Source: an uncultured Bacteroidales bacterium (GTDB lineage: Bacteria; Bacteroidota; Bacteroidia; Bacteroidales; Paludibacteraceae). From it: a stretch of 64,000 nt of DNA. The notes beneath the pieces are model-generated. The model had not been told where the DNA came from and searched no databases. It was given only the letters and a program-made list of their open reading frames with translations. A program made the position numbers and the translations under genes. Position 1 is the stretch's first letter. The number at the start of each line of letters is the position of its first letter. The stretch covers positions 19,696 to 83,695 of the forward strand of contig CAMOUL010000003.1 of assembly GCA_946626605.1 (NCBI GenBank), written 5' to 3'. This document shows positions 1-64,000 of the stretch, piece after piece.

Positions 1-455
1 TTAGCTTCTGGGATGCCGTGGAACGCAAGCGTTATGGTGTACCGGTAGTAATCACTAATCCGCACGAAGTATGGGATAGTTTGCTCAATAAAGATCTTCC
101 GCAAGAGTTCTTGGCTAAACTACCCAACGACAACTGGCAATTTGTCCTATCTATGCAAGAAAACGAAATGTTTGTTTTAGGCATGGAAGATGATGAGTTC
201 AACGATGCTATCGAACGTCAAGACTATGCCACTTTGAATAAGCATTTATACAGAGTGCAAAAGGGTAGTTCTAAATTCTATTGTTTTCGCTATCACACCG
301 AAACTACTGTAGATGATAAATATGAAGGAGTAAAGAACGAACAATGGAGTTTCCAAATTGGGAAAGCATTCCGTGCAAGTAGTTTTGATGGCTTATTCCG
401 GGTATTCCCTCACAAAGTCAAAGTAGATTTGCTCGGTCATATTCATAAAGCATGA
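1..455 (+). CDS. cas9: Cas9, type II-C-like, C-terminal (PAM-interacting) end; the 5' part lies upstream of the window
   Basis: The frame is open from nt 3, so the track's GTG at 18 is internal. The tail WQFVLSMQENEMFVLG...LYRVQK...FRYHTE...KVKVDLLGHI resembles the last strands of II-C Cas9 (compare NmeCas9 FKFSLHPNDLVEV...KYQIDELGKEI, from memory). A 30-nt-spacer array and a tracrRNA anti-repeat lie within 2 kb downstream. Confidence 0.7.
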   Translation, partial: SFWDAVERKRYGVPVVITNPHEVWDSLLNKDLPQEFLAKLPNDNWQFVLSMQENEMFVLGMEDDEFNDAIERQDYATLNKHLYRVQKGSSKFYCFRYHTETTVDDKYEGVKNEQWSFQIGKAFRASSFDGLFRVFPHKVKVDLLGHIHKA

Positions 456-1537
456 TAAACGAACAGCAGCATTCTATGTCAGTTGACCCGAATGACATTC
501 GGGAAAATCAACATAGAGAAAAAGAAATAGATTCTCAGTGGAAATGGCAGGAACCGGGATCTGCGTGGAAAGGAGTCGGTATCTACCATATTACACTGAC
601 GGTGACTTCTCGTCAATCTTTGTTGGGCACACTCGTTATCCCCAATAACGATCCTATGCAAGCGTGGGTAAATCGTACTGATTTAGGAGAGGCAGTTGTT
701 GACTGTTTGTGGACCGTACCGAAGCATCACGCAGAAGTGCGTATCATCAGTTTTGACTTGATGCCAAATCATCTGCATACTATATGGCATGTGACACGAC
801 CGATGTCAATCGGCATCAAATCTGTTGTGCGTGGATTTTGGCAGGCTGTTAAACGGATAGGGCGCGAATACTCTATGTCTGTTTCTCCGAATTCCACGAC
901 CACCACTCCGCCATCTATGTCTATTGTTCCGAATGATATTCGGACTGATAACCATATACCTGACCCTATTTTCACGAAGATGCCATTTATCCGTCCATTG
1001 TCTCGCAAAGAACAATTGGATGCGATGATTCATTATACTTGGCTCAATCCGCAACGCCTTGCCACTATGCACCTTATGCCCGGTTTCTTTCGTGTACAAG
1101 AGAATATTGAAATTGCCGGACGGAAATATTACGCTGTGGGAAATGTGGAACTATTACAAAGATCACAATATACGCCGGTACACGTTCGGAGTACAATGGT
1201 TCAAGAAGCAGAGCATGGCGATAACACGCGCCTCCGTAACTATATGAACAGCTGTGTGCTGGCAGCGAGAAAAGGAACGGTAATGGTTTCGCCATTTATC
1301 AGCAAACAGGAACAATCTGTCATGGAAGAGCTGCTAAAAGAAAAACTGCCGTTCATCTATATCGCCGATAACGGATTTCGAGATTATTATAAACCACCGG
1401 CTGCTTTATTCGATGCAGTCGCGGCAAAAAGGGTCTTGATTTTAAGCCCGTGGGAATATGATCCGAAAAAGAAATATGTGAGTCGTGCAGAATGTGTCGA
1501 AATGAATAAAATGGCAGAAGATATATCTGGATTATAA
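452..1537 (+). CDS. HUH/Y1 tyrosine transposase-family protein (IS200/IS605 TnpA / REP-associated RAYT-like) with an unassigned C-terminal domain of about 150 aa
   Basis: ATG 452 overlaps the cas9 stop (ATGA). It has the strand GIYHITLTVTSRQ, the HUH motif in DLMPNHLHTIWHV, and a Tyr helix DAMIHYTWLNPQRLA. An alternative in-frame ATG is at 476. The gene ends 30 nt before the first partial CRISPR repeat. Confidence 0.7.
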   Translation: MINEQQHSMSVDPNDIRENQHREKEIDSQWKWQEPGSAWKGVGIYHITLTVTSRQSLLGTLVIPNNDPMQAWVNRTDLGEAVVDCLWTVPKHHAEVRIISFDLMPNHLHTIWHVTRPMSIGIKSVVRGFWQAVKRIGREYSMSVSPNSTTTTPPSMSIVPNDIRTDNHIPDPIFTKMPFIRPLSRKEQLDAMIHYTWLNPQRLATMHLMPGFFRVQENIEIAGRKYYAVGNVELLQRSQYTPVHVRSTMVQEAEHGDNTRLRNYMNSCVLAARKGTVMVSPFISKQEQSVMEELLKEKLPFIYIADNGFRDYYKPPAALFDAVAAKRVLILSPWEYDPKKKYVSRAECVEMNKMAEDISGL

Positions 1538-1566
1538 AAGTATCTATTCCTGATAAGGATAACTAA

Positions 1567-2072
1567 TAATCGTACCCTTTAGGGTAAAGAAATACGGACT
1601 AAAACAAGGCTCGCAAATCTGTTCCTCGCATTCGTATGGTTGTGTATGTCATTCAAAAAAGTAAACCAGTAATCGTGCGAAGCTAAGAATACGGACTAAA
1701 ACAAGGCAGACGTTGGGCGTACGTATGCCGGTATAGTTGTGTATGTCATTCAAAAAAGTAAACCAGTAATCGTGCGAAGCTAAGAATACGGACTAAAACA
1801 AGAAGACGAACGCCGCCCTCGTACGTCTCCACGTTGTGTATGTCATTCAAAAAAGTAAACAATACGGACTAAAACAAGGGTTTTGTTGGAGTGTTGGAGT
1901 GTTGGAGTGTTGTGTATGTCATTCAAAAAAGTAAACCAGTAATCGTGCGAAGCTAAGAATACGGACTAAAACAAGGCAGACGTTGGGCGTACGTATGCCG
2001 GTATAGTTGTGTATGTCATTCAAAAAAGTAAACCAGTAATCGTGCGAAGCTAAGAATACGGACTAAAACAAG
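1567..2072 (+). CRISPR. CRISPR array with 5 repeats plus a 5'-truncated leader-side copy and five 30-nt spacers
   Basis: The partial copy is at 1567-1608. Repeats are at 1639-1705, 1736-1802, 1909-1975 and 2006-2072 (67 nt each) and 1833-1878 (46 nt). Spacers are at 1609-1638, 1706-1735, 1803-1832, 1879-1908 and 1976-2005. The consensus is GTTGTGTATGTCATTCAAAAAAGTAAAC[CAGTAATCGTGCGAAGCTAAG]AATACGGACTAAAACAAG. Orientation is set by complementarity to the plus-strand tracrRNA. Confidence 0.9.
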
Positions 2073-2125
2073 AGACTCCGTATAAAACGCTAAAACACAA
2101 CAAGTTAAGTAATGTTTTAGAACGT

Positions 2126-2158
2126 AAAAAAGCAGTACCGGGTGCTGCTTTTGTTTGT
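2126..2158 (+). terminator. Intrinsic terminator after the array, potentially bidirectional
   Basis: The hairpin GCAGTAC-CGG-GTGCTGC has a 7-bp stem with one G-T pair. It is flanked by an A6 run upstream and TTTTGTTTG downstream. Confidence 0.6.
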
Positions 2159-2218
2159 GTCCATTAAGTTGCAAAATTACAGAAAAATGCGGAAATGACA
2201 AAATTTTTTACAGATTTA

Positions 2219-2250
2219 TTTGCATATATCACGAAAAAGTAGTACTTTTG
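2219..2250 (+). promoter_or_regulatory. Bacteroidetes-type promoter for the tracrRNA
   Basis: TTTG is at 2219-2222 and TActTTTG at 2243-2250, with 20-nt spacing. Confidence 0.6.
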
Positions 2251-2253
2251 CAC

Positions 2254-2334
2254 AACTTTTTGAATGACATACACAATAAGGATTATTCCGATGTGTAAAC
2301 ATTTAGGGTGGGGCAGTGCCTCGCCCTTTTTTTG
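2254..2334 (+). ncRNA. tracrRNA
   Basis: ACTTTTTGAATGACATACACAA (2255-2276) is complementary to the 5' 23 nt of the repeat, with a one-nt bulge. It is followed by TAAGG (as in the Nme tracrRNA ...ACAAUAAGG), internal stems, and a terminal hairpin GGGCAG-TGC-CTcGCCC plus T7 ending near 2333. Confidence 0.75.
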
Positions 2335-2360
2335 TGTTTTTGACTAAAAAACCTCCAAAA

Positions 2361-2392
2361 TTTGCATATATCAAATATTTTTTGTACCTTTG
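2361..2392 (+). promoter_or_regulatory. Promoter of the rubredoxin gene
   Basis: TTTG is at 2361-2364 and TAccTTTG at 2385-2392. Confidence 0.55.
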
Positions 2393-2430
2393 TCGCCGAA
2401 AATAACTTATTCACATAAAATTTTATAACT

Positions 2431-2565
2431 ATGGCAAAGTACATTTGTGATGTCTGCGGGTACGAATATGACCCCAGCGAAACAGGAAAAGCGTTTAATG
2501 AACTCCCGGAAGATTGGACGTGCCCAATTTGCGGTGTAGGTAAGGACCAGTTTTCTGAGTTGTAA
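2431..2565 (+). CDS. Rubredoxin (44 aa), absent from the ORF track because it is under 60 aa
   Basis: My own translation is [44 protein letters not shown]. It carries the two CxxCG knuckles and the conserved core typical of rubredoxin. Confidence 0.9.
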
Positions 2566-2617
2566 TCTTGGGTAATAAACGTCAAAACAGGGTAGAGCAC
2601 AACCCCCATAACAATCC

Positions 2618-2641
2618 CCTCGGTGCAAAACCGAGGTTTTT
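2618..2641 (+). terminator. Intrinsic terminator after rubredoxin
   Basis: The hairpin is CCTCGGT-GCAAA-ACCGAGG followed by TTTTT. Confidence 0.7.
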
Positions 2642-2667
2642 ACAGTCCAAAATAATGGTTTAAGGGG

Positions 2668-2711
2668 GTGATTACGGGGCGATTACCGGGTAATTACTGC
2701 GTGATTAGGGA
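2668..2711. repeat. Tandem 11-nt repeat, 4 units
   Basis: The units are GTGATTACGGG GCGATTACCGG GTAATTACTGC GTGATTAGGGA. Confidence 0.8.
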
Positions 2712-2811
2712 AATGTTTATACGACGCCGGGCTAAGAACGCCCAAAAGAACTGCCAAACTGGCAGACTTATAGAAATATTATAAAATGCACTGCAAAAAT
2801 CGTGCCAATAT

Positions 2812-3306
2812 ATGACTCAAATTAAATTTTATGCACCGGTTAAAGAAATGAACGGTGAATTCGAAAAAGGTAGCGGTATTGTCATGAGAAAAAAGAAATA
2901 TCGCGCACCGAATGGAGCCGTCCTCAGAGAAGGTGTTCAGGAATCGTACAAAATCGTTCATCCGCGTGATTACGATAAGAACCCGCCTAAAGGAGCTGAA
3001 CTCGCTAATATTCAGCTGTTTAGCGATTCCAAACGCCAGACTTCCGAGATTATCAATTCCGGCAAACTTACTGACGAGGAACTCGCAGCCATGACACCCG
3101 AGGAGCACCAAAAAACGCTTGAACTGCGCGCAGAACTGGAAAACTTCAGAAATCGTTTCTACGCGCAATTCAAACATCCGGATCCGGAAGCACCGTTCGA
3201 AAAGAAACTAAGACCAGGCGCATCGGTTCTCCGACAAAAACAATATGCTAAACTCGATAACTTCATTCAAGCGATCATTCGTGAGAGACTTCAAAAACAA
3301 CTATAA
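2812..3306 (+). CDS. Hypothetical basic protein (164 aa)
   Basis: This is a long ORF with no competing frame. I do not recognise a family. Confidence 0.55.
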   Translation: MTQIKFYAPVKEMNGEFEKGSGIVMRKKKYRAPNGAVLREGVQESYKIVHPRDYDKNPPKGAELANIQLFSDSKRQTSEIINSGKLTDEELAAMTPEEHQKTLELRAELENFRNRFYAQFKHPDPEAPFEKKLRPGASVLRQKQYAKLDNFIQAIIRERLQKQL

Positions 3307-3541
3307 TAACATCGTTTACGAAAATCACGTATACTACATAAACTACACAAACTACGTTTACATAATTTACTGACATTATGGCAGATTTATTTCTTTTCAT
3401 TATTATGGTATAATTATTGTACTTATACTATAGTACGAAATGTGTGCCTTTTAAACCTAATCGGCATTATGTAAAATAGCATATTTCAAAAACAACCTTA
3501 ACTACGCAAAAAACCCTAACTACGCAAACTACGTTTACAAA

Positions 3542-5929
3542 ATGGAAGATAAGTATCAATCAGAAAACAAGATTTACAAAGTACTCCCTATTAAGAATAC
3601 TGTCATTTTCCCGGGAGTACTCTTACCTATTGCTGTTTCAAAGAAAAGCAGTCTGAAGCTCATCAAAGAAGCTGAAAAAACAGATGAGCCGATAATTCTG
3701 CTGACCCAGAAAGACAACAAGGCCAAAGAACCCACGGAGAAAGACCTGTACCCTCTGGGCACCTTGGCGCATGTGGTACAAGTAATTCCTGTTCCGGAAA
3801 TGGGAAAAGATACGATGATGACCATCTTCGAGGGTCTTCATCGTGTACAGGCCATGGATTTCACAACTGCTGAGAACGGCGGATTAATGGCCAGTGCCGT
3901 TGAAATGGACGAAAATATGCCGCGGAAGGACGATAAACAGTTCAACGCAACCATCGAAACCATTCGTGAGACGGTACAGAAGATATTGCCGAAACGAGAA
4001 GACTCCCCTGCCGGATTGCAGTCTGCGCTTCAATCCTCTTTGAAAAATCTTACTTCCTCGCCTTCTTTCTTGAATTATGTGTGCTCCATCTATATTATGC
4101 CGACGGAGACCAAGCAAGGATTGCTGGCTATTCACGACTTAACTGAACGTGCTAATGCCCTGCTCCGTATTCTCGAGAAAGACCTGGAGGAACTGAATAT
4201 CAAGGAAGATATTCGTCGTCGTACCGTCGAGAAGATGGATAAACAGCAGCGTGAATACTTCCTGCAACAAGAGTTGGAGACCATCAAAAATGACCTTGGC
4301 GACACGGATTCATCGGCACAAAAAGTCAGTGAACTGCGTGAGCGAGGCAAAGAGATGAAATGGTCTGCAGAGGTGGCTGAACGCTTTGAGAAAGAGTTAG
4401 CCCGCCTCGAACACATGCATGTGCATGCTCCGGACTACTCCACTCAACTCGACTATCTGGAGTTCATGTTGGACCTCCCTTGGGGTGTTTATTCCGAAGA
4501 TAATTATGACATGGCGCACGCCCAAGAAGTGCTGAATCGCGATCACTTCGGATTGGATAAAGTGAAGGAAAGAATTGTCGAATACCTGGCCGTACAACGT
4601 CAATTGGCGCTTCGTAGCAAAAAAGAGAAAGAAAATCACCCGGTGAAATCGCCGATTTTATGTCTCTATGGCCCTCCCGGAGTCGGAAAAACAAGCCTCG
4701 GAAAGAGTGTGGCTGAAGCCCTCGGACGAAAGTATGCACGCGTCTCTTTAGGTGGTCTGCACGATGAAGCGGAAGTGCGCGGCCATCGTCGTACCTACAT
4801 AGGTGCCCTGCCCGGTAGAATCATAGACGGCATCAAGAAATGCGGCACATCGAACCCCGTGTTTGTGCTCGATGAAATCGACAAGATCGGCGCCGACTAC
4901 AAAGGTGACCCGACCGCAGCGCTGCTCGAGGTGCTCGATCCGGAACAGAACAATGCCTTCCACGACAACTATCTGGATGTGGATTACGATCTGAGCAAAG
5001 TGCTTTTCATCGCTACCGCCAATAGTCTGGAGACCGTTCCCCGACCCCTACTCGACCGAATGGAGTTGATCGAGATGACCGGATATCTGCAGGAAGAGAA
5101 AGAAGAGATCGCCAAACGCCATCTGATTCCGAAAGAACTGGCCAACCATGGTCTGAAAGCCAGCCAACTGAAGTTCAAGAAGGAGATTTTGGCGCATATC
5201 ATCGATGATTACACACGTGAGTCCGGTGTGCGCAGTCTGGAACGTCAGATTGCGACGATCTGTCGGAAGATAGATACCAAACTGGCTTTAGGAGAAGAAT
5301 ATAACGTTTCTATCACCCTTGATGACCTGCGTACCTACCTCGGGCAAGCACGTTATAGCCGCGATAGCTGGGAGACAAACAAATACGTCGGTGTGGTAAC
5401 AGGCCTGGCGTGGACACAAGTCGGAGGCGAGATATTGTTTATCGAGACGAGTCTGAGCCAGAGCAAAACTCCGACACTTACCCTCACGGGTAACTTAGGC
5501 GATGTGATGAAAGAATCCGCCACTTTGGCACTCGGATATGTCAAGGCCCATGTTAAAGAACTCGGCATCAAACCCGATGTATTCGAGAAAACAGCCGTAC
5601 ATATCCATGTGCCCGAAGGAGCGATTCCGAAGGACGGACCTTCTGCCGGCATCACGATGACAACGGCTTTAGTAAGTGCCTTCACCAAACGCCTCGTTAA
5701 ACCCCGCATCGCCATGACCGGAGAGATGACTTTACGAGGTAAGGTATTACCTATTGGCGGAGTAAAAGAAAAACTGCTCGCAGCTAAACGAGCAGGTATC
5801 ACGGATATCATCCTCTGCGAGGACAACAGAAAAGATGTCGCTGAGATCAACGACATCTACCTGAAAGGGCTGAAACTGCACTTCGTGCACGATATCAGCG
5901 AGGTGATCGAAAAAGCGCTTACAAAATAA
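3542..5929 (+). CDS. lon: ATP-dependent Lon protease
   Basis: It has the LON N-domain, Walker A GPPGVGKTS, and the proteolytic motif DGPSAG. Confidence 0.95.
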   Translation: MEDKYQSENKIYKVLPIKNTVIFPGVLLPIAVSKKSSLKLIKEAEKTDEPIILLTQKDNKAKEPTEKDLYPLGTLAHVVQVIPVPEMGKDTMMTIFEGLHRVQAMDFTTAENGGLMASAVEMDENMPRKDDKQFNATIETIRETVQKILPKREDSPAGLQSALQSSLKNLTSSPSFLNYVCSIYIMPTETKQGLLAIHDLTERANALLRILEKDLEELNIKEDIRRRTVEKMDKQQREYFLQQELETIKNDLGDTDSSAQKVSELRERGKEMKWSAEVAERFEKELARLEHMHVHAPDYSTQLDYLEFMLDLPWGVYSEDNYDMAHAQEVLNRDHFGLDKVKERIVEYLAVQRQLALRSKKEKENHPVKSPILCLYGPPGVGKTSLGKSVAEALGRKYARVSLGGLHDEAEVRGHRRTYIGALPGRIIDGIKKCGTSNPVFVLDEIDKIGADYKGDPTAALLEVLDPEQNNAFHDNYLDVDYDLSKVLFIATANSLETVPRPLLDRMELIEMTGYLQEEKEEIAKRHLIPKELANHGLKASQLKFKKEILAHIIDDYTRESGVRSLERQIATICRKIDTKLALGEEYNVSITLDDLRTYLGQARYSRDSWETNKYVGVVTGLAWTQVGGEILFIETSLSQSKTPTLTLTGNLGDVMKESATLALGYVKAHVKELGIKPDVFEKTAVHIHVPEGAIPKDGPSAGITMTTALVSAFTKRLVKPRIAMTGEMTLRGKVLPIGGVKEKLLAAKRAGITDIILCEDNRKDVAEINDIYLKGLKLHFVHDISEVIEKALTK

Positions 5930-5938
5930 GCGCTTTTT
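5913..5938 (+). terminator. Intrinsic terminator overlapping the lon stop codon
   Basis: The hairpin AAGCGCTTA-CAAAA-TAAGCGCTT has a 9-bp stem and is followed by TTT. Confidence 0.6.
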
Positions 5939-5955
5939 CATGTATGATGTTGGGT

Positions 5956-6351
5956 TTATGATTTTTGATTTATAAACTCTTCGTACGTACCATCCGTATA
6001 GTACACTACTATATTCTTAATCTGTTTTGAAGGAGCTGCAACTACTTGCGGCTCTTCTTTTTGTGCCGTACGCACTGTTTTTTCCTTCGGATCCGGTGGT
6101 AATATATCAAATAAACCGGCATCTTTACCGGGTACAGAACGCCACATATCACCTCTTCCGGCAATTAACCACTCCGGATTCAAGGTAGGATAGCGCTCCA
6201 TAATGCGTTTCATCACTTCTAAACTGGGATTATTACGTCCAGCCATCATATTACTGATAGTACCGGGTTGCACATGAATCTCTGCAGCAAACTGCCTTGC
6301 TGTTAGTCCTAAGGCATCTTTTACCTTCTCTATACGTTCTCTCTCATTCAT
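5956..6351 (-). CDS. XRE-family helix-turn-helix transcriptional regulator
   Basis: The N-terminus LGLTARQFAAEIHVQPGTISNMMAGRNNPS is a typical HTH_3 motif. Confidence 0.8.
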   Translation of the reverse strand: MNERERIEKVKDALGLTARQFAAEIHVQPGTISNMMAGRNNPSLEVMKRIMERYPTLNPEWLIAGRGDMWRSVPGKDAGLFDILPPDPKEKTVRTAQKEEPQVVAAPSKQIKNIVVYYTDGTYEEFINQKS

Positions 6352-6510
6352 AAAATAATAATTTATTATTTAAATGGGGCCCCCAGAGTAAACTAAGCCT
6401 AAGGCTGTTTGCTATGGGGAGAGCGTAGCGTAAGGCGGAGTGTTTAAGGAGCTACGTGGTAGCGACTCACACGAGCCTTAACGTAAGCGAGTGCAAAATT
6501 ACAAAAAAAA

Positions 6511-6590
6511 TGTGAAATACACAAATGTTTGCACAATTATTTTTAAAAATATTTTCACATTTGTGAATACATGAAATTTGCAATTGTGAA
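6511..6590. promoter_or_regulatory. Cluster of TGTGAA/TTCACA boxes (candidate operator sites)
   Basis: TGTGAA occurs at 6511, 6562 and 6585, and TTCACA at 6554. The pair TTCACAttTGTGAA forms a palindrome at 6554-6567. A minus-strand TAatTTTG box near 6492-6499 probably drives the XRE gene. Confidence 0.35.
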
Positions 6591-7061
6591 ATTTATTTAT
6601 CAGCAACAAGCCGTGGAACATTTTTACAAAGTCATCTCCCTCATCCCTGTCTATGTTCAACAAACTATTCCAATAGTCATACTTATTTTACTTTGTGTAG
6701 TGCGCATATATGCCTTATAATAAGCAAGTTATAGTAATTATTAAACGTATTTTAACTTTTTTATACCTCTATTTCTTCATATACCGTGATATCTTCATAG
6801 TATTACTTTAATTAAATACGTAAAATGCTCATATACAGATAGTTATATTATCACTAATTGTGTAATTTACTTGATTTTGAAGGCATGCACGATTGTTAAG
6901 ATTCGTGCATTTCTGCAAAATGGATTCTACTCTACTCTCTTGGACTCTTAAATTAAAAGTTTGAGGCCTGGCGATTCTTTTATGCGGTTTGTGAACGTTT
7001 GGTTTGTGAGCAAACAATACATAATTTGTGTTCACACTTATTCTGCTAACATTTTTGATTT

Positions 7062-7097
7062 TTTGCTTGCATAATTCACAAAAATATACTACCTTTG
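7062..7097 (+). promoter_or_regulatory. Promoter-like element with no convincing downstream gene
   Basis: TTTG/CTTG lies at 7062-7069 and TAccTTTG at 7090-7097. The next clear start (ispE, 7381) has its own TAccTTTG at 7352-7359. Confidence 0.4.
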
Positions 7098-7380
7098 CAC
7101 TCGATTTGAAATGAACAATTCAGTAACTATTGCCATTAAACTTTACCTGTTATGAAAATGAATGTTTATCGTATCAAACAGCGCACGCAGGATTTCCTGC
7201 TTCGATTGTTTGTTGAGGGCGTACCAGATGCTACTCCATCCGATTCGTATTATTACACCTGTTCCCGATGTGGGACCTTCAGGAAACGTCATTAATTCGA
7301 ATTATTTCTCAGTATTTGCTGTAAAGGCTTGCATATTTCCTAAAAATATTGTACCTTTGCAGCAAATTTTTTATTATACG

Positions 7381-8262
7381 ATGCTACTCTATCCGAATTG
7401 CAAGGTAAATATGGGTTTGCGTGTTGTACGTAAACGACCGGACGGATACCACGATCTGGAGACAATATTTGTGCCTGTTTATGGTTTACATGATGAACTC
7501 GAGGTCGTTCCTGCCCCCTCATTTGCCTTTACGCATGAAGGAATAACGGTGGATTGTGCTCCGGAGGACAATCTTATTATCAAGTGTTACCGTCACTTGG
7601 CCGCTAAATACCCGCAGATAGGTCCTGTTTCTATCCGTTTTAAGAAGAATATACCCTTTGGCGCAGGATTAGGCGGAGGAAGTAGCGACGCAGCTCACAT
7701 GGCTATTGCCTTAAATGAGTTGTTTGACTTAGGATTAAGTAAAAAGCAGTTAGCCGCAGAGGTGGCTTCATTAGGAGCTGATTGCCCGTTTTTTATCTAT
7801 AATGTACCCTGTTTTGCCGAAGGCATCGGAGATATCCTCACTCCTATCGACTTGGATCTCAAAGGCGTACGTATCGTGATGATCAAGCCGGACGAGGGGG
7901 TATCTACCCGAGAAGCTTATTCGGGAATGAGACCGCGTCCGGAGGTTGCTCAAAGTATAAAGACCGCTATCGCTCAAAGTAAAAAGAAAAGTCTTTTGTC
8001 TTTTGACTTTCTACTTTCTACTCTTTTCATCAACGATTTCGAGGCAACGGTTTTCCCTCATCATCCTATTATTGCTTACATAAAAAAGCGTCTGCTGGAC
8101 GCAGGCGCTTTCTATGCTTCCATGAGTGGAAGTGGTTCAACTGTTTTCGGGTTTTTTAAGAATGATGCGGAAAGTGGTACCAACACCCACTTGGCTGCTC
8201 TTAAGCACGAGTTTGCCTCCATGGTACTGCTCGATGATACGTTTGGCGAGTGGAAGGCCTAA
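7381..8262 (+). CDS. ispE: 4-diphosphocytidyl-2-C-methyl-D-erythritol kinase
   Basis: The N-terminus is LYPNCKVNMGLRVVRKRPDGYHDLETIF, with GHMP motifs GAGLGGGSSDAA and MSGSGSTVFG. I chose the start at the ATG right after the TAccTTTG box, not the track's 7162. Confidence 0.9.
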   Translation: MLLYPNCKVNMGLRVVRKRPDGYHDLETIFVPVYGLHDELEVVPAPSFAFTHEGITVDCAPEDNLIIKCYRHLAAKYPQIGPVSIRFKKNIPFGAGLGGGSSDAAHMAIALNELFDLGLSKKQLAAEVASLGADCPFFIYNVPCFAEGIGDILTPIDLDLKGVRIVMIKPDEGVSTREAYSGMRPRPEVAQSIKTAIAQSKKKSLLSFDFLLSTLFINDFEATVFPHHPIIAYIKKRLLDAGAFYASMSGSGSTVFGFFKNDAESGTNTHLAALKHEFASMVLLDDTFGEWKA

Positions 8263-9246
8263 ACCCCATCCTCTTTCCTTGGAAGTGAAACCCGGCTCAA
8301 AGATGCGACGCTGGGTTTTGTTGTCAATTCCCTTGCCTGTATCCGAAACATCGATCATCACATCGTGCTCGTTCTCATGAAGCTGGATGGTAATTGCGCC
8401 CTCTCCGGAGATAGCATCTACCGCATTCTTGAGCAGATTTTCAACCACCCATTGAAGAAGCGGAGCATTCAGCATCACCGTACGATTGACCTCATTCAGA
8501 CAACTATCATCAATCGTAATCCTATTAGATATACGCGCGCGCATATAAGTCACAGCGTTTTGTACAACCGGAATCAAGTTCTCCGCCTGCAAAGTAGGTT
8601 CTGAACCTATCTTCTGGAAGCGATCAGCAATCATCTGCAAACGGTCTATATCCCGCTTCATCTGCGGTACATATTCGTCTTCCGGATATTTCTCTGCCAA
8701 TATCTGTTGCCAAGCGTTGAGGGAAGAGATAGGAGTGCCAAGTTGATGAGCCGTCTCTTTACTCAACCCCACCCATAAGCGGTTCTCTTCACTTCGTTGA
8801 CCGGTCAGCATCGTGATGACTGCGATGGCAATAAAGATAAAGATCAGCGCAAACTGCGCATAAGGAACATACCGTAGGCGGGTCAGAAGATTACTGTCAT
8901 CCCAGTAGATATACTGCGTCGTAGTATCGTCAATCTTCAGTTCTATCGGGCCGTGATCGCCTGGTTTACCTGCAGAAGTGACGTTACGGCTGGAGAGCAC
9001 GTTCCCTTCTTTATCGCAGATATACACAGGAATCGTTGTGTTCTTCTCTATGATAGACATGAAGAAATCGATGTCCGCATCCTCATCTGCAAGGATGAGT
9101 TGTTGGGTTGCTTCTGCCCAAATCGCCATGTTCTTCTGCTCTTCTTCCTGTAGCGAACGAGCCAGATTATTGGTAAATAGTACGGAAATAGCCACGATTA
9201 ACATGGCTATTACCAATACGATTGTTGCAATGCGTCTGTTAGACAT
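8137..9246 (-). CDS. Sensor histidine kinase (two transmembrane segments, HisKA, HATPase_c)
   Basis: It has the H-box ETAHQLGTPISSL, the N-box LLKNAVDA, and G-boxes DTGKGI and GWGLGLPLAKRII. Confidence 0.85.
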   Translation of the reverse strand: MSNRRIATIVLVIAMLIVAISVLFTNNLARSLQEEEQKNMAIWAEATQQLILADEDADIDFFMSIIEKNTTIPVYICDKEGNVLSSRNVTSAGKPGDHGPIELKIDDTTTQYIYWDDSNLLTRLRYVPYAQFALIFIFIAIAVITMLTGQRSEENRLWVGLSKETAHQLGTPISSLNAWQQILAEKYPEDEYVPQMKRDIDRLQMIADRFQKIGSEPTLQAENLIPVVQNAVTYMRARISNRITIDDSCLNEVNRTVMLNAPLLQWVVENLLKNAVDAISGEGAITIQLHENEHDVMIDVSDTGKGIDNKTQRRIFEPGFTSKERGWGLGLPLAKRIIEQYHGGKLVLKSSQVGVGTTFRIILKKPENS

Positions 9247-9249
9247 ATA

Positions 9250-10425
9250 TTATCCGAGCATCGTGAGCAACACACCTGCTGCGACAGCAGAACCGATCAC
9301 ACCGGCTACATTCGGGCCCATAGCATGCATGAGAAGAAAGTTAGACGGGTTCTCTTCCTGACCAACGGTCTGCGATACACGTGCAGCCATCGGCACAGCC
9401 GATACTCCGGCAGAACCAATCAGCGGGTTGATCTTCTCCTTGAGGAACAGGTTCATGAACTTAGCTAACAGTACACCTCCTGCGCTACCCAAACCGAAGG
9501 CCACAATTCCCATCGCGAGAATCATCAATGTCTGCCAGTTCAGGAAGCTTCCGGCAGTAGCCGTAGCACCGACAGAGAGGCCGAGGAAAATGACTACGAT
9601 GTTCATCAGTTCGTTCTGGGCTGTCTTGCTAAGACGATCCACTACTCCACACTCTTTCATCAAGTTTCCGAGCATCAGACAGCCGATCAGCGGTGCTGCA
9701 TCCGGAAGGATGAGGGCTACGATAGCCGTGATGATGATCGGGAAGACGATCTTCTCGGTCTTGGAAACCGGACGGAGCTGGCCCATCTTGATAGCGCGTT
9801 CCTTTTTAGTCGTGAGCGCGCGCATGATTGGCGGCTGGATAACCGGAACGAGAGCCATGTAACTATAGGCGGCGATAGCGATCGGTCCCAGGAGATGCGG
9901 CGCCAGTTTGGAAGTCAGGAAGATAGACGTCGGGCCATCTGCACCACCGATGATACCGATGGAACCGGCTTCTGCGGGAGTAAAGCCCATCGCGTAAGCG
10001 CAGAGGAAGGTAACGAAGATACCTATTTGCGCGGCAGCACCGAGAAGGAGAGACTTGGGATTGGCAATCAGCGGACCGAAATCCGTCATAGCACCTACTC
10101 CGATGAAGATCAAACACGGGTAAACGCCTGCCTTAACGCCTATATAGAGCACATCCAGCAGACCGGCGCCCTTGAGGATAGCCCCGTAAGAATGGTATGC
10201 CGGACTCGACGGGTCGAGGAAGGCGGTCCATAACTCATCATGGAACATGCCTGCGCCCGGGAGGTTGGTAAGCAACATACCGAACGCGATCGGGAGCAAC
10301 AAGAGCGGCTCGTATTTCTTATGAATGGCAAGGTACAGCAGGACGAACGACACCAGCAGCATGATACCCTGTTGCCACGTCATCTGCATGAATCCCATGC
10401 TTGTAAAAAATTCAAGTATTTCCAT
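9250..10425 (-). CDS. mmdB: Na+-translocating decarboxylase beta subunit (methylmalonyl-CoA/oxaloacetate decarboxylase)
   Basis: It is a polytopic membrane protein with the OadB-family look. It sits in an operon with carboxyltransferase, biotin-carrier and OadG-like genes. Confidence 0.85.
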
Positions 10426-10459
10426 TTGAATTTTTTATTTGTGATTTATAATTTATGAT

Positions 10460-10903
10460 TTATCCCAGCACGATCAGCAGGTCATCCTGCATCACGTTCT
10501 GACCCGGAGTAACAGCGATTTGCTTAACTGTACCATCGGCCTCTGCCATAATTGCGTTCTCCATCTTCATGGACTCAAGTGTCAGCAGGGTGTCACCTTT
10601 CTTGACAGCCTGGCCTTCACTTACCAGCACTTTGATAACAGATCCGGGCAGCGGACTCTTCACTTGAAGTCCGGCAGCAGGAGCAGCTGCTGATTTAGCC
10701 TCTGCCTTCGGTGCTGCAGGAGCTGCTGCAGGCTTCGGAGCAGGAGCAGCGGCCGGTTTGGCTGCTACAGGAGCCGCTTTCGGTGCCTCTGTCTCTACTT
10801 CGTATACTTTGCCGTTGACGGTTACTTTGGTCTTACCGGCTTCAATTTCTTCTACAGCGCATTTGTACTCAGCGCCGTTGATCTTAAATGCAAATTCTTT
10901 CAT
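10460..10903 (-). CDS. mmdC: Biotin carboxyl carrier subunit
   Basis: It has an Ala/Pro-rich linker and the biotinyl motif LESMKMEN. Confidence 0.85.
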   Translation of the reverse strand: MKEFAFKINGAEYKCAVEEIEAGKTKVTVNGKVYEVETEAPKAAPVAAKPAAAPAPKPAAAPAAPKAEAKSAAAPAAGLQVKSPLPGSVIKVLVSEGQAVKKGDTLLTLESMKMENAIMAEADGTVKQIAVTPGQNVMQDDLLIVLG

Positions 10904-10976
10904 ATAAATGTACGTTTAATATCAATTAAAAACCTTTGGTTATTCTCAACCCCGTATGGGGCACGAGTAACGAGGG

Positions 10977-11390
10977 CTAAAAACCCACGTTGTTCATTCC
11001 CACACTCTTCTCGTTCCACGCAGTCTCGTGTTTATGCAGCGAGATCATAGCCGTGGGGATGTCATGTTTCTTATTCTGCGCCAGATAGAGCGCGTAGGCA
11101 ATAGCGGCGATGTCCTCATCTCCCGCTTTGGCCAGAGACATAGCGATGGCTACCTTGGTTCCCTCGTCCGTAGGCTTTGCTGATGGAGCAGAAGCCTTCG
11201 GAGCGGGTTTGTCCTCTTGGGGGGCTTTCGGAGCCTTAGGCGCTGTCGCTTTCTGCATGATCCATCCGAAGAACATCAGGATGAATACCAACGCAAAAAG
11301 GAGCACTAACACGATACCGAAGCCCAGACCTGTTACCGTCCAGGTATTCGCCCATGTCCACGTTTCCGGGTTAACTAAAAGTAAAACCAT
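10977..11390 (-). CDS. mmdD: OadG-like small membrane subunit of the decarboxylase
   Basis: It has a single N-terminal transmembrane segment and an AP-rich linker, and its operon position fits. Confidence 0.6.
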   Translation of the reverse strand: MVLLLVNPETWTWANTWTVTGLGFGIVLVLLFALVFILMFFGWIMQKATAPKAPKAPQEDKPAPKASAPSAKPTDEGTKVAIAMSLAKAGDEDIAAIAYALYLAQNKKHDIPTAMISLHKHETAWNEKSVGMNNVGF

Positions 11391-11391
11391 A

Positions 11392-12948
11392 TTACAACGG
11401 AATATTAGAGTGTTTCTTTAGCGGGTTGGTCAGACGCTTGGTTTGCAACATCTCGAAGGCACGAATGATACGGCTACGGGTGTAGCGAGGCTCAATTACA
11501 TCGTCAATGTAACCGCGGTTAGCAGCCTGATACGGACTTGCGAACAAATCTTTGTACTCCGCCTCTTTCTCTGCGATGAATTTCTTCTTCTCTTCCGGAT
11601 CCTCGATCGCCTTAATAGCCTTTGCCTGCAGTACACCTACGGCACCGCTCGCACCCATCACAGCGATCTCTGCGTTCGGCCAAGCATAGCACATGTCACC
11701 ACGCAGTTGCTTACAACTCATCACGATATGCGAACCACCGTAAGACTTGCGAACGGTGATAGTTACTTTCGGTACAGTTGCTTCGCCGTACGCAAACATC
11801 AGTTTTGCTCCGTGATCGATAATACCTGCATATTCCTGACCGGTACCGCAAAGGAAGCCCGGTACGTCTACCAAAGTCAAGATCTGAATATTGAAGGCAT
11901 CGCAGAAACGAACGAAACGAGCTGCTTTGCGAGAAGCGTCACAATCCAGCACACCTGCCAGCCAACTCGGTTGGTTAGCGATGATACCGGTAGAACGGCC
12001 GTTGAAACGAGCGAAACCGCAGATGACGTTTTTGGCATAGTCTTTATGAACCTCCATGAAGTCACCGTTATCTACGATCGTATTGATGATTTCATGCATA
12101 TCGTACGGTTTATTCGGGTCAGCCGGAACGATGTCGTTCAGATTGTCATCCACGCGGGTGATGTCATCGGTACACTCTACGAGCGGAGCCTCCTCCATGT
12201 TGTTCTGCGGGATGAAGGAAACGAGACGACGAACTTCAGCCAGCGCCTCTTCCTCTGTAGCCGCCACAAAATGGGTCACACCGGATTTGGTAGCGTGGAT
12301 CTTAGCGCCGCCAAGTTGCTCTACGGTTACGTCCTCACCGGTAACGGATTTCACTACCTTCGGACCGGTGATGAACATATAACTGTTCTGCTCGGTCATC
12401 ATAATGAAGTCTGTTAATGCAGGACTATAAACTGCTCCCCCCGCACACGGACCAAAGATCACACTAATCTGCGGAACAACACCCGAGGCCAAAATGTTAC
12501 GCTCGAAGATCTCGGCATAGCCGGCCAGCGCACATGCTCCCTCTTGAATACGTGCTCCACCCGAGTCGTTCAAACCGATGATAGGCGCTCCGAGTTTCAT
12601 GGCCTGATCCATCACATTGCAAATCTTGAGTGCCATCGTCTCGCTCAGCGAACCTCCGATAACTGTAGCATCTTGTGCAAAGACGAATACCAGACGGCCG
12701 TCAATCGTACCCGATCCTACTGCTACACCGTCACCCAGGAACACTTTCTTCTCCATGCCGAAGTCGTGACAGCGGTGGGTAAGGAACATATTCACCTCTT
12801 CAAACGAACCTTCGTCGAGCAGCATGTTAATACGCTCGCGGCAAGTATAACTGCCTTTTGCATGGTGTTTTTCTACTGCTGCTTCACCGCCTCCGGCAAT
12901 AGCCGCTTCACGGTTAGCAACCAATTTATCCAATTTAGCTTGATCCAT
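11392..12948 (-). CDS. mmdA: Methylmalonyl-CoA decarboxylase alpha subunit / carboxyltransferase
   Basis: It looks like the acyl-CoA carboxylase carboxyltransferase family across its full length of about 518 aa. Confidence 0.9.
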   Translation of the reverse strand: MDQAKLDKLVANREAAIAGGGEAAVEKHHAKGSYTCRERINMLLDEGSFEEVNMFLTHRCHDFGMEKKVFLGDGVAVGSGTIDGRLVFVFAQDATVIGGSLSETMALKICNVMDQAMKLGAPIIGLNDSGGARIQEGACALAGYAEIFERNILASGVVPQISVIFGPCAGGAVYSPALTDFIMMTEQNSYMFITGPKVVKSVTGEDVTVEQLGGAKIHATKSGVTHFVAATEEEALAEVRRLVSFIPQNNMEEAPLVECTDDITRVDDNLNDIVPADPNKPYDMHEIINTIVDNGDFMEVHKDYAKNVICGFARFNGRSTGIIANQPSWLAGVLDCDASRKAARFVRFCDAFNIQILTLVDVPGFLCGTGQEYAGIIDHGAKLMFAYGEATVPKVTITVRKSYGGSHIVMSCKQLRGDMCYAWPNAEIAVMGASGAVGVLQAKAIKAIEDPEEKKKFIAEKEAEYKDLFASPYQAANRGYIDDVIEPRYTRSRIIRAFEMLQTKRLTNPLKKHSNIPL

Positions 12949-12955
12949 AATATGC

Positions 12956-13369
12956 TTATTTCGGCTGTTGACACAATTCAGTTAACACACCCTTCGTGCT
13001 CTTCGGGTGAAGGAAAGCGATCATCAGGTTCTCTGCACCTTTACGCGGAGCCTTGTCAATCAGCTGGATACCTGCTGCCTCGCACTCTGCGAGAGCTTCT
13101 GCTACGTTCTCTACGTTGAAAGCAACATGGTGTACTCCACCGCGACCGCCATTCTTTTCAATAAACTTAGCAATCGTGGACTCCGGGCTGGTCGGCTCGA
13201 GAAGCTCGATTTTTACTTCGCCTACTTTAAAGAAAGCAGTACGAACCTTTTGGTCCTCAACTACTTCAATCGAATAACACTTGTTCCCGGAGAGGAACTC
13301 AAAGAAAGGAGCTGCCTCTTCAATCGAAGTTACAGCAATACCTAAATGCTCAATGTGAGTCGGTTTCAT
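12956..13369 (-). CDS. mce: Methylmalonyl-CoA epimerase (VOC/glyoxalase fold)
   Basis: It starts IEHLGIAV, contains GGVHHVAF, and is the first gene of the mmd operon. A minus-strand TAacTTTG box lies near 13433. Confidence 0.85.
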   Translation of the reverse strand: MKPTHIEHLGIAVTSIEEAAPFFEFLSGNKCYSIEVVEDQKVRTAFFKVGEVKIELLEPTSPESTIAKFIEKNGGRGGVHHVAFNVENVAEALAECEAAGIQLIDKAPRKGAENLMIAFLHPKSTKGVLTELCQQPK

Positions 13370-13485
13370 AATGAATTGTTTTTTATAGATTTATAATGTA
13401 TATTATCTGATTTAAGGATTTATTCAAATCGGCTGCAAAGTTACAAATAAAACTTCACATATGCAACAAGAAATGAAAAAAAATA

Positions 13486-14115
13486 TTATCGTATAAAATG
13501 CGTAGGCGTAACAGGCTCTCGTTCCGGGATGGGTTCGTTCGCCAAACCACGTAATACACGCGCCATATTGTGAGCCAACGTACGCATGGTCTGCAATCCC
13601 TCCGCGTCTTGTTTCACCTGCCCCTCTTCACGCCCGTAAGCGATATTCCAATACTGGGAAGTGATGATGGGCATATGCATGATTTGCATAGGCATCAAAA
13701 GGGTTTGTAATGCTGCCGTAGCCCCTCCACGACGACATACTGCTACAGCAGCAGCCGGTTTATTCCGAAGCGCATCTCCTTGACTGAAAAACGCCCGTTG
13801 CATAAAACTGAGTAATGTTCCATTCGGTTGACCGTAATAAACCGGAGAACCAAAGACAAAAGCATCGGAAGAAGCAAACTTCGCTGTAATTGCATTACAG
13901 CCATCATCATTGAATACACAGCCTGTATGCCCGTCTGCAAAGGGTTTGCCGGAACGACATTGTCCGCAAGCGATACATCCGCGCATTGCGTGATTACCAA
14001 TCCAAACAATTTCAGTCTCCATACCTTCGCTTTGCAAGGTTTGGGCTATCTCATTCAATGCAAGAAAAGTATTCCCCTCTTTACGAGGACTACCATTAAT
14101 CAGTAGAATTTTCAT
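13486..14115 (-). CDS. Flavodoxin-like FMN reductase / iron-sulfur flavoprotein family
   Basis: The start MKILLINGSPRKEGNT and the Cys cluster CIACGQC fit the family. The start is uncertain, with in-frame ATGs at 14115, 14127 and 14157. Confidence 0.75.
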   Translation of the reverse strand: MKILLINGSPRKEGNTFLALNEIAQTLQSEGMETEIVWIGNHAMRGCIACGQCRSGKPFADGHTGCVFNDDGCNAITAKFASSDAFVFGSPVYYGQPNGTLLSFMQRAFFSQGDALRNKPAAAVAVCRRGGATAALQTLLMPMQIMHMPIITSQYWNIAYGREEGQVKQDAEGLQTMRTLAHNMARVLRGLANEPIPEREPVTPTHFIR

Positions 14116-14563
14116 GGTGGTTTTCATGATTAGCGTTTTCTTCATGTTTTTCTCCACGCAGGTGCTTGAAGAATAAGTTCACGGTCATAATTGCGATGGT
14201 ACCCATGACAGCTTCGGCAAACATACCGAAACCACACAAACCTCCGATGGCAGCTGCACACCATACTGTGGCAGCCGTAGTCAGGCCTTTGACAGTATCG
14301 CCGTCTTTGAAGATAATTCCGGCACCTAAAAAACCTATACCGGATACCACTTGCGCAATAATACGGGAATTATCGCCGCCTGTGATGGCAGGCGACATCA
14401 GTACGTATAATGTACTACCTATCGCTATAAGCGATATCGTACGCGTACCCACTGCTTTTCCATGCAACTCACGCTCCATTCCGATGAGGTATCCGAGCGC
14501 TGTAGCCAAAACGATCTTTGTAATGACGACTAACCAGTCCGTCTGCAAAAAGGTTTCTATCAT
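14096..14563 (-). CDS. MgtC/SapB family membrane protein
   Basis: The stretch LATALGYLIGMERELHGKAVGTRT is characteristic of the family. Confidence 0.8.
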   Translation of the reverse strand: MIETFLQTDWLVVITKIVLATALGYLIGMERELHGKAVGTRTISLIAIGSTLYVLMSPAITGGDNSRIIAQVVSGIGFLGAGIIFKDGDTVKGLTTAATVWCAAAIGGLCGFGMFAEAVMGTIAIMTVNLFFKHLRGEKHEENANHENHHENSTD

Positions 14564-14569
14564 AGTGTA

Positions 14570-15073
14570 TTAAAGATTAATCGCTTCTTCCCAAGTATAT
14601 TCTTTCTCTTCCGTTGCAGAGGGAATATAGCCCATGGATTCTTTTGCTTTTTCTTGCGGAAAAGTGAAATAGGTGCATGTGCATTCACAGAGCAATTCTC
14701 CTTCTGCAGAGTATAACTCCCCTGCTACAATGGCCACGTTACGACGCATTTCCTTAAGATAAGCCCGTAATTTGATGTATTCCTGAAGGGTGGAAACCGG
14801 TTTATGATAGCGCATCTCCATCTTAGCCGTCACACCGGCTGTTTTGAGTTTATGAAACACCACCCAACCGCACACTTCGTCCAGTAACACTGCCTGAATA
14901 CCACCATGCAGGGTATTGATCCACGACTGATGGTTCTGCGTTGGTTTCCAAATGGAGATGATATCCTCTCCGTCCTCAAAGAATCGCATCCGTGTACCAA
15001 TTGGATTGTCCGGACTACAACCAAAGCAGTTGTAGCCGGGCATTTTTGTCCAAGGATTGATTATTCGTTTCAT
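14570..15073 (-). CDS. PaaI/hotdog-fold thioesterase family protein
   Basis: It has an N-terminal CFGC motif and a hotdog core HGGIQAVLLDE. Confidence 0.65.
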   Translation of the reverse strand: MKRIINPWTKMPGYNCFGCSPDNPIGTRMRFFEDGEDIISIWKPTQNHQSWINTLHGGIQAVLLDEVCGWVVFHKLKTAGVTAKMEMRYHKPVSTLQEYIKLRAYLKEMRRNVAIVAGELYSAEGELLCECTCTYFTFPQEKAKESMGYIPSATEEKEYTWEEAINL

Positions 15074-16287
15074 TGCAAGCAGTTATCTAAGGCTGTTTGG
15101 ATGGCTTTTACATCTAAATGCTGGCCAATGAACACCAGTTTCTGCATGCGATCACCGTATTGTTCGTCCCAGTCCTTCCGCAATTGGGCATCGTCCGCCA
15201 TGAGTTGCATCAACTCTTCTTTAGGCATGGTAGCAAACCACTCTCCTGCTTTACGCAGATTGAACTGACGACCGGCTTGCTCAAAGAGATAGCACATATC
15301 ATACTCTTCGGCAAAATAGCACATACCCTTACAACGGATCACATTCTTCGGCCAGTGAGCCGCTACAAACTCATCAAAGAGTCCCAGGTCAAAAGGCTTG
15401 CGCGCGTAATATACATAGGTGTCTATTCCGAACTCAGCCAAGTGATCATGATCGCCATGCTCATGGTCATGATCGTGATGATGGTGATGATGCTCATGCT
15501 CCTCCTCTTCCTCATCGTCATCATCATCATCGTGATGGTCGTGATGATGGCTGGCATCTTCCACTTCTTGAATCCAAGCAGCAGAAGTAGCCGTACGGTC
15601 AAAGTCGAAGAGATTCGTATTCAGAAGCTTCTCCAAGTCCACATCGCAGTAGTTCGTTTCGATAATCGGAGCTGTGGGTTGAATGGCGCGAATAATAGAT
15701 TTGATTCTCGTCAGTTCCTCTTCGCTCACCTCAGAGGCCTTATTCAACAGAATAACGTTACAGAACTCTATCTGCTCAGTAACCAAGGCTGCAAGGTCTT
15801 CTTCCTTCGGAATATGATGTTCCAAGGCCAGTCCTCCATCAAACTCATCACGTAGTCGCAGAGCATCCACTACTGCGCAAATACAATCCAATACAGGTAC
15901 TCCGTCCATGGCAAATTGAGGTACCATCTCCGGATAGGAACAGATCGTTTGAGCAATAGGTGCCGGTTCACATATTCCGGAGGCCTCGATTACGATATAG
16001 TCATAGGCTTTCTGTGCAACCAGGTCATGTAACTGCTGAATGAGATCCATTTTTAGGGTGCAGCAAATACAGCCGTTCTGAAGCGCGACAAGCGAATCAT
16101 CCTGCTGCGATACTACTCCGCCCTGTTGAATCAGAGACGCATCGATATTGACTTCTCCGATATCATTTACAATAACCGCAAAACGAATTCCTTTCGTATT
16201 CGTCAAGATGCGGTTGAGAAGCGTTGTCTTGCCGCTCCCGAGATAACCCGTGAGCAGCAAGACAGGTACTTTATTGATTGTTGTCAT
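15070..16287 (-). CDS. COG0523 (CobW/ZigA-like) metallochaperone GTPase
   Basis: It has the P-loop GYLGSGKTTLLN, the CxCC motif GCICCT, and a His/Asp/Glu-rich tract. Confidence 0.9.
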   Translation of the reverse strand: MTTINKVPVLLLTGYLGSGKTTLLNRILTNTKGIRFAVIVNDIGEVNIDASLIQQGGVVSQQDDSLVALQNGCICCTLKMDLIQQLHDLVAQKAYDYIVIEASGICEPAPIAQTICSYPEMVPQFAMDGVPVLDCICAVVDALRLRDEFDGGLALEHHIPKEEDLAALVTEQIEFCNVILLNKASEVSEEELTRIKSIIRAIQPTAPIIETNYCDVDLEKLLNTNLFDFDRTATSAAWIQEVEDASHHHDHHDDDDDDEEEEEHEHHHHHHDHDHEHGDHDHLAEFGIDTYVYYARKPFDLGLFDEFVAAHWPKNVIRCKGMCYFAEEYDMCYLFEQAGRQFNLRKAGEWFATMPKEELMQLMADDAQLRKDWDEQYGDRMQKLVFIGQHLDVKAIQTALDNCLQ

Positions 16288-16296
16288 TGTTTTAAA

Positions 16297-19200
16297 TTAT
16301 TTTGTATAAGAAGCATAGTCTGCATAGTACTTATCCACAAAATCGTTATGCCCGTAACGCTCGCAGGTCTGCAGCACATAGCCGAGAATCTGCCATTCAC
16401 GATACGTGTTGGACTCCAGCGATTTACGACGCTCGCGATTTAAAGAAGCCGCAAAACGGATATTCTCTACGCTATTCTCCGCTACTTTCTCCATGATAGC
16501 AAGGGCCTTCTCGTCTTGATTTAAGAGGAAGTACATCGATGCCATCGAAGCCGAAGTATAGTCATATGAGATATTATATCCGGGCAGTTGCTCTTCCGCG
16601 AAATCAAGCACTTCAAGCGCCTTGTCACGTTGGTTCTCACGAATCAGTTGCTCTGCCAATTGCGCGAACATCATTCGGTGTGTACGACACATACGCATCA
16701 AGTTCTCATCAATATAGATGCCCGGCATATTCATGTTGCCGTATTTGAACTTATGCATCATATTCTCGTACATCTTCTCGGAGTTCACACGCGGCTGACC
16801 ATCCCGACTGCGAGTCGGAGTGATTTGATAAGCCAAACCGGTCAATTCCATCCAAGGCTCCAAACCAAGATAATAGTCATTTCCTACGGTTGCGCAGAAA
16901 TAAATAGGACGCTCCCAGTTATTCGTAGAAATCATCTCCATGATCATCATCTGCGAACGCGTATACATCCGTTTGCTTTGGAACATAACTCGCTCGCCGC
17001 TCGGAGTCTCTACATAGAGTTTGTCGGACGGGATATAGTTATCGCCTTCGCGAGTCTTGGTTCGCGGATCGTCGGAACGCAAGAAGTTGAACGCGCGCTC
17101 TACCGAAATAGGCTGACCCAGACGATTGTCTACACGTGCTATCTCATTGCTGTTCGGCATGAAATCCTTGTATTCCCAAGAGATAGGAAGCGCTTTTGAC
17201 TCATAGTACGGGCGTTTCATCTGCGAGATATACCAATCGGTTTGTAAATACGAGAGGTTACATACACGCAGATCTGTACCTACTTCTTCTACTTCTTGGT
17301 TATACCAAAGCGGGAATGTGTCATTATCGCCATTAGAGAACAGGATAGCCTGCGTCTCACAGGACTTGAGATAGTTCGCTCCGAAATCGCGACAGGAATA
17401 GCGATTTGAACGATCGTGATCATCCCAGTTCTGAGATGCCATTTGAGCAGGTACACCCAGACAAACAACGGCAAGTAATACGGCTACAATCACTTCCCCC
17501 GTCTTGGATTTTACAGAACGTGAACACCAGTCAATCAGCGCCAACACACCTAAACCGATCCAAATACAGAACGCATAGAAGGAGCCCGCATAAGCATAGT
17601 CTCGTTCACGCGGTTGATAAGGCGTCTGATTCAAATAAATCACAATAGCCAAACCGGTTAAGAAGAAAAGCAGGAAGGTCAAGGTGAAGTTCTTGGCACC
17701 CTTTGCTTCTCCGTCTTTCACACGCGTCAGTTGCCAGAAGATTCCAATAAGACCTAACAGAAGCGGCAGGAAATAATACACATTGTGTCCCTTATTTTCC
17801 TTGTATTCCGTAGGCAGCATGGATTGATCGCCAAGACGTGCATTGTCTATGAAAGGAATACCCGAGATCCAGTTTCCTTTGGTGATCTCTCCATATGACT
17901 GCAAGTCGTTCTGACGACCGGCAAAGTTCCACATAAAGTAACGCCAGTACATAAAATGTACTTGGTACGCAAAGAAGAAACGAAGGTTCTCTCCGAAAGT
18001 AGGACATTGGTCCGCTTTCTGCTGTCCGCAATAATCATAGCGAACGCGTCTTCCTTTCACTTGACCCCAGTCCTTATAAGCCGACTGATGACTTCCTTGC
18101 GATGAATACATACGCGGGAAGATCGTGCAGAATTGGCTCATATACTGATAATTCGTCTTATGGCCGGTAACCACATAATGATCTTTTTCTCCTTCTACTT
18201 GAGGAGCCGGAGCGTATTGGGCGTGTCCTTCTTTCTCAACCGGAATACAGATATTACCCTCTACTCTCAGTTTCACCGGAGCATTATAGTATTGTCCGTA
18301 GAACAACGGACGGTCTCCGTACTGCTCACGATTTAAATAATACTTGAGCGAGAAGACATTATCCGGACTATTCTGGTCCATCGGCGTATCGGCATTCGAA
18401 CGAATGACAAGAGCTGCATAAGAACTGTAACCGATCAGGATAACAGCAATCATCACAGTTATCGTATTCAGCCAACGAGCCGGAACAACCTCTTGATACG
18501 ACAGTAATACGGCCGTTAAAATGATCGCTAAAATCACACCGATCCACCATTGTTCGAAGAGGAAAGCGGCACCTGAAAGTACGAATGCCAGCACAAACGA
18601 CAGGATCATACGCATTTTGCTGCGATCAACTGCCGACTCATAAATAGCCCACGCAAGTGCCAAAATTGCTGCGATAATATAAACGACCAGACCTGTGTTA
18701 AACGGACATCCGAGACCATTCACAAACAGCAGTTCAAACCAACCGGCTACTGTCGGGAAACCAGGAATAATACCGTACAAAATGACCGCTAACACACCGC
18801 AGGAAGCCGCAAAAGCAGCAATCACACCCCACCAACTGAACGGATAGCGACGGAAGTAATAAACGAGTCCGATAGCAGGAATTGTCAGCAAGTTCAGCAA
18901 GTGAACACCGATAGACAATCCCATCAAATAGGCAATAGCAATCAGCCAACGGTCAGAACCCTCTTCATCTGCATGCTCGTCCCACTTAAGGATCAACCAG
19001 AACACCACAGCCGTGAAGAGCGACGAGGAGGCATATACCTCACCTTCTACTGCGGAGAACCAGAAGGTATCCGAGAAGGTGTAAGCCAACGCGCCTACTG
19101 TACCGGCAGCTAACAAACCGATACCTTTTGCCATCGTGTCGGGCTGAACCAGTTTCTTCGCCAATGCGGTAATGGTCCAGAACAGGAACAAAATGGTAAA

Positions 19201-19461
19201 GGCACTGGCAAGAGCCGACAAAGCGTTCACACACATTGCCAGGTGCTCGGTATCCGATGCAAACAGACTAAAGAAATGGCCCATCAGCATGAAAAACGGT
19301 GCTCCGGGCGGGTGTCCAACGTCCAACTTCACGGCGCTGGAGATGAACTCACCGCAGTCCCAAAACGATGCGGTTGGCTCCATCGTAAGGAGATACGTGG
19401 CAGCTGCGATGGCAAAAACCATCCATCCGCACAGCGTATTCCATAATTTGAATTCTTTCAT
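16297..19461 (-). CDS. Large DUF2723-type (glycosyltransferase-like) polytopic membrane protein
   Basis: It is 1054 aa with many transmembrane segments in the N-terminal two thirds and a TPR-like C-terminus. A minus-strand TAccTTTG box lies near 19510-19520. Confidence 0.7.
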   Translation of the reverse strand: MKEFKLWNTLCGWMVFAIAAATYLLTMEPTASFWDCGEFISSAVKLDVGHPPGAPFFMLMGHFFSLFASDTEHLAMCVNALSALASAFTILFLFWTITALAKKLVQPDTMAKGIGLLAAGTVGALAYTFSDTFWFSAVEGEVYASSSLFTAVVFWLILKWDEHADEEGSDRWLIAIAYLMGLSIGVHLLNLLTIPAIGLVYYFRRYPFSWWGVIAAFAASCGVLAVILYGIIPGFPTVAGWFELLFVNGLGCPFNTGLVVYIIAAILALAWAIYESAVDRSKMRMILSFVLAFVLSGAAFLFEQWWIGVILAIILTAVLLSYQEVVPARWLNTITVMIAVILIGYSSYAALVIRSNADTPMDQNSPDNVFSLKYYLNREQYGDRPLFYGQYYNAPVKLRVEGNICIPVEKEGHAQYAPAPQVEGEKDHYVVTGHKTNYQYMSQFCTIFPRMYSSQGSHQSAYKDWGQVKGRRVRYDYCGQQKADQCPTFGENLRFFFAYQVHFMYWRYFMWNFAGRQNDLQSYGEITKGNWISGIPFIDNARLGDQSMLPTEYKENKGHNVYYFLPLLLGLIGIFWQLTRVKDGEAKGAKNFTLTFLLFFLTGLAIVIYLNQTPYQPRERDYAYAGSFYAFCIWIGLGVLALIDWCSRSVKSKTGEVIVAVLLAVVCLGVPAQMASQNWDDHDRSNRYSCRDFGANYLKSCETQAILFSNGDNDTFPLWYNQEVEEVGTDLRVCNLSYLQTDWYISQMKRPYYESKALPISWEYKDFMPNSNEIARVDNRLGQPISVERAFNFLRSDDPRTKTREGDNYIPSDKLYVETPSGERVMFQSKRMYTRSQMMIMEMISTNNWERPIYFCATVGNDYYLGLEPWMELTGLAYQITPTRSRDGQPRVNSEKMYENMMHKFKYGNMNMPGIYIDENLMRMCRTHRMMFAQLAEQLIRENQRDKALEVLDFAEEQLPGYNISYDYTSASMASMYFLLNQDEKALAIMEKVAENSVENIRFAASLNRERRKSLESNTYREWQILGYVLQTCERYGHNDFVDKYYADYASYTK

Positions 19462-19608
19462 TTTATCGTTATTTTTTTTGTTATAAGTGCATAATATGCC
19501 AATTTGGGTGCAAAGGTACTACAAAAATTTCACATGTCAAATTTTAAATTTAAAAATTTAATGATTTTGCACCGATTGCCCTATTTTTATGAAAAAAGTT
19601 CGCGCGCG

Positions 19609-19640
19609 CTTGCACATATCAAAAAAATGTTGTATCTTTG
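19609..19640 (+). promoter_or_regulatory. Promoter of the polysaccharide locus
   Basis: CTTG is at 19609-19612 and TAtcTTTG at 19633-19640. Confidence 0.5.
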
Positions 19641-19714
19641 CGGGCTTTTTGCGATTAAGTGGTTAACAACCCTTTGTAGATTCGAAAGAACAAACAAATC
19701 AAATTACAATAGAA

Positions 19715-20470
19715 ATGATTAAAGTTGGAATTATTGGATGCGGCTTCGTGGGCGGAGCTTTGAAGAATTGGTTGGAGAACAACAACCCGGAGTGTAAACT
19801 TTTTATCAGTGATCCTCCTAAAGGGTACAATGATGATTTGAGTGGGATTGACATCGCTTTCCTGCAAATTCACGTGCCGACAGAAGAAGATGGTTCGCAG
19901 GATTTGACGCTGATGAAGCAGTTAATCAAGAATCTGCCGGACGTACCGGTCTTTGTACGCACGACGATTCTTCCCGGAACAAGTGCTATGCTTACCAAAG
20001 AGACCGGACATCAAGTATGTTACATGCCGGAGTTCCTTACGGAGCGTACATACATTGAGGACTTCAACAAGCAGACGATGGTCTTCACGGGTGCTCAGGA
20101 TCTGCTGACCAAGATCTTTGTAGGTAAGAAATTTACCGTTATGACGCCGTTGGAGGCGGAATTAACCAAGTACATGCACAATGTCTTCGGTGCCTATAAA
20201 GTGACGTATTTCAACGCTTGCCGTGAGTACTGCGAGAAGATGGGGGCAGACTGGCGTAAGGTTCACACCGGTGTGCTGCTGTCAGGCTACATCAATGACA
20301 CCCATACTTATGTGCCCGGACCAGACGGTAAGTTCGGATATGGTGGAAAATGTTTCCCGAAGGATGTAAACGCGTTTGCAGAGATGACCAAAGGTACCTC
20401 TCTCGGTACGTTGCTGGAGCACCTTCATGAGTTAAATGTACACTTCCGAGGTGTAGAAGAACATATCTAA
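19715..20470 (+). CDS. Short UDP-glucose/GDP-mannose dehydrogenase-like oxidoreductase (251 aa, no C-terminal UDP-binding domain)
   Basis: It has the Rossmann motif [10 protein letters not shown] and the catalytic-Cys motif [10 protein letters not shown]. Confidence 0.7.
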
Positions 20471-20471
20471 T

Positions 20472-21710
20472 ATGAAAATTGCAGTAGCTGGAACGGGCTA
20501 TGTGGGTCTAAGTATTGCTACCCTACTCGCCCAACATAATGAAGTAACGGCCGTAGATATTGTGCCGGAGAAAGTAGAGATGTTGAATCGTCGCCAGTTG
20601 CCTATTCAAGATGAGTACATCGAGAAATATCTGGCGGAGAAAGACCTGCATCTTACTGCTACACTTGATGCCGAGTCCGCGTACAAAACTGCGGATTTTG
20701 TGGTCATTGCGGCTCCTACCAACTACGACAGCCGACTCAATTACTTTGACACCAGTGCCGTGGAGAACGTCATTGAAACCGTTATGCGCGTCAATCCGAA
20801 GGCAATCATGGTCATTAAATCGACCATTCCTGTCGGCTATACGATGTCGGTGCGCAAGAAATACAATTGCGAGAATATCATCTTCTCGCCGGAGTTCTTG
20901 CGCGAAAGCAAAGCGCTCTATGATAACTTGTACCCGAGTCGTATCATTGTCGGTACAATCCTAGACAATCCTCGGATGTATGAGGCAGCTAAGACCTTTG
21001 CTCAATTGCTCCAAGAAGGTGCTCTCAAAGAGAATATCGAGACGCGTATCATGGGTTTGACTGAAGCAGAAGCGGTTAAGTTGTTTGCCAACACCTACTT
21101 GGCACTTCGTGTAAGTTATTTCAATGAGCTGGACACCTATGCAGAGATGAAGGGGCTGAATACGCAAGATATCATTGATGGGGTTTGTTTGGATCCTCGA
21201 ATTGGAACCCAATACAATAACCCCTCTTTCGGATACGGCGGTTATTGCTTGCCCAAAGATACCAAACAACTCTTGGCGAACTATCAAGATGTGCCCGAAA
21301 ACCTGATTGAGGCTATTGTGGAGTCGAATCGCACGCGCAAGGATTTTATTGCCGACCGTGTTCTGGCCAAAGCCGGATACTACGACTACTACCATCGTGG
21401 TGATTTTGATGCGAACCAAGAGAAGCATTGTACCATTGGTGTCTATCGTCTGACGATGAAGGCCAATAGCGATAACTTCCGTCAATCGTCCATCCAGGGC
21501 ATCATGAAACGTGTCAAAGCGAAAGGTGCTACGGTCATTATTTACGAACCGACACTCGAGAATGGAAGTACGTTCTTCGGCAGCGAAGTGGTTAATAATT
21601 TGGTGGAGTTTAAACTTCGCAGCCAGGCTATCATAGCAAATCGCTATGATACATGTTTGGACGATGTAAAAGAGAAAGTGTACACGCGAGATATCTTCCG
21701 ACGCGACTAA
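20472..21710 (+). CDS. ugd: UDP-glucose 6-dehydrogenase
   Basis: It has GTGYVGLS and [10 protein letters not shown] and is full length. Confidence 0.9.
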
Positions 21711-23066
21711 GTGGCAGAGAAAATCGAAAATATCGGTAAGCGAGAGATCGCGTGGAGCTATGCCGGCACAGCGTTTATGATCGGTGCGGGGGTATTACTG
21801 TTACCCTTTATCCTTCATAAGATGTCGCAAGAGACAGTAGGTGTTTGGAATATCTTCCAGACGATCACGTTTCTTGTTCTGCTGCTCGATTTTGGTTTTC
21901 GTCCTACCTTTGCACGAAATATCAGTTATATCTTCTCTGGTGTAAAAGCGCTGCAGAAAGAAGGAGTTGTACAAACAACGGCTGATGCCGAAGTGGACTA
22001 TAGTCTGCTCAAAGGCACCTTGGCTGCTATGCGTCGTTTCTATCGATGGATAGCTATAACCGTATTTGCCCTTCTGGCCACAGCAGGAACGGCTTATTTC
22101 TATTATATCCTGCAGAAATATACCGGAGATAAGCAAGACGCGATGATAGCCTGGGTGCTGTTAATTGCCATCAACTGCTATAACCTGTACACGCTTTATT
22201 ACGATGCGCTTCTGACCGGGAAAGGCTATGTCAAGCGCTGCCAACAGATTAACATGTTGGGTCAGGCAGTGTATATTGGTTTAGCCATCGGACTTATCTA
22301 TGCCGGTTTGGGACTAACTGCTATTGTGGCTTCGCAACTGGTTTCGACCATTATTCGACGTGTACTTACCTATCGCGTCTTTTTCACACCGGAACTGAAA
22401 GCCCATTTAGCGGTTGCTGATACGCAAGATCCCAAACAGATATTTGGTGCCATCACTCCGAATGCCATCAAGATCGGCTTAACGCAATTAGGCGGATTCT
22501 TGGTGAACAAGTCCGCTATCTTAATAGGTTCGGCTTTCCTGACTTTGGAAGAAGTGGCATGTTATGGTATTACCTTGCAGGTGATGGATATCTTGGCGCG
22601 CTGCGGAACTGTATTCTATCAATCTTACCTGCCTAAGTTGGCACAATGCAGAGCCGAGAATGACATGAATGGGTTGAAACGCTATTACCTACTCTGCACC
22701 GGAAGTCTGCTTCTGATCTATTTAGTAGGCGGCGTGATGTGGATTTTCTTGGGAGACTGGGCTTTGGATTTGATTGGAAGTCAAACCCATTTCGTGCCAA
22801 CAGCCATGCTGTGCGTCATGCTGCTGATAAGCACATTAGAGCACAACCATGCTGTTTCAGCCGGATTTATCATGGCGGATAATAAGATTCCATTCTTTAT
22901 TCCGTCATTAGTGAGTGGCGCTGCTACTGTTTTGCTATTATGGCTATTCCTCAGTACGTTCCATTGGGGCATATGGGGATTGATTCTCGCACCGGGTATT
23001 GCCCAACTCGCCTACCAGAACTGGAAATGGCCGAGTGTTGTCATCAAAGAACTATGGGGAAAATGA
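21711..23066 (+). CDS. wzx: Oligosaccharide flippase (Wzx/MOP family)
   Basis: It has about 12 transmembrane segments, a GTG start, and the right locus context. Confidence 0.7.
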   Translation: MAEKIENIGKREIAWSYAGTAFMIGAGVLLLPFILHKMSQETVGVWNIFQTITFLVLLLDFGFRPTFARNISYIFSGVKALQKEGVVQTTADAEVDYSLLKGTLAAMRRFYRWIAITVFALLATAGTAYFYYILQKYTGDKQDAMIAWVLLIAINCYNLYTLYYDALLTGKGYVKRCQQINMLGQAVYIGLAIGLIYAGLGLTAIVASQLVSTIIRRVLTYRVFFTPELKAHLAVADTQDPKQIFGAITPNAIKIGLTQLGGFLVNKSAILIGSAFLTLEEVACYGITLQVMDILARCGTVFYQSYLPKLAQCRAENDMNGLKRYYLLCTGSLLLIYLVGGVMWIFLGDWALDLIGSQTHFVPTAMLCVMLLISTLEHNHAVSAGFIMADNKIPFFIPSLVSGAATVLLLWLFLSTFHWGIWGLILAPGIAQLAYQNWKWPSVVIKELWGK

Positions 23067-23088
23067 ACCATTGCACGCCCCTGACAGA

Positions 23089-24354
23089 ATGATTGCTGTT
23101 CCATTCATATATTTTACTTTACTTACCATCTATTTGGTTCGTAAGCATGGAGGCATTGATATCAGTGCTTTTATGATAATGATATATGCTTTCTCTGCAT
23201 TCTGCTCTATTCTGCTGGATGTGTTTGGTATATATGGTATGAATGGCGTTTGCGAAAAAATACCTATATCGCCACTTGCAACAGTTTGTTACTGTGGACT
23301 AATCACATTAGCTATTTTGCCATTCAGCACGATTAATAGCAATGGTATTCAAAAAATAGAACTACAAAAAGAATGGTTAGTGGATGTACTATCATGGGTA
23401 CTAATCATCACGTTCTTCACTACGCTACTCAGTATTTTCTCTAATCTCGAAGTGGTGTTACATTCCGATTTAAAAGAGGTTCGAGATGATGTATATGAGA
23501 ATACAGAAGAAGTGAAACTAAGCGGCATACAATATCTATTGGCATTACCTGAGGCGCTATTCTCCAGGTTCTCCCCAGTAGCCATCTTATTCTACTACAT
23601 CAACATTGCTCAAAAACGCAAATCCACTCTATTTAACTGGGTGCTGTTGTTGTCTTCACTCACACCGGTCATTAAAGCCGTTTTGATTGCAGGAAGAACA
23701 CAACCTATCTATTGGTTTTTAGCTTTCTTTGCGCTTTATATATTCTTCCGCCCGATGTTGGATAAAGAGCAGCGTCGTCAAGCCTTATTCCCATTTGCTT
23801 TTTTTGGTACTATAGTGGCATTATTCATTGCCGCTGTGACAATTGCTCGTTTTACAACCATCGGTATAAGCCATGATACAGGCACCTTTGATAGCCTCTT
23901 AGCATATAGCGGTCAGTCCTTTATTAATTTCAATAATTTCTTTTGTAATTACACGTTTCATTCGGTGCATTTTGATCGGATATTGCCTTTAACGAATTAC
24001 TTTATCATGCATCCGGACTGGAATTTGGATGATTATCGAGATATGATTTGGTCCTATTCCGGTATGAACATTGGTGTCTTTTTTACGTTTTTAGGAGATT
24101 TATTGGTTGACCTCGGTTATATGGGCATGTTTATTTTTGTTATACTTTTCTCTTTACTGAGCACATGGGTTTGTAAATCGGCTAATAACGAAGGCACGAT
24201 AATGCTGAGCAGATTATTGATTATATTGATTTTATTGTTAATGCCCTTGCAAGGCATCTTCTACTATAGTTACTATAAAGTGAATATGGGGTACTATATC
24301 GTTGGTTCGTTGATATATTGCTGGATGTTAAGTCATACATTGAAAAAGGCATGA
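23089..24354 (+). CDS. wzy: O-antigen/EPS polymerase-like membrane protein (Wzy)
   Basis: It is polytopic. I took the start at the first ATG after the wzx stop. Confidence 0.6.
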   Translation: MIAVPFIYFTLLTIYLVRKHGGIDISAFMIMIYAFSAFCSILLDVFGIYGMNGVCEKIPISPLATVCYCGLITLAILPFSTINSNGIQKIELQKEWLVDVLSWVLIITFFTTLLSIFSNLEVVLHSDLKEVRDDVYENTEEVKLSGIQYLLALPEALFSRFSPVAILFYYINIAQKRKSTLFNWVLLLSSLTPVIKAVLIAGRTQPIYWFLAFFALYIFFRPMLDKEQRRQALFPFAFFGTIVALFIAAVTIARFTTIGISHDTGTFDSLLAYSGQSFINFNNFFCNYTFHSVHFDRILPLTNYFIMHPDWNLDDYRDMIWSYSGMNIGVFFTFLGDLLVDLGYMGMFIFVILFSLLSTWVCKSANNEGTIMLSRLLIILILLLMPLQGIFYYSYYKVNMGYYIVGSLIYCWMLSHTLKKA

Positions 24355-25229
24355 TATACTGCGTAATAGTGACATATAATGGGATGCAATGGATAGATCG
24401 ATGCTTACAAAGCATTCGTCACTCCTCTGTTCCTATGTCAACTATCGTAGTAGATAATAACTCCACTGATGACACGTTGACGCATATTAAAGCAAATTAT
24501 CTGGAAGTTATATTGCTGCCACAAGAGGAAAACAAAGGATTTGGACAAGCCAATAATATCGGCATCGAATATGCTATGCAAAAGCAAGCCTCTCACATCC
24601 TCTTGCTTAATCAAGATGCAGCAATACAGCCTGATACGATACAAACCCTTTTACAACAGGATGACGGGCAGCATCTTCTAACACCTCTTCACATGAATGG
24701 GGACGGAAGTTGTATCGATGGTAATTTCTTCCAAAATACATTGCTCTTTGAGCTACCAGAGCCACACATGGTTAAGGAAGTGCCGTACGTAAATGCCGCA
24801 TGTTGGTTATTGCCGGCAGAGATCATTCGTCAAGTAGGCGGTTTCAATCCCTTGTTTTATCACTATGGAGAAGACAACAACTATATCCAAAGGCTGCAAT
24901 ACTATCATTTCGGGATAAGGCTGGTTTCTGATGCTATCATATATCACGATCGGGAGCAACATGGCAATGAGGATTTGTATCAACGCGGAGTGCTATATAG
25001 AAAATTATTGCTTGTCGCCACAGACATCAACCTTACAGCACTACAACGATGGGCAAAACGCCATAAAATCAGCATACAAGAAATAGGTCATTCTATAAAG
25101 AAGCATTATTTCTTGGCATGCTTAAAAGATTATTTTGCCGCTTTGAGGAAGCTTGCAGCGCAAAGTAAAGTCATTAGAAAGAGTCGTCAAATAGAAGCTA
25201 ACACAGTAGGCGCATGGCTAACATATTGA
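24351..25229 (+). CDS. Glycosyltransferase family 2
   Basis: It starts MIYCVIVTYNG and contains VVDNNSTD. Its ATGA overlaps the wzy stop. Confidence 0.8.
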   Translation: MIYCVIVTYNGMQWIDRCLQSIRHSSVPMSTIVVDNNSTDDTLTHIKANYLEVILLPQEENKGFGQANNIGIEYAMQKQASHILLLNQDAAIQPDTIQTLLQQDDGQHLLTPLHMNGDGSCIDGNFFQNTLLFELPEPHMVKEVPYVNAACWLLPAEIIRQVGGFNPLFYHYGEDNNYIQRLQYYHFGIRLVSDAIIYHDREQHGNEDLYQRGVLYRKLLLVATDINLTALQRWAKRHKISIQEIGHSIKKHYFLACLKDYFAALRKLAAQSKVIRKSRQIEANTVGAWLTY

Positions 25230-26071
25230 TACAATATAGTGTCCTCATACCTCATTTTGAGTCACTCGATGTATTGCATCGAGCTGTAGCCAGTGTGCCG
25301 GAGCGAAAGGATATTGAGGTATTGATCATAGATAATAGCAAAGAACCTATCTCTCCTACTCTTTTCGCCGAGCGTAAAAATGTTTCTGTTTTATACTCCC
25401 CTTATGGTGAAGGAGCCGGTACAGCCAGAAATGTGGGTTTGGACAAAGCGCAGGGGAAGTGGGTGTTGCTATTAGATGCCGATGATTACTTTACGGAAGA
25501 GGCTTTTCATGCCATCGATGCGTATAAAGATGCGGAAGAAGACATTGTTTTCTTTAAACTGACGAGTTGTTATTCGGACGATGGCACTCCTGCTGACCGG
25601 CATATAGAACTCAATACATTAAAAGAGGATGGTTTGCGCTATGGATGGGCTTCGCCATGCGGAAAAATAATCCGCATGGCGTTAATTAAAGAGCATGCTA
25701 TCCGTTTTGAGACCACGCAGGCTGCCAATGATGTATTATTCTCGTTGTTAACGGGTTATTATGCGAAATCCATTCTGTCGGATGAGCATGTGATCTATTG
25801 CGCAACTGTTCGTCACGGCAGTTTAACCCAAACTCCGAGTTTGAGAAATCTAACGGATAGAATCGAGGTATTTGTTCGTTTTAATACGTTTATTAACCAA
25901 CACGCGATTCCTAAGAAGTATAGAAAATCCATTATGTATTACCTTTATACCGTTAACAAATACCACGGTTTTAGGGCTGCATTTCGGTTGTTTTGGAGAT
26001 CTATACGCACGGGGAACAATCCGTTTATAGGAATCTCCCGCTGGGGAAAAACCATTCGAAATAGAGCATGA
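25214..26071 (+). CDS. Glycosyltransferase family 2
   Basis: It contains LIIDNS, GAGTARNVGL and LLDADDYF. Confidence 0.8.
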   Translation: MANILIQYSVLIPHFESLDVLHRAVASVPERKDIEVLIIDNSKEPISPTLFAERKNVSVLYSPYGEGAGTARNVGLDKAQGKWVLLLDADDYFTEEAFHAIDAYKDAEEDIVFFKLTSCYSDDGTPADRHIELNTLKEDGLRYGWASPCGKIIRMALIKEHAIRFETTQAANDVLFSLLTGYYAKSILSDEHVIYCATVRHGSLTQTPSLRNLTDRIEVFVRFNTFINQHAIPKKYRKSIMYYLYTVNKYHGFRAAFRLFWRSIRTGNNPFIGISRWGKTIRNRA

Positions 26072-27222
26072 AGTATTTGGCTGCTGACATATCCGGCAAA
26101 GTAGAGAACTACGACAACGCTCTCTATCAAGCCATGATAACTTGCCTTCCGGAAGATGCGCAGTTGGTTTTCGTATGCCCATATTACACGATTGCCAAGA
26201 ATGCCGAAGCGCTTCATTTACATAGTTATGTTTCAAAAAAACATAGGCAAAGTGTAAAACCATTGAAGCGAATGATAAAAGCCATGGAAGGTGTATGTAA
26301 TTATAGTCGATTATATCGACATATAAAACGGACATCACCTGATGTGCTACATCTGCAATGGTTGCCTTTCTTGGAAGTTTGTAATTGGGAGAAGCATTGG
26401 CTCCGAAAGGTTCATGCACATTTCCCCAACATCAAGATTGTACTTACATTACACAATATCTATCCGCATAATAGCAAGGCCGAACAGCAGAAATCCTATC
26501 GCAAAAGGATGGCAGAAGTGATGCCATTCATCTCTCAGTTCATCGTTCATACCCAAAGTTCTAAACAGAAGGCGCACGATGAATTCGGTATTGCATTGGA
26601 CAAGATAGCTGTTATTCCGCATGGCATTTTTATGCCCGAGCAATTCCCAAAGCGAGAACGAACAGATAAACCGCTTCGTCTCTTAATATTTGGACAACAA
26701 TCCCCTTATAAAGGGACGGACCTATTTGTTGAAGCCATCGAGCAATTACCGACATCCTATCGTCAAAACGTAGATATTCACATTATAGGTTCAACCGATA
26801 GACACATGACGGAAACCTATTTGGAACGCGCACAGAAGATAGGAATTACGTGGCAAAACACGTTTATTGAGGAGCAACAACTGTTCCAAGAGATACAGGA
26901 TTCCGATATATTGGTTTATCCCTATCGTGCGATATCGCAAAGTGGTGCCCTTTTATTAGGTATCGCCTTCCAAAAACCGATTATTCTTTCCGACCTCCCC
27001 TCTTTCCAAGAGACGATGGGAAAAGAATATCCACAGGAACTGTTCTGCAAAAAGGGCGATATACAGAGTTTATCACAAGCTCTCACTCGTTGTATTGATC
27101 AGTATGAGGAATATAAGAAACGCGTAGTTCCTGTATTGCAAACGATTATAGAAGAGAATAGTTGGAAGAATGCTGCTCTAAAAACCATTGCATTATATAA
27201 TGAACAATATGCAACTCGTTAG
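26068..27222 (+). CDS. Glycosyltransferase family 4 (GT-B)
   Basis: The C-terminal half has a typical GT1/GT4 look (...YPYRAISQSGALL). Confidence 0.7.
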   Translation: MKYLAADISGKVENYDNALYQAMITCLPEDAQLVFVCPYYTIAKNAEALHLHSYVSKKHRQSVKPLKRMIKAMEGVCNYSRLYRHIKRTSPDVLHLQWLPFLEVCNWEKHWLRKVHAHFPNIKIVLTLHNIYPHNSKAEQQKSYRKRMAEVMPFISQFIVHTQSSKQKAHDEFGIALDKIAVIPHGIFMPEQFPKRERTDKPLRLLIFGQQSPYKGTDLFVEAIEQLPTSYRQNVDIHIIGSTDRHMTETYLERAQKIGITWQNTFIEEQQLFQEIQDSDILVYPYRAISQSGALLLGIAFQKPIILSDLPSFQETMGKEYPQELFCKKGDIQSLSQALTRCIDQYEEYKKRVVPVLQTIIEENSWKNAALKTIALYNEQYATR

Positions 27223-27955
27223 TATCATAATGCCTGCATATAACTGCGAGCGATATATTGCAAAATCAATCGACAGTGTACTAGCCCAGACCTATACCAA
27301 CTGGGAGTTGCTCATTGTGGATGATTGTTCGACGGATAGCACGGCTGATGTGGTACGTTCCTACTCTGACAAACGTATTCGTTATATGTGTAATGAACAG
27401 AACCAAGGGGCAGCATTAACGAGAAACAGCGCTTTGCGCGAGGCGAAAGGAAAATACATCGCTTTTCTGGACGCAGACGATAGTTGGATGCCGGAGAAAA
27501 TAGAGAAACAGGTTGCCTTCATGGAGCAAAATGGCTATGCCTTTACTTATACTGCCTTCCATCGGACAGATAAACCACTCCGTATCTCAGGACCAAGACA
27601 TATTACGAAAATGGGCATGTACGCCTTCTGCTGGCCTGCTTGTCCGACTGTGATGTACAACCGGGAGAAAATAGGACTCATACAGATATCCGACCTGCGG
27701 AAAAACAACGATTACGCTATGTGGTTGCATGTGATTCAGAAAGCGGATTGTTATCTGTTGGATGAAGACCTGTTCGGCTATAATAAGCATCAAGGTTCTG
27801 TTAGCGATGCGAACCCGTTCACGCTATTAAAATGGCATTATATACTATGGCGTCAGGAGATGCACTACTCCAAGATGGGAGCATTGTATTATACGTTCCT
27901 AAACGGCATTGCCGGACTCTATAAGAAAATCCGATATAGATCAAAAATCGCATAA
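27200..27955 (+). CDS. Glycosyltransferase family 2
   Basis: It contains VSIIMPAYNCERYI, VDDCSTD and FLDADD. The start is at 27200 or 27209. Confidence 0.85.
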   Translation: MNNMQLVSIIMPAYNCERYIAKSIDSVLAQTYTNWELLIVDDCSTDSTADVVRSYSDKRIRYMCNEQNQGAALTRNSALREAKGKYIAFLDADDSWMPEKIEKQVAFMEQNGYAFTYTAFHRTDKPLRISGPRHITKMGMYAFCWPACPTVMYNREKIGLIQISDLRKNNDYAMWLHVIQKADCYLLDEDLFGYNKHQGSVSDANPFTLLKWHYILWRQEMHYSKMGALYYTFLNGIAGLYKKIRYRSKIA

Positions 27956-28570
27956 ATGCAGAAGACACTCAAATACATATTTGATCGGTTAATGGCCTTC
28001 TTTGGCCTGTTGTTTCTTTGGCCGGTATTGCTGGTAGTAGCAATCCTGATCAAGATCCAAATGCCCGGTCCTGTGCTCTTCGTGCAACAACGGGTTGGCA
28101 AAGACGGCAAACTCTTTGCCTGCCATAAGTTCCGTTCTATGAGCATTGGACACAACGGAAGTTCTATCAGCATTGCCGGGGAAAGTCGCATCACTCCGCT
28201 CGGCGCCAAACTACGCAGATACAAACTCGACGAACTGCCCGAACTATGGGATGTACTCATTGGCAATATGTCCTTTGTGGGACCTCGTCCCGACGTGCCA
28301 GGCTATGCCGACTTGCTGCAAGGAGAAGACCGCATCATCCTGACCTTGCGCCCGGGCATCACTGGACCGGCCACACTCAAGTATCGCAATGAAGAAGAAC
28401 TGTTAGCTCAGTTGAAGTACCCGCAGCAATATAATGACGAAGTCATCTATCCGGATAAAGTGCGTTTAAATCGCTACTATGCGGAGCATTACTCGTTTAT
28501 CGAAGATATAAAGATGATTTTTTGTACCGTATTAGGTAAACACATGCAATACAATAACGAGATAATTTAA
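27956..28570 (+). CDS. Undecaprenyl-phosphate sugar phosphotransferase (small PglC/WbaP-type)
   Basis: It contains KFRSM, DELPELWDVLIGNMSFVGPRP and a single N-terminal hairpin helix. Confidence 0.85.
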   Translation: MQKTLKYIFDRLMAFFGLLFLWPVLLVVAILIKIQMPGPVLFVQQRVGKDGKLFACHKFRSMSIGHNGSSISIAGESRITPLGAKLRRYKLDELPELWDVLIGNMSFVGPRPDVPGYADLLQGEDRIILTLRPGITGPATLKYRNEEELLAQLKYPQQYNDEVIYPDKVRLNRYYAEHYSFIEDIKMIFCTVLGKHMQYNNEII

Positions 28571-28581
28571 TAGAAAGAACA

Positions 28582-29820
28582 ATGATATATCTCTGTTTGG
28601 CTCATATGTCCGAAGCAGGACTAGAGCAGAAATACATCAAAGAAGCCTTTGATACCAATTGGGTAGTTCCGTTGGGACCGAATGTCAACGCGTTTGAAAA
28701 GGACCTGGAGCAGTTTGTAGGGGAAGGAAAACAGGTGGTTGCTTTGTCTTCCGGCACAGCAGCAGTTCATTTAGCCTTGATAGCCTGCGGCGTGAAACCG
28801 GGAGACGAAGTATGCGTGCAGTCGTTTACGTTCTGCGCCAGTTCCCATCCTATTACCTATTTGGGCGCTACACCGGTGTTTATTGACTCGGAGAAGGATA
28901 CCTGGAATATGGACCCGGAATTACTGGAACAAGCTATTCTGGACCGCAAGGCAAAAACGGGTAAGTACCCGAAAGCTATCATCCCTGTTGCTCTATACGG
29001 CATGCCGTATAACATAGCGCGTATTATGGAAATCGCTGACAAATACGGTATTCCGGTCATTGAAGATGCGGCAGAAGGTATGGGTAGCCGCTATAAAGGA
29101 CAAGTATTAGGTACGTTTGGTCAATACGGTGTGTTCTCGTTTAACGGCAATAAGATGATTACCACGAGCGGAGGAGGTGCCTTAATATGCGCCAATGAGG
29201 CCGATAAAAACAAAATTATGTGGTATGCCACACAGGCACGTGAGGCCTATCCGTATTACCAACACGAACAGATCGGTTATAACTATCGTCTGTCCAATAT
29301 ATGCGCCGGAATAGGTCGCGGACAAATGACGATAGTAAACGATCATATTGCGCATCATAAGCATATACAAGCGCTGTACGCGCAGTTACTGAAAGCTATT
29401 CCGGGTATTCAGTTACACGAAGCGCCGAATGCAGAATACGATGCGAACTACTGGCTTTGCACTATTACCTTAGATCCGTCTCTGCGAATTGAGGGGCAAG
29501 AGAACGCGTATAAAGAGACCGTTAAATCAGCCGTTGGCGGAGCTGCAGGAGTGATTCATCAGGTGGATAGCCCTACAACGGATTGTCAGCCGAATGACAA
29601 CGTAGAAGCCCTGCGTGTGTATCTGTTGGCGCATCAGATTGAAGCCCGCCCCTTATGGAAACCGATGCATAAACAGCCGGTTTATGCGCAAAGTCCGGCA
29701 TATGTTAACGGGGTGAGTGAAGCCATCTTCAAGGTAGGTATGTGTTTACCGAGCGGACCTATGGTCAGCGATGAAGATGTGCGCTATATTGTAGAAACGA
29801 TTAAAAAAGCAATCCTATAA
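28582..29820 (+). CDS. DegT/DnrJ/EryC1/StrS sugar aminotransferase
   Basis: It contains FDTNWVVPLGPNV and FSFNGNKMITTSGGG (PLP-binding Lys). Confidence 0.85.
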   Translation: MIYLCLAHMSEAGLEQKYIKEAFDTNWVVPLGPNVNAFEKDLEQFVGEGKQVVALSSGTAAVHLALIACGVKPGDEVCVQSFTFCASSHPITYLGATPVFIDSEKDTWNMDPELLEQAILDRKAKTGKYPKAIIPVALYGMPYNIARIMEIADKYGIPVIEDAAEGMGSRYKGQVLGTFGQYGVFSFNGNKMITTSGGGALICANEADKNKIMWYATQAREAYPYYQHEQIGYNYRLSNICAGIGRGQMTIVNDHIAHHKHIQALYAQLLKAIPGIQLHEAPNAEYDANYWLCTITLDPSLRIEGQENAYKETVKSAVGGAAGVIHQVDSPTTDCQPNDNVEALRVYLLAHQIEARPLWKPMHKQPVYAQSPAYVNGVSEAIFKVGMCLPSGPMVSDEDVRYIVETIKKAIL

Positions 29821-29823
29821 GAT

Positions 29824-31050
29824 ATGGAGCGAGAATTTATATTGATTAACATCATCGGTTTTGATAAACCGGGTGTGACATCGGCCGTGACAGAAGTGCT
29901 CGGCAAGTACGGAGCGTATGTGCAAGATATCGGTCAGTCGAACTTGCATCACCAACTCAACCTCAGTATCCTCATTCGTGTGGACGATGCCTCCAAGAGC
30001 GGAGATATGATCAAAGAAGTACTCTTCTGTTGTTCGAAATTAGAGATGATCGTGCGCTTTACGCCGCTGAGTGAAGAGGAATACGCTGCATGGGTAGGTC
30101 GTCAGGAACAGGAACGTTACGTAGTAACGCTGTTGGCGCGTGAACTGAACGCCCGTCATATTGCCCGTGTCACTGCTTTGCTGGCCGGAAGACAACTGAA
30201 TATCGATAATATTCTGCGTCTGAGTGATCGTCCGAGCGTAGAAATCCCTGTGGAGAAACGTCATTCGTGTATCGAGTTCTGGTTGCGAGGTAACCTACCC
30301 GACCGCGAAGCGCTACAACGTGAACTGATGGAGGTTTCTCGAGAAGAAGGTATCGATATCTCGTTCCAACGTGATGATATGTACCGCCGCAATAGACGCC
30401 TCATCTGCGTGGACATGGATTCTACGTTCATCCAGACGGAAGTCATTGACGAATTGGCTGAACGTGCCGGTGTGGGCGAACAGGTGAAAGCGATCACGCT
30501 CTCTGCCATGCGCGGTGAGATCGATTTCAAAGAGAGTTTCCGTCGCCGTTGTGAGTTACTGAAAGGTCTGGACGTGAGTGCCAAACAAGATATCATTGAC
30601 CACCTGCCTATTACGGAAGGAGCCGATCGTCTGTTCAGCATCCTCAAGAAATGCGGCTTTAAGATCGCTATTCTATCCGGTGGATTTACGTTTGTGGGCA
30701 AATACCTGCAGCAGCGCTTTGGTGTGGATTACGTCTATGCCAATGAATTGGAAGAAGAGAACGGTAAGTTCACAGGACGTTATGTAGGCGATGTAGTTGA
30801 TGCAAAGCGCAAGGCGGAGTTACTGGAACTGATCGCGCAGGTGGAACATATCGAATTGGCGCAAGTGATCGCCGTAGGTGATGGAGCGAATGACCTGAAT
30901 ATGTTAGGTAAAGCCGGTTTAGGTATAGCCTTCCATGCGAAACCCAAAGTGAAGGAAAGTGCACAGCAGGCTATCTCTACCGTTGGCCTGGATGGTATCT
31001 TGTATTTCCTGGGCTTCAAGGACTCGTTCCTCAAAGAATATCAAAATTGA
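29824..31050 (+). CDS. serB: Phosphoserine phosphatase with N-terminal ACT domains
   Basis: It has the HAD motifs VDMDSTFI and GDGANDL. Confidence 0.85.
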   Translation: MEREFILINIIGFDKPGVTSAVTEVLGKYGAYVQDIGQSNLHHQLNLSILIRVDDASKSGDMIKEVLFCCSKLEMIVRFTPLSEEEYAAWVGRQEQERYVVTLLARELNARHIARVTALLAGRQLNIDNILRLSDRPSVEIPVEKRHSCIEFWLRGNLPDREALQRELMEVSREEGIDISFQRDDMYRRNRRLICVDMDSTFIQTEVIDELAERAGVGEQVKAITLSAMRGEIDFKESFRRRCELLKGLDVSAKQDIIDHLPITEGADRLFSILKKCGFKIAILSGGFTFVGKYLQQRFGVDYVYANELEEENGKFTGRYVGDVVDAKRKAELLELIAQVEHIELAQVIAVGDGANDLNMLGKAGLGIAFHAKPKVKESAQQAISTVGLDGILYFLGFKDSFLKEYQN

Positions 31051-31074
31051 AAACTGAAATACTAAAAAAACTAT

Positions 31075-32655
31075 ATGGAAAGAAGAGTAAGAGTTCGTTT
31101 TGCACCCAGCCCTACCGGTGCATTACACATCGGCGGTGTGAGAACCGCATTGTACAACTATCTGTTTGCTCGTCAACACGGCGGTGATATGTTACTCCGT
31201 ATCGAAGATACGGACAGCACCCGTTTTGTGCCCGGAGCAGAAGAGTATATCCTCGAAGCCTTGGCTTGGTTAGGCATCGATATCGATGAAGGTCTTCGCG
31301 CAAAAAAATCACAAATCAAAAATGACAAATTACAAATTGAGAGCGTAGGCTCTCATGGTCCCTATCGTCAGTCCGAGCGGCGCGAGATCTATCACACGTA
31401 CGTGAAGCAGTTGCTGGATTCCGGTCATGCGTATATCGCCTTTGATACACCGGAAGAATTAGAAGCTAAACGCGCAGAGATCCCGAACTTCCAATACGAT
31501 GCACGCACGCGCATGAGCATGCGCAACTCGTTGACGATGAGTGCGGAAGAAGTAAGCGAATTGCTTGCAAAAGGCGAAAAATATGTCGTTCGCTTTAAAG
31601 TAGAACCGAATGAGGATGTGCACGTACACGATTTAATTCGTGGAGAAGTGGTGATTAACAGCAATATTTTGGATGATAAAGTGCTGTATAAATCGGCAGA
31701 CGACCTGCCTACCTATCACTTGGCCAATATCGTCGATGATCACCTGATGGAGGTTAGTCATGTTATTCGCGGTGAGGAGTGGTTACCTTCCGCTCCGCTA
31801 CATGTGCTGCTGTATCGTGCCTTCGGATGGGAAGATACGATGCCTCAGTTTGCGCACTTGCCGCTGCTGCTCAAACCGGACGGTAATGGTAAACTGAGTA
31901 AACGGGATGGAGATCGTCTTGGATTCCCTGTCTTCCCCTTGGAGTTCCATAACCAGAAAGACGGTACTGTTTCGTCCGGATACCGCGAGAGCGGTTACCT
32001 GCCTGAGGCTGTGATTAACTTCTTGGCTCTGCTGGGTTGGCACGGCAGTGGCGACAAAGAAATGTATACGATGGAGGAGTTGATACAGGACTTCTCGCTG
32101 GATCGTGTATCGAAAGCAGGAGCTAAGTTCGACTATGAGAAGGGTAAATGGTTTAACCATCAATATCTGCAATTGCGCAGTAATGAGGAGTTGGCAGAGA
32201 TGTTCCTGCCTACCCTCAAAGAAAAATTAGCAATCACCAATGACCAATTACCATTTGATAAATCAATGGTAGCTACGGTGATCGGTTTGACCAAAGACCG
32301 TGTGAACTTTGTTCCGGAACTGTGGGAGCAAACCAACTTCTTCTTTGTGGCACCGACCGAGTACGACGAGAAATCGCTCAAAAAACGTTGGAAAGAGGAC
32401 TCGCCGAAACATATGACGGAGTTGTTGGAGGTACTCGAGAACGCGCCTGCATGGGACGCGGAGACCTTGGATGGTATAGTAATGCCTTGGATTGAAGCCA
32501 AAGAATACGGTGTAGGTATCGTCATGAATGCTTTCCGTATCTGTTTGGTAGGTGCTGCTCGTGGTCCGCATATTTGGGCCATCACCGACGTACTCGGCAA
32601 AGCCGAGACCCTGAAACGCGTTAAAACGGCATTAGAGAAAATCCCTAATCCATAA
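31075..32655 (+). CDS. gltX: Glutamate--tRNA ligase
   Basis: It contains [14 protein letters not shown] and KLSKRD. Confidence 0.95.
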
Positions 32656-32673
32656 TCCCTTACCCCTAAACGA

Positions 32674-34392
32674 ATGACTCCTCGCGAAGCGCTACATACG
32701 TATTTCGGCTATGATGATTTCCGTCCGTTACAGGCGGAGATCATCGAGTCGGTATTGGCCGGAAGAGATACGCTGGCTCTGATGCCTACGGGCGGAGGAA
32801 AGAGTATCTGTTTCCAAGTACCTACCCTGGTGATAGGTCAGGAAAATCCGGAGAAGCGCTTATGTCTGGTCATCACGCCTTTGATCGCCTTGATGCGCGA
32901 TCAGGTAGCTAACCTGCAGGCACGCGGTATTCAGGCAGAGGCAGTCTATACGGGAATGAGTTGGGATAGACAGCGTGCGGCCTTGGATAACTGTCTGTAC
33001 GGTCCCTATCATTTCTTATATTGTTCTCCCGAGCGTTTGGAGAGCGAGGAGTTTCGCAAACGGCTTAAGGACCTGCCGATAGGCCTGATCGCGGTGGATG
33101 AGGCACATTGTATCTCGCAGTGGGGCTATGATTTTCGTCCGTCGTATCTGAATATTGCGGCTGTACGGGCTATCCTTCCGGACGTACCGGTCTTGGCTTT
33201 AACGGCTACAGCCACCCCGGAGACGATAGACGATATACAGGCTAAGTTGGGTTTCAAGGAGCGTAATGTACTGCGTAAATCCTTCCATCGGGAGAACCTG
33301 ACGTACGTAGTACGTCGTACGGATAAGAAAGCCGAACAAGTAGCCCATATTTTATCGAAAGTACCCGGCAGTGCGATCGTCTACGTGCGCAATAGAAAGC
33401 ATGCGCAGGAACTCGCCCAATGGATAAATCAAAAATTTGAAATCACAAATCAAAAATATTGCGATTTCTATCATGCGGGGTTGACGACCAAGGAGCGGAA
33501 TGAACGGCAGCAGGCCTGGACGGAAGGCAAGACACGGGTTATTGTCGCTACGAATGCCTTTGGTATGGGTATTGATAAACCGGACGTACGGGTCGTGATT
33601 CATTATGATTTACCGAGCCATTTAGAGAGTTATTACCAGGAAGCCGGCCGTGCAGGTCGTGATGGTCTGACGGCTTATGCGGTGTTGCTCTATAATGAAG
33701 CGGAAGATAAGGCGAAACTGAAGAAGCGCGCGGTAGATACCTTCCCGCCGAAGGAGTTTGTGGAGCAGGTGTATCATAAGACGATGGATTTTCTGCAAGT
33801 AGGTGCAGGAAGCGGTTATGGACATCGTTTTACGCTTCATATGGACCAACTTTGCCATGTGATGAAACTGCCGGTTATTCAGACCTACTCTGCCCTGCAT
33901 ATACTGACAAATGCCGGTTATATTCATTTTGAAGAGGAGCACGAGACGCAACCGCGTGTGCAGATACTGGTGCCCCGCTATCAATTAGGCGACTATAACC
34001 TATCCTATGAGCAAGCAGAGCTGATGGATAAGTTAATGCGATCGTATTCTGGTATTTATACGGATCTTCAGTATGTGCATGAAGCGGACCAGTATCACGA
34101 TTTATTGGTTTCCTTGGCGCAGAGAGGTATTATTACCTATATTCCGCGATCGATAGGTTGCAGTTTAGAAATGACAAACGAGCGACAGGAAGAGATTTTC
34201 CTATCGCCCGCTATCTTCGAAACGCGTCAAGCGCGATTTATCAGCAAACTGCAGGCTATGCTTGAATACGCCGACCAGAGCCAGTTCTGCCGTGAGCAAG
34301 TCTTATTGGCTTACTTCGGAGAGACCGACGCTGTCGCTTGCGGTCATTGTGACGTCTGCCGGGAGTTGGCTCACCGTATCTTCGCTGAGTAA
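32674..34392 (+). CDS. recQ: RecQ-family ATP-dependent DNA helicase
   Basis: It has MPTGGGKS, DEAHCISQWGYDFRP, and a C-terminal CGHCDVC. Confidence 0.9.
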   Translation: MTPREALHTYFGYDDFRPLQAEIIESVLAGRDTLALMPTGGGKSICFQVPTLVIGQENPEKRLCLVITPLIALMRDQVANLQARGIQAEAVYTGMSWDRQRAALDNCLYGPYHFLYCSPERLESEEFRKRLKDLPIGLIAVDEAHCISQWGYDFRPSYLNIAAVRAILPDVPVLALTATATPETIDDIQAKLGFKERNVLRKSFHRENLTYVVRRTDKKAEQVAHILSKVPGSAIVYVRNRKHAQELAQWINQKFEITNQKYCDFYHAGLTTKERNERQQAWTEGKTRVIVATNAFGMGIDKPDVRVVIHYDLPSHLESYYQEAGRAGRDGLTAYAVLLYNEAEDKAKLKKRAVDTFPPKEFVEQVYHKTMDFLQVGAGSGYGHRFTLHMDQLCHVMKLPVIQTYSALHILTNAGYIHFEEEHETQPRVQILVPRYQLGDYNLSYEQAELMDKLMRSYSGIYTDLQYVHEADQYHDLLVSLAQRGIITYIPRSIGCSLEMTNERQEEIFLSPAIFETRQARFISKLQAMLEYADQSQFCREQVLLAYFGETDAVACGHCDVCRELAHRIFAE

Positions 34393-36129
34393 TACACTGT
34401 CTTCCTCGAACAGTTCTTCCAGTTGCTCCAGTTCTTCTGCGCTGAGTGATTTATTGCGATCGTTGATACCCATCAGCGGTCCAAAGAACACTTTCAGGAG
34501 TGCACGGCTGATGACCTTACGCAGGTTGAACTTCGGGTTATTGGCATCGCCGCTCACCGGAACATCCACAATAATCATATTTTGCGCAGAAGTGAGGGCC
34601 TTAAAGCCTGTACGCACAGGGATATTCTTATACGGGGCTTTACTGCGGCGCTCTCTCTTACCGATCTCAGGATGGTCGATTTCAATGCGGTTATTACCGC
34701 TTATCTTTCCGTCCGTCACTTCCATATGGCTATCGAGCAGCAGTACACCGCTTTCGATCGGATAGCCGGTATAGTTGCGGCAGAGAGCATCGAAGTCCTC
34801 CATGTGTACGCCGCGTAACTGCAGATCCAAACGGGAGTTATATTTCTGCAGGTCTGCCGCACCCGTGAAATCGGCTTTGAGTTGCGCATCGGAAGAGAGT
34901 GTCGCATTGATTTTCAGGCTGTTACGGCCTTTATTGGCTACGTTGTTACCCTCGACGTGCAGCGTCTTGATGGCATATTTCCAGTTATTGGACATCGAGT
35001 AATCGCGATACTCGAGATCGTGTCCGTCTATCTTCACTTTCTTAGCCATCCAGGTAAGCGGCTTGCTATCATTCGACGACGTTTCGATGCGCGAAACAAC
35101 TGAATCCTGATCACTGACTTCTGAATTCTCCTTCAATAGACGGCTCAGCGTATTCCACTCCTCGTGTACCTCGTATTGACCGGTGATACCCGTGATGGAT
35201 AAGGTATCGAGGATGAAGGTGTTGGTCAGCAGGTCACCCTTATTGATGACCAGGCGCAACTCGTCCATCGCTGCTACTTCATCACGATGGGAGTCGCGTA
35301 TATCGAGTCCCGTCATAGCGAGGTGACCGTTGAGTTGGATGTTCATGATGTTCTCGAGACTGCCATCCACATGCAGCGAGCCATTGATATGGGCTCCTAA
35401 ACCGGTGATATTCAGATAGTCTTGCACGAGCGGCAGGGCTACATCGGCATGTACATCGTAGAGCTTGAGTCGCACCGCATAGCGGTTAGCCTGCATGCGA
35501 TAGCCGGCTGCAATACCTACCCGTCCGCCTGTAGGAAGACCAAATTCCAGACCCGCATTTGTTTGGGTGTTATCGAAATAGAGACCCGGTACACGAAGCG
35601 AGATATCCTCCAGTTTCCATTGTTTATTGCTCACTACATCACGATAGCGGAACGTGCTGTTGTTGATACGGATATCATTGAGACGTACGACCCAGTTACT
35701 GGGCGTTGTATCTACGGGCACGGTGTCCGGTTTGGAAAAGCGCGTGATGATATCCGAGAAATTCAGTTTATCATTACTTTTGAGCACTTGCCCCTGAAAG
35801 CCATCAACATGGATGGCACGGATGTTCACGCGCTTGGCGAGCAGTTGCGGATAAGCAATCCTGACGTAGAGACGATCGAAGGAGACAAAGTTGGTCTCTC
35901 CATTCTGTTCCTTACACTCGAAGCCTTTGATGGTCACTCCGCCCCAGAAGGGATTGATGACCACGAGGTCTGCATGCAGTTGTCGGCCGAGGATTTGTTC
36001 GCCTTTGTTATTGATCACATGTTTCGCGACCGGAGAGACGATAGCAAGTATCAATGCAAAGAGGAGCACTATTGCTAGCGCTCCCCATCCACAACCTTTC
36101 AAAATTTTGATGATTGTTTCTTTTTCCAT
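34303..36129 (-). CDS. DUF748/AsmA-like protein with an N-terminal membrane anchor
   Basis: It is 608 aa with one N-terminal transmembrane segment and a beta-rich repetitive body. Its ATG overlaps the tsf stop (TAATG). Confidence 0.6.
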   Translation of the reverse strand: MEKETIIKILKGCGWGALAIVLLFALILAIVSPVAKHVINNKGEQILGRQLHADLVVINPFWGGVTIKGFECKEQNGETNFVSFDRLYVRIAYPQLLAKRVNIRAIHVDGFQGQVLKSNDKLNFSDIITRFSKPDTVPVDTTPSNWVVRLNDIRINNSTFRYRDVVSNKQWKLEDISLRVPGLYFDNTQTNAGLEFGLPTGGRVGIAAGYRMQANRYAVRLKLYDVHADVALPLVQDYLNITGLGAHINGSLHVDGSLENIMNIQLNGHLAMTGLDIRDSHRDEVAAMDELRLVINKGDLLTNTFILDTLSITGITGQYEVHEEWNTLSRLLKENSEVSDQDSVVSRIETSSNDSKPLTWMAKKVKIDGHDLEYRDYSMSNNWKYAIKTLHVEGNNVANKGRNSLKINATLSSDAQLKADFTGAADLQKYNSRLDLQLRGVHMEDFDALCRNYTGYPIESGVLLLDSHMEVTDGKISGNNRIEIDHPEIGKRERRSKAPYKNIPVRTGFKALTSAQNMIIVDVPVSGDANNPKFNLRKVISRALLKVFFGPLMGINDRNKSLSAEELEQLEELFEEDSVLLSEDTVSQLPADVTMTASDSVGLSEVSQ

Positions 36130-37121
36130 TATTCAGCGGATAATGTGATACGGCGGAAATCAAGGATTTGCACGCCTTTTGCTTTGAGGACATCCTTCAC
36201 GAGCTCTTTGCTCTCGCTCATGATATAAGCCTGCTCAACGAGTGTGCTCTCTTTCAAGAACTTATTCAGACGACCTTGAGCGATCATCTCAATTTTCTTA
36301 GCCTGTGCAGCGAGGTTAGCCTCTGCCTCTACAGGTACTTTAGCACGGATGTCGCGAGCTACTTGGGCCTGCTCCTCTGTCAGCCAACCCTTGGTGGTGT
36401 TGGAAGCGATGTGGTCATCGCTATCGCAGTGAGCGGGGTTCAAACCAGCTTTACGGAGTGCGTTCTCAACAGCTTTGTTGATCTCGTCTTGTTTGGTTTT
36501 TTCGATAGCTACCTCGAGCTCATGCTTCTTAACGTCCTCAGCTACGTGATCAGCGTCCAAAGCGATCGGGCTCATAGCAGCTACTTGCATAGAGATACCG
36601 TGAACGGTCTCGGGGTCTGCACCAGCCTCTGCAGCAACGAGCGAACTCAGTTTGTTACCAAGGTGGTTGTAAGCGTCTACTACGGGAGCCTCAAGGCAAG
36701 CGTAGTCAGCGAGCTCCATCTTCTCACCCGTAACGCCGGAGCGCTCGGTGATGATCTCAGCTACGGTGAAGTTACCGATCTTGAGGTTCTTGAGCTCCTC
36801 CTGGGTGCGTACTTTGTTATCCAAAGCAGCGTCGAGGATGAGTTTAACCATGCCTACGAAGTCCTCATTCTTAGCTACGAAGTCGGTCTCGCACTTCACG
36901 CCAACGATAGCGCCGAAGTTGTCTTTTACTTTAGCGAGCACGCAACCCTCCGAAGCCTCGCGGTCACTACGTTTTGCTGCGATGGCCTGTCCACGCTTGC
37001 GGAGCAAGTCCTTCGCAACCTCGAAATCGCCGTTTGCCTCTTCGAGAGCCTTCTTTACGTCCATCATACCTGCGCCGGTAATATCGCGCAGTTTTTTGAT
37101 ATCAGCTAATGAAACTGCCAT
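36129..37121 (-). CDS. tsf: Translation elongation factor Ts
   Basis: The N-terminal UBA-like stretch is [21 protein letters not shown]. Confidence 0.95.
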
Positions 37122-37123
37122 AA

Positions 37124-37963
37124 TTATGCCTCCTCTTCTTTAGCTTCTTCCTTAGCCTCTGCTACTTTCTCAGCCTCTGCTTTCGGAGCAGCTTTGCGGA
37201 TACGTTGGCGACGCTCTTTCGGAGCCGGAGCCTCTGCATTAGCCTGAGCCTCTGCTGCTTCCTCGTCAGCCTTCTCTACCTTACGCTCCTCGAGACCCTC
37301 TTTGATAGCCTCGCAAACAGCACCGAGGATTACGTCGATAGCCTTTGTAGCATCGTCGTTAGCGGGGATTACGAAGTCGATATTGTTCGGATTTGAGTTG
37401 GTATCTACGATAGCGAAAACAGGGATACCGAGACGGTTAGCCTCTGCTACAGCGATCTTCTCTTTGATCACGTCAACAACGAACACAGCGCTCGGGAGAC
37501 GAGTCATGTCTGCGATAGAACCAAGGTTCTTCTCCAGCTTCTCGCGCTGACGGCTGATTTGCAGTTTCTCACGCTTGGACATATTATCCATCGTGCCATC
37601 AGTAGCCATCTTATCGATCTGGCTCATTTTCTTAACCGCCTTACGGATGGTCGGGAAGTTGGTGAGCATACCACCGGCCCAACGCTCGGTGATGTACGGC
37701 ATGCCTACTTCCTGAGCACGAGCAGCTACGACTTCCTGAGCCTGCTTTTTCGTACCAACGAAGAGGATCTTACGGCCGCTACGAGCCAAGTTTTTCAATG
37801 CCTCTGCTGCCTCTTCTACTTTGATAGCAGTCTTGTTGAGGTCAATGATGTGAATACCGTTACGCTCCATGTAGATGTACGGAGCCATTGCCGGATTCCA
37901 TTTACGTTTGAGGTGGCCAAAGTGTGCACCAGCCTCGAGAAGTTGATCAAAATTTGTTCTCAT
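37124..37963 (-). CDS. rpsB: 30S ribosomal protein S2
   Basis: It contains [10 protein letters not shown] and has an acidic/Ala-rich tail. Confidence 0.95.
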
Positions 37964-37971
37964 TTTGAATT

Positions 37972-37999
37972 TAATGAATAATGATTAATGATTAATGAT
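37972..37999. repeat. Heptamer tandem array in the rpsB leader
   Basis: The units are TAATGAA TAATGAT TAATGAT TAATGAT. Confidence 0.8.
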
Positions 38000-38093
38000 T
38001 ATTTATCCGTTTATCTTTGTTCCAATGCGCACGCGTGTACGTTCATTATTAACACGCGCATAATGGGTATCCATTATTCATTGAACAAAGACA

Positions 38094-38127
38094 ACTGCGG
38101 AGTAATTCGTTAAGAAGTCTCCGCAGT
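38094..38127 (-). terminator. Hairpin downstream of rpsI
   Basis: ACTGCGGAG and CTCCGCAGT form a 9-bp stem with a 16-nt loop. A T-rich tract follows on the minus strand. Confidence 0.45.
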
Positions 38128-38145
38128 TTGGATTTGTTCCAAGTA

Positions 38146-38532
38146 TTAACGTTTACTGAACTGGAAGTGCTTGCGAGCCTTCGGCTGACCCGGTTTCTTA
38201 CGCTCAACCTCACGAGCGTCACGAGTCATGAAGCCTTCAGCCTTCAGAGCAACTTTGTCTTCCGGATTGATTTTCACCAAAGCGCGAGCGATAGCAAGAC
38301 GAAGTGCCTCTGCCTGGCCTTTGAAGCCACCGCCATCAAGGGTAACCTTGATATCGTATTTCTCAGCTACGCCGAGCTTGTTCAGCGGCTGGAGCACGAT
38401 ATAGCGCAGGATAGAAGACGGGAAATATGTCTCGATGTCGCGACCGTTGATCACGATCTTGCCGGCACCTTCATTAACGTAAACGCGGGCTACTGCCTCT
38501 TTACGACGACCTAATGCATTAACTGTTTCCAT
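38146..38532 (-). CDS. rpsI: 30S ribosomal protein S9
   Basis: It ends ...KARKHFQFSKR and shows whole-length family resemblance. Confidence 0.95.
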   Translation of the reverse strand: METVNALGRRKEAVARVYVNEGAGKIVINGRDIETYFPSSILRYIVLQPLNKLGVAEKYDIKVTLDGGGFKGQAEALRLAIARALVKINPEDKVALKAEGFMTRDAREVERKKPGQPKARKHFQFSKR

Positions 38533-38541
38533 GTGCTTCTA

Positions 38542-38997
38542 TTATTTGAGGGTGTTAATATCAATTGCTTTCGGTTGCTGTGCCTGCATGTTGTGCTCTG
38601 CACCTGCAAAAATGTACAGGTTGGTGATTTGACGAGCACCGAGACGATTCTTCGGCAGCATACCTTTTACTACTTTGCGAACGAGCTTGTCAGCGCCTTT
38701 TGCTTTGAGATCAGCCGGAGTATACTCACGTTGACCACCCGGGAAACCGGTGTAACGAACGTAAACGCGATCGTTCCATTTGTTACCTGTCAGCTGAACT
38801 TTGTCAGCATTGATGATGATTACGTTGTCACCACAGTCCACGTTCGGAGTGTAGGACGGTTTGTACTTACCACGCAGCAGTTTAGCTACTTTGGTGCACA
38901 TACGGCCGAGAATCTGGCCTTCAGCGTCTACAACGACCCACTCTTTCTTAGCGGTCTCTTTGTTGACAGACACTGTCTTGTACGAATTGTATTCCAT
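38542..38997 (-). CDS. rplM: 50S ribosomal protein L13
   Basis: It contains WVVVDAEGQILGR. Confidence 0.95.
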   Translation of the reverse strand: MEYNSYKTVSVNKETAKKEWVVVDAEGQILGRMCTKVAKLLRGKYKPSYTPNVDCGDNVIIINADKVQLTGNKWNDRVYVRYTGFPGGQREYTPADLKAKGADKLVRKVVKGMLPKNRLGARQITNLYIFAGAEHNMQAQQPKAIDINTLK

Positions 38998-39049
38998 TAA
39001 TTTGTTAGTTTTAGGCCGAGCCGACAGACATCTTTACGGTTTTAGGGCT

Positions 39050-39132
39050 TTCAGCATTCAGCGTTCAACTTTCAGCATTCAGATTCATTTTACTTTCTGA
39101 TGGCTGATGGCTGATAGCTGACGACTGACGGC
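39050..39132. repeat. Two heptamer tandem arrays in the rplM leader
   Basis: TTCAGCA TTCAGCG TTCAACT TTCAGCA TTCAGAT lies at 39050-39084. TGATGGC TGATGGC TGATAGC TGACGAC TGACGGC lies at 39098-39132. Confidence 0.8.
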
Positions 39133-39377
39133 TTATTAACACACTGCCCAGCTCGACGATTTATAAATAGGTTTTTACGCGCCTTTCCGCATGCGCGTTA
39201 TACCCGTTCACGCGAAAAAGCCTGCAAAATTACTACTTTTTTTTGACATGACCAAATTTTTTTGCATTTTTTTGAAATTTTCTATCAATTTTTAGGGATT
39301 CAGGAGACACCAAAGAGAGCCAATGGTATTCTGACGGAGTAGAAACTTCATATGATTATTGCAAGATGATTCCAATT

Positions 39378-39432
39378 ATAACCTACTAATAACCTACTAA
39401 TCACCTACTAATAACCTACTAATAACCTACTA
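39378..39432. repeat. Tandem 11-nt repeat, 5 units
   Basis: The unit ATAACCTACTA repeats five times, with one T-to-C variant. Confidence 0.9.
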
Positions 39433-39559
39433 ATTGTATACTAGAATACTTATATTTAAGAACAAAGAGATGCAAACCAAAAAATGACATACGCAAAAAA
39501 TCACACCAAAATTTGCATATATGCAATATTTTTTGTACTTTTGCACGATTTTTGATAGT

Positions 39560-40087
39560 ATGGAAACGAAACGTGAGACATATGAAGCGTTGGTGCCACA
39601 GATAGAGGCGCTGGTAAGCGGGGAGACGGACCTGATCGCGAACATGGCGAATGTAGCGGCTGTGCTGCATGCAGCGTTCGGATTCTGGTGGACAGGGTTC
39701 TATCGGGTTACAGGTGAGGGGTTACAGGTTACAGGTGAGGGGTTACAGGTTACAGGTGAGGGGTTACAGGTTACAGGGAAAGGGTTACAGGAGTTGGTTT
39801 TAGGACCTTTTCAGGGACCGATGGCATGTACACGTATTCCCTACGGGAAGGGCGTATGCGGAACAGCATGGCAACGGGGCGAGACCGTAATTGTGCCTGA
39901 CGTTCATGCGTTTGCAGGACATATCGCTTGTTCATCGGAGTCGAACAGCGAGATTGTAGTGCCGATATGGCAAGACGGAAAGGTGATAGCCGTGTTAGAC
40001 ATCGACAGCAAGGACTATAACACCTTCGACGAGACCGATAAGATCTATTTGGAACAAATAGCGAAAATAATCAGTAAAACGAAATAA
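39560..40087 (+). CDS. GAF-domain protein (free methionine-R-sulfoxide reductase / YebR-like)
   Basis: It contains LVLGPFQGPMACTRIPYGKGVCGTAW. The ATG at 39560 lies 17 nt after TActTTTG (39536-39543). Confidence 0.85.
   Translation: METKRETYEALVPQIEALVSGETDLIANMANVAAVLHAAFGFWWTGFYRVTGEGLQVTGEGLQVTGEGLQVTGKGLQELVLGPFQGPMACTRIPYGKGVCGTAWQRGETVIVPDVHAFAGHIACSSESNSEIVVPIWQDGKVIAVLDIDSKDYNTFDETDKIYLEQIAKIISKTK
39706..39789 (+). repeat. In-frame 21-nt (3 x 7) tandem repeat, 4 units, inside the GAF gene
   Basis: The heptamer units GGTTACA and GGTGAGG encode VTGEGLQ three times, then VTGKGLQ. Confidence 0.9.
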
Positions 40088-40088
40088 A

Positions 40089-40529
40089 ATGAAAAAGACA
40101 TTATTCGTATTGATGCTGTCTTTGGTGACAGTGTTTGGTATGGCACAAGGCCATCGCGGTGGTTCGAAAGGTCATGACAGAGGGCATGGAAGAGGTCCCG
40201 GTCGAGAGTATCCGCATGAGATGCGTCAAGCACCCTGCGCTACACCCGAGCAGATGCAGTTGGTACTGAAAGTGTTGAACAATCAATCGTTCGACGACAA
40301 GAAATTAGAGATCGGTAAGCTCTGCGTAGTACTGGGTCATTTCTGCACGCGCGACTTAGCCCTCATAGCCGAGCAGTTCTCGTTCGACGACAACCGTAAG
40401 CAGTTCCTGATCGACGCTTATCCCTATTGCATAGATCCGGAGAACTACTATTCGCTCAAGGAGGTATTCCAGTTCCGCTCGAACTTCGACGAGATGATGG
40501 AGAAGACGCATCCGGGTTATAGCCGATAG
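40089..40529 (+). CDS. DUF4476-like secreted protein
   Basis: It has a signal peptide and the stretch FDDKKLEIGKL...FSFDDNRKQFL. Confidence 0.6.
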   Translation: MKKTLFVLMLSLVTVFGMAQGHRGGSKGHDRGHGRGPGREYPHEMRQAPCATPEQMQLVLKVLNNQSFDDKKLEIGKLCVVLGHFCTRDLALIAEQFSFDDNRKQFLIDAYPYCIDPENYYSLKEVFQFRSNFDEMMEKTHPGYSR

Positions 40530-40534
40530 TTGAT

Positions 40535-41848
40535 TTGAGATTTGAGAGTTTAGTCATAGTTCTGCTGTGTGCACTTGGCGTTCACGCAGCGGTATATACC
40601 GGGAAGGTAGTGGACGAGAAAGGGCAACCTATCTCATATGCTACCGTGTATCCGGAGGTGGCACCGGAATTAGGTACAGCCACCAATAACGACGGTATCT
40701 TCCGCTTCGAAGCCAATTTGCCTGCTTCTTCCCCTGTCGTCGTTTCGTTTATAGGGTTTGAGAAAGTGGAGGTTACGGGTGACAGGTTACGGGTTAAAGG
40801 GGACGCTGCGCTACAGGTGATTGTTCTAAAAGAACAACCGATCGCGCTGCAGGAGACGGTAGTGGCAGCCAAGAGCAGTAAGCAGCGGAACAAACGCAAG
40901 CAGATGGCTACTCTACTCCACGCCGTTTATGTGCAACTGGAGAAGGAGTTTCCGGACGAGCCGGCACAATATCAGGTGGTTAGCGACGTTCGGATGACCA
41001 GCGGCGAAGCGCAAACGGGTCACGCAGCCGTATGGGGCATGGAGCAGATGATAGCCAATATCGTCGTGCTGCCCGAAGCCGCCAAAGGCGGACGAGACTC
41101 CGTACAGTTCCAGGGCCGTTTCTGCAAGCGATTCTTCGACGCCCGTAAGCGTGCTCAGGCGGATTCAATATTAGCCGGTCAGACCTTGGAGCGCTTAGAG
41201 AAAGCGCAGAAAGATGTGCCGAAAGGTACGCCGCAGAACTACATGCGTCGGGCAGCCAATGCCGTGGACAGCGGTGTGGTAGTGCATGAAGCGCTGTTCG
41301 CGATCGGCAACATGCGCTATGACTTCCAGGAAACGATGAACGACATCAAACACTGGTCGGTGAGCAATGAATCGGAAGGCGAGACAGTACTAACCCACAC
41401 CCAAAAGGTAAGCAAATACTTAGGCTGCTTTAAGATGACCTTCCAGCGGCATTATATCATCGACTCCCGCACCTACTCCGTTCGTCGGTTCTCGGAGCAC
41501 GCGGAAGTGAAGGTAGTGATACCTTTTGGTATCAAACTGAACAGCGACCAGTTGCAGATGCTGAATCTGGTGAACATGGACGAGGAGCAGATCAATAAGT
41601 TCCGTCTGAAAAGGCTGCGCGGCGCAGTGGACCTGAACACGATCTATCAACGTCGTAACGGCTTGGTCTATACGCAGGAGAAGAATATGATCTTAAATGC
41701 CTTTATCGTAGGCAGCAAGAAGACCGAGATCCCGATTCATATTCAGGCGACACAACGGGTGACAGACCTTCAGACGGAAGGCGTGAAAGCGCTTAAAAAG
41801 CATCAATTGACGAGGCGCGTAAGGCGCGAAATCGTAGAAATTTACTAA
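40535..41848 (+). CDS. Carboxypeptidase-regulatory-like (CarboxypepD_reg) domain protein
   Basis: It has a signal peptide followed by YTGKVVDEKGQPISYATVY. It has a TTG start and no in-frame ATG nearby. Confidence 0.6.
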   Translation: MRFESLVIVLLCALGVHAAVYTGKVVDEKGQPISYATVYPEVAPELGTATNNDGIFRFEANLPASSPVVVSFIGFEKVEVTGDRLRVKGDAALQVIVLKEQPIALQETVVAAKSSKQRNKRKQMATLLHAVYVQLEKEFPDEPAQYQVVSDVRMTSGEAQTGHAAVWGMEQMIANIVVLPEAAKGGRDSVQFQGRFCKRFFDARKRAQADSILAGQTLERLEKAQKDVPKGTPQNYMRRAANAVDSGVVVHEALFAIGNMRYDFQETMNDIKHWSVSNESEGETVLTHTQKVSKYLGCFKMTFQRHYIIDSRTYSVRRFSEHAEVKVVIPFGIKLNSDQLQMLNLVNMDEEQINKFRLKRLRGAVDLNTIYQRRNGLVYTQEKNMILNAFIVGSKKTEIPIHIQATQRVTDLQTEGVKALKKHQLTRRVRREIVEIY

Positions 41849-41906
41849 AAAATCACGCAAAGATTTGCATAAATGCAAAAAATGTAGTACCTTTGCAGTC
41901 GATTTT

Positions 41907-41977
41907 GCGGTGTTAGCACATCGGTAGTGCATCGGCTTCCCAAGCCGAGGAGGCGGGTTCGATTCCCGTACACCGCT
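41907..41977 (+). tRNA. tRNA-Gly (anticodon CCC)
   Basis: I folded the cloverleaf by hand. The acceptor stem is GCGGTGT/ACACCGC, the D stem GCAC/GTGC, the anticodon stem TCGGC/GCCGA with loop TTCCCAA, and the T arm GCGGG-TTCGATT-CCCGT. A TAccTTTG promoter lies at 41888-41895. Confidence 0.9.
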
Positions 41978-41989
41978 CCCAAAAAAGAT

Positions 41990-42270
41990 ATAGTGGATCG
42001 GTCTATCGCGCCGCAAGGTGAGGAAAGTCCGGGCAGCACAGAGCACCGCAACGGTTAACGGCCGTCAGGCAGCAATGTTTGGTCCCTACTACAGAGACGA
42101 GTGATGTGAAACGAGTACACTGCGGGCTGCAATTCCAAGTATACCAACGTCTGAGCGCTGCTCGCGTGAGTTGGAGGGTAGGAAGCGAGAGAAGCACGTG
42201 GTAACACGCGACTCGAGATTAATGATAGACGCTGCTTCGCAGTACAGAACCCGGCTTATAGATTCACTAT
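41990..42270 (+). ncRNA. rnpB: RNase P RNA (bacterial type A, compact)
   Basis: It has GAGGAAAGTCCGGGC near the 5' end and ACAGAACCCGGCTTAT near the 3' end. P1 pairs ATAGTGGATC with GATTCACTAT. GGTTAACGGCC and GGGTAGGAAGC elements are also present. Confidence 0.85.
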
Positions 42271-42298
42271 TCTTTTTGCGGGAACCGTAAAAGGCACC

Positions 42299-43576
42299 AT
42301 GAAGAAATATTCCGAAATATCGCATTTCATGCGTTATGACATGTGGCGACGTACGGCCACAGAGTTCAGGAATCCCGTTCAACGTATCGGATATCTTCTG
42401 CTTCGCACGATCGTGCTGGTGGCTCGTGGTTTCACGAGTAAGAACCTGAACAATACTGCCAAGAGTCTTACTTTTTCGCTTACTTTCGCGCTCGTCCCTA
42501 TCTTAGCTATGGTGATCGCCATCGCCAAGGGTTTTGGTGTGGCGGATACGATCGAGCAATACCTGAACTCTACTTTTCTGGGCGAAGCGGGTATGGTACC
42601 TACTATCATGCAGATGGTGGACCGTTATTTGGAAACTGCGCAAGGCGGCGTCTTCATTGGTATAGGTATTCTGATATTGCTTTGGGCGATCTATTCGTTC
42701 TTCGAGTCGGTCGAGCAAGCGTTTAACCGTATATGGAACGTCCAGAAAAACCGCTCTATCATCCGTAAATTCACGACCTATATCACGATCGTGCTGCTTA
42801 TTCCGGTTGGTATGGTCTGCAGCAGTGGTATTGATGTATTTGTCGGATCCTCGATTCTCAACTCGGTCTTCGTTCAGTTCCTGATCAGCTGGGGGTTCTT
42901 CACGTGGATTTACATCGCCTTCCCGAACACGCACGTGCGCTTCATTTACGGTCTGATACCCGGTATATTGATGGGTACGCTGTTTAAGTTGCTGCAAATG
43001 CTGTCGGTTTATTTGATCGCCATGTTGAGTAGAACAAGTATCGTGTATGGTGCGTTTGCGGCGATCCCTATTTTGATGACCTGGTTGCAATACACGAGCC
43101 TCTTGATTCTCATCGGCGCTGAGATGAGTTTTGCGCTGCAGAACAACTCGGAATTTGAGTACGAGCACGACCTGAGTCGTATGTCTCGTCGCTATAAAGA
43201 CTTCGTGATGCTGTACCTTCTCTCGGTGATTGTAAAGCGCTTTGAGAATAACGAAGAACCTCTTACAGCAAGCGAATTAGCCATTCGCGACAATCTGCCC
43301 ATTCGTTTAGTGAATCAGTTGCTATCGCGATTAGTGGAGACGAACGTGCTAAATGAAGTGGTAGAAGGCGAAGATGAGGACCGTAAATACCAACCGGCTC
43401 TGGATACCCATCAGTTAACAATTGGTAAGGTACTGGACCGCATCGACGAGCAAGGAACAGAGGAGTTTTTGCAGGCGCCTTCTAAAGAGATGTCGGCCTT
43501 CTGGAAACGGTATAAGGAGTTGAAAGCGAAGGAAGATGTGCTTGATAAAGTAATGATTAACGAGTTAATGAATTAA
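42299..43576 (+). CDS. YihY/BrkB-family membrane protein with a C-terminal soluble domain
   Basis: It has six transmembrane segments and the family-typical N-terminus ...LAKSLTFSLTFALVPILA. Confidence 0.75.
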   Translation: MKKYSEISHFMRYDMWRRTATEFRNPVQRIGYLLLRTIVLVARGFTSKNLNNTAKSLTFSLTFALVPILAMVIAIAKGFGVADTIEQYLNSTFLGEAGMVPTIMQMVDRYLETAQGGVFIGIGILILLWAIYSFFESVEQAFNRIWNVQKNRSIIRKFTTYITIVLLIPVGMVCSSGIDVFVGSSILNSVFVQFLISWGFFTWIYIAFPNTHVRFIYGLIPGILMGTLFKLLQMLSVYLIAMLSRTSIVYGAFAAIPILMTWLQYTSLLILIGAEMSFALQNNSEFEYEHDLSRMSRRYKDFVMLYLLSVIVKRFENNEEPLTASELAIRDNLPIRLVNQLLSRLVETNVLNEVVEGEDEDRKYQPALDTHQLTIGKVLDRIDEQGTEEFLQAPSKEMSAFWKRYKELKAKEDVLDKVMINELMN

Positions 43577-43588
43577 AGAGTTAATGAT

Positions 43589-45442
43589 ATGAAAAGACAC
43601 GCGTTATTTTTTGTAGCAGCGATGCTGATGAGTCAAATCGCATGGGCTGCGCCGAAGATTCAACAAGTAGAACCGCTCTGCTGGTGGGCGAACATGGAGA
43701 CCCCGCTGACAGTCATGTTTCATGGTCAGGACTTAGCAGATGCGGAAGTGAGTGTACAGCAGGTAGTGAACGGCAAAGTGCTGCGCGGCGTTTGCCATGG
43801 TTTGGTACCTCGCAGCCAGCACAATGCGGAGAGCCCGAACTACTTATTCGTGGATTTCGGAGTGTTCCAGGCCGGTACATACCGTATCACGCTGAAGAAA
43901 GGCAACAAAAAAGCCACCTATGACTATCTGATCGCCGAGCGTCGTGAAGGCAGTCGCGAGCGCAAGAGTTTCACTTCGGCGGATGTGGTTTATCTGATCA
44001 TGTCCGACCGTTTTGTAGACGGTGATCCGTCAAACAACAGTACAGCGGACACCCGTGAGAAAGCCGACAAAAGTAATGTGAACGGTCGTTGGGGCGGTGA
44101 TATCCAAGGTATCATCAATAGTTTCGACCATATCGCTAAGTTAGGCTGCACCGCTATCTGGCCGACGCCGATGTTAGGCGACGACGAAGAGGCATGGAGT
44201 TATCATGGCTACGCATGCTCGGATTACTATCATATCGACCCGCGCTACGGCACGAACTCGCAATACGCCCAGATGGTACAGATCGCCCATAACAAAGGCT
44301 TGAAGATCTTGATGGATATGGTGCCTAACCACTGCGGTTCTGCCCACTGGTGGATGAGCGACCTACCCTACGCCAACTGGATTAACCAATTCGATGAGTT
44401 CACGAACACGAACAACTGCTTCACGGCGAACTATGATATCAACGCTTCGGATTTTGACCGTAAGCTCAGTAACCGCGGTTGGTTCGACCATCCGATGCCG
44501 GATATGAACTTGGAGAACCCGGACCTGCTGAAATATTTCCAGCAATGGGCGATCTGGTGGGTGGAATATGCCGACTTGGACGGTCTGCGCGTAGATACGT
44601 ATCCGTATATCGAGAAGAAGCCGGGCAGCGAGTGGCTCAAAGCCATCCGTAATGAGTATCCGAACCTGAATATCGTTGGTGAATGCTGGACCCGTCCGGC
44701 TCCTGCTGTAGCATACTGGCAGAGCGGCGCGAAGAACTTCGACGGCTTCGATTCTAACCTGCCTACCGTGATGGATTTCCCAACGGAAGAGGCTATTCGT
44801 CAAGCCTTGGAGAACGACGGTAAAGGTTGGGGGAACGGTTTGACCCGCGTCTATGACGCGCTGACGATGGATTACCTCTATGCGGATGTGAATAAACTGC
44901 TGACGTTCCTCGGCAACCATGACATGGCGCGTATCACTGATGTGGTGAAGGACAAAGACCTGCGCCGTGTGAAATTGGCGTATGTGCTGTTGGCTACGAT
45001 GCGTGGTATTCCGCAAGTGCTGTACGGCGATGAATATGCGATGACTTCGGCAAGCGAAGACCCGAGTAACCACAGTTATCTCCGTGCTCCCCTCCCGCAA
45101 GGCGACGAGGTAACACCGGAAATGCAGGATATGTTTGATTTCCAAAGCAAACTCTTCCAATGGCGTAAGAATGAACCGGTGCTGCATACGGGCAAGACGA
45201 TGCATTTCTTAGCACGCGATAACACCTATGCGTTCTTCCGCTATGATAAGGAAAGTGCGGTATTTGTCTTCGCCAACGCTTCGGATCAAGTGCGCGTAGC
45301 TCCGACGGAGAACTACGAAGAGATCCTAAGTCAATACAATCCGGTAGGTATCAATCCGCTGACAGGTGAGACGGTTGATCTGCGTCGTGCAGACGTGGCC
45401 GCTCCGGCACTAAGTACGATTGTTGTGAAGTTGCATAAGTAA
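43589..45442 (+). CDS. GH13 alpha-amylase family glycosidase (cyclomaltodextrinase/neopullulanase-like)
   Basis: It has a signal peptide and the motifs DRFVDGD, GLRVDTYPY, GECW and LGNHD. Confidence 0.85.
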   Translation: MKRHALFFVAAMLMSQIAWAAPKIQQVEPLCWWANMETPLTVMFHGQDLADAEVSVQQVVNGKVLRGVCHGLVPRSQHNAESPNYLFVDFGVFQAGTYRITLKKGNKKATYDYLIAERREGSRERKSFTSADVVYLIMSDRFVDGDPSNNSTADTREKADKSNVNGRWGGDIQGIINSFDHIAKLGCTAIWPTPMLGDDEEAWSYHGYACSDYYHIDPRYGTNSQYAQMVQIAHNKGLKILMDMVPNHCGSAHWWMSDLPYANWINQFDEFTNTNNCFTANYDINASDFDRKLSNRGWFDHPMPDMNLENPDLLKYFQQWAIWWVEYADLDGLRVDTYPYIEKKPGSEWLKAIRNEYPNLNIVGECWTRPAPAVAYWQSGAKNFDGFDSNLPTVMDFPTEEAIRQALENDGKGWGNGLTRVYDALTMDYLYADVNKLLTFLGNHDMARITDVVKDKDLRRVKLAYVLLATMRGIPQVLYGDEYAMTSASEDPSNHSYLRAPLPQGDEVTPEMQDMFDFQSKLFQWRKNEPVLHTGKTMHFLARDNTYAFFRYDKESAVFVFANASDQVRVAPTENYEEILSQYNPVGINPLTGETVDLRRADVAAPALSTIVVKLHK

Positions 45443-45443
45443 A

Positions 45444-45471
45444 GTGGAAAGTTAAAAGTGGAAAGTGGAAA
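45444..45471. repeat. Heptamer tandem array (GTGGAAA family)
   Basis: The units are GTGGAAA GTTAAAA GTGGAAA GTGGAAA. The array supplies the GTG start of the next ORF. Confidence 0.8.
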
Positions 45472-45649
45472 GAAGATTCATAAACTCTGTCCTCGCTGCG
45501 GGGCAGAGTTTATTTGTACCCACGATGCGTTTTGTCAGTGTGTGGGTATTACATTAAACGAAAAAGCGCGCGCCTACTTGCGCACGCATTATTCGGATTG
45601 TCTTTGCAGAAAGTGCTTACAGGAAATTTCTAGCCAACTAAGCGACTAG
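45458..45649 (+). CDS. Small cysteine-rich (CWC-like) protein
   Basis: It contains CPRCG...C...CQC...CLCRKC. It has a GTG start and no ATG available. Confidence 0.55.
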   Translation: MESGKKIHKLCPRCGAEFICTHDAFCQCVGITLNEKARAYLRTHYSDCLCRKCLQEISSQLSD

Positions 45650-46680
45650 TACAAGTGCTCCGCGAAATGCAGCGTAGAATCGGGGGCGTTATTCAAAATA
45701 TGAATGACGTCCTCGAGCATTTCTTCGGGGTGTACTACCCCACGCTCCCAGAAATTATTCGCTCCTCCGGGCAGTTGTTGTTTGCGCCAGTTATAGACCC
45801 GTCCGTTCTGATAGGCCTTAAACCAGGTATGTTTCTCGTCCATCTGCGCCAATTCCGCCATACTGTTTCCTCCGGCTCCCACCCATACGTCTGCCTCACC
45901 AAAATAATGCAAACAGTCCTCTACCGTCAAGGGAATGGAGGTCTCGCGGTCGTTCTCATAGAACGGATAGACCGCCCCGGCATCCTTAAAGAGATAAGCC
46001 AGATAGTTCTTGCCGGAAGGAACGTACCATGTGCCACGAAAATTGTTACCACTCATAATTTTCGTGGATTGGTCATTAGAGATTGAAGATTTTAGATTTG
46101 TTAGTTTTTCATACTTCATCTCTACCTCATTAAAGATGCTATCCGCTTGAGGAAGTCTACCGGTGAGGGCCCCGAGGACACGAATCCATTCAGCGCGCGC
46201 GAGAGGTGAACTCTCCTGCCATTCGTTGATATAGATGATAGGTACACCAAGTCGCTCTAAGCGCGCAGCTTCGAGGTTATCGTACTGACCATAGTTAACC
46301 GCCAACAAGATATCCAGATTGCCTTGTAAGACGCGTTCAGCACTCGGTTTCATAGAGTCCCCGAGGTCGATCTCATCGCCTTTAACCGGCGTATAGATGA
46401 GTTCAGGGTTACATACTGCGGCCAGGCACTCCATGGCATCAAGTGCATAGAGAAAGCCGACCTGCACCGTGCTCATCGTTCCGAGTCGACGCATCGGTGT
46501 TTTGACGCACAGACGTTGATATGGTTGAAAGACCTCCACGATTGTACCCGTATCCGTTGGCGTGATCTGAAAACCTGTAGCGTACTTGTTGCCGACAGGT
46601 ACAGTCCCCTGCTTCGTGGACTGCTTGGCGCAGCCCACGAAGACCAAGGAACAAAGAATAAAGATCAAAGATCTTTTCAT
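45646..46680 (-). CDS. BtuF-like periplasmic binding protein (ABC substrate-binding lipoprotein)
   Basis: It has the lipobox LVFVGC and the look of the PBP type 2 iron/B12 family. It is the last gene of the riboswitch-controlled operon. Confidence 0.7.
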   Translation of the reverse strand: MKRSLIFILCSLVFVGCAKQSTKQGTVPVGNKYATGFQITPTDTGTIVEVFQPYQRLCVKTPMRRLGTMSTVQVGFLYALDAMECLAAVCNPELIYTPVKGDEIDLGDSMKPSAERVLQGNLDILLAVNYGQYDNLEAARLERLGVPIIYINEWQESSPLARAEWIRVLGALTGRLPQADSIFNEVEMKYEKLTNLKSSISNDQSTKIMSGNNFRGTWYVPSGKNYLAYLFKDAGAVYPFYENDRETSIPLTVEDCLHYFGEADVWVGAGGNSMAELAQMDEKHTWFKAYQNGRVYNWRKQQLPGGANNFWERGVVHPEEMLEDVIHILNNAPDSTLHFAEHLY

Positions 46681-47381
46681 TATTTCGCACCGAGATTGTC
46701 GATACAGAAATAAGTCGGGGTATTCAGACCCCAGTCGCCCGTACGGCTACCCGTCATAGTAAAGAAGATAGCGTCAACTGTACCGAGTTGCTTGAGATCC
46801 ACATAGGTCCATTCGGTAACGATGTTCTTACCCTTAGCGAGGTAGAACTCCACTTCCGTATCCACTACCTTACCATCCAAAGAACCGCCGATGTGCAGCA
46901 ACAGATAATCGTCATCACCAAACGGATCACCTGCAATCGCATCACCGTACTTCATGGAGTTGTACGCGTACGTGTTGTTGCATACATACATACCCTGAAC
47001 AACAGCCGGAGTCTTGAGCTTGATAGCATTTCCGGAGAAACCATCCTCATACCAAACGACATAGTTTTTACCGCCCTTTGCACCGCCGGCAATAGACTTG
47101 TAAGCGTCCTTGTAGTCCTTAAACGTGGTGTCGGTGATGTTTGTAACAACAGCGCCGGTTACATACGTACCACCATAAGCAACAGTTTGTGAGAGCTCAT
47201 AGTTACCACTTGCTAATAAAGCAGTCGTGTCCGTAGTAAAAGCCAAGTAACTTTGCGGAGCAGCAGGGCTGATAGCAGCCTCTTCAAAAGTAGCAACCGT
47301 CTTGTCTTCTACATCGTAGTTGGGTTGACAAGCTGCAAAAGTCATAGCCAATGCAGCTACAAAAAGAATTGATTTTTTCAT
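46680..47381 (-). CDS. DUF4465-like lipoprotein
   Basis: It has the lipobox TFAAC and sits in the B12-locus context. Confidence 0.55.
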   Translation of the reverse strand: MKKSILFVAALAMTFAACQPNYDVEDKTVATFEEAAISPAAPQSYLAFTTDTTALLASGNYELSQTVAYGGTYVTGAVVTNITDTTFKDYKDAYKSIAGGAKGGKNYVVWYEDGFSGNAIKLKTPAVVQGMYVCNNTYAYNSMKYGDAIAGDPFGDDDYLLLHIGGSLDGKVVDTEVEFYLAKGKNIVTEWTYVDLKQLGTVDAIFFTMTGSRTGDWGLNTPTYFCIDNLGAK

Positions 47382-47411
47382 TTTGTTTGTTGTTTAAATT
47401 GTTAATAAATG

Positions 47412-49316
47412 TTAATTAATTATAGTTGGATAAACTAACTTTTTGTTGCAATGTAAGTCAATGGCACCTGCCACTTCCGTACTCAGTTCTCCGGTCGTCT
47501 CAAGGATCTCATCCACGGCATTATAGACACGAACGAAATCAATGGTCGACAGACTGACGGGATGTCCGTCCGCATCTACTGCCCACGAAATATCAAAAGA
47601 CGTACCCTCGATGTCACTGTTCGGTTTATTATCCACATAGCCAAAGTCCAAAATACGCTGTATGTTCTGGCCGCCGATAACAACCGACTGAGACGGAAGG
47701 AGAGCACCGGTAAGGGTATATTCATCCGTTTTTATCCACTCCGGATAATAGGGATGCTGATGGAAGGTGTTTTGAACCGTGTCGCTCTCTCGCGTATAGG
47801 TACGCGATACGTGATGCTGTGTTTTAGGGTCGTCATACAGACAGCCCTTGAGTTCATACCATGCATCGTCAGGCAGACCGTTCTTGTTGTCATCGCAACT
47901 GACAAGTACGATACCCGGTTCAGAACTGCCGTACTCAGTAGAACCCGCCATATAAAAGGCATTGCCGAGGATTTGAATGTCGCGACCGTCTTTATTCTCG
48001 ACCGCATGGTCAAAACCGAAGGTGATATACCCACCCCAGCCTCCTAAGGACACCATGCCTCCGGCATTATTAGCGATGGCCTGTTCGCACTTGCGGCACA
48101 TACGCTGCGCATCGTCTCCTTCCTCGTATTTGGGCAACTCGTTCACAAACTGCCCCATAGCAGGCAGATACTCATAGACACGAGTGATATACGGCGATTT
48201 GGTCGGCGGTTCAGGAACCGTATCTCCATGGATATCATAAGCGCCCGTCACACGGCATAGATGGCCCGGTATATCACCCGTCCTGGCACACCAGTGCTCC
48301 CGCCCGTCGTAGCTAAAGCAATGCAGCACACCGGACGAGACGTAGTTCTTGGCATCCGTGATATAAAGCGCATCGGCCGTAGCCAAGAGTCCATAGGGAT
48401 TCTCAAAGTCCGGGCTCTGTTGGAAGTCGAACGTAGAAAGTTGATAGTCGATGGTCGAAATGGTATTTAACGTATTCTGTTCGTTGTCTATGACGTAAGC
48501 GGTCGATCCCTGAATAGAGATATTGGAACAGGGAGTGAGGATACGTTGGATTACCGCTTCATTCTGCAGCACTACTACCTGCGGTGCAGTCTGGTTATAA
48601 TTGCCTTGGCAGCACACCCAAAGATGCTTTTGGTCATCTACGCGCAGACGCGTGGGGTTCAGTCCCACTACCACTTTGCGCAGTTCCGTAAACGAATGTA
48701 GATCAATCACCGACATCGTCGAGTCATAACGATTGATGAGGTATCCGCCGGAGTTGACCACATAGAGTTTATCGTCCACGACAACCAACTCATCGGGTTG
48801 ATGGCCCACTTTGACCTCACGGGTGATCTCCAGCGAAGCCGTATCCACTTCAAAGACCGATCCTAACAGGTCGGCATCAGCCACACTGCCCACATACGCA
48901 CTAACATACATCTTATCGCCATGAAAAGCCAGATAGCGGCAGTTAGGGATATCCACTTGACCGATATGACGCGCCTTGGCATCCATCACTTCCACTTTAT
49001 GCGAACAGTTAATGACCGCATAGAGTCGATTGCCATAGGCCACCAAGTCATTGCCCACATCGCCTAATTCCTTCAACTGCGTCGGATTCTGCGCGCCGTA
49101 CCAATTGCTATAATACTCTCCGTCCTCAAGATTGATGTAATCCAGACGGGCTTTGTTCGAACCCATATTGCCTTCGCAGAGCACGTATAACCCACCCTCA
49201 CGCACTTCGTCAGTGATGTGCGTTCCGATGGTCGGATAGATGACTTCGTCACCTCGACATCCCAAGAAAAGCAAGGAACAAAGAACAAAAGTTAATATCT
49301 TATTGCAACGGTGCAT
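47412..49316 (-). CDS. Surface lipoprotein with a YncE/DUF5074-like beta-propeller plus a C-terminal domain (BtuG-like candidate)
   Basis: It has the lipobox FLGC and repeated blades LYVLCEGN / LYAVIN / MYVSAY / LYVVNSGG. Confidence 0.6.
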   Translation of the reverse strand: MHRCNKILTFVLCSLLFLGCRGDEVIYPTIGTHITDEVREGGLYVLCEGNMGSNKARLDYINLEDGEYYSNWYGAQNPTQLKELGDVGNDLVAYGNRLYAVINCSHKVEVMDAKARHIGQVDIPNCRYLAFHGDKMYVSAYVGSVADADLLGSVFEVDTASLEITREVKVGHQPDELVVVDDKLYVVNSGGYLINRYDSTMSVIDLHSFTELRKVVVGLNPTRLRVDDQKHLWVCCQGNYNQTAPQVVVLQNEAVIQRILTPCSNISIQGSTAYVIDNEQNTLNTISTIDYQLSTFDFQQSPDFENPYGLLATADALYITDAKNYVSSGVLHCFSYDGREHWCARTGDIPGHLCRVTGAYDIHGDTVPEPPTKSPYITRVYEYLPAMGQFVNELPKYEEGDDAQRMCRKCEQAIANNAGGMVSLGGWGGYITFGFDHAVENKDGRDIQILGNAFYMAGSTEYGSSEPGIVLVSCDDNKNGLPDDAWYELKGCLYDDPKTQHHVSRTYTRESDTVQNTFHQHPYYPEWIKTDEYTLTGALLPSQSVVIGGQNIQRILDFGYVDNKPNSDIEGTSFDISWAVDADGHPVSLSTIDFVRVYNAVDEILETTGELSTEVAGAIDLHCNKKLVYPTIIN

Positions 49317-51361
49317 CGTACGTTTTGTTTAGGCATCGGATAGTTCTGAATGACTTCAAAATCCTGTCCGAGCAAGTTATTTATTTCTACGTTGGCTTTC
49401 AGCCATATCGGTTGTTTGTTCTGATCCGCCCTCAGTTGCCACTCTCCATAGAGCGATATATCATGCGTGTACCAAGGCTGCACATAGTTATAGACGATAT
49501 TCTCCTGCTGGCTATAGCGTTCTCCTACATAGACGAAGGAATAGTTGAATCCATAGCGGTCCCCGCGCTTGCTTTGCCACTCAAGTCCCAGTACGCCACT
49601 GCCGCTATGCCAAGGTATATACGGTATCTGATGGCCATAATAGCTGTCACTCGGATTGGTCACATCGATAGCGGTTTGGTAAGTATAGTTGAGTCGCGTA
49701 CGCAGCACAAAACGCAGCGGCAGGTAGAACGACATATCCGCATGCGCATCGACGCCATTGATCTTCACCGTACCGAGGTTCAGCATCGTCCAGCGGAACT
49801 GCTGCCCCTTCGGATAAGCAATGATCTTATCGGTCACACGATTGTAATAATACGAAACGGCTGCAGCTATTTCGTAGCCGAAATCATTGGCGACGGATGA
49901 TTTGTCATTGGTGATTTTATAGGCCAGTTCGACGGAGTGCTGACGGGCCAACTCCGGCCGTAAGTTGGCATTGCCTAAGTCCGTATAATAGAGGTCGTTA
50001 AAAGTAGGATAACGATAGCTCTGCTTATAGAAAGCGTTGATACTGAGGTCAATAGCCGGATACGGACGGAAAGACAGGAAAAGTCCGGGAGTCACCTTGG
50101 GTGAATTTTTGATTTCTGATTTTTGATTGATGATTTGGGTCATCAGGACCGAAGCCTGTAGCCGCAGATATTCCTTGATATTAAAGGCCGTAGCGGCACT
50201 AAGCCAGTGGCTATGTCGCGCGAAGCGCTCATCGGTCACTCCGCTCACCAACTCATCTTTGCGCAAGGTATTATATTGGTAGTCATATGCCACCGACAGA
50301 TCCCACCAATTGAAGACCTGCACCTTATTCGCCAAGGAGAGATACACCTCTTGCTGCAGGTATTTATTATCCGCAGGCAGCAGGCGCTCATCATAGTTCT
50401 TATAATGCGTGAAATCATTGGCGTACTTGGCTAATAACCGTGTACTCCAGCGGCCAAACCACTCGTCTTGCCACTGGCCTTGCACAAAGGTATTTCGATC
50501 CCATAGACGCTCTCCATTGCGCCACACATTATTGACGATTGCACCCGGTATACCGCGTTCGGAATAGTAGTTATACGCATGCAAGCGCCAGAAACCGGTC
50601 GTGCGATAGTAATGATGTAGACCCAGTTCCGTACGGACGGCATTGATATCGCCGTTTTGACGAATTGCCGTCGTGTCATAAGCCGTCTCACCGGACGGGA
50701 ACACCCGTTTATAACGGAAGGGATACTTACCATCCGAATATACATACTCGACATCAAGGGTCATCGAGAGGTTGTCTATCAACTTGATATCCACTCCCAC
50801 ACTCGGATTCGCTAAAGCAAAGGAGCCGAAGCGCATCTTAGCACGCACGTGCACACGCTCGTCCTCCTTGAAATAAGGTTTACGCGTCGTGAGATAGACA
50901 TTACCGGCCGCACCGAACTCACGGGCGGACTGAAAGATATCGGATTTCTGACCGTTATAGAGCTGGATCTCATCCATGTTATCCAACGAGAAACGCCCTA
51001 AGTCCACTTGCCCGTTCTGGGCATTGCCAAGTTGAATACCATTATAATACACCGCCGTATGTTGGCTTCCCATCGACCGCACATTGATCGTCTTAATACC
51101 TCCTACTCCGCCGTAGTCTTTGAGTTGAATACCCGAGAAATACCGCAGTGCATCGGCTACAGACAGGGCGTTGAGGCGCTCCAATTCAATGCCTTTGAGC
51201 GCCTGCGGAACGATGATATCTTTGGTCAGGGCACGCGCTGTTACCTCCACTTCCTCCATCTGGAACTGGCGGTATAACGAGTCTAACTCTGCGTCGTCTA
51301 TCGCGAACACAGAGTTTGCACAAAGTGCAATCAATAGTATGAGAAATAGTTTTTTTATCAT
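49292..51361 (-). CDS. btuB: TonB-dependent receptor, probable cobalamin transporter
   Basis: It has the signal peptide MIKKLFLILLIALCANSVFA, a plug domain, a C-terminal barrel ending ...TVAIRY, and a cobalamin riboswitch immediately upstream. Confidence 0.85.
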   Translation of the reverse strand: MIKKLFLILLIALCANSVFAIDDAELDSLYRQFQMEEVEVTARALTKDIIVPQALKGIELERLNALSVADALRYFSGIQLKDYGGVGGIKTINVRSMGSQHTAVYYNGIQLGNAQNGQVDLGRFSLDNMDEIQLYNGQKSDIFQSAREFGAAGNVYLTTRKPYFKEDERVHVRAKMRFGSFALANPSVGVDIKLIDNLSMTLDVEYVYSDGKYPFRYKRVFPSGETAYDTTAIRQNGDINAVRTELGLHHYYRTTGFWRLHAYNYYSERGIPGAIVNNVWRNGERLWDRNTFVQGQWQDEWFGRWSTRLLAKYANDFTHYKNYDERLLPADNKYLQQEVYLSLANKVQVFNWWDLSVAYDYQYNTLRKDELVSGVTDERFARHSHWLSAATAFNIKEYLRLQASVLMTQIINQKSEIKNSPKVTPGLFLSFRPYPAIDLSINAFYKQSYRYPTFNDLYYTDLGNANLRPELARQHSVELAYKITNDKSSVANDFGYEIAAAVSYYYNRVTDKIIAYPKGQQFRWTMLNLGTVKINGVDAHADMSFYLPLRFVLRTRLNYTYQTAIDVTNPSDSYYGHQIPYIPWHSGSGVLGLEWQSKRGDRYGFNYSFVYVGERYSQQENIVYNYVQPWYTHDISLYGEWQLRADQNKQPIWLKANVEINNLLGQDFEVIQNYPMPKQNVRCTVAIRY

Positions 51362-51394
51362 TGTTCGTCCTAATCCAGGAGGACTTACCAATAG

Positions 51395-51485
51395 TGCAAA
51401 GTGCAAGCGATCTGACTTAGGCCGTTCGGCCATCACAGTTGCCGGTCAGTCCGGGATTCTCACCCGAGTTCTCTTGCTACGCTTT
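51395..51485 (-). promoter_or_regulatory. Cobalamin riboswitch (compact)
   Basis: The minus strand reads GCAAGAGAACTCGGGTGAGAATCCCGGACTGACCGGCAACTGTGATGGCCGAACGGCCTAAGTCAGATCGCTTGC. This contains the GGTGnGAAnCC element, GCAACTGT, the B12 box AAGTCAGA and a closing P1. Confidence 0.7.
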
Positions 51486-51489
51486 GTCG

Positions 51490-52971
51490 TTATTTTTTAG
51501 CAGGTTCTGTTGTTAAATCAATTCCAAGTTTCTTAAAGGTTCTCCAATCCGCCTCTTTAAGCATCACCGTGGAGTGCGCTTGACAGCCCTTCAGCAGCGG
51601 CAGGGTCTCCAGCGCATTGCGACAGTTCTCGTCGTGTAACGAGAGCACCGAAAGTGCTACCAGCACCTCATCCGTATGCAGACGCGGGTTCTGACCATGC
51701 AGATAATTGATCTTGGTCTGCTGGATCGGTTCAATGATCTCCTGCGGTATAAGACGCAAAGAATGATCAATCCCGGCCAACTCCTTCATCGCATTCAATA
51801 GCAGAGCTGCCGACGAGCCTAACAGTTCACCCGCTTCGGCCGTGATAATTCGTCCGTCCGGCAGTTCAATAGCCGCCGCATGAGCAAAAGCTCCGTCATT
51901 CAACGCACCCGTCAAAGCGCGCCGCTCACGCGCAGCCACCGTCGTACGACGATAGGCCGTATTGATACCCACCTGCTGCTGAAGCAGCGCCAGTTTCTTC
52001 ACTTCCGCATCATTGCACTTACCGTTCGCTAAATGACACAATGCTTGGAAATAACGCCGTATGATCTCCTGTTTGCTGGCTTCACGCACTGCCTCATCGT
52101 CACTGATGCAGAATCCGACCATGTTCACGCCCATATCCGTAGGCGACTTATAGGGATTATGCCCGTAGATGGAAGTAAAGAGGGCATCGAGCACAGGATA
52201 AATCTCAATATCGCGATTGTAGTTCACCGCTGATTTGCCGGTGGCCTCCAGGTAGAAAGGATCGATCATATTCACGTCTTGCAGGTCTGCCGTTGCTGCC
52301 TCATAAGCGATATTCAAGGGGTGCTTGAGCGGTAAGTTCCAAACCGGGAAAGTCTCGAACTTCGCATAGCCGGCATCGCGACCATGCGCATGCTCATTAT
52401 ACAACTGACTCAGACATACCGCCATCTTTCCGCTGCCCGGACCCGGAGCTGTCACCACTACCAAAGGACGGGTTGTCTCGATATAATCATTCAAACCAAA
52501 GCCCTCCGGCGAAGCTATCAAATCCACATTATGCGGATAGCCGTCAATGATATAATGATAATAAACCTTGATGCCTTTTCGCTCCAGACGCTGGCGGTAT
52601 GTATCAGCCGAACGCTGTCCGGAATAGTGGGTAATGACTACCGAAGATACACAAAAGCCACGTTTGGTAAACTCTTCGCGCAGACGTAGCACGTCTTCAT
52701 CATAGGTAATACCCAAGTCCTGACGCACCTTATTACGCTCGATATCTTCCGCCGAAAGGACGATGATAATCTCCATGGAGTCCTGCAGTTGCGTAAACAT
52801 ACGCAACTTACTATCGGGCAAGAAACCCGGCAGAACACGACTCGCATGCATATCATCGAAGAGTTTACCGCCTAACTCCAAATAGAGCTTGTTGTTAAAC
52901 TGCCCTATTCGTTCGCGGATATGCTCCGACTGAATACGGATATATTTGTCGTTATCAAAAGCCAATGCCAT
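51490..52971 (-). CDS. DUF1846 (UPF0371) family protein
   Basis: The N-terminus FDNDKYIRIQSEHIRERI...LELGGKLFDD is typical of the family. Confidence 0.75.
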   Translation of the reverse strand: MALAFDNDKYIRIQSEHIRERIGQFNNKLYLELGGKLFDDMHASRVLPGFLPDSKLRMFTQLQDSMEIIIVLSAEDIERNKVRQDLGITYDEDVLRLREEFTKRGFCVSSVVITHYSGQRSADTYRQRLERKGIKVYYHYIIDGYPHNVDLIASPEGFGLNDYIETTRPLVVVTAPGPGSGKMAVCLSQLYNEHAHGRDAGYAKFETFPVWNLPLKHPLNIAYEAATADLQDVNMIDPFYLEATGKSAVNYNRDIEIYPVLDALFTSIYGHNPYKSPTDMGVNMVGFCISDDEAVREASKQEIIRRYFQALCHLANGKCNDAEVKKLALLQQQVGINTAYRRTTVAARERRALTGALNDGAFAHAAAIELPDGRIITAEAGELLGSSAALLLNAMKELAGIDHSLRLIPQEIIEPIQQTKINYLHGQNPRLHTDEVLVALSVLSLHDENCRNALETLPLLKGCQAHSTVMLKEADWRTFKKLGIDLTTEPAKK

Positions 52972-53014
52972 AATTGCACATTATTTTATATCACGCGCTT
53001 ACGCGCATACGTGA

Positions 53015-55645
53015 TTAGTCTTTCTGGTTTTGCTGCGACTCCTCATCGTCCTCATCGTGATGGTAGTACTGATAGGAACGATAAGCCTTGTCGTCCTTCA
53101 CCAGTTTGCTGTAGATCTTACCGTACAGTTTACCGTATCGCTTTGAACGACTGTTGTTCTCGCCATAACCATAGCCGTAGCCGCCATAGCCACCATAACC
53201 AAGGTGACCGTATCCATAGCCGCCGTAGCCACCATAGCCGTAGCCGTAGCCGGAGCCATAGGAGTGACGACCGCTCGTCGGGATATCCGAGAGAACTAAC
53301 TGCACTTTCTCCGGCGAGTCTACTACTTCGGCCATCTGCTCAAGTGTCTGCTTGCAGAACGATTTATTGGTCTGCATACAACGGATCACGAACAGACACA
53401 TGTCGGCTTGCTCAATGATAGCATATGCATCAGGCACCAAACCGATCGGCGAGGTATCCATGATGATGAAATCATATTCCTGACGCAGATCATTCAGTAG
53501 TTCCGATAATTTATCTGCATGAACGAGTTCACCCGGGTTCGGAGGAATTGTACCTGCCCGCATGAAATCAAATCCAAACGGAGTATCCTTTACGAGAATA
53601 TCACTCAGTTCGCAGTCGCCGATCAGATAGTTCGACATACCGCTTCCGTTCTCCAAACCGAGTTTGGTATGAATATTCGGTTTACGGAGGTCGAGGTCAA
53701 TCAGCAACACTTTCTTTCCCGTCATCGCATAGAGCGCCGCAAGGTTGGTGGATAAGAACGTCTTACCATCACCTGACTCCGTAGAAGTGATACAAAGCGT
53801 CATCTTCTCTTTCCTGCGTAGCACGAACTCTATACGCGTTCGAATGGCTCGCATCATTTCCGCATAACTGGAGCGAGGTGAAGCGCGCACCAGCGTCGGG
53901 TTCTGGCTCTTTGCGTGACGGAGCGTACCGATGAGGCGGAAGAATTTCAGTTTCACAACATCCTTCGGCGAACGAATCTTATTGTTGAGCAACTCACTCA
54001 AGATAATTAGCAAGGCCGGGATCAAGAAACCGATAATCAAATACTTGGAAGTAGTCTTCGACTTCGCCTTGGCATTCATGATAGCCGTCGTACGGGCTTT
54101 ATCCATGATCGAGTTATCCGGCGTATTCGAAGCCTTTTGAATCTCGGCTTCTGCACGCTTCTGAAGGAAGAAAGTATAGTAGTTATCGTCAATACGATAA
54201 TTACGCTCGATAGCTACCATCTGAAGTTCTTTCTCGGGCAGTTTCTTAATCTCCCGTTCTGCTTCAGCATAACGCCTGCTAAGGTCCTCTTTCTCTATCT
54301 TGAGCGAAGCTCGCATCGAAGCGACAACCTCTCCTATCGCCGTCTTGACATTCTCAATATCCTTGGAGTATTTTGCGTAGTACACGTTTTTCTCCGTTAA
54401 CTCACCGCGTTGAATACGCAGGTCATTGAGCTGCTGTACCAAGCCCATCAAAATAGGTTCATTTACACCCATTGTCGTCGGCGCAATGACAGCACCGCTC
54501 TCGATATTGGTGTTGATATAATTGATGAGGTAGTCAAAATAGGTCTCACGCAAGCGCAACTCCAAGGCTTTCTGGTCATAGCTGGAAACCATACCCATCA
54601 ACTGTCCTGCATAGGAGTTCACATCAACAAACTTGTTCTCTTGACGGAAATCTGTCATCGCACCCTCGCTCTGTTGCAAAGAAGACTGCAAACTCTCCAA
54701 CTGCTCGTTGATGAAGCGAATCGAGTTCTCCGCCACTTCATTTTTCTGCTCCAGGTTCTGCAACAGGTATATCTGAGCCAACTTATCAATGAACTCGCAG
54801 TCGCGTGCCGGCACTTCGCTCACCAAAGAAATAGCCAATACGGTCGATCCCTCCGTCACAAAGGACAGCGAGACTCGGCTCATGAACTCATTGACGAGGT
54901 CTTCATGCGACCGGAAACGGAAGTAGATCTTCGAGTTGTTCATATACTCCGTCGGCCATATCGTGATATCGAACAGCGAGCACGAGATCGGTTCTCCATA
55001 GTGCGCATCAATCTCCAGCGGTAGCGACTCATCGGTAGACGATATATGCATCATGCCGTCTTCACGGAAGGTCACCTGATACATGGTTCCATACGCACGG
55101 GGATCCAAACGGGTGTATTCCACCAGTATAGGCGTCTGACGATATAACTGACGCGTCTTAAAACGGCCTTGCGTGATATACTCCACATTCATGAAGGGCA
55201 AAGAGTCCACTACCCGACTCATCAAATCATAAGAGGTCAACATGATCATCTGATTGTTGACGTTCTTAAAACCGGCATCCACACCAAAGCCCTGCATCAG
55301 TGCCATGGAAGAGCCATAACTATTACTCTCCTTGATGACGATTGTTCCTTGCGAGAGATAGGATGGAATCCAGCGACGGTTCTTCAGCATCGCCAGACCT
55401 AATGCAATCGCTATAGCAATCACAAACAGATACCAATAATGCAAGAAGGTAAACAGCCACTCAATGGGGTCGAACTTCATCGAACCCTCTTCGTCATCTC
55501 CTTGCGAGGGATCTTGCTGATAATACTGTTGATTTCCGGCCTGGTAATAATTGCTATTACCGCCCGCCTGATAATACTGATTGTTTCCACCCGGGGTATA
55601 ATACTGATTGTTACCACCGGGGTTGTATTGGTTATTGTTATTCAT
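53015..55645 (-). CDS. wzc: Polysaccharide co-polymerase / BY-kinase (Wzc-like)
   Basis: It has a Wzz-type periplasmic coiled region between two transmembrane segments, Walker A STESGDGKTF, and a C-terminal Gly-Tyr cluster. Confidence 0.85.
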   Translation of the reverse strand: MNNNNQYNPGGNNQYYTPGGNNQYYQAGGNSNYYQAGNQQYYQQDPSQGDDEEGSMKFDPIEWLFTFLHYWYLFVIAIAIALGLAMLKNRRWIPSYLSQGTIVIKESNSYGSSMALMQGFGVDAGFKNVNNQMIMLTSYDLMSRVVDSLPFMNVEYITQGRFKTRQLYRQTPILVEYTRLDPRAYGTMYQVTFREDGMMHISSTDESLPLEIDAHYGEPISCSLFDITIWPTEYMNNSKIYFRFRSHEDLVNEFMSRVSLSFVTEGSTVLAISLVSEVPARDCEFIDKLAQIYLLQNLEQKNEVAENSIRFINEQLESLQSSLQQSEGAMTDFRQENKFVDVNSYAGQLMGMVSSYDQKALELRLRETYFDYLINYINTNIESGAVIAPTTMGVNEPILMGLVQQLNDLRIQRGELTEKNVYYAKYSKDIENVKTAIGEVVASMRASLKIEKEDLSRRYAEAEREIKKLPEKELQMVAIERNYRIDDNYYTFFLQKRAEAEIQKASNTPDNSIMDKARTTAIMNAKAKSKTTSKYLIIGFLIPALLIILSELLNNKIRSPKDVVKLKFFRLIGTLRHAKSQNPTLVRASPRSSYAEMMRAIRTRIEFVLRRKEKMTLCITSTESGDGKTFLSTNLAALYAMTGKKVLLIDLDLRKPNIHTKLGLENGSGMSNYLIGDCELSDILVKDTPFGFDFMRAGTIPPNPGELVHADKLSELLNDLRQEYDFIIMDTSPIGLVPDAYAIIEQADMCLFVIRCMQTNKSFCKQTLEQMAEVVDSPEKVQLVLSDIPTSGRHSYGSGYGYGYGGYGGYGYGHLGYGGYGGYGYGYGENNSRSKRYGKLYGKIYSKLVKDDKAYRSYQYYHHDEDDEESQQNQKD

Positions 55646-55648
55646 AGC

Positions 55649-56419
55649 TTATTTGTAGATAACGGCTACGTAATTAAGCACCGTTGTTAATAATGCGACA
55701 CTGCTTGTGATCAGACTGATGAAGCCCGAGTAGTTGTTTACGGTATAGAAACTATTTCGCTCACGGGCGACATAAATCACATCATTAGGATAAATATAAT
55801 AGTACTTGGAATCGATTAAGGAGTTGGTTCGCATATCGAACTCTAAGATCTCCGGCTCTTCTCCATTTCCACGAGGACGTATGATTCGTATATGGCGACG
55901 ATCACCACTATTCATCACATCACCCGTCATGGCAAGCGCCTGGAAGATATTCATCTTCTCCTTATAGATATAATACTGGCTGGAGTGCGCATCACCTATC
56001 ACCGAGAAATACTTGTTATACAGCGCCAACTTCACATCCGCATCCGGTATAATCTCGCGGAAAGCATCGCGTAAAGTCTCTTGCGCCTCTTGCTCCGTCA
56101 ATCCCTCTATCTTTACCGGCTTGAGGAACGGGATATCTATCGTTCCATCCGGATAGACACGATATGAGTTCGCATACTGGGTGCTAATACTCGAGTTATT
56201 GGATCCTAACATCTTACTCATCGTCTCGTCCATCGTTATGAGACGATAGATGATCTCGTCATTCACACGGATTCGGTAAGGCTCATATGCCACGCTGTCG
56301 TACTGAGGCAGTTTGTTATGCTTGTTCGGTTCTTGCAGATAGCCTATTACGCGATGGGTGTAGCAACTGCTCATCAAAACGGCCACCAGACCGACCAAAA
56401 TCATTCGAATCGTTCTCAT
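55649..56419 (-). CDS. wza: Polysaccharide export protein (Wza-like)
   Basis: It has the lipobox LMSSC, the YRIRVNDEI (Poly_export) motif and a SLBB-like region. Confidence 0.8.
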   Translation of the reverse strand: MRTIRMILVGLVAVLMSSCYTHRVIGYLQEPNKHNKLPQYDSVAYEPYRIRVNDEIIYRLITMDETMSKMLGSNNSSISTQYANSYRVYPDGTIDIPFLKPVKIEGLTEQEAQETLRDAFREIIPDADVKLALYNKYFSVIGDAHSSQYYIYKEKMNIFQALAMTGDVMNSGDRRHIRIIRPRGNGEEPEILEFDMRTNSLIDSKYYYIYPNDVIYVARERNSFYTVNNYSGFISLITSSVALLTTVLNYVAVIYK

Positions 56420-57279
56420 TGTCCGCCTCCTTCCCCTTTATTTCCGTAGTATTTGTTGACGTGGTTAATACCCGTCTGAACAATCGAATAGATGAAGACA
56501 CCAAACGATATCGTAGCAGCCGTCACACTAATGACCGAGGTCACGTGGTTGATACCGAAGCTATAACCCGGTATCTGACGAATATAGATGATATCGTTCG
56601 GTTCAATATAATAGAACTCCGAGTTCACAATATCTTTCGATCGAACATCAAAAGTCTTAATGGTCGTCACGCCGTTCTTCTCACGCACAAGTTTAATCTC
56701 CTTGCGGCTATTGAACTCACGTAAGTCTCCTGCCATCGCCAACGCCTCGAAGATAGTCATCTTATCCTTTGAGATTGAATAACGTCCGCTTTGTGCTCCG
56801 ATAATAGAGAAGGAACGGTTGACAATATTCACTTCCACGGAGATGGTCGAATATCCGGGCATCTCTTTGAGCAAAGTACTCAACTCCTTTTCCAGTTTAT
56901 GCTTTACCTCTCGCGTTGTACATCCTAACACATGCACTTTCCCTATCGTCGGGAAGTCGATAAATCCTTCTTCGTCCACCAGATAGGTGTATAATTCATA
57001 CGAACCTCGGGTATTCCCTTGGCTCATTTGTTGACGCATCTGTGATGCGCTACTTCCTCCCGCATTATACATTTTCTGGATTTTCTCGTCCAGCGAATAT
57101 ACGTACACATACAATCGGTCGCCTATTCGCACTTGATAATCCTCGTAACTCAATGTATCCGCATAACTCGGGATATATCGGTCAGGATCCTGCATGTAGT
57201 TCACTTTCCGCGCCGTCACACAAGACGCAAGCGCAAAGCCCACTAAAGCCAGAAATAATATGTTTTGGATTTTTCTCAT
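56416..57279 (-). CDS. wza: Polysaccharide export protein (Wza-like), paralogue
   Basis: It has the lipobox FALASC and YQVRIGDRL. I took the start at ATG 57279 rather than the track's TTG at 57303. Confidence 0.8.
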   Translation of the reverse strand: MRKIQNILFLALVGFALASCVTARKVNYMQDPDRYIPSYADTLSYEDYQVRIGDRLYVYVYSLDEKIQKMYNAGGSSASQMRQQMSQGNTRGSYELYTYLVDEEGFIDFPTIGKVHVLGCTTREVKHKLEKELSTLLKEMPGYSTISVEVNIVNRSFSIIGAQSGRYSISKDKMTIFEALAMAGDLREFNSRKEIKLVREKNGVTTIKTFDVRSKDIVNSEFYYIEPNDIIYIRQIPGYSFGINHVTSVISVTAATISFGVFIYSIVQTGINHVNKYYGNKGEGGGQ

Positions 57280-57340
57280 TTTCTCATTTATACATTTTCT
57301 CAATTTCTCCTGCCCCTACAGGGGAAGGTCGGGAAGGGGC

Positions 57341-58318
57341 TTACCTTTTTTCATCCCATCCAAAAGGATGTTTTGCCAGTGGCAGTTTAGCCAGCGGATG
57401 GTAATCGCCCACTAATCCGATGGGTTCGCTATGGCGAATCTCCGCTACGGTTTCGATGCACGGACGTGCTTCAGAAATACGGAAACCGTTGCCGGCCAAT
57501 ATCTGCTTATAACTCTCGGTATGCAACTCCGTGAAACCGGCAGAGAATTCAAACTCTTCTCCGTCGATATTCAACGTACGGTACGTCCGTTTCTCGCCTT
57601 GCACCGCATTAGCCGGCAGACAAGCCGCGTTGATACTCAGGAAGTAACGCACACGCGCCTTCTCCAACTCCAGATATCCGGCCACGCGATCAAAACTCAT
57701 CACATGAACGATATTTTTCTTCACCGGTCCAAAGATCCACTGTAACATATCATAGAAATGCACACCAATATTGGTAGCTATACCGCCACTCTTGTGCACG
57801 TCTCCTTTCCAACTTGCATAGTACCAGTTTCCGCGACTCGTGATATAGGTCAGGTCCACATCGTAGATCTTATCCTTCGGTCCTTTGTCCACTTTCTCCT
57901 TCAGCGCCCGAATCTTATCGTGCAGACGCAATTGCAAAATCGTATACGCCTTATGCCCCGTCTCCTTCTCCAACTCTACCAGATTATCGATATTATACGG
58001 ATTCAGCACTAACGGTTTCTCACATATCACATCGCATCCCAGACGCAGACCATAGCGAATAAACGCATCGTGCGTGTAGTTCGGCGTACAAATAGACAGC
58101 CAATGCAACGGGTTATTGGTTCGCATCTGCTTCGAGCAGAATCGGTCAAACTGCTCATTTTCCGTAAAGAAAGAGCAATCCGGGAAACTGCTGTCCAATC
58201 GTCCCACGCTATCGAACTTATCATAAGCCACTAACAGGTTGTTGCCCGTATCAGCAATCGCCTTAATATGTCGCGGCGCTATATATCCCGCGGCTCCAAT
58301 CAATCCAAAATTCATCAT
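57341..58318 (-). CDS. Gfo/Idh/MocA-family sugar-nucleotide oxidoreductase
   Basis: The N-terminal Rossmann motif is FGLIGAAGYIAPRH. Confidence 0.75.
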   Translation of the reverse strand: MMNFGLIGAAGYIAPRHIKAIADTGNNLLVAYDKFDSVGRLDSSFPDCSFFTENEQFDRFCSKQMRTNNPLHWLSICTPNYTHDAFIRYGLRLGCDVICEKPLVLNPYNIDNLVELEKETGHKAYTILQLRLHDKIRALKEKVDKGPKDKIYDVDLTYITSRGNWYYASWKGDVHKSGGIATNIGVHFYDMLQWIFGPVKKNIVHVMSFDRVAGYLELEKARVRYFLSINAACLPANAVQGEKRTYRTLNIDGEEFEFSAGFTELHTESYKQILAGNGFRISEARPCIETVAEIRHSEPIGLVGDYHPLAKLPLAKHPFGWDEKR

Positions 58319-59094
58319 ATCAACAATCGCTTTATGCTGTTTTTTATGGTTTGTAGTATTTCTTCTTTCTTATTTAGAATTGCATTATTTGTCCATCGTT
58401 GCGGATGGGTGGTGATCATCACATGGGCCGGCAAAAGACCCTGATTAATCGCATCTATCAATTCCGGCGTCGTATGCCATGTCAGTCCGGATGCCGTCCA
58501 TTTGTCTTGAAATTCAGGTATCTTATCGCGACGGGAAACCTGATATCCGTCCCAACAGCGACCGGTATCTGTCAAATAGAACACATCGCTGAAATCCGTA
58601 TCCAGATACGGTTCTCCGATTATTCCCAACTCCTTGTAGTCATACGTCTTCCAAAGATCCTTGTTATCGTACTTGCTGGTCGGCGAACCGTGCATACAGA
58701 TCGTCTCTACAGCATAGTAATAACGAAAATATTCCAGCCAACTCGTGAAATGCGAATACGCTTTCTCCGCGTTACCCTTACAAAGACTCATATCCTCGTA
58801 GTGATAGCCTATCTCATGGCCTAACTGCACGATTGCACGAATCACATCCGGGTTATTGCTCTCTCTCCCCACACGGAAATAATAACTTGCCTTCACACCT
58901 GTCGAACGTTCTATCTGTGCCGTTCTAAGGCTATTTTTCGGACGAGCATCTACATCGTGACGAAGGATAATATACTTACCCTTTTTCTTCTCTCCCTTCG
59001 ACTTGCAGTACTGCGCAAAGGTAATAAACTCATACCCCTGGCTCTGCAGCGTCTCTATCAATTCCCGATATATGTCTAAACTAAAGTCTCTCAT
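58315..59094 (-). CDS. Putative polysaccharide deacetylase-like protein
   Basis: The ILRHDVD motif and the locus context support this. The assignment is weak. Confidence 0.45.
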   Translation of the reverse strand: MRDFSLDIYRELIETLQSQGYEFITFAQYCKSKGEKKKGKYIILRHDVDARPKNSLRTAQIERSTGVKASYYFRVGRESNNPDVIRAIVQLGHEIGYHYEDMSLCKGNAEKAYSHFTSWLEYFRYYYAVETICMHGSPTSKYDNKDLWKTYDYKELGIIGEPYLDTDFSDVFYLTDTGRCWDGYQVSRRDKIPEFQDKWTASGLTWHTTPELIDAINQGLLPAHVMITTHPQRWTNNAILNKKEEILQTIKNSIKRLLI

Positions 59095-59217
59095 TCTTCA
59101 TTCTTCCTCACCCGCCTTAGCGATATGTTCTCAATCAAAAACGTTCTTTTGCGGATGGGGCCCGCAAAAGCACGAGCGGGGGGCACCGCGTTTTTTGATG
59201 AGAAGCATTCGCTATTT

Positions 59218-60159
59218 TTACCTCTCTGCACGCATCGGATTATTTAAAAAATCTTTATATGCTAAGCGTATTCCCTCTTCCAACTCGGTCTTATACGTCC
59301 ATCCCAACTTGGTTGCTTTACTTACATCCAGCAACTTACGCGGCGTACCGTCCGGACGAGTCGTATCCCAAAGGATCTCGCCTTCGTAGCCTACCACCTT
59401 CGCCACCAACTCCGTCAACGCCTTTATCGTCAACTCCTTACCCGTTCCGGCATTTACCGTCTCATTACCCGAGTAGTTATTCATCAGGAACACGCACAGG
59501 TTCGCCAAATCGTCCACATAAAGGAACTCTCTTAAAGGACTTCCTGTTCCCCAGCACGTCACACTCTTTGCCCCACTCTCTTTTGCCTCGTGAAAACGTC
59601 TGATCAACGCAGGAAGTACATGGCTGTGCTCCGGATGGTAGTTGTCGTTCGGACCGTACAGATTCGTTGGCATCACAGAAATATAATCCGTCCCGTATTG
59701 TCTATTCAAAAACTCGCAATACTTCAAACCGCTGATTTTCGCCAAAGCATATGCCTCATTCGTCTTCTCCAACTCACCCGTCAACAAACAACTCTCCTGC
59801 ATGGGCTGCGGAGCCATACGCGGGTAAATACAACTTGAACCCAAAAACTCCAATTTCTTCACCCCGTTCTTCCACGCCGCATGGATCACGTTCATTTCCA
59901 GAATCATGTTATCGTACATAAAGTCCGCCAAATGACGCTCATTAGCGATAATTCCTCCCACTTTGGCGGCTGCCAAGAACACATACTCCGGCTTCTCCGT
60001 TTCAAAGAAACGCTCCACATCCTCCTGACGGCACAAATCCAATTCTTTGTGCGTACGAGTGATGATATTCGTATATCCCTGACGTTGCAATTCCCGCACA
60101 ATGGCACTTCCCACCATGCCTCTATGCCCGGCTACATAAATTTTTGAATTCTTTTCCAT
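59218..60159 (-). CDS. fcl: GDP-L-fucose synthase
   Basis: It contains [13 protein letters not shown] and an SDR fold, and is adjacent to gmd. Confidence 0.9.
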
Positions 60160-60177
60160 AACTGCTTAAACTCGTTT

Positions 60178-60221
60178 TTAGACTCGCGTAAGACTCGCGT
60201 AAGACTCATGTAAGACTCATG
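60178..60221. repeat. Tandem 11-nt repeat, 4 units
   Basis: The units are TTAGACTCGCG TAAGACTCGCG TAAGACTCATG TAAGACTCATG. Confidence 0.85.
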
Positions 60222-60277
60222 TCGTATCCCGCACCACCCTATATATACATAAATGTATATATTCCGTGATTTTGGTT

Positions 60278-61351
60278 TTATTTAACTATTCCCTTCTCCA
60301 AATACTCGGCCAGATTGAAGTGTTCACGAGTCACTTTCTGCATATCATGCTTCACCATCAGCTCTACCAACTGCTCGAAACTCGTGCTCTGCGGATTCCA
60401 GCCCAACTCTTTCTTCGCCTTCGTCGGATCACCTAACAGATTCACCACATCCGTCGGACGATAGAAATCAGGACTGACTGCTACAACCACCTTACCGGTC
60501 TTGACATCAATTCCCTTTTCATCGATACCCTTACCTTCCCATCGCAACTCAATACCCGCATGGTGGAACGCCAAGGTCGCAAACTCACGAACACTATGCT
60601 GAACACCCGTAGCGATCACAAAATCCTCAGGCGTCTCATGCTGCAGAATCAACCACATACACTCTACATAATCCTTCGCATAACCCCAGTCGCGCAAACT
60701 GTCCAGATTGCCCAGATACAAGCAATCCTGCATTCCTTGCGCGATACGAGCGGCAGCCAATGTGATTTTTCTCGTCACGAACGTCTCGCCGCGGCGCTCA
60801 CTCTCATGATTAAACAAGATACCCGAGCAGCAGAACATATTATATGCCTCGCGGTACTCTTTAATGATCCAATAACCGTACAACTTGGCTACGGCATATG
60901 GACTATACGGATGGAACGGAGTCGTCTCACTCTGAGGCACTTCCTCTACTTTTCCGTACAACTCACTCGTCGAAGCCTGATAGATCCTACATTTTGCCTC
61001 TAAGTGGTTCGTTCTTACCGCTTCCAAGATACGCAGTACACCTACTGCATCTACATCCGCTGTGAACTCCGGAGCATCGAAACTGACCTGCACATGGCTC
61101 TGGGCCGCCAGATTATAGATCTCATCCGGCTGCACTTTTCCCACCAATTTCACAAGCGACATCGAGTCACTCATATCGGCATAGTGTAAGTGAAAATGAG
61201 GTGTTCCCTCCAAGTGAGCAATTCGCTCGCGGAAATCAACTGAACTACGGCGAATAATACCGTGAACCTCATACCCTTTGGCTAATAAGAACTCGGACAA
61301 GTAACTTCCATCTTGCCCCGTTACACCTGTTATTAATGCTACTTTACTCAT
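60278..61351 (-). CDS. gmd: GDP-mannose 4,6-dehydratase
   Basis: It starts [18 protein letters not shown]. The start lies after a minus-strand TAccTTTG box (61372-61379). Confidence 0.9.
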
Positions 61352-61456
61352 AAATTCACAAAAATTCGCGCAAAGGTACAACTTTTTTTTTATATACGCA
61401 AGCCCGCGCGCAAAAAATTCTTTAAAAAGTGTCAAATTGCCCTAAAAATGAATTTC

Positions 61457-61491
61457 TTTTAACTTTCCACTTTCCACTTTCAACTTTTATT
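61457..61491. repeat. Heptamer tandem array, reverse-complement orientation of the GTGGAAA family
   Basis: The units are TTTTAAC TTTCCAC TTTCCAC TTTCAAC TTTTATT. Confidence 0.8.
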
Positions 61492-61519
61492 ACTACCTTT
61501 GCATGCCATTTTGTGTGCA

Positions 61520-64000
61520 ATGAAGAAAGAAGGAAACATAGAAGTCATCGGAGCTCGGGTGCATAACCTGAAGAATATCAGCGTCTCTATGCCCCGAAAA
61601 CAACTCACAGTCATCACAGGCTTGAGTGGCTCAGGTAAGTCGTCGCTTGCTTTCGACACCATTTTTGCCGAAGGACAACGACGCTATATGGATACCTTCT
61701 CTTCCTATGCTCGCGGTTTTATTGGCCAAATGCAGAGGCCGGATGTCGATAAAATAACAGGTCTCAGTCCGGTCATTTCCATTGACCAAAAAACGACCAC
61801 AAAAAACCCGCGCTCTACGGTCGGAACAATCACCGAAGTATACGATTTCGTTCGTCTGCTATTTGCACGCGCCGGAGTTGCCTATTCTTACCTTTCCGGT
61901 AAGCCTATGGTGCACTATACGGACCAACAAATTATCGACCTCATCATTCGAGAATACGCAGGGAAGAAGATTCTCCTTTTAGCTCCGCTAATCAATGCGC
62001 GAAAGGGGCATTATAAAGAACTTTTCGAGACTATTCGCAAGAAGGGATTTTTACTCGTTCGCGTGGACGGAGAAGTGCGGGAGATTGTAGCCGGAATGAA
62101 GCTCGATCGGTATAAAACGCACACCATAGAAGTGGTCGTTGATCGGCTTAAACCGAAGGCGGATGGCAATGAAGAGGACATCCGTCGTTTGCGGCAGTCC
62201 GTCGACCGCGCGATGACACAAGGAAATGGTATCATGCTCATCTCCGAAATCGATGATTCCACCCCGCAAGCGGAGAACGGCGTCAAGATGCGCTACCTTA
62301 GTCGCAACCTCATGTGCCCGGACACAGGTCTTTCTTACATGGATCCTGCGCCGCACACCTTCTCCTTCAACTCTCCAGCCGGTTGGTGCCCGTGCTGCAA
62401 AGGATTAGGAAAAATCAAAGCGGAAAGCCTCCAGGTCGATAAAGAAGAAGTGGATGAAATCATCCAAGACGAGAATTGGTACGAACAGTTATTGCAACTC
62501 ACTTCTGCACAAACCGACGAAGAAGAGACGGAAGAGAAAGAAGTATATATCACCTGCCCCGAATGTCAGGGAAAACGACTCAATAAAGAAGCACGCAGTT
62601 ATCGCTTAGGTAAGTATACAATCTCTGACTTGTCAGAGATGGACATTGATGTATTATTGGCTACGCTCACCGACATCCCTAACTCTCCGGATTTGACGGA
62701 TTTACAGAAAGCCATTGCCGAACCCATCCTCAAGGAGATTTGTGCCCGATTGCAGTTTATGCAGTCCGTAGGACTCAGTTATTTGAACCTCAACCGCAGT
62801 AGCGAATCGCTCTCCGGCGGAGAGAGTCAACGGATCCGGTTAGCCACCCAAATTGGTAGTCGTTTAGTGAACGTTCTTTACATTCTCGACGAGCCTTCCA
62901 TCGGTTTACACCAACGTGATAATCAACGACTTATACGCAGCCTGAAAGAACTGCGAGACATGAATAATTCAGTCATTGTCGTCGAGCACGATGAGCAAAT
63001 CATGCGAGAGGCAGATTGGATCGTCGATATCGGTCCAAAAGCCGGACGACTTGGAGGTAAAGTACTCTTCTCCGGCACACCCGAAGAACTGCTCAAAACC
63101 GACACACTTACCGCCCAATATCTGAACGGCACAAAATCGGTCACGGCAGATAGAACGGATGAAAGCCGGCAGAAAGCAAAGAATGACGATAAATGGCTTA
63201 CACTCTCCGGCTGTACGGGCAACAACCTGAAAAACGTCACAGCGCGTATTCCGTTAGGAAAAATGGTGTGTATAACAGGTGTCAGCGGCTCTGGAAAATC
63301 ATCCCTGATCAACCAAACCCTGTACCCTATTCTCAGTCAACATTTCTATCGCAGCAAGCAGCAACCCCTGCCTTACGAAGCCATCGCAGGCATGGAGTAT
63401 ATCGACAAAGTAATCAATGTGGATCAATCTCCTATCGGTCGCACTCCTCGATCAAATCCGGCAACATACACGAATGTTTTTAATGACATCCGGGAACTTT
63501 TCGCACAACTACCCGAAGCAAAAATCCGCGGATGGAAGGCCGGGCGTTTCTCCTTCAACGCCAAAGGCGGACGATGTGAAGAATGCATGGGAAACGGTTA
63601 CAAAACGATCCAGATGCACTTCATGCCCGATGTGTTCGTTCCTTGCGAGACCTGCGGAGGACAGCGATATAACCGCGAGACACTCGAAGTGAGATGGAAA
63701 GGCAAATCTATTGCCGATGTGCTCGATATGACCGTCAATCAGGCTGTGGAGTTCTTTGAACCGCAACCACGTATCCTACGTAAGATAAAGACCATTCAAG
63801 AGGTCGGTTTAGGTTATATCAAACTCGGTCAAGCCTCTACTTCGCTTTCCGGTGGAGAAAGCCAACGAATCAAGTTAGCTACCGAACTTTCCCGTCCTTC
63901 AACGGGCAAGACCTTATATATCCTTGATGAACCTACCACAGGCTTACACTTCGAAGATATTCGCGTGTTGCTCAATGTGCTGCGTCGCCTGGTAGACAAA
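61520..64000 (+). CDS. uvrA: Excinuclease ABC subunit A, 3'-truncated by the window edge (not in the ORF track)
   Basis: My own translation begins [56 protein letters not shown]. The frame stays open for 827 codons to nt 64000. It contains the LSGGE signature. A TAccTTTG box lies at 61494-61501. Confidence 0.9.

What the first reader, a model, noticed from the sequence alone, without database searches (positions are those of the whole stretch)
1..2334. cas9 is translationally coupled to an HUH/Y1 tyrosine-transposase-family gene in the cas1-cas2 slot
Seen in the sequence: the cas9 stop (TGA 453-455) overlaps the ATG (452-454) of a 361-aa ORF. That ORF carries an HUH motif (MPNHLHTIW), a downstream catalytic-Tyr helix (IHYTWLNPQR), and a C-terminal domain of about 150 aa that I cannot assign. 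It ends 30 nt before the first CRISPR repeat copy. The array is followed by a terminator and a promoter-driven tracrRNA, so the interference parts look intact. No cas1- or cas2-like ORF lies between cas9 and the array, or anywhere in the other 62 kb.

Established knowledge: type II-C loci are normally cas9-cas1-cas2-array. Y1 HUH enzymes cut and rejoin single-stranded DNA next to small hairpins. The IscB ancestors of Cas9 live in IS200/IS605 elements, which are mobilised by Y1 TnpA.

Inference: there are three possibilities. (a) A CRISPR-associated HUH enzyme has taken over an adaptation or array-maintenance role. (b) A TnpA relic has been retained with cas9. (c) A RAYT/IS remnant replaced cas1-cas2 in a decaying locus. 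The ATGA coupling and the hairpin-bearing repeats (next finding) make (a) and (b) worth testing.
Basis: partly seen in the sequence, partly recalled or inferred. Interest (0 to 1): 0.85.

Follow-up and report, generated by a model that had tools for sequence, protein, structure and literature searches.

The report
RAYT-like HUH gene replacing cas1
A single-strand-DNA-cutting gene of a selfish or domesticated transposase-like family landed next to cas1 in a rumen bacterium's CRISPR-Cas9 locus, and cas1 and cas2 were later deleted, leaving a Cas9 system that can still cut but shows no sign of learning new targets; this is an interesting piece of genome history, not a new way of acquiring immunity.

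Summary
The cas9 stop overlaps (ATGA) the start of an intact 361-aa ORF, which is followed by a CRISPR array, a terminator and a tracrRNA. No cas1 or cas2 lies upstream of cas9 or elsewhere in the 64 kb.

The ORF is a two-domain protein. The N-terminal domain is a Y1 HUH nuclease of the RAYT-like class (HUH plus a Y---NP tyrosine helix). The previously unassigned C-terminal domain has a DprA-like Rossmann fold.

The protein belongs to a large, unannotated family in rumen Bacteroidales, with 2-3 old paralogues per genome. Only 4 of the 80 best genome loci are CRISPR-linked. Each gene carries its own hairpin units, including one in frame inside the gene.

Close Cas9 relatives (83-95% identical) have cas9-ATGA-cas1-array-cas2. 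Some loci have cas9-cas1-HUH-array. So the HUH gene is a secondary insertion between the cas1 stop and the terminal truncated repeat. In this lineage cas1 and cas2 were then deleted, and the old cas9/cas1 ATGA junction was reused. cas1 loss also recurs in loci without the HUH gene.

Arrays in cas1-less loci are static. The 21-nt repeat insert also occurs in HUH-less, cas1-positive arrays.

Reading (c) is closest. Readings (a) and (b) are not supported.

The parts
1..455 (+). 3' end of cas9 (last 150 codons; stop TGA at 453-455)
   Evidence: The ORF is listed. Contigs L001 and L002 carry the identical region with a 1153-aa gene that hits HNH and RuvC_III. It is 100% identical to that Cas9 by tblastn.
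452..1537 (+). 361-aa HUH-DprA fusion gene. Its ATG overlaps the cas9 stop (ATGA).
   Evidence: The family has 3008 homologues and 2363 representatives at 50% identity. Omega is about 0.08.
569..1096 (+). Y1 HUH nuclease domain (about residues 40-215). The HUH motif H107/H109 is at 770-778. The catalytic Tyr195 is at 1034-1036, within Y-x-x-x-N-P.
   Evidence: Invariant or nearly invariant columns are shown. Pfam Y1_Tnp is hit by 20 of 27 distant members. Foldseek matches 2XMA, 2VJV and 4ER8 at probability 1.0. The family profile hits ISDra2 TnpA at E 1.5e-3.
1097..1534 (+). DprA/Smf-like Rossmann-fold domain (about residues 216-361).
   Evidence: Foldseek matches H. pylori DprA 4LJR (E 1.4e-4) and ShosA 8ZVA (E 1.3e-6). 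There is a weak profile hit to DprA, E 0.22. pLDDT is 80-96 over this region.
473..517 (+). In-frame hairpin unit 'L' (TCTATG...CCCGAATGACATTCGGG...CATAGA), encoding the disordered N-terminal peptide SMSVDPNDIRENQHR
   Evidence: Pattern search. As ssDNA it folds at -10.5 kcal/mol, z = -5.1. pLDDT is below 50 for residues 1-29.
872..958 (+). In-frame hairpin unit 'M', lying between the HUH and Tyr motifs. A degenerate copy is at 872-913 and a second copy at 914-958, the result of a 42-nt duplication.
   Evidence: The copies are 399 nt apart in the relatives. A perfect stem of at least 6 bp is present in the linker of 82 of 85 distinct family genes, with 22 different stem sequences.
1541..1608 (+). 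Degenerate first CRISPR repeat directly after the ORF stop
   Evidence: It aligns with the first repeat that follows the cas1 stop in L094 and L109.
1639..2072 (+). CRISPR array of five repeats: 67, 67, 46, 67 and 67 nt. The 67-nt form is the 46-nt repeat plus the 21-nt insert CAGTAATCGTGCGAAGCTAAG. Spacers are 30 nt, and one spacer is present twice.
   Evidence: The duplicated spacer is a conversion relative to L003.
2128..2152 (+). Terminator-like hairpin after the array
2218..2334 (+). tracrRNA unit. A Bacteroidetes-type promoter-like element (TTTG...TAnnTTTG) is at 2218-2250. The anti-repeat is at 2257-2276. The terminator is at 2305-2327 plus a T-run.
   Evidence: The anti-repeat is 100% complementary to all five repeats. 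The promoter is read from the sequence and recognised from my own knowledge of Bacteroides promoters.

Best explanation
**What it is.** The 361-aa ORF belongs to a large, unannotated family of rumen Bacteroidales proteins. Each fuses a class-2 (RAYT-like, Y---NP) Y1 HUH single-strand DNA nuclease/ligase to a DprA-like ssDNA-binding Rossmann domain. Each gene comes with its own cognate hairpin units, located upstream, downstream and in frame between the HUH and Tyr motifs.

**History.**
1. One such gene unit inserted into a type II-C locus, exactly between the cas1 stop codon and the terminal truncated repeat. This state survives in L009 and L178.
2. In the window's lineage cas1 was then deleted from its ATGA start to the ATGA start of the HUH gene. 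The HUH gene thereby inherited the old cas9/cas1 overlapping junction.
3. cas2, which in this clade lies on the opposite strand beyond the array, was also lost.

**Mechanism (inferred).** The protein nicks and rejoins ssDNA at its own hairpins, with the DprA-like domain holding the ssDNA. It is expressed by read-through or translational coupling from cas9. It does not acquire spacers. What remains is an interference-only cas9-array-tracrRNA module whose array changes only by recombination or deletion.

**Shown:** the gene's identity and fold, the family distribution, the locus series, the junctions and the static arrays.

**Inferred:** the enzymatic activity, the order of events and the absence of any CRISPR role.
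For: **Identity of the protein**
- Conserved HUH and Y---NP motifs.
- Y1_Tnp Pfam hits in 20 of 27 distant members.
- Foldseek matches to IS608 and ISDra2 TnpA, RAYT 4ER8, DprA 4LJR and ShosA 8ZVA.

**Not CRISPR-specific**
- 315 loci in species-representative genomes. Only L006, L008 and L009 (plus L007) of the best 80 are cas9-linked.
- No conserved neighbour gene.
- 12 or more genomes have 2-3 copies, at 57-76% identity.

**Cognate hairpins**
- The CCGAAT-N-ATTCGG core occurs 135 times in or near family genes versus 12 times elsewhere in 2.2 Mb.
- 82 of 85 genes have a linker hairpin, with 22 stem variants.
- Upstream tandem units occur in many paralogues.
- There is precedent for in-frame REP insertions in subclass 2.4 TnpA_Y1 (PMC6006769).

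**Locus series**
- cas9-ATGA-cas1-truncated repeat-array-cas2(-) in Cas9 relatives at 66-95% identity.
- cas9-cas1-11 to 13 nt-HUH-array in L009 and L178.
- A cas1 internal-deletion remnant in L008.
- The ATGA-fused form in the window, L006, L098, L100, L170, L176 and L184-188.
- cas1 and cas2 are also lost without the HUH gene, through a cas9/repeat fusion, in L174 and L093.

**Static arrays**
- Window = L001 = L002. L003 differs by one spacer, where the window carries a second copy of an existing unit.
- L006 = L185, and L184 is collapsed to one repeat. L186 = L187 = L188.

**Repeat insert.** The 21-nt insert is present in the cas1-positive, HUH-less arrays of L094 and L109.
Against: - The HUH gene has stayed intact at this slot under strong purifying selection (omega 0.07-0.27) across loci with dS above 1. 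That is longer than expected for a mere passenger.
- All ATGA-type loci carry different spacer sets. L098 and L170 have HUH genes 95-99% identical at nucleotide level, yet share only the two proximal spacers. So spacer turnover after cas1 loss cannot be excluded.
- Recombination between loci is evident. The window's cas9 is closer to cas1-bearing loci than to other HUH loci. This blurs the order of events.
- Whole genomes were not available, so cas1-cas2 acting in trans, and the genome-wide copy number of the hairpins, are unknown.
- No enzymatic activity has been tested.
Confidence: 0.7

Rival explanations
1. **Independent accessory gene.** The HUH-DprA gene is kept at the locus because it is useful there for a reason unrelated to spacer acquisition. 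It could be a separate defence or ssDNA-processing function in a defence island, benefiting from the cas9 operon's expression.
For: - Purifying selection and a conserved position across many loci.
- Non-CRISPR paralogues sit next to an MmeI-type restriction-modification gene (L182) and a Fic/VbhA-type toxin gene (L081).
- The best structural match of the C-terminal domain is ShosA, of the Shosta anti-phage system.
Against: - No hit to any PADLOC defence model for five family members.
- No conserved partner gene across 80 loci.
- The neighbours are mostly housekeeping genes.
- The family's cognate hairpins point to a RAYT-like self-directed activity.
Confidence: 0.15
2. **Reader's option (a).** The HUH-DprA enzyme has taken over adaptation or array maintenance from Cas1-Cas2. 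It would capture ssDNA with the DprA-like domain and join it into the array by HUH chemistry.
For: - It occupies the cas1 slot with the same ATGA coupling in at least 6 distinct lineages.
- It is under selection.
- ATGA-type loci all have different spacers, and L098 and L170 differ beyond the first two.
Against: - It coexists with intact cas1 and cas2 in L009, and with cas1 in L178.
- Most family members have no CRISPR nearby.
- Arrays are identical across independent samples in three cas1-less lineages, and the only change seen is an internal conversion or a collapse.
- cas1 loss also occurs without the HUH gene.
- The repeat insert is not HUH-linked, and it is not predicted to fold.
- The spacer differences can be explained by recombination between loci.
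Confidence: 0.06
3. **Reader's option (b).** The gene is a relic of the IS200/IS605 TnpA that accompanied the IscB ancestor of Cas9.
For: Only the shared Y1 HUH fold.
Against: - The tyrosine motif is Y---NP (class 2, RAYT-like), not the Y---Q of IS200/IS605 TnpA (classification in PMC6006769).
- Cas9 relatives at 83-95% identity have cas1 in the slot.
- The cas9-cas1-HUH loci show a secondary insertion.
- The closest paralogues (69-73% identity) sit in non-CRISPR contexts.
Confidence: 0.01

Closest known systems
REP-associated tyrosine transposases (RAYT / TnpA_REP; class 2 of the TnpA_Y1 superfamily of Quentin et al. 2018, PMC6006769; E. coli TnpA_REP, PDB 4ER8)
   Same: - HUH motif plus a Y---NP tyrosine helix.
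- Low-identity paralogues within a genome rather than identical copies.
- Gene-specific cognate hairpins next to the gene.
[quoted passage not shown]

   Different: - It carries a roughly 150-aa DprA-like C-terminal domain. Neither DprA nor Rossmann is mentioned in that paper.
- There are 2-3 paralogues per genome instead of about one.
- Hairpin units are mostly direct or tandem and stay close to the gene. Only 12 of 147 core motifs lie away from a family gene in 2.2 Mb, so no high-copy dispersed REP population was seen.
- The window protein itself misses the NCBIfam REP_Tyr_transpos cutoff (18.5 versus 80 bits).
IS200/IS605 TnpA (IS608, ISDra2; PDB 2VJV, 2XMA)
   Same: - Same Y1 HUH fold (Foldseek probability 1.0; profile E 1.5e-3).
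- Hairpin-bearing units occur at both ends of the gene unit in some members (L178, L081, L040).
   Different: - Y---NP rather than Y---Q.
- More than twice as long.
- No tnpB partner.
- No near-identical intragenomic copies.
- Highly similar copies always share their flanks, so they are orthologues, not transpositions.
DprA/Smf and the DprA-like ShosA of the Shosta defence system (PDB 4LJR, 3UQZ, 8ZVA)
   Same: The C-terminal domain has the same Rossmann-like fold (Foldseek E 1.3e-6 to 1e-3).
   Different: - Sequence similarity is marginal (E 0.22).
- No PADLOC hit.
- The domain is fused to an HUH nuclease.
- No ShosT-like partner gene.
Type II-C CRISPR-Cas loci without an adaptation module (interference-only loci; spacer supply in trans as in PMC8092290)
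   Same: cas9, array and tracrRNA are intact and cas9 is under purifying selection, while cas1 and cas2 are absent.
   Different: The cas1 position is filled, codon for codon at the start, by an unrelated HUH-DprA gene. Relatives preserve the intermediate stages of the replacement.

Membership tests
Y1 HUH (TnpA_Y1) superfamily | HUH metal-binding motif | tested here: met
   H107-L-H109 is invariant in both the close and the distant alignments. It aligns to the ISDra2 TnpA HUH motif in the profile search.
Y1 HUH (TnpA_Y1) superfamily | Single catalytic tyrosine on a helix downstream of the HUH motif | tested here: met
   Y195 lies in predicted helix 186-208. It is invariant in the close set and at least 90% conserved in the distant set.
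Y1 HUH (TnpA_Y1) superfamily | Significant profile or fold match | tested here: met
   The window protein has no Pfam hit and only NCBIfam E 1.4e-3. But 20 of 27 distant members hit PF01797, and Foldseek probability is 1.0 to 2XMA, 2VJV and 4ER8.
Y1 HUH (TnpA_Y1) superfamily | ssDNA cleavage and joining activity | not testable with these tools
   Needs biochemistry.
RAYT / TnpA_REP (class 2) | Y---NP signature | tested here: met
   Y195-T-W-L-N199-P200, with N199 and P200 invariant. The signature is defined in PMC6006769.
RAYT / TnpA_REP (class 2) | Gene flanked by cognate REP hairpins | tested here: met
   Hairpin units lie upstream, inside and downstream of family genes, and stems co-vary between paralogues. 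In the window itself the units are only inside the ORF.
RAYT / TnpA_REP (class 2) | High-copy REPs dispersed through the genome | tested here: not met
   No copy occurs elsewhere in the 64-kb window. There are 12 core motifs away from family genes in 2.2 Mb of loci. Whole genomes were not examined.
RAYT / TnpA_REP (class 2) | About one copy per genome | tested here: not met
   At least 12 genomes have 2-3 paralogues among the best 80 loci.
IS200/IS605 insertion sequences | Y---Q tyrosine motif and a short (about 130-150 aa) TnpA | tested here: not met
   The motif is Y---NP and the protein is 361 aa.
IS200/IS605 insertion sequences | Near-identical multiple copies, showing recent transposition | tested here: not met
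   Intragenomic paralogues are 57-76% identical. High-identity pairs share their flanks.
Type II-C CRISPR-Cas | cas9 plus tracrRNA plus array | tested here: met
Type II-C CRISPR-Cas | cas1-cas2 adaptation module | tested here: not met
   No cas1 or cas2 in the window or in the 6.5 kb upstream of cas9. The rest of the genome was not seen.
CRISPR-associated (functionally linked) gene | Adjacency to CRISPR-cas in most family members across diverse lineages | tested here: not met
   4 of the 80 best genome loci are linked. Linkage is confined to one or two subclades at 69-100% identity.
DprA/Smf-like (SLOG) domain | Rossmann-like DprA fold | tested here: met
   Foldseek matches 4LJR, 5MLL, 3UQZ and 8ZVA. 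This rests on a predicted model with pLDDT 80-96 in this region.

The most novel reading that the evidence does not exclude
In this clade of rumen Bacteroidales type II-C loci, the HUH-DprA enzyme has been co-opted. It would capture ssDNA through the DprA-like domain and use HUH cleavage-joining to add or reshuffle spacer-repeat units, or otherwise maintain the array. This would explain three things: why the gene has stayed intact in the cas1 slot for dS above 1, why cas1 and cas2 became dispensable several times, and why ATGA-type loci carry unrelated spacer sets.
Probability: 0.05. Interest if true: 0.85.

Novelty: new variant of a known kind. Interest (0 to 1): 0.35.

Why it matters
- **For CRISPR biology.** The locus series is a clean natural record of how a type II-C system loses its adaptation module. 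The intermediates are cas9-cas1-array-cas2, then cas9-cas1-HUH-array, then cas9-HUH-array, with a parallel HUH-less cas9/repeat fusion. Cas9 stays under purifying selection throughout. The series also shows that a gene sitting in the cas1 slot with the cas1-type ATGA coupling need not be a cas gene. That is a caution for guilt-by-association screens.
- **For HUH and transposon biology.** It adds an unannotated, large family (more than 2000 clusters at 50% identity) that fuses a RAYT-like Y1 nuclease to a DprA-like ssDNA-binding domain. Its cognate hairpin lies in frame inside the gene in about 96% of members. This gives a tractable system for studying how such enzymes recognise their DNA.
- **If the unlikely co-option reading were true,** it would be a Cas1-independent route of array change.

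Tried and rejected
- **Repeat insert linked to the HUH enzyme: rejected.** The same 21-nt insert fills the first five repeats of the cas1-positive, cas2-positive, HUH-less arrays L094 and L109. It is not predicted to fold as ssDNA (0 kcal/mol). The GCGAAGC core is known, from my memory, as a stable mini-hairpin that nearest-neighbour models miss.
- **GGTAA/TTGGTAA target site upstream of the gene unit: rejected.** It was suggested by L008, L009, L178, L180 and L182. Only 22 of 82 upstream regions contain GGTAA, against my rough estimate of about 15 expected by chance (no expectation for GGTAA was computed), and it is not among the 25 most enriched 5-mers.
- **First codons of the ORF derived from cas1 (MIK versus MIN): only weakly supported.** The non-CRISPR paralogue L182 has a similar N-terminus. 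I keep only the ATGA microhomology.
- **Defence-gene or phage-gene assignment: no support.** There are no PADLOC hits, and only marginal PHROG transposase hits (E 0.04-0.055) in two of five members.
- **Mobile-element carriage: none seen.** No relatives in PLSDB plasmids, INPHARED phages or IMG/VR contigs. A first viral scan with the distant alignment failed for lack of conserved words.
- **Protospacers.** The three distinct complex spacers have no exact match in IMG/VR.
- **Rfam.** No tracrRNA or CRISPR family hit. The only hit was a sub-threshold L20_leader match over the tracrRNA.
- **Flank extension.** All-versus-all extension of flanks to find IS ends gave only orthologous synteny.
- **Literature.** Searches for an HUH-DprA fusion or a Y1 gene in the cas1 slot found nothing specific.


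Full report
**1. The observation**

The window begins inside a gene that ends with TGA at 453-455. A 361-aa ORF (452-1537) starts with an ATG overlapping that stop. Longer metagenome contigs carrying the identical ORF show the upstream gene to be a full-length cas9 of 1153 aa with HNH and RuvC_III hits. It is preceded by V-ATPase, acyltransferase and HAD-hydrolase genes, not by cas1 or cas2.

Downstream lie the following features.
- A degenerate repeat at 1541-1608.
- Five repeats starting at 1639, 1736, 1833, 1909 and 2006. Four are 67 nt and one is 46 nt, with 30-nt spacers.
- A terminator-like hairpin at 2128-2152.
- A promoter-like element, then a 20-nt anti-repeat (2257-2276) perfectly complementary to every repeat.
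- A second terminator at 2305-2327.

tblastn with Cas1 and Cas2 proteins taken from close relatives finds nothing in the 64 kb. The description is therefore correct.

**2. What the ORF encodes**

*Direct family scans are weak.*
- Pfam gives nothing, and NCBIfam REP_Tyr_transpos gives E 1.4e-3, far below its cutoff.
- The protein nevertheless has 3008 homologues at E <= 1e-3 and 2363 cluster representatives at 50% identity. Nearly all share the same length and two-part layout.

*The catalytic motifs are conserved.*
- H107, H109, N199 and P200 are invariant in both the close and the distant alignments.
- Y195 is invariant in the close set and at least 90% conserved in the distant set.
- 20 of 27 distant members hit Pfam Y1_Tnp.

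*The fold supports two domains.* An AlphaFold model built on 26 homologues has mean pLDDT 80; disordered segments are residues 1-29 and 145-169. In the PDB it matches two groups of structures.
- N-terminal domain: IS200/IS605 TnpA (ISDra2, IS608) and the E. coli REP-associated transposase 4ER8.
- C-terminal domain: DprA (4LJR, 5MLL, 3UQZ) and the DprA-like ShosA (8ZVA).

A family profile also hits ISDra2 TnpA (E 1.5e-3) and, weakly, DprA (E 0.22).

*Classification.* The Y---NP signature places the nuclease in class 2 (TnpA_REP-like) of the TnpA_Y1 classification of Quentin et al. 2018, not in the IS200 class (PMC6006769). Public records name family members only 'hypothetical protein'.

**3. 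The family has its own hairpins**

*In the window and its closest relatives.*
- A unit of about 45-50 nt occurs in frame at codons 8-22 (473-517). It consists of an outer stem TCTATG/CATAGA and an inner stem CCCGAATG/CATTCGGG. As ssDNA it folds at -10.5 kcal/mol, z = -5.1.
- It occurs again between the HUH and Tyr motifs, as a degenerate copy at 872 and a duplicated copy at 914-958.
- In the nearest relatives the two copies are 90-100% identical and exactly 399 nt apart.

*Across the family.*
- 82 of 85 distinct genes have a perfect stem of at least 6 bp in this linker, against 8 of 97 shuffled controls.
- There are 22 different stem sequences. The DNA pairing is kept while the encoded peptide changes.
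- Other paralogues have further copies just upstream (often in tandem, each followed by an ACAATAGAC-like tail) or at or after the stop codon.
- The CCGAAT-N-ATTCGG core occurs 135 times in or within 150 nt of family genes, and 12 times elsewhere, in 2.2 Mb. It occurs nowhere else in the window.

[quoted passage not shown] The feature therefore has a precedent, but here it is nearly universal in the family.

**4. The family is not CRISPR-specific**

- A scan of one genome per species found 315 loci, all in Bacteroidales MAGs wherever the record names a taxon and mostly from rumen or gut samples.
- Among the best 80, only L006, L008 and L009 have cas9 upstream. L007 begins at the gene but has the array and tracrRNA downstream.
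- No neighbour gene is shared by more than 9 loci.
- At least 12 genomes have 2-3 copies, at 57-76% identity.
- Pairs with high identity always share their flanks, so they are orthologues and not recent transpositions.
- Paralogues at 69-73% identity to the window protein sit next to RelA/RecR genes or an MmeI-type restriction-modification gene.
- In a sister strain (L081) whose flanks are 96-98% identical to the window, the very same site holds a different island. It carries a 59%-identical paralogue, two lipoprotein-like genes and a Fic gene.
- No relatives occur in plasmid, phage or viral-contig collections.

**5. How the gene came to sit in the cas1 slot**

I surveyed Cas9 relatives.

*Normal locus of this clade.* It is cas9, then cas1 overlapping the cas9 stop by ATGA, then a truncated repeat abutting the cas1 stop, then the array, then cas2 on the opposite strand, then the tracrRNA. 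This holds for Cas9 at 66-95% identity to the window's.

*Intermediate states.*
- L009 and L178/L179 have cas9-cas1, then 11-13 nt, then the HUH gene, then the truncated repeat and array. L009 also keeps cas2. L178 has hairpin units at both ends of the gene as well as inside it. This is the inserted state.
- L008 keeps only the first 15 or so and last 50 or so nt of cas1 in front of the HUH gene.

*The ATGA-fused state.* The window, L176/L177, L006/L184/L185 (cas2 retained), L098, L100, L170 and L186-188 have the HUH ATG exactly at the cas9 stop. Both cas1 and the HUH gene begin with ATGA. A deletion between these two tetranucleotides therefore gives precisely the observed junction.

*Loss without the HUH gene.* cas1 and cas2 are also lost in L174/L175 and L093. 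There the cas9 3' end is fused directly to a repeat through a short similarity.

Loss of the adaptation genes is thus recurrent in this clade and does not depend on the HUH gene. The ATGA coupling is the inherited cas9/cas1 junction.

**6. Is adaptation still going on?**

*Evidence for static arrays.*
- The window, L001 and L002 come from independent samples and have identical arrays.
- L003 has a fifth distinct spacer where the others carry a second copy of an existing spacer-repeat unit. This is a 165-nt internal conversion, not an acquisition.
- L006 and L185 have identical arrays, and L184 is the same locus collapsed to one repeat. L186, L187 and L188 are identical.
- As a control, the cas1-bearing loci L172 and L173 encode the same Cas9 protein yet share only two spacers.

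*The one observation pointing the other way.* L098 and L170 have HUH genes 95-99% identical at nucleotide level but share only the two proximal spacers.

*Why this is not decisive.*
- Their cas9 3' ends are only 60-97% identical, and the loci are mosaics.
- The window's cas9 differs from cas1-bearing L171 by dS 0.5, but from the HUH-bearing L186 by dS 2.6. Its HUH gene differs from other ATGA-type HUH genes by dS 1.3-1.6.
- Recombination between loci, using cas9 and the repeats as homology, can therefore move the cas1 or HUH 'cassette' between arrays.

**7. The repeat insert**

The 67-nt repeats are the normal 46-nt repeat with CAGTAATCGTGCGAAGCTAAG inserted after GTAAAC.
- The same insert occupies the first five units of the 22-repeat arrays of L094 and L109, which have cas1 and cas2 and no HUH gene.
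- It is not predicted to fold.

It is a repeat variant propagated in an ordinary array. It is unrelated to the HUH gene.

**8. Selection**

- The HUH gene has omega 0.07-0.09 between distant cas9-linked loci and 0.18-0.27 between close ones.
- cas9 has omega 0.05-0.2 among cas1-less loci.

Neither gene is decaying. The locus is an interference-only module plus a functional HUH-DprA gene.

**9. Verdict**

The arrangement is best explained as a secondary insertion of a RAYT-like HUH-DprA gene unit at the cas1/array boundary, followed by deletion of cas1 and cas2.

- The relic hypothesis is refuted.
- The family itself is worth noting. It is unannotated, it fuses a Y1 nuclease to a DprA-like domain, and it carries its cognate hairpin in frame inside the gene. 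I rate it a new variant of a known kind.
- The CRISPR aspect is of moderate interest, as a documented pathway of adaptation-module loss.

Noticed in passing
window 473-517 and 872-958; L006, L008 and L009 near 10016-10069 and 10415-10468: The HUH-DprA gene contains its own hairpin unit twice in frame (399 nt apart in relatives), encoding two disordered peptide segments. Across the family, 82 of 85 genes keep a perfect stem of at least 6 bp in the linker between the HUH and Tyr motifs, with 22 different stem sequences. So DNA or RNA pairing, not the peptide, is what is conserved.
   Followed up: yes
window 1639-2072; L094 6674-8372; L109 10457-12155: A 21-nt insert (CAGTAATCGTGCGAAGCTAAG) turns the 46-nt type II-C repeat into a 67-nt repeat. 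In L094 and L109 the five cas1-proximal units are long and the other sixteen are normal. So long and short repeats coexist in a working array, and the insert was copied along with the repeat.
   Followed up: partly
window 1706-1735 versus L003: The window, L001 and L002 carry the spacer GCAGACGTTGGGCGTACGTATGCCGGTATA twice (a 165-nt block at 1639-1803 equals 1909-2073). L003 has a different spacer at the first of these positions. This is an intra-array conversion.
   Followed up: yes
window 1879-1908: One spacer is low-complexity (GGTTTTGTTGGAGTGTTGGAGTGTTGGAGT, a 7-nt unit repeated), and it follows the only short repeat. Its origin is unknown.
   Followed up: no
L081 2792-7596 (sister strain; flanks 96-98% identical to the window and L001): At the same chromosomal site (between the HAD hydrolase and rubredoxin genes), a sister strain has no CRISPR locus. 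Instead it has a 4.8-kb island with two lipoprotein-like genes, a 59%-identical HUH-DprA paralogue and a Fic/VbhA-HTH gene. A solitary hairpin unit sits 77 nt inside the island's left border.
   Followed up: partly
L095 5220-5678; L096 (same position): A different 152-aa ORF with no Pfam match sits immediately after the cas1 stop in two cas1-bearing loci. This is the same boundary where the HUH gene inserted, so the boundary may be a preferred landing site.
   Followed up: partly
L174 9430-9520; L093 4570-4640: In HUH-less loci that lost cas1 and cas2, the cas9 3' end (GGTCATATTCAT) is fused directly to a repeat (TCATTCAAAAAAGTAA...). This changes the last residues of Cas9.
   Followed up: partly
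L086 5766-6128, L094 8530-8856, L006 11801-12160, L171 11721-12056: In this Cas9 clade cas2 lies beyond the array on the opposite strand (cas9-cas1-array-cas2(-)-tracr). This is an unusual gene order for type II-C.
   Followed up: no
window 2073-2160; also L098, L184 and L007 after the last repeat: A conserved post-array element (CTAAAACACAACAAGTTAA...TGTTTTAG, able to pair) precedes the terminator in all related loci. Its function is unknown.
   Followed up: no
window 2218-2250 and 2360-2392: Two 33-nt elements, 73% alike (ATTTGCATATATC...GTAC[TC]TTTG), precede the tracrRNA and the rubredoxin gene (2431-2565). They look like Bacteroidetes-type promoters.
   Followed up: no
window 2812-3306: A 164-aa ORF without any Pfam match is conserved next to the locus in L001, L003 and L008.
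   Followed up: no

What the first reader, a model, noticed from the sequence alone, without database searches (positions are those of the whole stretch)
1567..2072. Dimorphic CRISPR repeats: a clean 21-nt hairpin-bearing block is present in 4 of 5 repeats, with a different hairpin in the leader-side copy
Four repeats are 67 nt and one (1833-1878) is 46 nt. They are otherwise identical. The only difference is the block CAGTAATCGTGCGAAGCTAAG, inserted between ...GTAAAC and AATACGG..., with unambiguous borders and no flanking duplication. Bacteroidetes II-C repeats are usually around 47 nt, so the 46-nt form looks canonical.

The block core GCGAAGC is the classic hyperstable GC-GAA-GC mini-hairpin. 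The 5'-truncated leader-side copy (1567-1608) keeps the flanks TAATCGT...AAAG but has ACCCTTTAGGGT at that position. This is a different sequence that also forms a hairpin (ACCC-TTTA-GGGT). The structure is conserved while the sequence is not.

The block lies 3' of the 23 nt that pair with the tracrRNA. By analogy with other type II systems it should not be part of the mature crRNA. This points to a DNA-level or pre-crRNA role. It could be a recognition hairpin for the adjacent HUH enzyme, although that is speculation.
Basis: partly seen in the sequence, partly recalled or inferred. Interest (0 to 1): 0.7.

Follow-up and report, generated by a model that had tools for sequence, protein, structure and literature searches.

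The report
Hairpin insert in old CRISPR repeats
Some repeats of this Cas9 CRISPR array carry a 21-base insert, a copy of a small hairpin module also found elsewhere in related rumen Bacteroidales genomes, and it looks like a tolerated passenger inherited from older repeats, not a site for the neighbouring HUH enzyme.

Summary
Repeats R1, R2, R4 and R5 are 67 nt and R3 is 46 nt. They differ only by CAGTAATCGTGCGAAGCTAAG. The 5'-truncated copy R0 carries a related insert with an ACCC-TTTA-GGGT hairpin. Independent assemblies show the same array, so it is not an artefact.

The same dimorphism occurs in other rumen Paludibacteraceae/Bacteroidales type II-C arrays with different spacers. Those loci have Cas1 and Cas2 and no HUH gene. 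Most HUH-bearing loci have only 46-47-nt repeats. The HUH link is therefore not supported.

R0 is not leader-side. In type II-C the first repeat is the oldest "extra" repeat, and spacers enter at the last repeat. Long repeats cluster at that old end.

The insert lies outside the tracrRNA-pairing region. It accumulates substitutions faster than the rest of the repeat.

It belongs to a dispersed motif, TAATCGT-NCCC-loop-GGGN'-TAAGAA. This motif is also present or absent in cas2 5' leaders and other intergenic sites.

Best reading: a small hairpin module inserted into the dispensable part of an ancestral repeat. Repeat duplication then propagated it and recombination shuffled it. The window array has lost cas1 and cas2 and is frozen. 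A role as an RNA leader element is not excluded.

The parts
3..455 (+). 3' end of cas9 (last 150 codons of a 1153-aa Cas9)
   Evidence: The full gene is seen in L001 at 6543-10004 with HNH and RuvC_III Pfam hits. tblastn is 100% over Cas9 residues 1004-1153.
452..1537 (+). 361-aa Y1-HUH + DprA-like protein. It overlaps the cas9 stop (ATGA) and occupies the position where cas1 lies in related loci.
   Evidence: H107xH109 and Y195-x3-NPQR are invariant in 27 homologues. The AF2 model has pLDDT 78. Foldseek matches IS608/ISDra2 TnpA and RAYT 4ER8 for the N-terminal domain and DprA/ShosA for the C-terminal domain. In L028 the order is Cas9-Cas1-HUH-array. L014 keeps a cas1 remnant.
1564..1608 (+). 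R0, the oldest 'extra' repeat. It lacks the tracrRNA-pairing 5' half. It consists of the beta form of the insert (1564-1589, hairpin ACCC-TTTA-GGGT) plus the 3' repeat half (1590-1608).
   Evidence: Direct reading. It is the best hit of covariance model R1 at 47.1 bits. The same organisation is seen in R0 of L008, L009, L017 and L039.
1609..1638 (+). Spacer 1, a genuine phage-derived spacer
   Evidence: It matches viral contig IMGVR_UViG_3300028048_003198 at 29 of 30 positions.
1639..1705 (+). Repeat 1, 67 nt, with the alpha insert at 1667-1687
1736..1802 (+). Repeat 2, 67 nt, with the alpha insert at 1764-1784
1833..1878 (+). Repeat 3, 46 nt, the canonical short form
1909..1975 (+). Repeat 4, 67 nt, with the alpha insert at 1937-1957
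2006..2072 (+). Repeat 5, 67 nt, with the alpha insert at 2034-2054. This is the last repeat, where acquisition would occur.
   Evidence: That type II-C spacers enter at the last repeat is from PMC12080349.
2073..2152 (+). Conserved leader-like sequence after the last repeat, ending in a bidirectional terminator hairpin (2128-2152)
   Evidence: It is conserved after the last repeat in L006, L009, L010, L026, L027, L039 and L041. The terminator scan is.
2153..2180 (-). Remnant of cas2: the -7 box TAATTTTG, ATG and two codons, fused to the terminator. The rest of cas2 is deleted.
   Evidence: Comparison with the cas2 upstream regions of 15 loci. tblastn with Cas1 and Cas2 finds nothing in the 64-kb window.
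2218..2335 (+). tracrRNA gene: Bacteroidetes-type promoter (TTTG ... TACTTTTG, 2218-2250), anti-repeat 2257-2276, terminator 2305-2327
   Evidence: The 20-nt anti-repeat is 100% complementary to all five repeats. Nearly the same tracrRNA is present in 13 related loci.

Best explanation
The 21-nt block is a copy of a small hairpin module with the consensus TAATCGT-N-CCC-loop-GGG-N'-TAAGAA. It became inserted, together with a short duplication of the target AAGTAAAC, into the part of an ancestral type II-C repeat that Cas9 does not use. That part lies between the about 24-nt tracrRNA-pairing segment and the 18-nt spacer-proximal end.

Both ends of the repeat and the tracrRNA-pairing segment stay intact. 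I infer that long repeats still yield working crRNAs and can still be duplicated by Cas1-Cas2. The insert therefore behaves as a repeat-length allele. It is copied each time the last repeat is duplicated during spacer acquisition. Recombination between repeats shuffles or erases it. It drifts faster than the rest of the repeat.

Two alleles exist. Alpha (21 nt) has the minimal GC-GAA-GC stem. Beta (26 nt) has an NCCC-TTTA-GGGN' stem. The oldest repeat, R0, keeps beta in the window.

The window locus has lost cas1 and cas2, and a Y1-HUH/DprA-like gene sits in the position of cas1. Its array is a frozen relic that ends in long repeats.

Shown here: the anatomy, the distribution across loci, the clustering at the old end, the dispersed motif, and the relaxed constraint on the block.

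Inferred: the direction of the event (insertion followed by loss), tolerance by Cas1-Cas2, and the absence of a function.
For: (1) The identical alpha block at the identical site occurs in independent arrays with unrelated spacers. In L010 it is in R0-R3 and R6-R7 of 23 repeats. In L041 it is in R0-R5 of 22. In L035 it is in R0 only. The beta block occurs in L017 (R0), L039 (R0 and R1) and L008/L009.

(2) Units with long repeats are 97 nt, that is 67 + 30, so spacers of normal length were acquired next to long repeats.

(3) Long repeats cluster at the cas1-proximal end (stratified permutation, 0 of 200,000). This is the oldest end in type II-C (PMC12080349). L026 shows the same run-wise inheritance for a 1-nt length variant.

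(4) The block starts at repeat position 29, outside the anti-repeat duplex. No sigma-70 promoter or TTTG/TAnnTTTG promoter (direct reading) is present in the repeats.

(5) In 14 internal alpha-long repeats all 3 substitutions fall in the block: 3 of 294 nt against 0 of 630 nt in the rest of the repeat (Fisher p=0.03). There are none in 1,620 nt of short repeats. One of the three breaks the mini-hairpin.

(6) The dispersed motif is found in the cas2 5' leader of L015 and L016, degenerate in L039, and absent from 11 other cas2 leaders. It is also found at L015 (- strand) 4001, L026 4040, L055 4475 and L008 1478, and at L001 6434-6465 upstream of cas9 in the window's own species. About 0.001 such sites are expected by chance in the sequence held.

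(7) R0 of L026 reads AAGTAAAC-CAGAAATCATGCG-AAGTAAAC, a perfect flanking duplication.

(8) Recombination between repeats is directly visible. In L003 spacer 2 is unique, whereas in the window it has been overwritten by spacer 5.
Against: - The borders have no microhomology. Precise loss of the block cannot therefore be simple slippage. Yet short repeats with family-specific flanks (GTAAAC|AATACGG and GTAAC|AAATACGG) coexist with the matching long forms. This needs either repeated precise events or extensive allele exchange.
- R0 carries a block in eight arrays. The motif elsewhere tends to sit in 5' leaders in the sense orientation. Both facts hint at a function at the start of the array.
- The relaxed-constraint test rests on only three substitutions.
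- Tolerance of 67-72-bp repeats by Cas1-Cas2 is inferred and not shown.
Confidence: 0.55

Rival explanations
1. The module is a functional RNA leader element. Candidate roles are anti-termination, insulation, processing or stabilisation, comparable to boxA/nut sites or 5' stabilising hairpins. It would have been captured in the first repeat or repeats so that the untranslated array, which has no promoter of its own, is transcribed or processed properly after read-through from the cas operon. Internal copies would be by-products of repeat duplication.
For: - R0 carries the module in 8 arrays of this repeat subfamily.
- Long repeats lie at the transcription-proximal end.
- No promoter is recognisable in the repeats or directly upstream of them.
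- The motif occurs in the sense orientation in cas2 5' leaders, 16-24 nt after the -7 box. It also lies upstream of genes in L008, L055 and a phage contig.
- Loops include UUCG-like, GAAA and GCAA, which are typical of RNA hairpins.
- The closing pair covaries.
- BoxA-dependent anti-termination of CRISPR arrays is known (Stringer et al. 2020, own knowledge; not read here).
Against: - Arrays of sister subfamilies, and many cas2 leaders, lack the module.
- The alpha form has only a 2-bp stem and no predicted fold.
- The block mutates faster than the rest of the repeat.
- The motif has no similarity to boxA.
- Two of the non-CRISPR copies are not upstream of a gene.
Confidence: 0.22
2. The block is a REP- or PATE-like miniature element, or a recognition hairpin, that is cut and moved seamlessly by the Y1-HUH/DprA-like protein encoded next to the array.
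For: - The ORF has a TnpA/RAYT-like fold with intact HUH and Tyr motifs.
- The borders are seamless and lack microhomology, as in peel-and-paste transposition.
- Presence and absence are mosaic within arrays.
- Both borders follow TAA(A)C- or TAAG-like tetranucleotides.
- There is presence/absence polymorphism at a second site, the cas2 leader.
Against: - Block-bearing arrays L010, L035, L039 and L041 (Cas9-Cas1-array) and L017 (with a further 151-aa ORF between cas1 and R0) have no HUH gene in the 5-10 kb held.
- HUH loci L006, L013, L014, L015 and L028 have no block in their repeats.
- HUH homologues also sit far from any CRISPR array (L054, L055).
- Apart from the array, the 64-kb window has no copy scoring 25 bits or more, unlike REP families.
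- The HUH gene carries different palindromes of its own (CCCGAATGACATTCGGG).
- All alpha copies share the same degenerate right flank, which indicates copying from one ancestor and not repeated insertion.
Confidence: 0.07
3. The block is the scar of a transposable element that once sat in the repeat: a target-site duplication plus a short palindromic remnant left by nearly precise excision.
For: - There is a perfect 8-nt direct repeat, AAGTAAAC, around a 13-nt core in R0 of L026.
- The beta form has a palindromic core.
- The region between cas1 and R0 has repeatedly received other DNA: the HUH gene, a 292-aa ORF in L020 and a 151-aa ORF in L017.
Against: - The same flanks-plus-hairpin motif at unrelated sites is not expected for a random scar.
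- The other insertions lie about 10 nt or more upstream of the block site.
- No candidate parent element was seen.
Confidence: 0.1
4. The dimorphism is an assembly or sequencing artefact at repeat 3.
For: None, beyond the general difficulty of assembling repeats.
Against: The same structure is found in three independent assemblies of this species. The same dimorphism is found in four other genomes or metagenomes.
Confidence: 0.01

Closest known systems
Degenerate 'extra' (first, oldest) repeat of type II-C arrays (Feussner et al. 2025, PMC12080349)
   Same: R0 is the first transcribed repeat. It has lost the tracrRNA-pairing 5' part, so no extraneous crRNA can form. Acquisition is at the opposite end.
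   Different: R0, and several following repeats, additionally carry a 21-26-nt internal insert. That paper describes substitutions, upstream terminators and guide-sequestering helices. It does not describe insertions inside repeats.
Run-wise inheritance of repeat variants through duplication of the acquisition-end repeat (PMC12839519 reports that II-C has most mutations in transcription-proximal repeats)
   Same: Long and short forms occur in runs. The old end differs from the new end. L026 shows the same pattern for a 1-nt variant.
   Different: The variant here is a 21-26-nt structured insertion, 52 nt when doubled in L009, and not a point mutation. Arrays are partly mosaic: long-long-long-short-short-long-long then short in L010, and long-long-short-long-long in the window.
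REP elements and their RAYT (Y1-HUH) transposases; IS200/IS605 miniature elements
   Same: A short hairpin with conserved single-stranded flanks is dispersed at several intergenic sites. A Y1-HUH protein is encoded next to the window array.
   Different: There is no co-occurrence with the HUH gene. Copy number is low. There is a single hairpin. The stems are largely the same (CCC/GGG) while loops differ. A flanking duplication is seen in one old copy, which HUH transposition does not produce.
Repeat-embedded promoters of Neisseria and Campylobacter type II-C arrays
   Same: The element lies in the spacer-proximal part of the repeat, upstream of each spacer, in the sense orientation.
   Different: No sigma-70 or Bacteroidetes promoter consensus is present. 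Most repeats lack the element.
boxA/boxB (nut-like) leader elements and boxA-dependent anti-termination of CRISPR arrays
   Same: A conserved single-stranded flank is followed by a small tetraloop hairpin. It is located promoter-proximally or at the start of the array.
   Different: There is no sequence similarity to boxA. A function has not been tested. The element is absent from most related arrays.

Membership tests
Type II-C CRISPR-Cas9 array | cas9 adjacent to the array | tested here: met
   A 1153-aa Cas9 with HNH and RuvC_III domains ends at window position 455.
Type II-C CRISPR-Cas9 array | tracrRNA with an anti-repeat complementary to the 5' part of the repeat | tested here: met
   2257-2276 is 100% complementary to positions 2-21 of all five repeats. 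It has a promoter and a terminator. It is conserved in 13 loci.
Type II-C CRISPR-Cas9 array | Regular repeat-spacer units with spacers derived from mobile elements | tested here: met
   All spacers are 30 nt. S1 matches a viral contig at 29 of 30 positions. 24-mers from S2 and S3 gave no exact viral hit.
Type II-C CRISPR-Cas9 array | cas1 and cas2 adaptation genes in the locus | tested here: not met
   There is no Cas1 or Cas2 similarity in the 64-kb window, only a cas2 promoter/ATG remnant. Relatives L010, L017, L020, L023, L026, L028, L039 and L041 have both genes. The window locus is a degraded member.
Type II-C 'extra repeat' neutralised by mutation | The first transcribed repeat is altered in its tracrRNA-pairing part while the last repeat is intact | tested here: met
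   R0 lacks the first 28 nt of the repeat. R5 is complete and abuts the conserved leader-like sequence.
REP/RAYT system | The hairpin element co-occurs with, and typically flanks, the Y1-HUH gene | tested here: not met
   The block is present without an HUH gene in L010, L017, L035, L039 and L041. An HUH gene is present without the block in L006, L013, L014, L015, L025, L028 and L054. Only 5-10 kb per locus was available.
REP/RAYT system | Many dispersed copies per genome | tested here: not met
   The covariance model finds no copy of 25 bits or more in the 64-kb window outside the array. There is one further copy upstream of cas9, in L001.
REP/RAYT system | The protein has a Y1-HUH fold with HUH and catalytic Tyr motifs | tested here: met
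   The NCBIfam RAYT model matches only weakly (E=0.0014, below the cut-off).
IS200/IS605-derived miniature element | Distinct left- and right-end hairpins, and insertion 3' of a fixed tetranucleotide without target duplication | tested here: not met
   There is a single hairpin. R0 of L026 shows an 8-nt flanking duplication. The insertion contexts differ between sites.
Repeat-embedded promoter (Neisseria-type II-C) | A -10-like element at the 3' end of each repeat | tested here: not met
   The sigma-70 scan finds none in 1400-2450 on the + strand. The + strand of the repeats contains no TTTG or TAnnTTTG (direct reading).
boxA/nut-like anti-termination element | A boxA-like sequence bound by NusB/E, and an effect on Rho termination | not testable with these tools
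   There is no resemblance to the E. coli boxA consensus by eye. A functional test is needed.

The most novel reading that the evidence does not exclude
TAATCGT-NCCC-loop-GGGN'-TAAGAA is an undescribed Bacteroidales leader or mobile hairpin module. Placed inside CRISPR repeats, it would give a promoter-less type II-C array a repeat-embedded expression or processing signal. That would be a functional analogue of the repeat-embedded promoters of Neisseria and Campylobacter. Its presence in the cas2 leader would couple adaptation-gene and crRNA expression.
Probability: 0.12. Interest if true: 0.7.

Novelty: new variant of a known kind. Interest (0 to 1): 0.42.

Why it matters
CRISPR repeats are normally uniform in length, and integration is thought to depend on repeat length or on motifs at the repeat ends. 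Here natural arrays have 67-, 72- and even 98-nt versions of a 46-nt repeat, and the 67- and 72-nt versions are flanked by unique spacers of normal length. This suggests that the middle of a type II-C repeat can take 21-26 extra base pairs without blocking acquisition or Cas9 guide formation.

That is useful to know for integration mechanisms and for engineering arrays. It is also a caution for CRISPR-finding software, which will split or mis-call such arrays.

The insert also exposes a small dispersed hairpin motif in rumen Bacteroidales whose role is unknown.

Tried and rejected
- Pfam and NCBIfam on the Cas9 C-terminal fragment and on the 361-aa ORF gave nothing usable, only a weak RAYT hit. 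Sequence search of the ORF against PDB found nothing.
- Rfam on 1-8000 found no relevant family.
- Megablast of 1-2400 against plasmids found no match.
- 24-mers from S2 and S3, and the 21-nt block itself, had no exact match in viral contigs.
- Most hits of the metagenome pattern scan were chance matches in unrelated marine or other contigs (L029-L034, L036-L038, L040, L043-L047, L049, L050, L052, L053).
- The viral scan for the motif gave about as many hits as chance predicts. Only one phage contig with three identical intergenic copies looks real.
- No spacers are shared between arrays of different species, so array polarity could not be derived from spacer sharing. I took it from the literature and from repeat and leader anatomy.
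- A Cas1-Cas2 ruler cutting 46 bp from the leader would leave truncated repeats, which are not seen. Rejected.
- Slippage between microhomologies cannot produce the observed short form from the present alpha sequence. Rejected as the cause of loss.
- 21 bp equals two helical turns, but this idea is not supported because the beta insert is 26 bp.
- The block pairing with the 5' half of the repeat to mask it from the tracrRNA: no such fold is predicted.
- Literature searches for a Cas9-linked HUH/DprA protein found nothing specific. The Stringer et al. anti-termination paper is not in the held library.
Full report
**Observation**

The region 1564-2072 is a five-spacer CRISPR array on the + strand. 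The canonical repeat is GTTGTGTATGTCATTCAAAAAAGTAAAC|AATACGGACTAAAACAAG, 46 nt, and is found at R3 (1833-1878). R1, R2, R4 and R5 are 67 nt. They differ from R3 only by CAGTAATCGTGCGAAGCTAAG inserted at the bar.

This 21-mer occurs exactly four times in the window. With up to three mismatches it occurs nowhere else, and none is expected by chance. Upstream of spacer 1 lies a 5'-truncated copy, R0 (1564-1608). It has the 3' repeat half preceded by TAATAATCGT-ACCCTTTAGGGT-AAAG.

All spacers are 30 nt. Spacer 1 matches a viral contig at 29 of 30 positions, so these are genuine CRISPR units.

The structure is not an assembly artefact. Two ENA assemblies carry the identical 895-bp region. A JGI assembly (L003) has the same long-long-short-long-long geometry. 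L003 also shows that the exact 165-bp duplicate in the window (R1-S2-R2 = R4-S5-R5) is secondary. In L003 spacer 2 is a different, unique sequence. In the window strain it was therefore overwritten by spacer 5 through recombination between identical long repeats.

**Locus context**

- The window starts in the last 150 codons of a 1153-aa Cas9.
- The tracrRNA gene lies downstream on the same strand. It has a Bacteroidetes-type promoter at 2218-2250, an anti-repeat at 2257-2276 that is 100% complementary to repeat positions 2-21, and a terminator at 2305-2327.
- crRNAs are therefore read on the + strand. The insert, which starts at repeat position 29, lies outside the crRNA:tracrRNA duplex.
- Related loci from rumen Paludibacteraceae/Bacteroidales MAGs show the intact architecture: Cas9, Cas1, R0 overlapping the cas1 stop codon, the array, a conserved sequence of about 80-100 nt with a terminator, cas2 on the opposite strand, and the tracrRNA.
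- The window has neither cas1 nor cas2 anywhere in its 64 kb. Of cas2, only the promoter, the ATG and two codons remain, at 2153-2180 on the minus strand.
- Where cas1 should be there is a 361-aa ORF (452-1537).

**Which end of the array is which**

In type II-C systems spacers are acquired at the last repeat. The first repeat is the oldest, spacer-less 'extra' repeat and is frequently mutated in its first 15 nt (PMC12080349; also PMC12839519). The anatomy here agrees. R0 has lost its tracrRNA-pairing half in every locus. The last repeat is always intact and abuts a sequence conserved between species. R0 is therefore the trailer-end relic and not a 'leader-side copy'.

**Distribution of the insert**

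I examined 20 arrays of this repeat family. Thirteen have only 45-48-nt repeats and no insert.

The identical 21-nt 'alpha' insert at the identical site occurs in these arrays:
- L010: R0-R3 and R6-R7 of 23 repeats.
- L041: R0-R5 of 22 repeats. The same array appears in a second sample, L042/L048.
- L035: R0 only.

A 26-nt 'beta' insert, TAAYAATCGT-NCCCTTTAGGGN'-WAAG, occurs at the equivalent site in these arrays:
- L017: R0.
- L039: R0 and R1.
- L008/L009: R0, plus a 98-nt R1 with two modules in tandem.
- The window: R0.

R0 of L026 carries a diverged alpha-like copy.

Spacers next to long repeats are unique and 30 nt long. Under the standard model, long repeats were therefore duplicated during real acquisition events.

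Long repeats cluster at the old end (0 of 200,000 stratified permutations reach the observed rank sum). L026 shows the same run-wise inheritance for a 1-nt length variant. In the window lineage the acquisition-end repeats are long, and the array is identical or nearly so across samples. This is as expected once cas1 and cas2 are gone.

**The HUH hypothesis**

The 361-aa protein does have a Y1-HUH fold.
- H107xH109 and Y195-x3-NPQR are invariant in 27 homologues.
- The AF2 model has pLDDT 78.
- Foldseek matches IS608/ISDra2 TnpA and the RAYT structure 4ER8 for the N-terminal domain, and DprA/ShosA for the C-terminal domain.

The insert does not follow this gene.
- L041, the closest intact relative (Cas9 90% identical), and L010, L035 and L039 have Cas9-Cas1-array and no HUH gene in the DNA held. 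L017 is the same apart from a 151-aa ORF between cas1 and R0.
- HUH-bearing loci L006, L013, L014, L015 and L028 have no insert.
- Homologues of the protein also lie far from any CRISPR array.
- The gene is a secondary arrival. L028 has Cas9-Cas1-HUH-array. L014 keeps only the first and last codons of cas1. In the window the ORF starts at what was the cas1 start codon.

**What the insert is**

Its hairpin is weak in the alpha form. GC-GAA-GC gives no predicted fold as RNA or DNA. It is broken in L010 R7 (GCAAAGC) and in L026 R0 (GCGAAGT). d(GCGAAGC) is a stable DNA mini-hairpin experimentally, which is my own knowledge and is not captured by the folding parameters.

The beta hairpin is a real 4-5-bp stem (-5.8 kcal/mol, z = -1.7).

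The flanks TAATCGT and TAAGAA are shared by alpha and beta. The same flanks-plus-hairpin motif turns up elsewhere:
- In the 5' leader of cas2 in L015 and L016, degenerate in L039, and absent from 11 other cas2 leaders. This is a second presence/absence polymorphism.
- At L015 (- strand) 4001, L026 4040, L055 4475 and L008 1478.
- Upstream of the cas9 promoter in the window's own species, at L001 6434-6465.
- Three times in one phage contig. That collection-wide scan alone is within chance expectation.

In the roughly 0.3 Mb of Bacteroidales sequence held, about 0.001 such sites are expected by chance.

In an alignment of nine variants the closing pair covaries (G-C 5, A-U 2, U-A 2), while CCC/GGG is invariant.

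R0 of L026 reads AAGTAAAC-CAGAAATCATGCG-AAGTAAAC. The 3' part of the alpha block (AAGCTAAG) is therefore a decayed duplicate of the target. The 'GCGAAGC' lies at the junction of a 13-nt core and that duplicate.

**Constraint**

In 14 internal alpha-long repeats from three independent arrays all three substitutions fall within the block: 3 of 294 nt against 0 of 630 nt in the canonical parts (Fisher p=0.03). None occurs in 1,620 nt of short repeats. This fits a passenger under relaxed constraint, although the numbers are small.

**Interpretation**

A small hairpin module was inserted into the Cas9-dispensable middle of an ancestral repeat of this sub-lineage. It persisted as a repeat-length allele in two forms. 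It was propagated by repeat duplication at the cas2-proximal end. It has been replaced by the short allele at the active end of all arrays that still have Cas1 and Cas2. R0 and the oldest repeats preserve it.

Mosaic orders (L010 and the window), the doubled module in L009 and the overwritten spacer in the window show that recombination between repeats reshuffles the alleles.

What remains unexplained is how short repeats with exactly matching family-specific flanks arise, given that the borders lack microhomology. The frequent presence of the module in R0 and in 5' leaders keeps open a role at the RNA level, such as anti-termination, processing or stability. I rate this at about 0.2. The HUH-substrate idea I rate at about 0.07.

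**Novelty**

I found no description of structured insertions inside type II-C repeats in the papers I searched and read. The phenomenon is nevertheless a variant of known repeat polymorphism and of the known degeneration of the extra repeat. It is not a new kind of system.

Noticed in passing
window 452-1537 (+): A 361-aa protein with an N-terminal Y1-HUH (TnpA/RAYT-like) domain and a C-terminal DprA/ShosA-like domain. It belongs to a family with more than 3000 members, mostly unannotated. It sits between cas9 or cas1 and the array in several type II-C loci and at unrelated sites in other genomes. In the window it occupies the place of cas1 and starts at the former cas1 start codon.
   Followed up: partly
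window 473-519 and 914-946 (inside the HUH ORF): Nested DNA palindromes (TCTATGT ... CCCGAATGACATTCGGG ... ACATAGA) encode a repeated SMSVxPNDIR peptide motif. The copy number of this segment varies between homologues (alignment A1), and a similar palindrome lies upstream of the homologue in L054. These may be the protein's own cognate hairpins.
   Followed up: partly
window 2153-2180 (-): Remnant of cas2: the -7 box TAATTTTG, ATG GAC AC, then directly the array terminator. The rest of cas2 is deleted. L006 and L007 keep a 35-codon cas2 fragment.
   Followed up: yes
L001 6543-10004 versus L010 3227-7801 (-): Two very different Cas9 proteins (1153 aa and about 1500-1530 aa, 23% identity over the alignable part) are combined with practically the same tracrRNA, repeat, Cas1 (about 90% identical) and Cas2 (over 90% identical). 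The effector gene has been swapped between otherwise homologous loci.
   Followed up: partly
window 1706-1735 and 1976-2005; L003 3304-3333: Spacers 2 and 5 are identical in the window as part of a 165-bp exact duplicate. In L003 spacer 2 is a different sequence. This is a gene conversion between repeats in an array that lacks cas1 and cas2.
   Followed up: yes
window 1879-1908: Spacer 4 is low-complexity (TGTTGGAG x 3.6). It is present in all assemblies of this array. Its origin is unknown.
   Followed up: no
L015 1809-1845 (-), L016 6167-6200 (+), L039 2789-2822 (-), L001 6434-6465 (-), L055 4469-4503, L008 1472-1509, L026 4034-4074: A dispersed motif, TAATCGT-NCCC-loop-GGGN'-TAAGAA. It often lies in 5' leaders in the sense orientation, for example 6 nt before the cas2 start codon, and is present or absent between orthologous sites. 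Several copies lie in tracts of short tandem repeats, which makes target-duplication calls uncertain.
   Followed up: partly
window 2654-2710: A tract of imperfect tandem repeats of about 10 nt containing GATTAC (GGTGATTACGGGGCGATTACCGGGTAATTACTGCGTGATTAGGG), in the intergenic region after the rubredoxin gene. Similar short tandem tracts flank hairpins in L008, L015, L024, L025 and L054.
   Followed up: no
L017 5060-5180 (- strand) and the equivalent region of L039: Between cas1 and R0 there is a strong Bacteroidetes promoter on the opposite strand (TTTGCATATATCAATTTTTTGTTGTACTTTTG), followed by a GC-rich, possibly structured transcript that is antisense to a 151-aa ORF call. This may be a small RNA gene inserted at the cas1/R0 junction.
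   Followed up: no
L025 2397-3500: A decayed locus: a solitary 5' half of a repeat, then an HUH homologue, then the terminator stub of a tracrRNA. There is no cas9 and no array.
   Followed up: partly
L020 2726-3604: A 292-aa ORF is inserted between cas1 and the 3' half of R0, the same hotspot as the HUH gene. Its identity was not determined.
   Followed up: no
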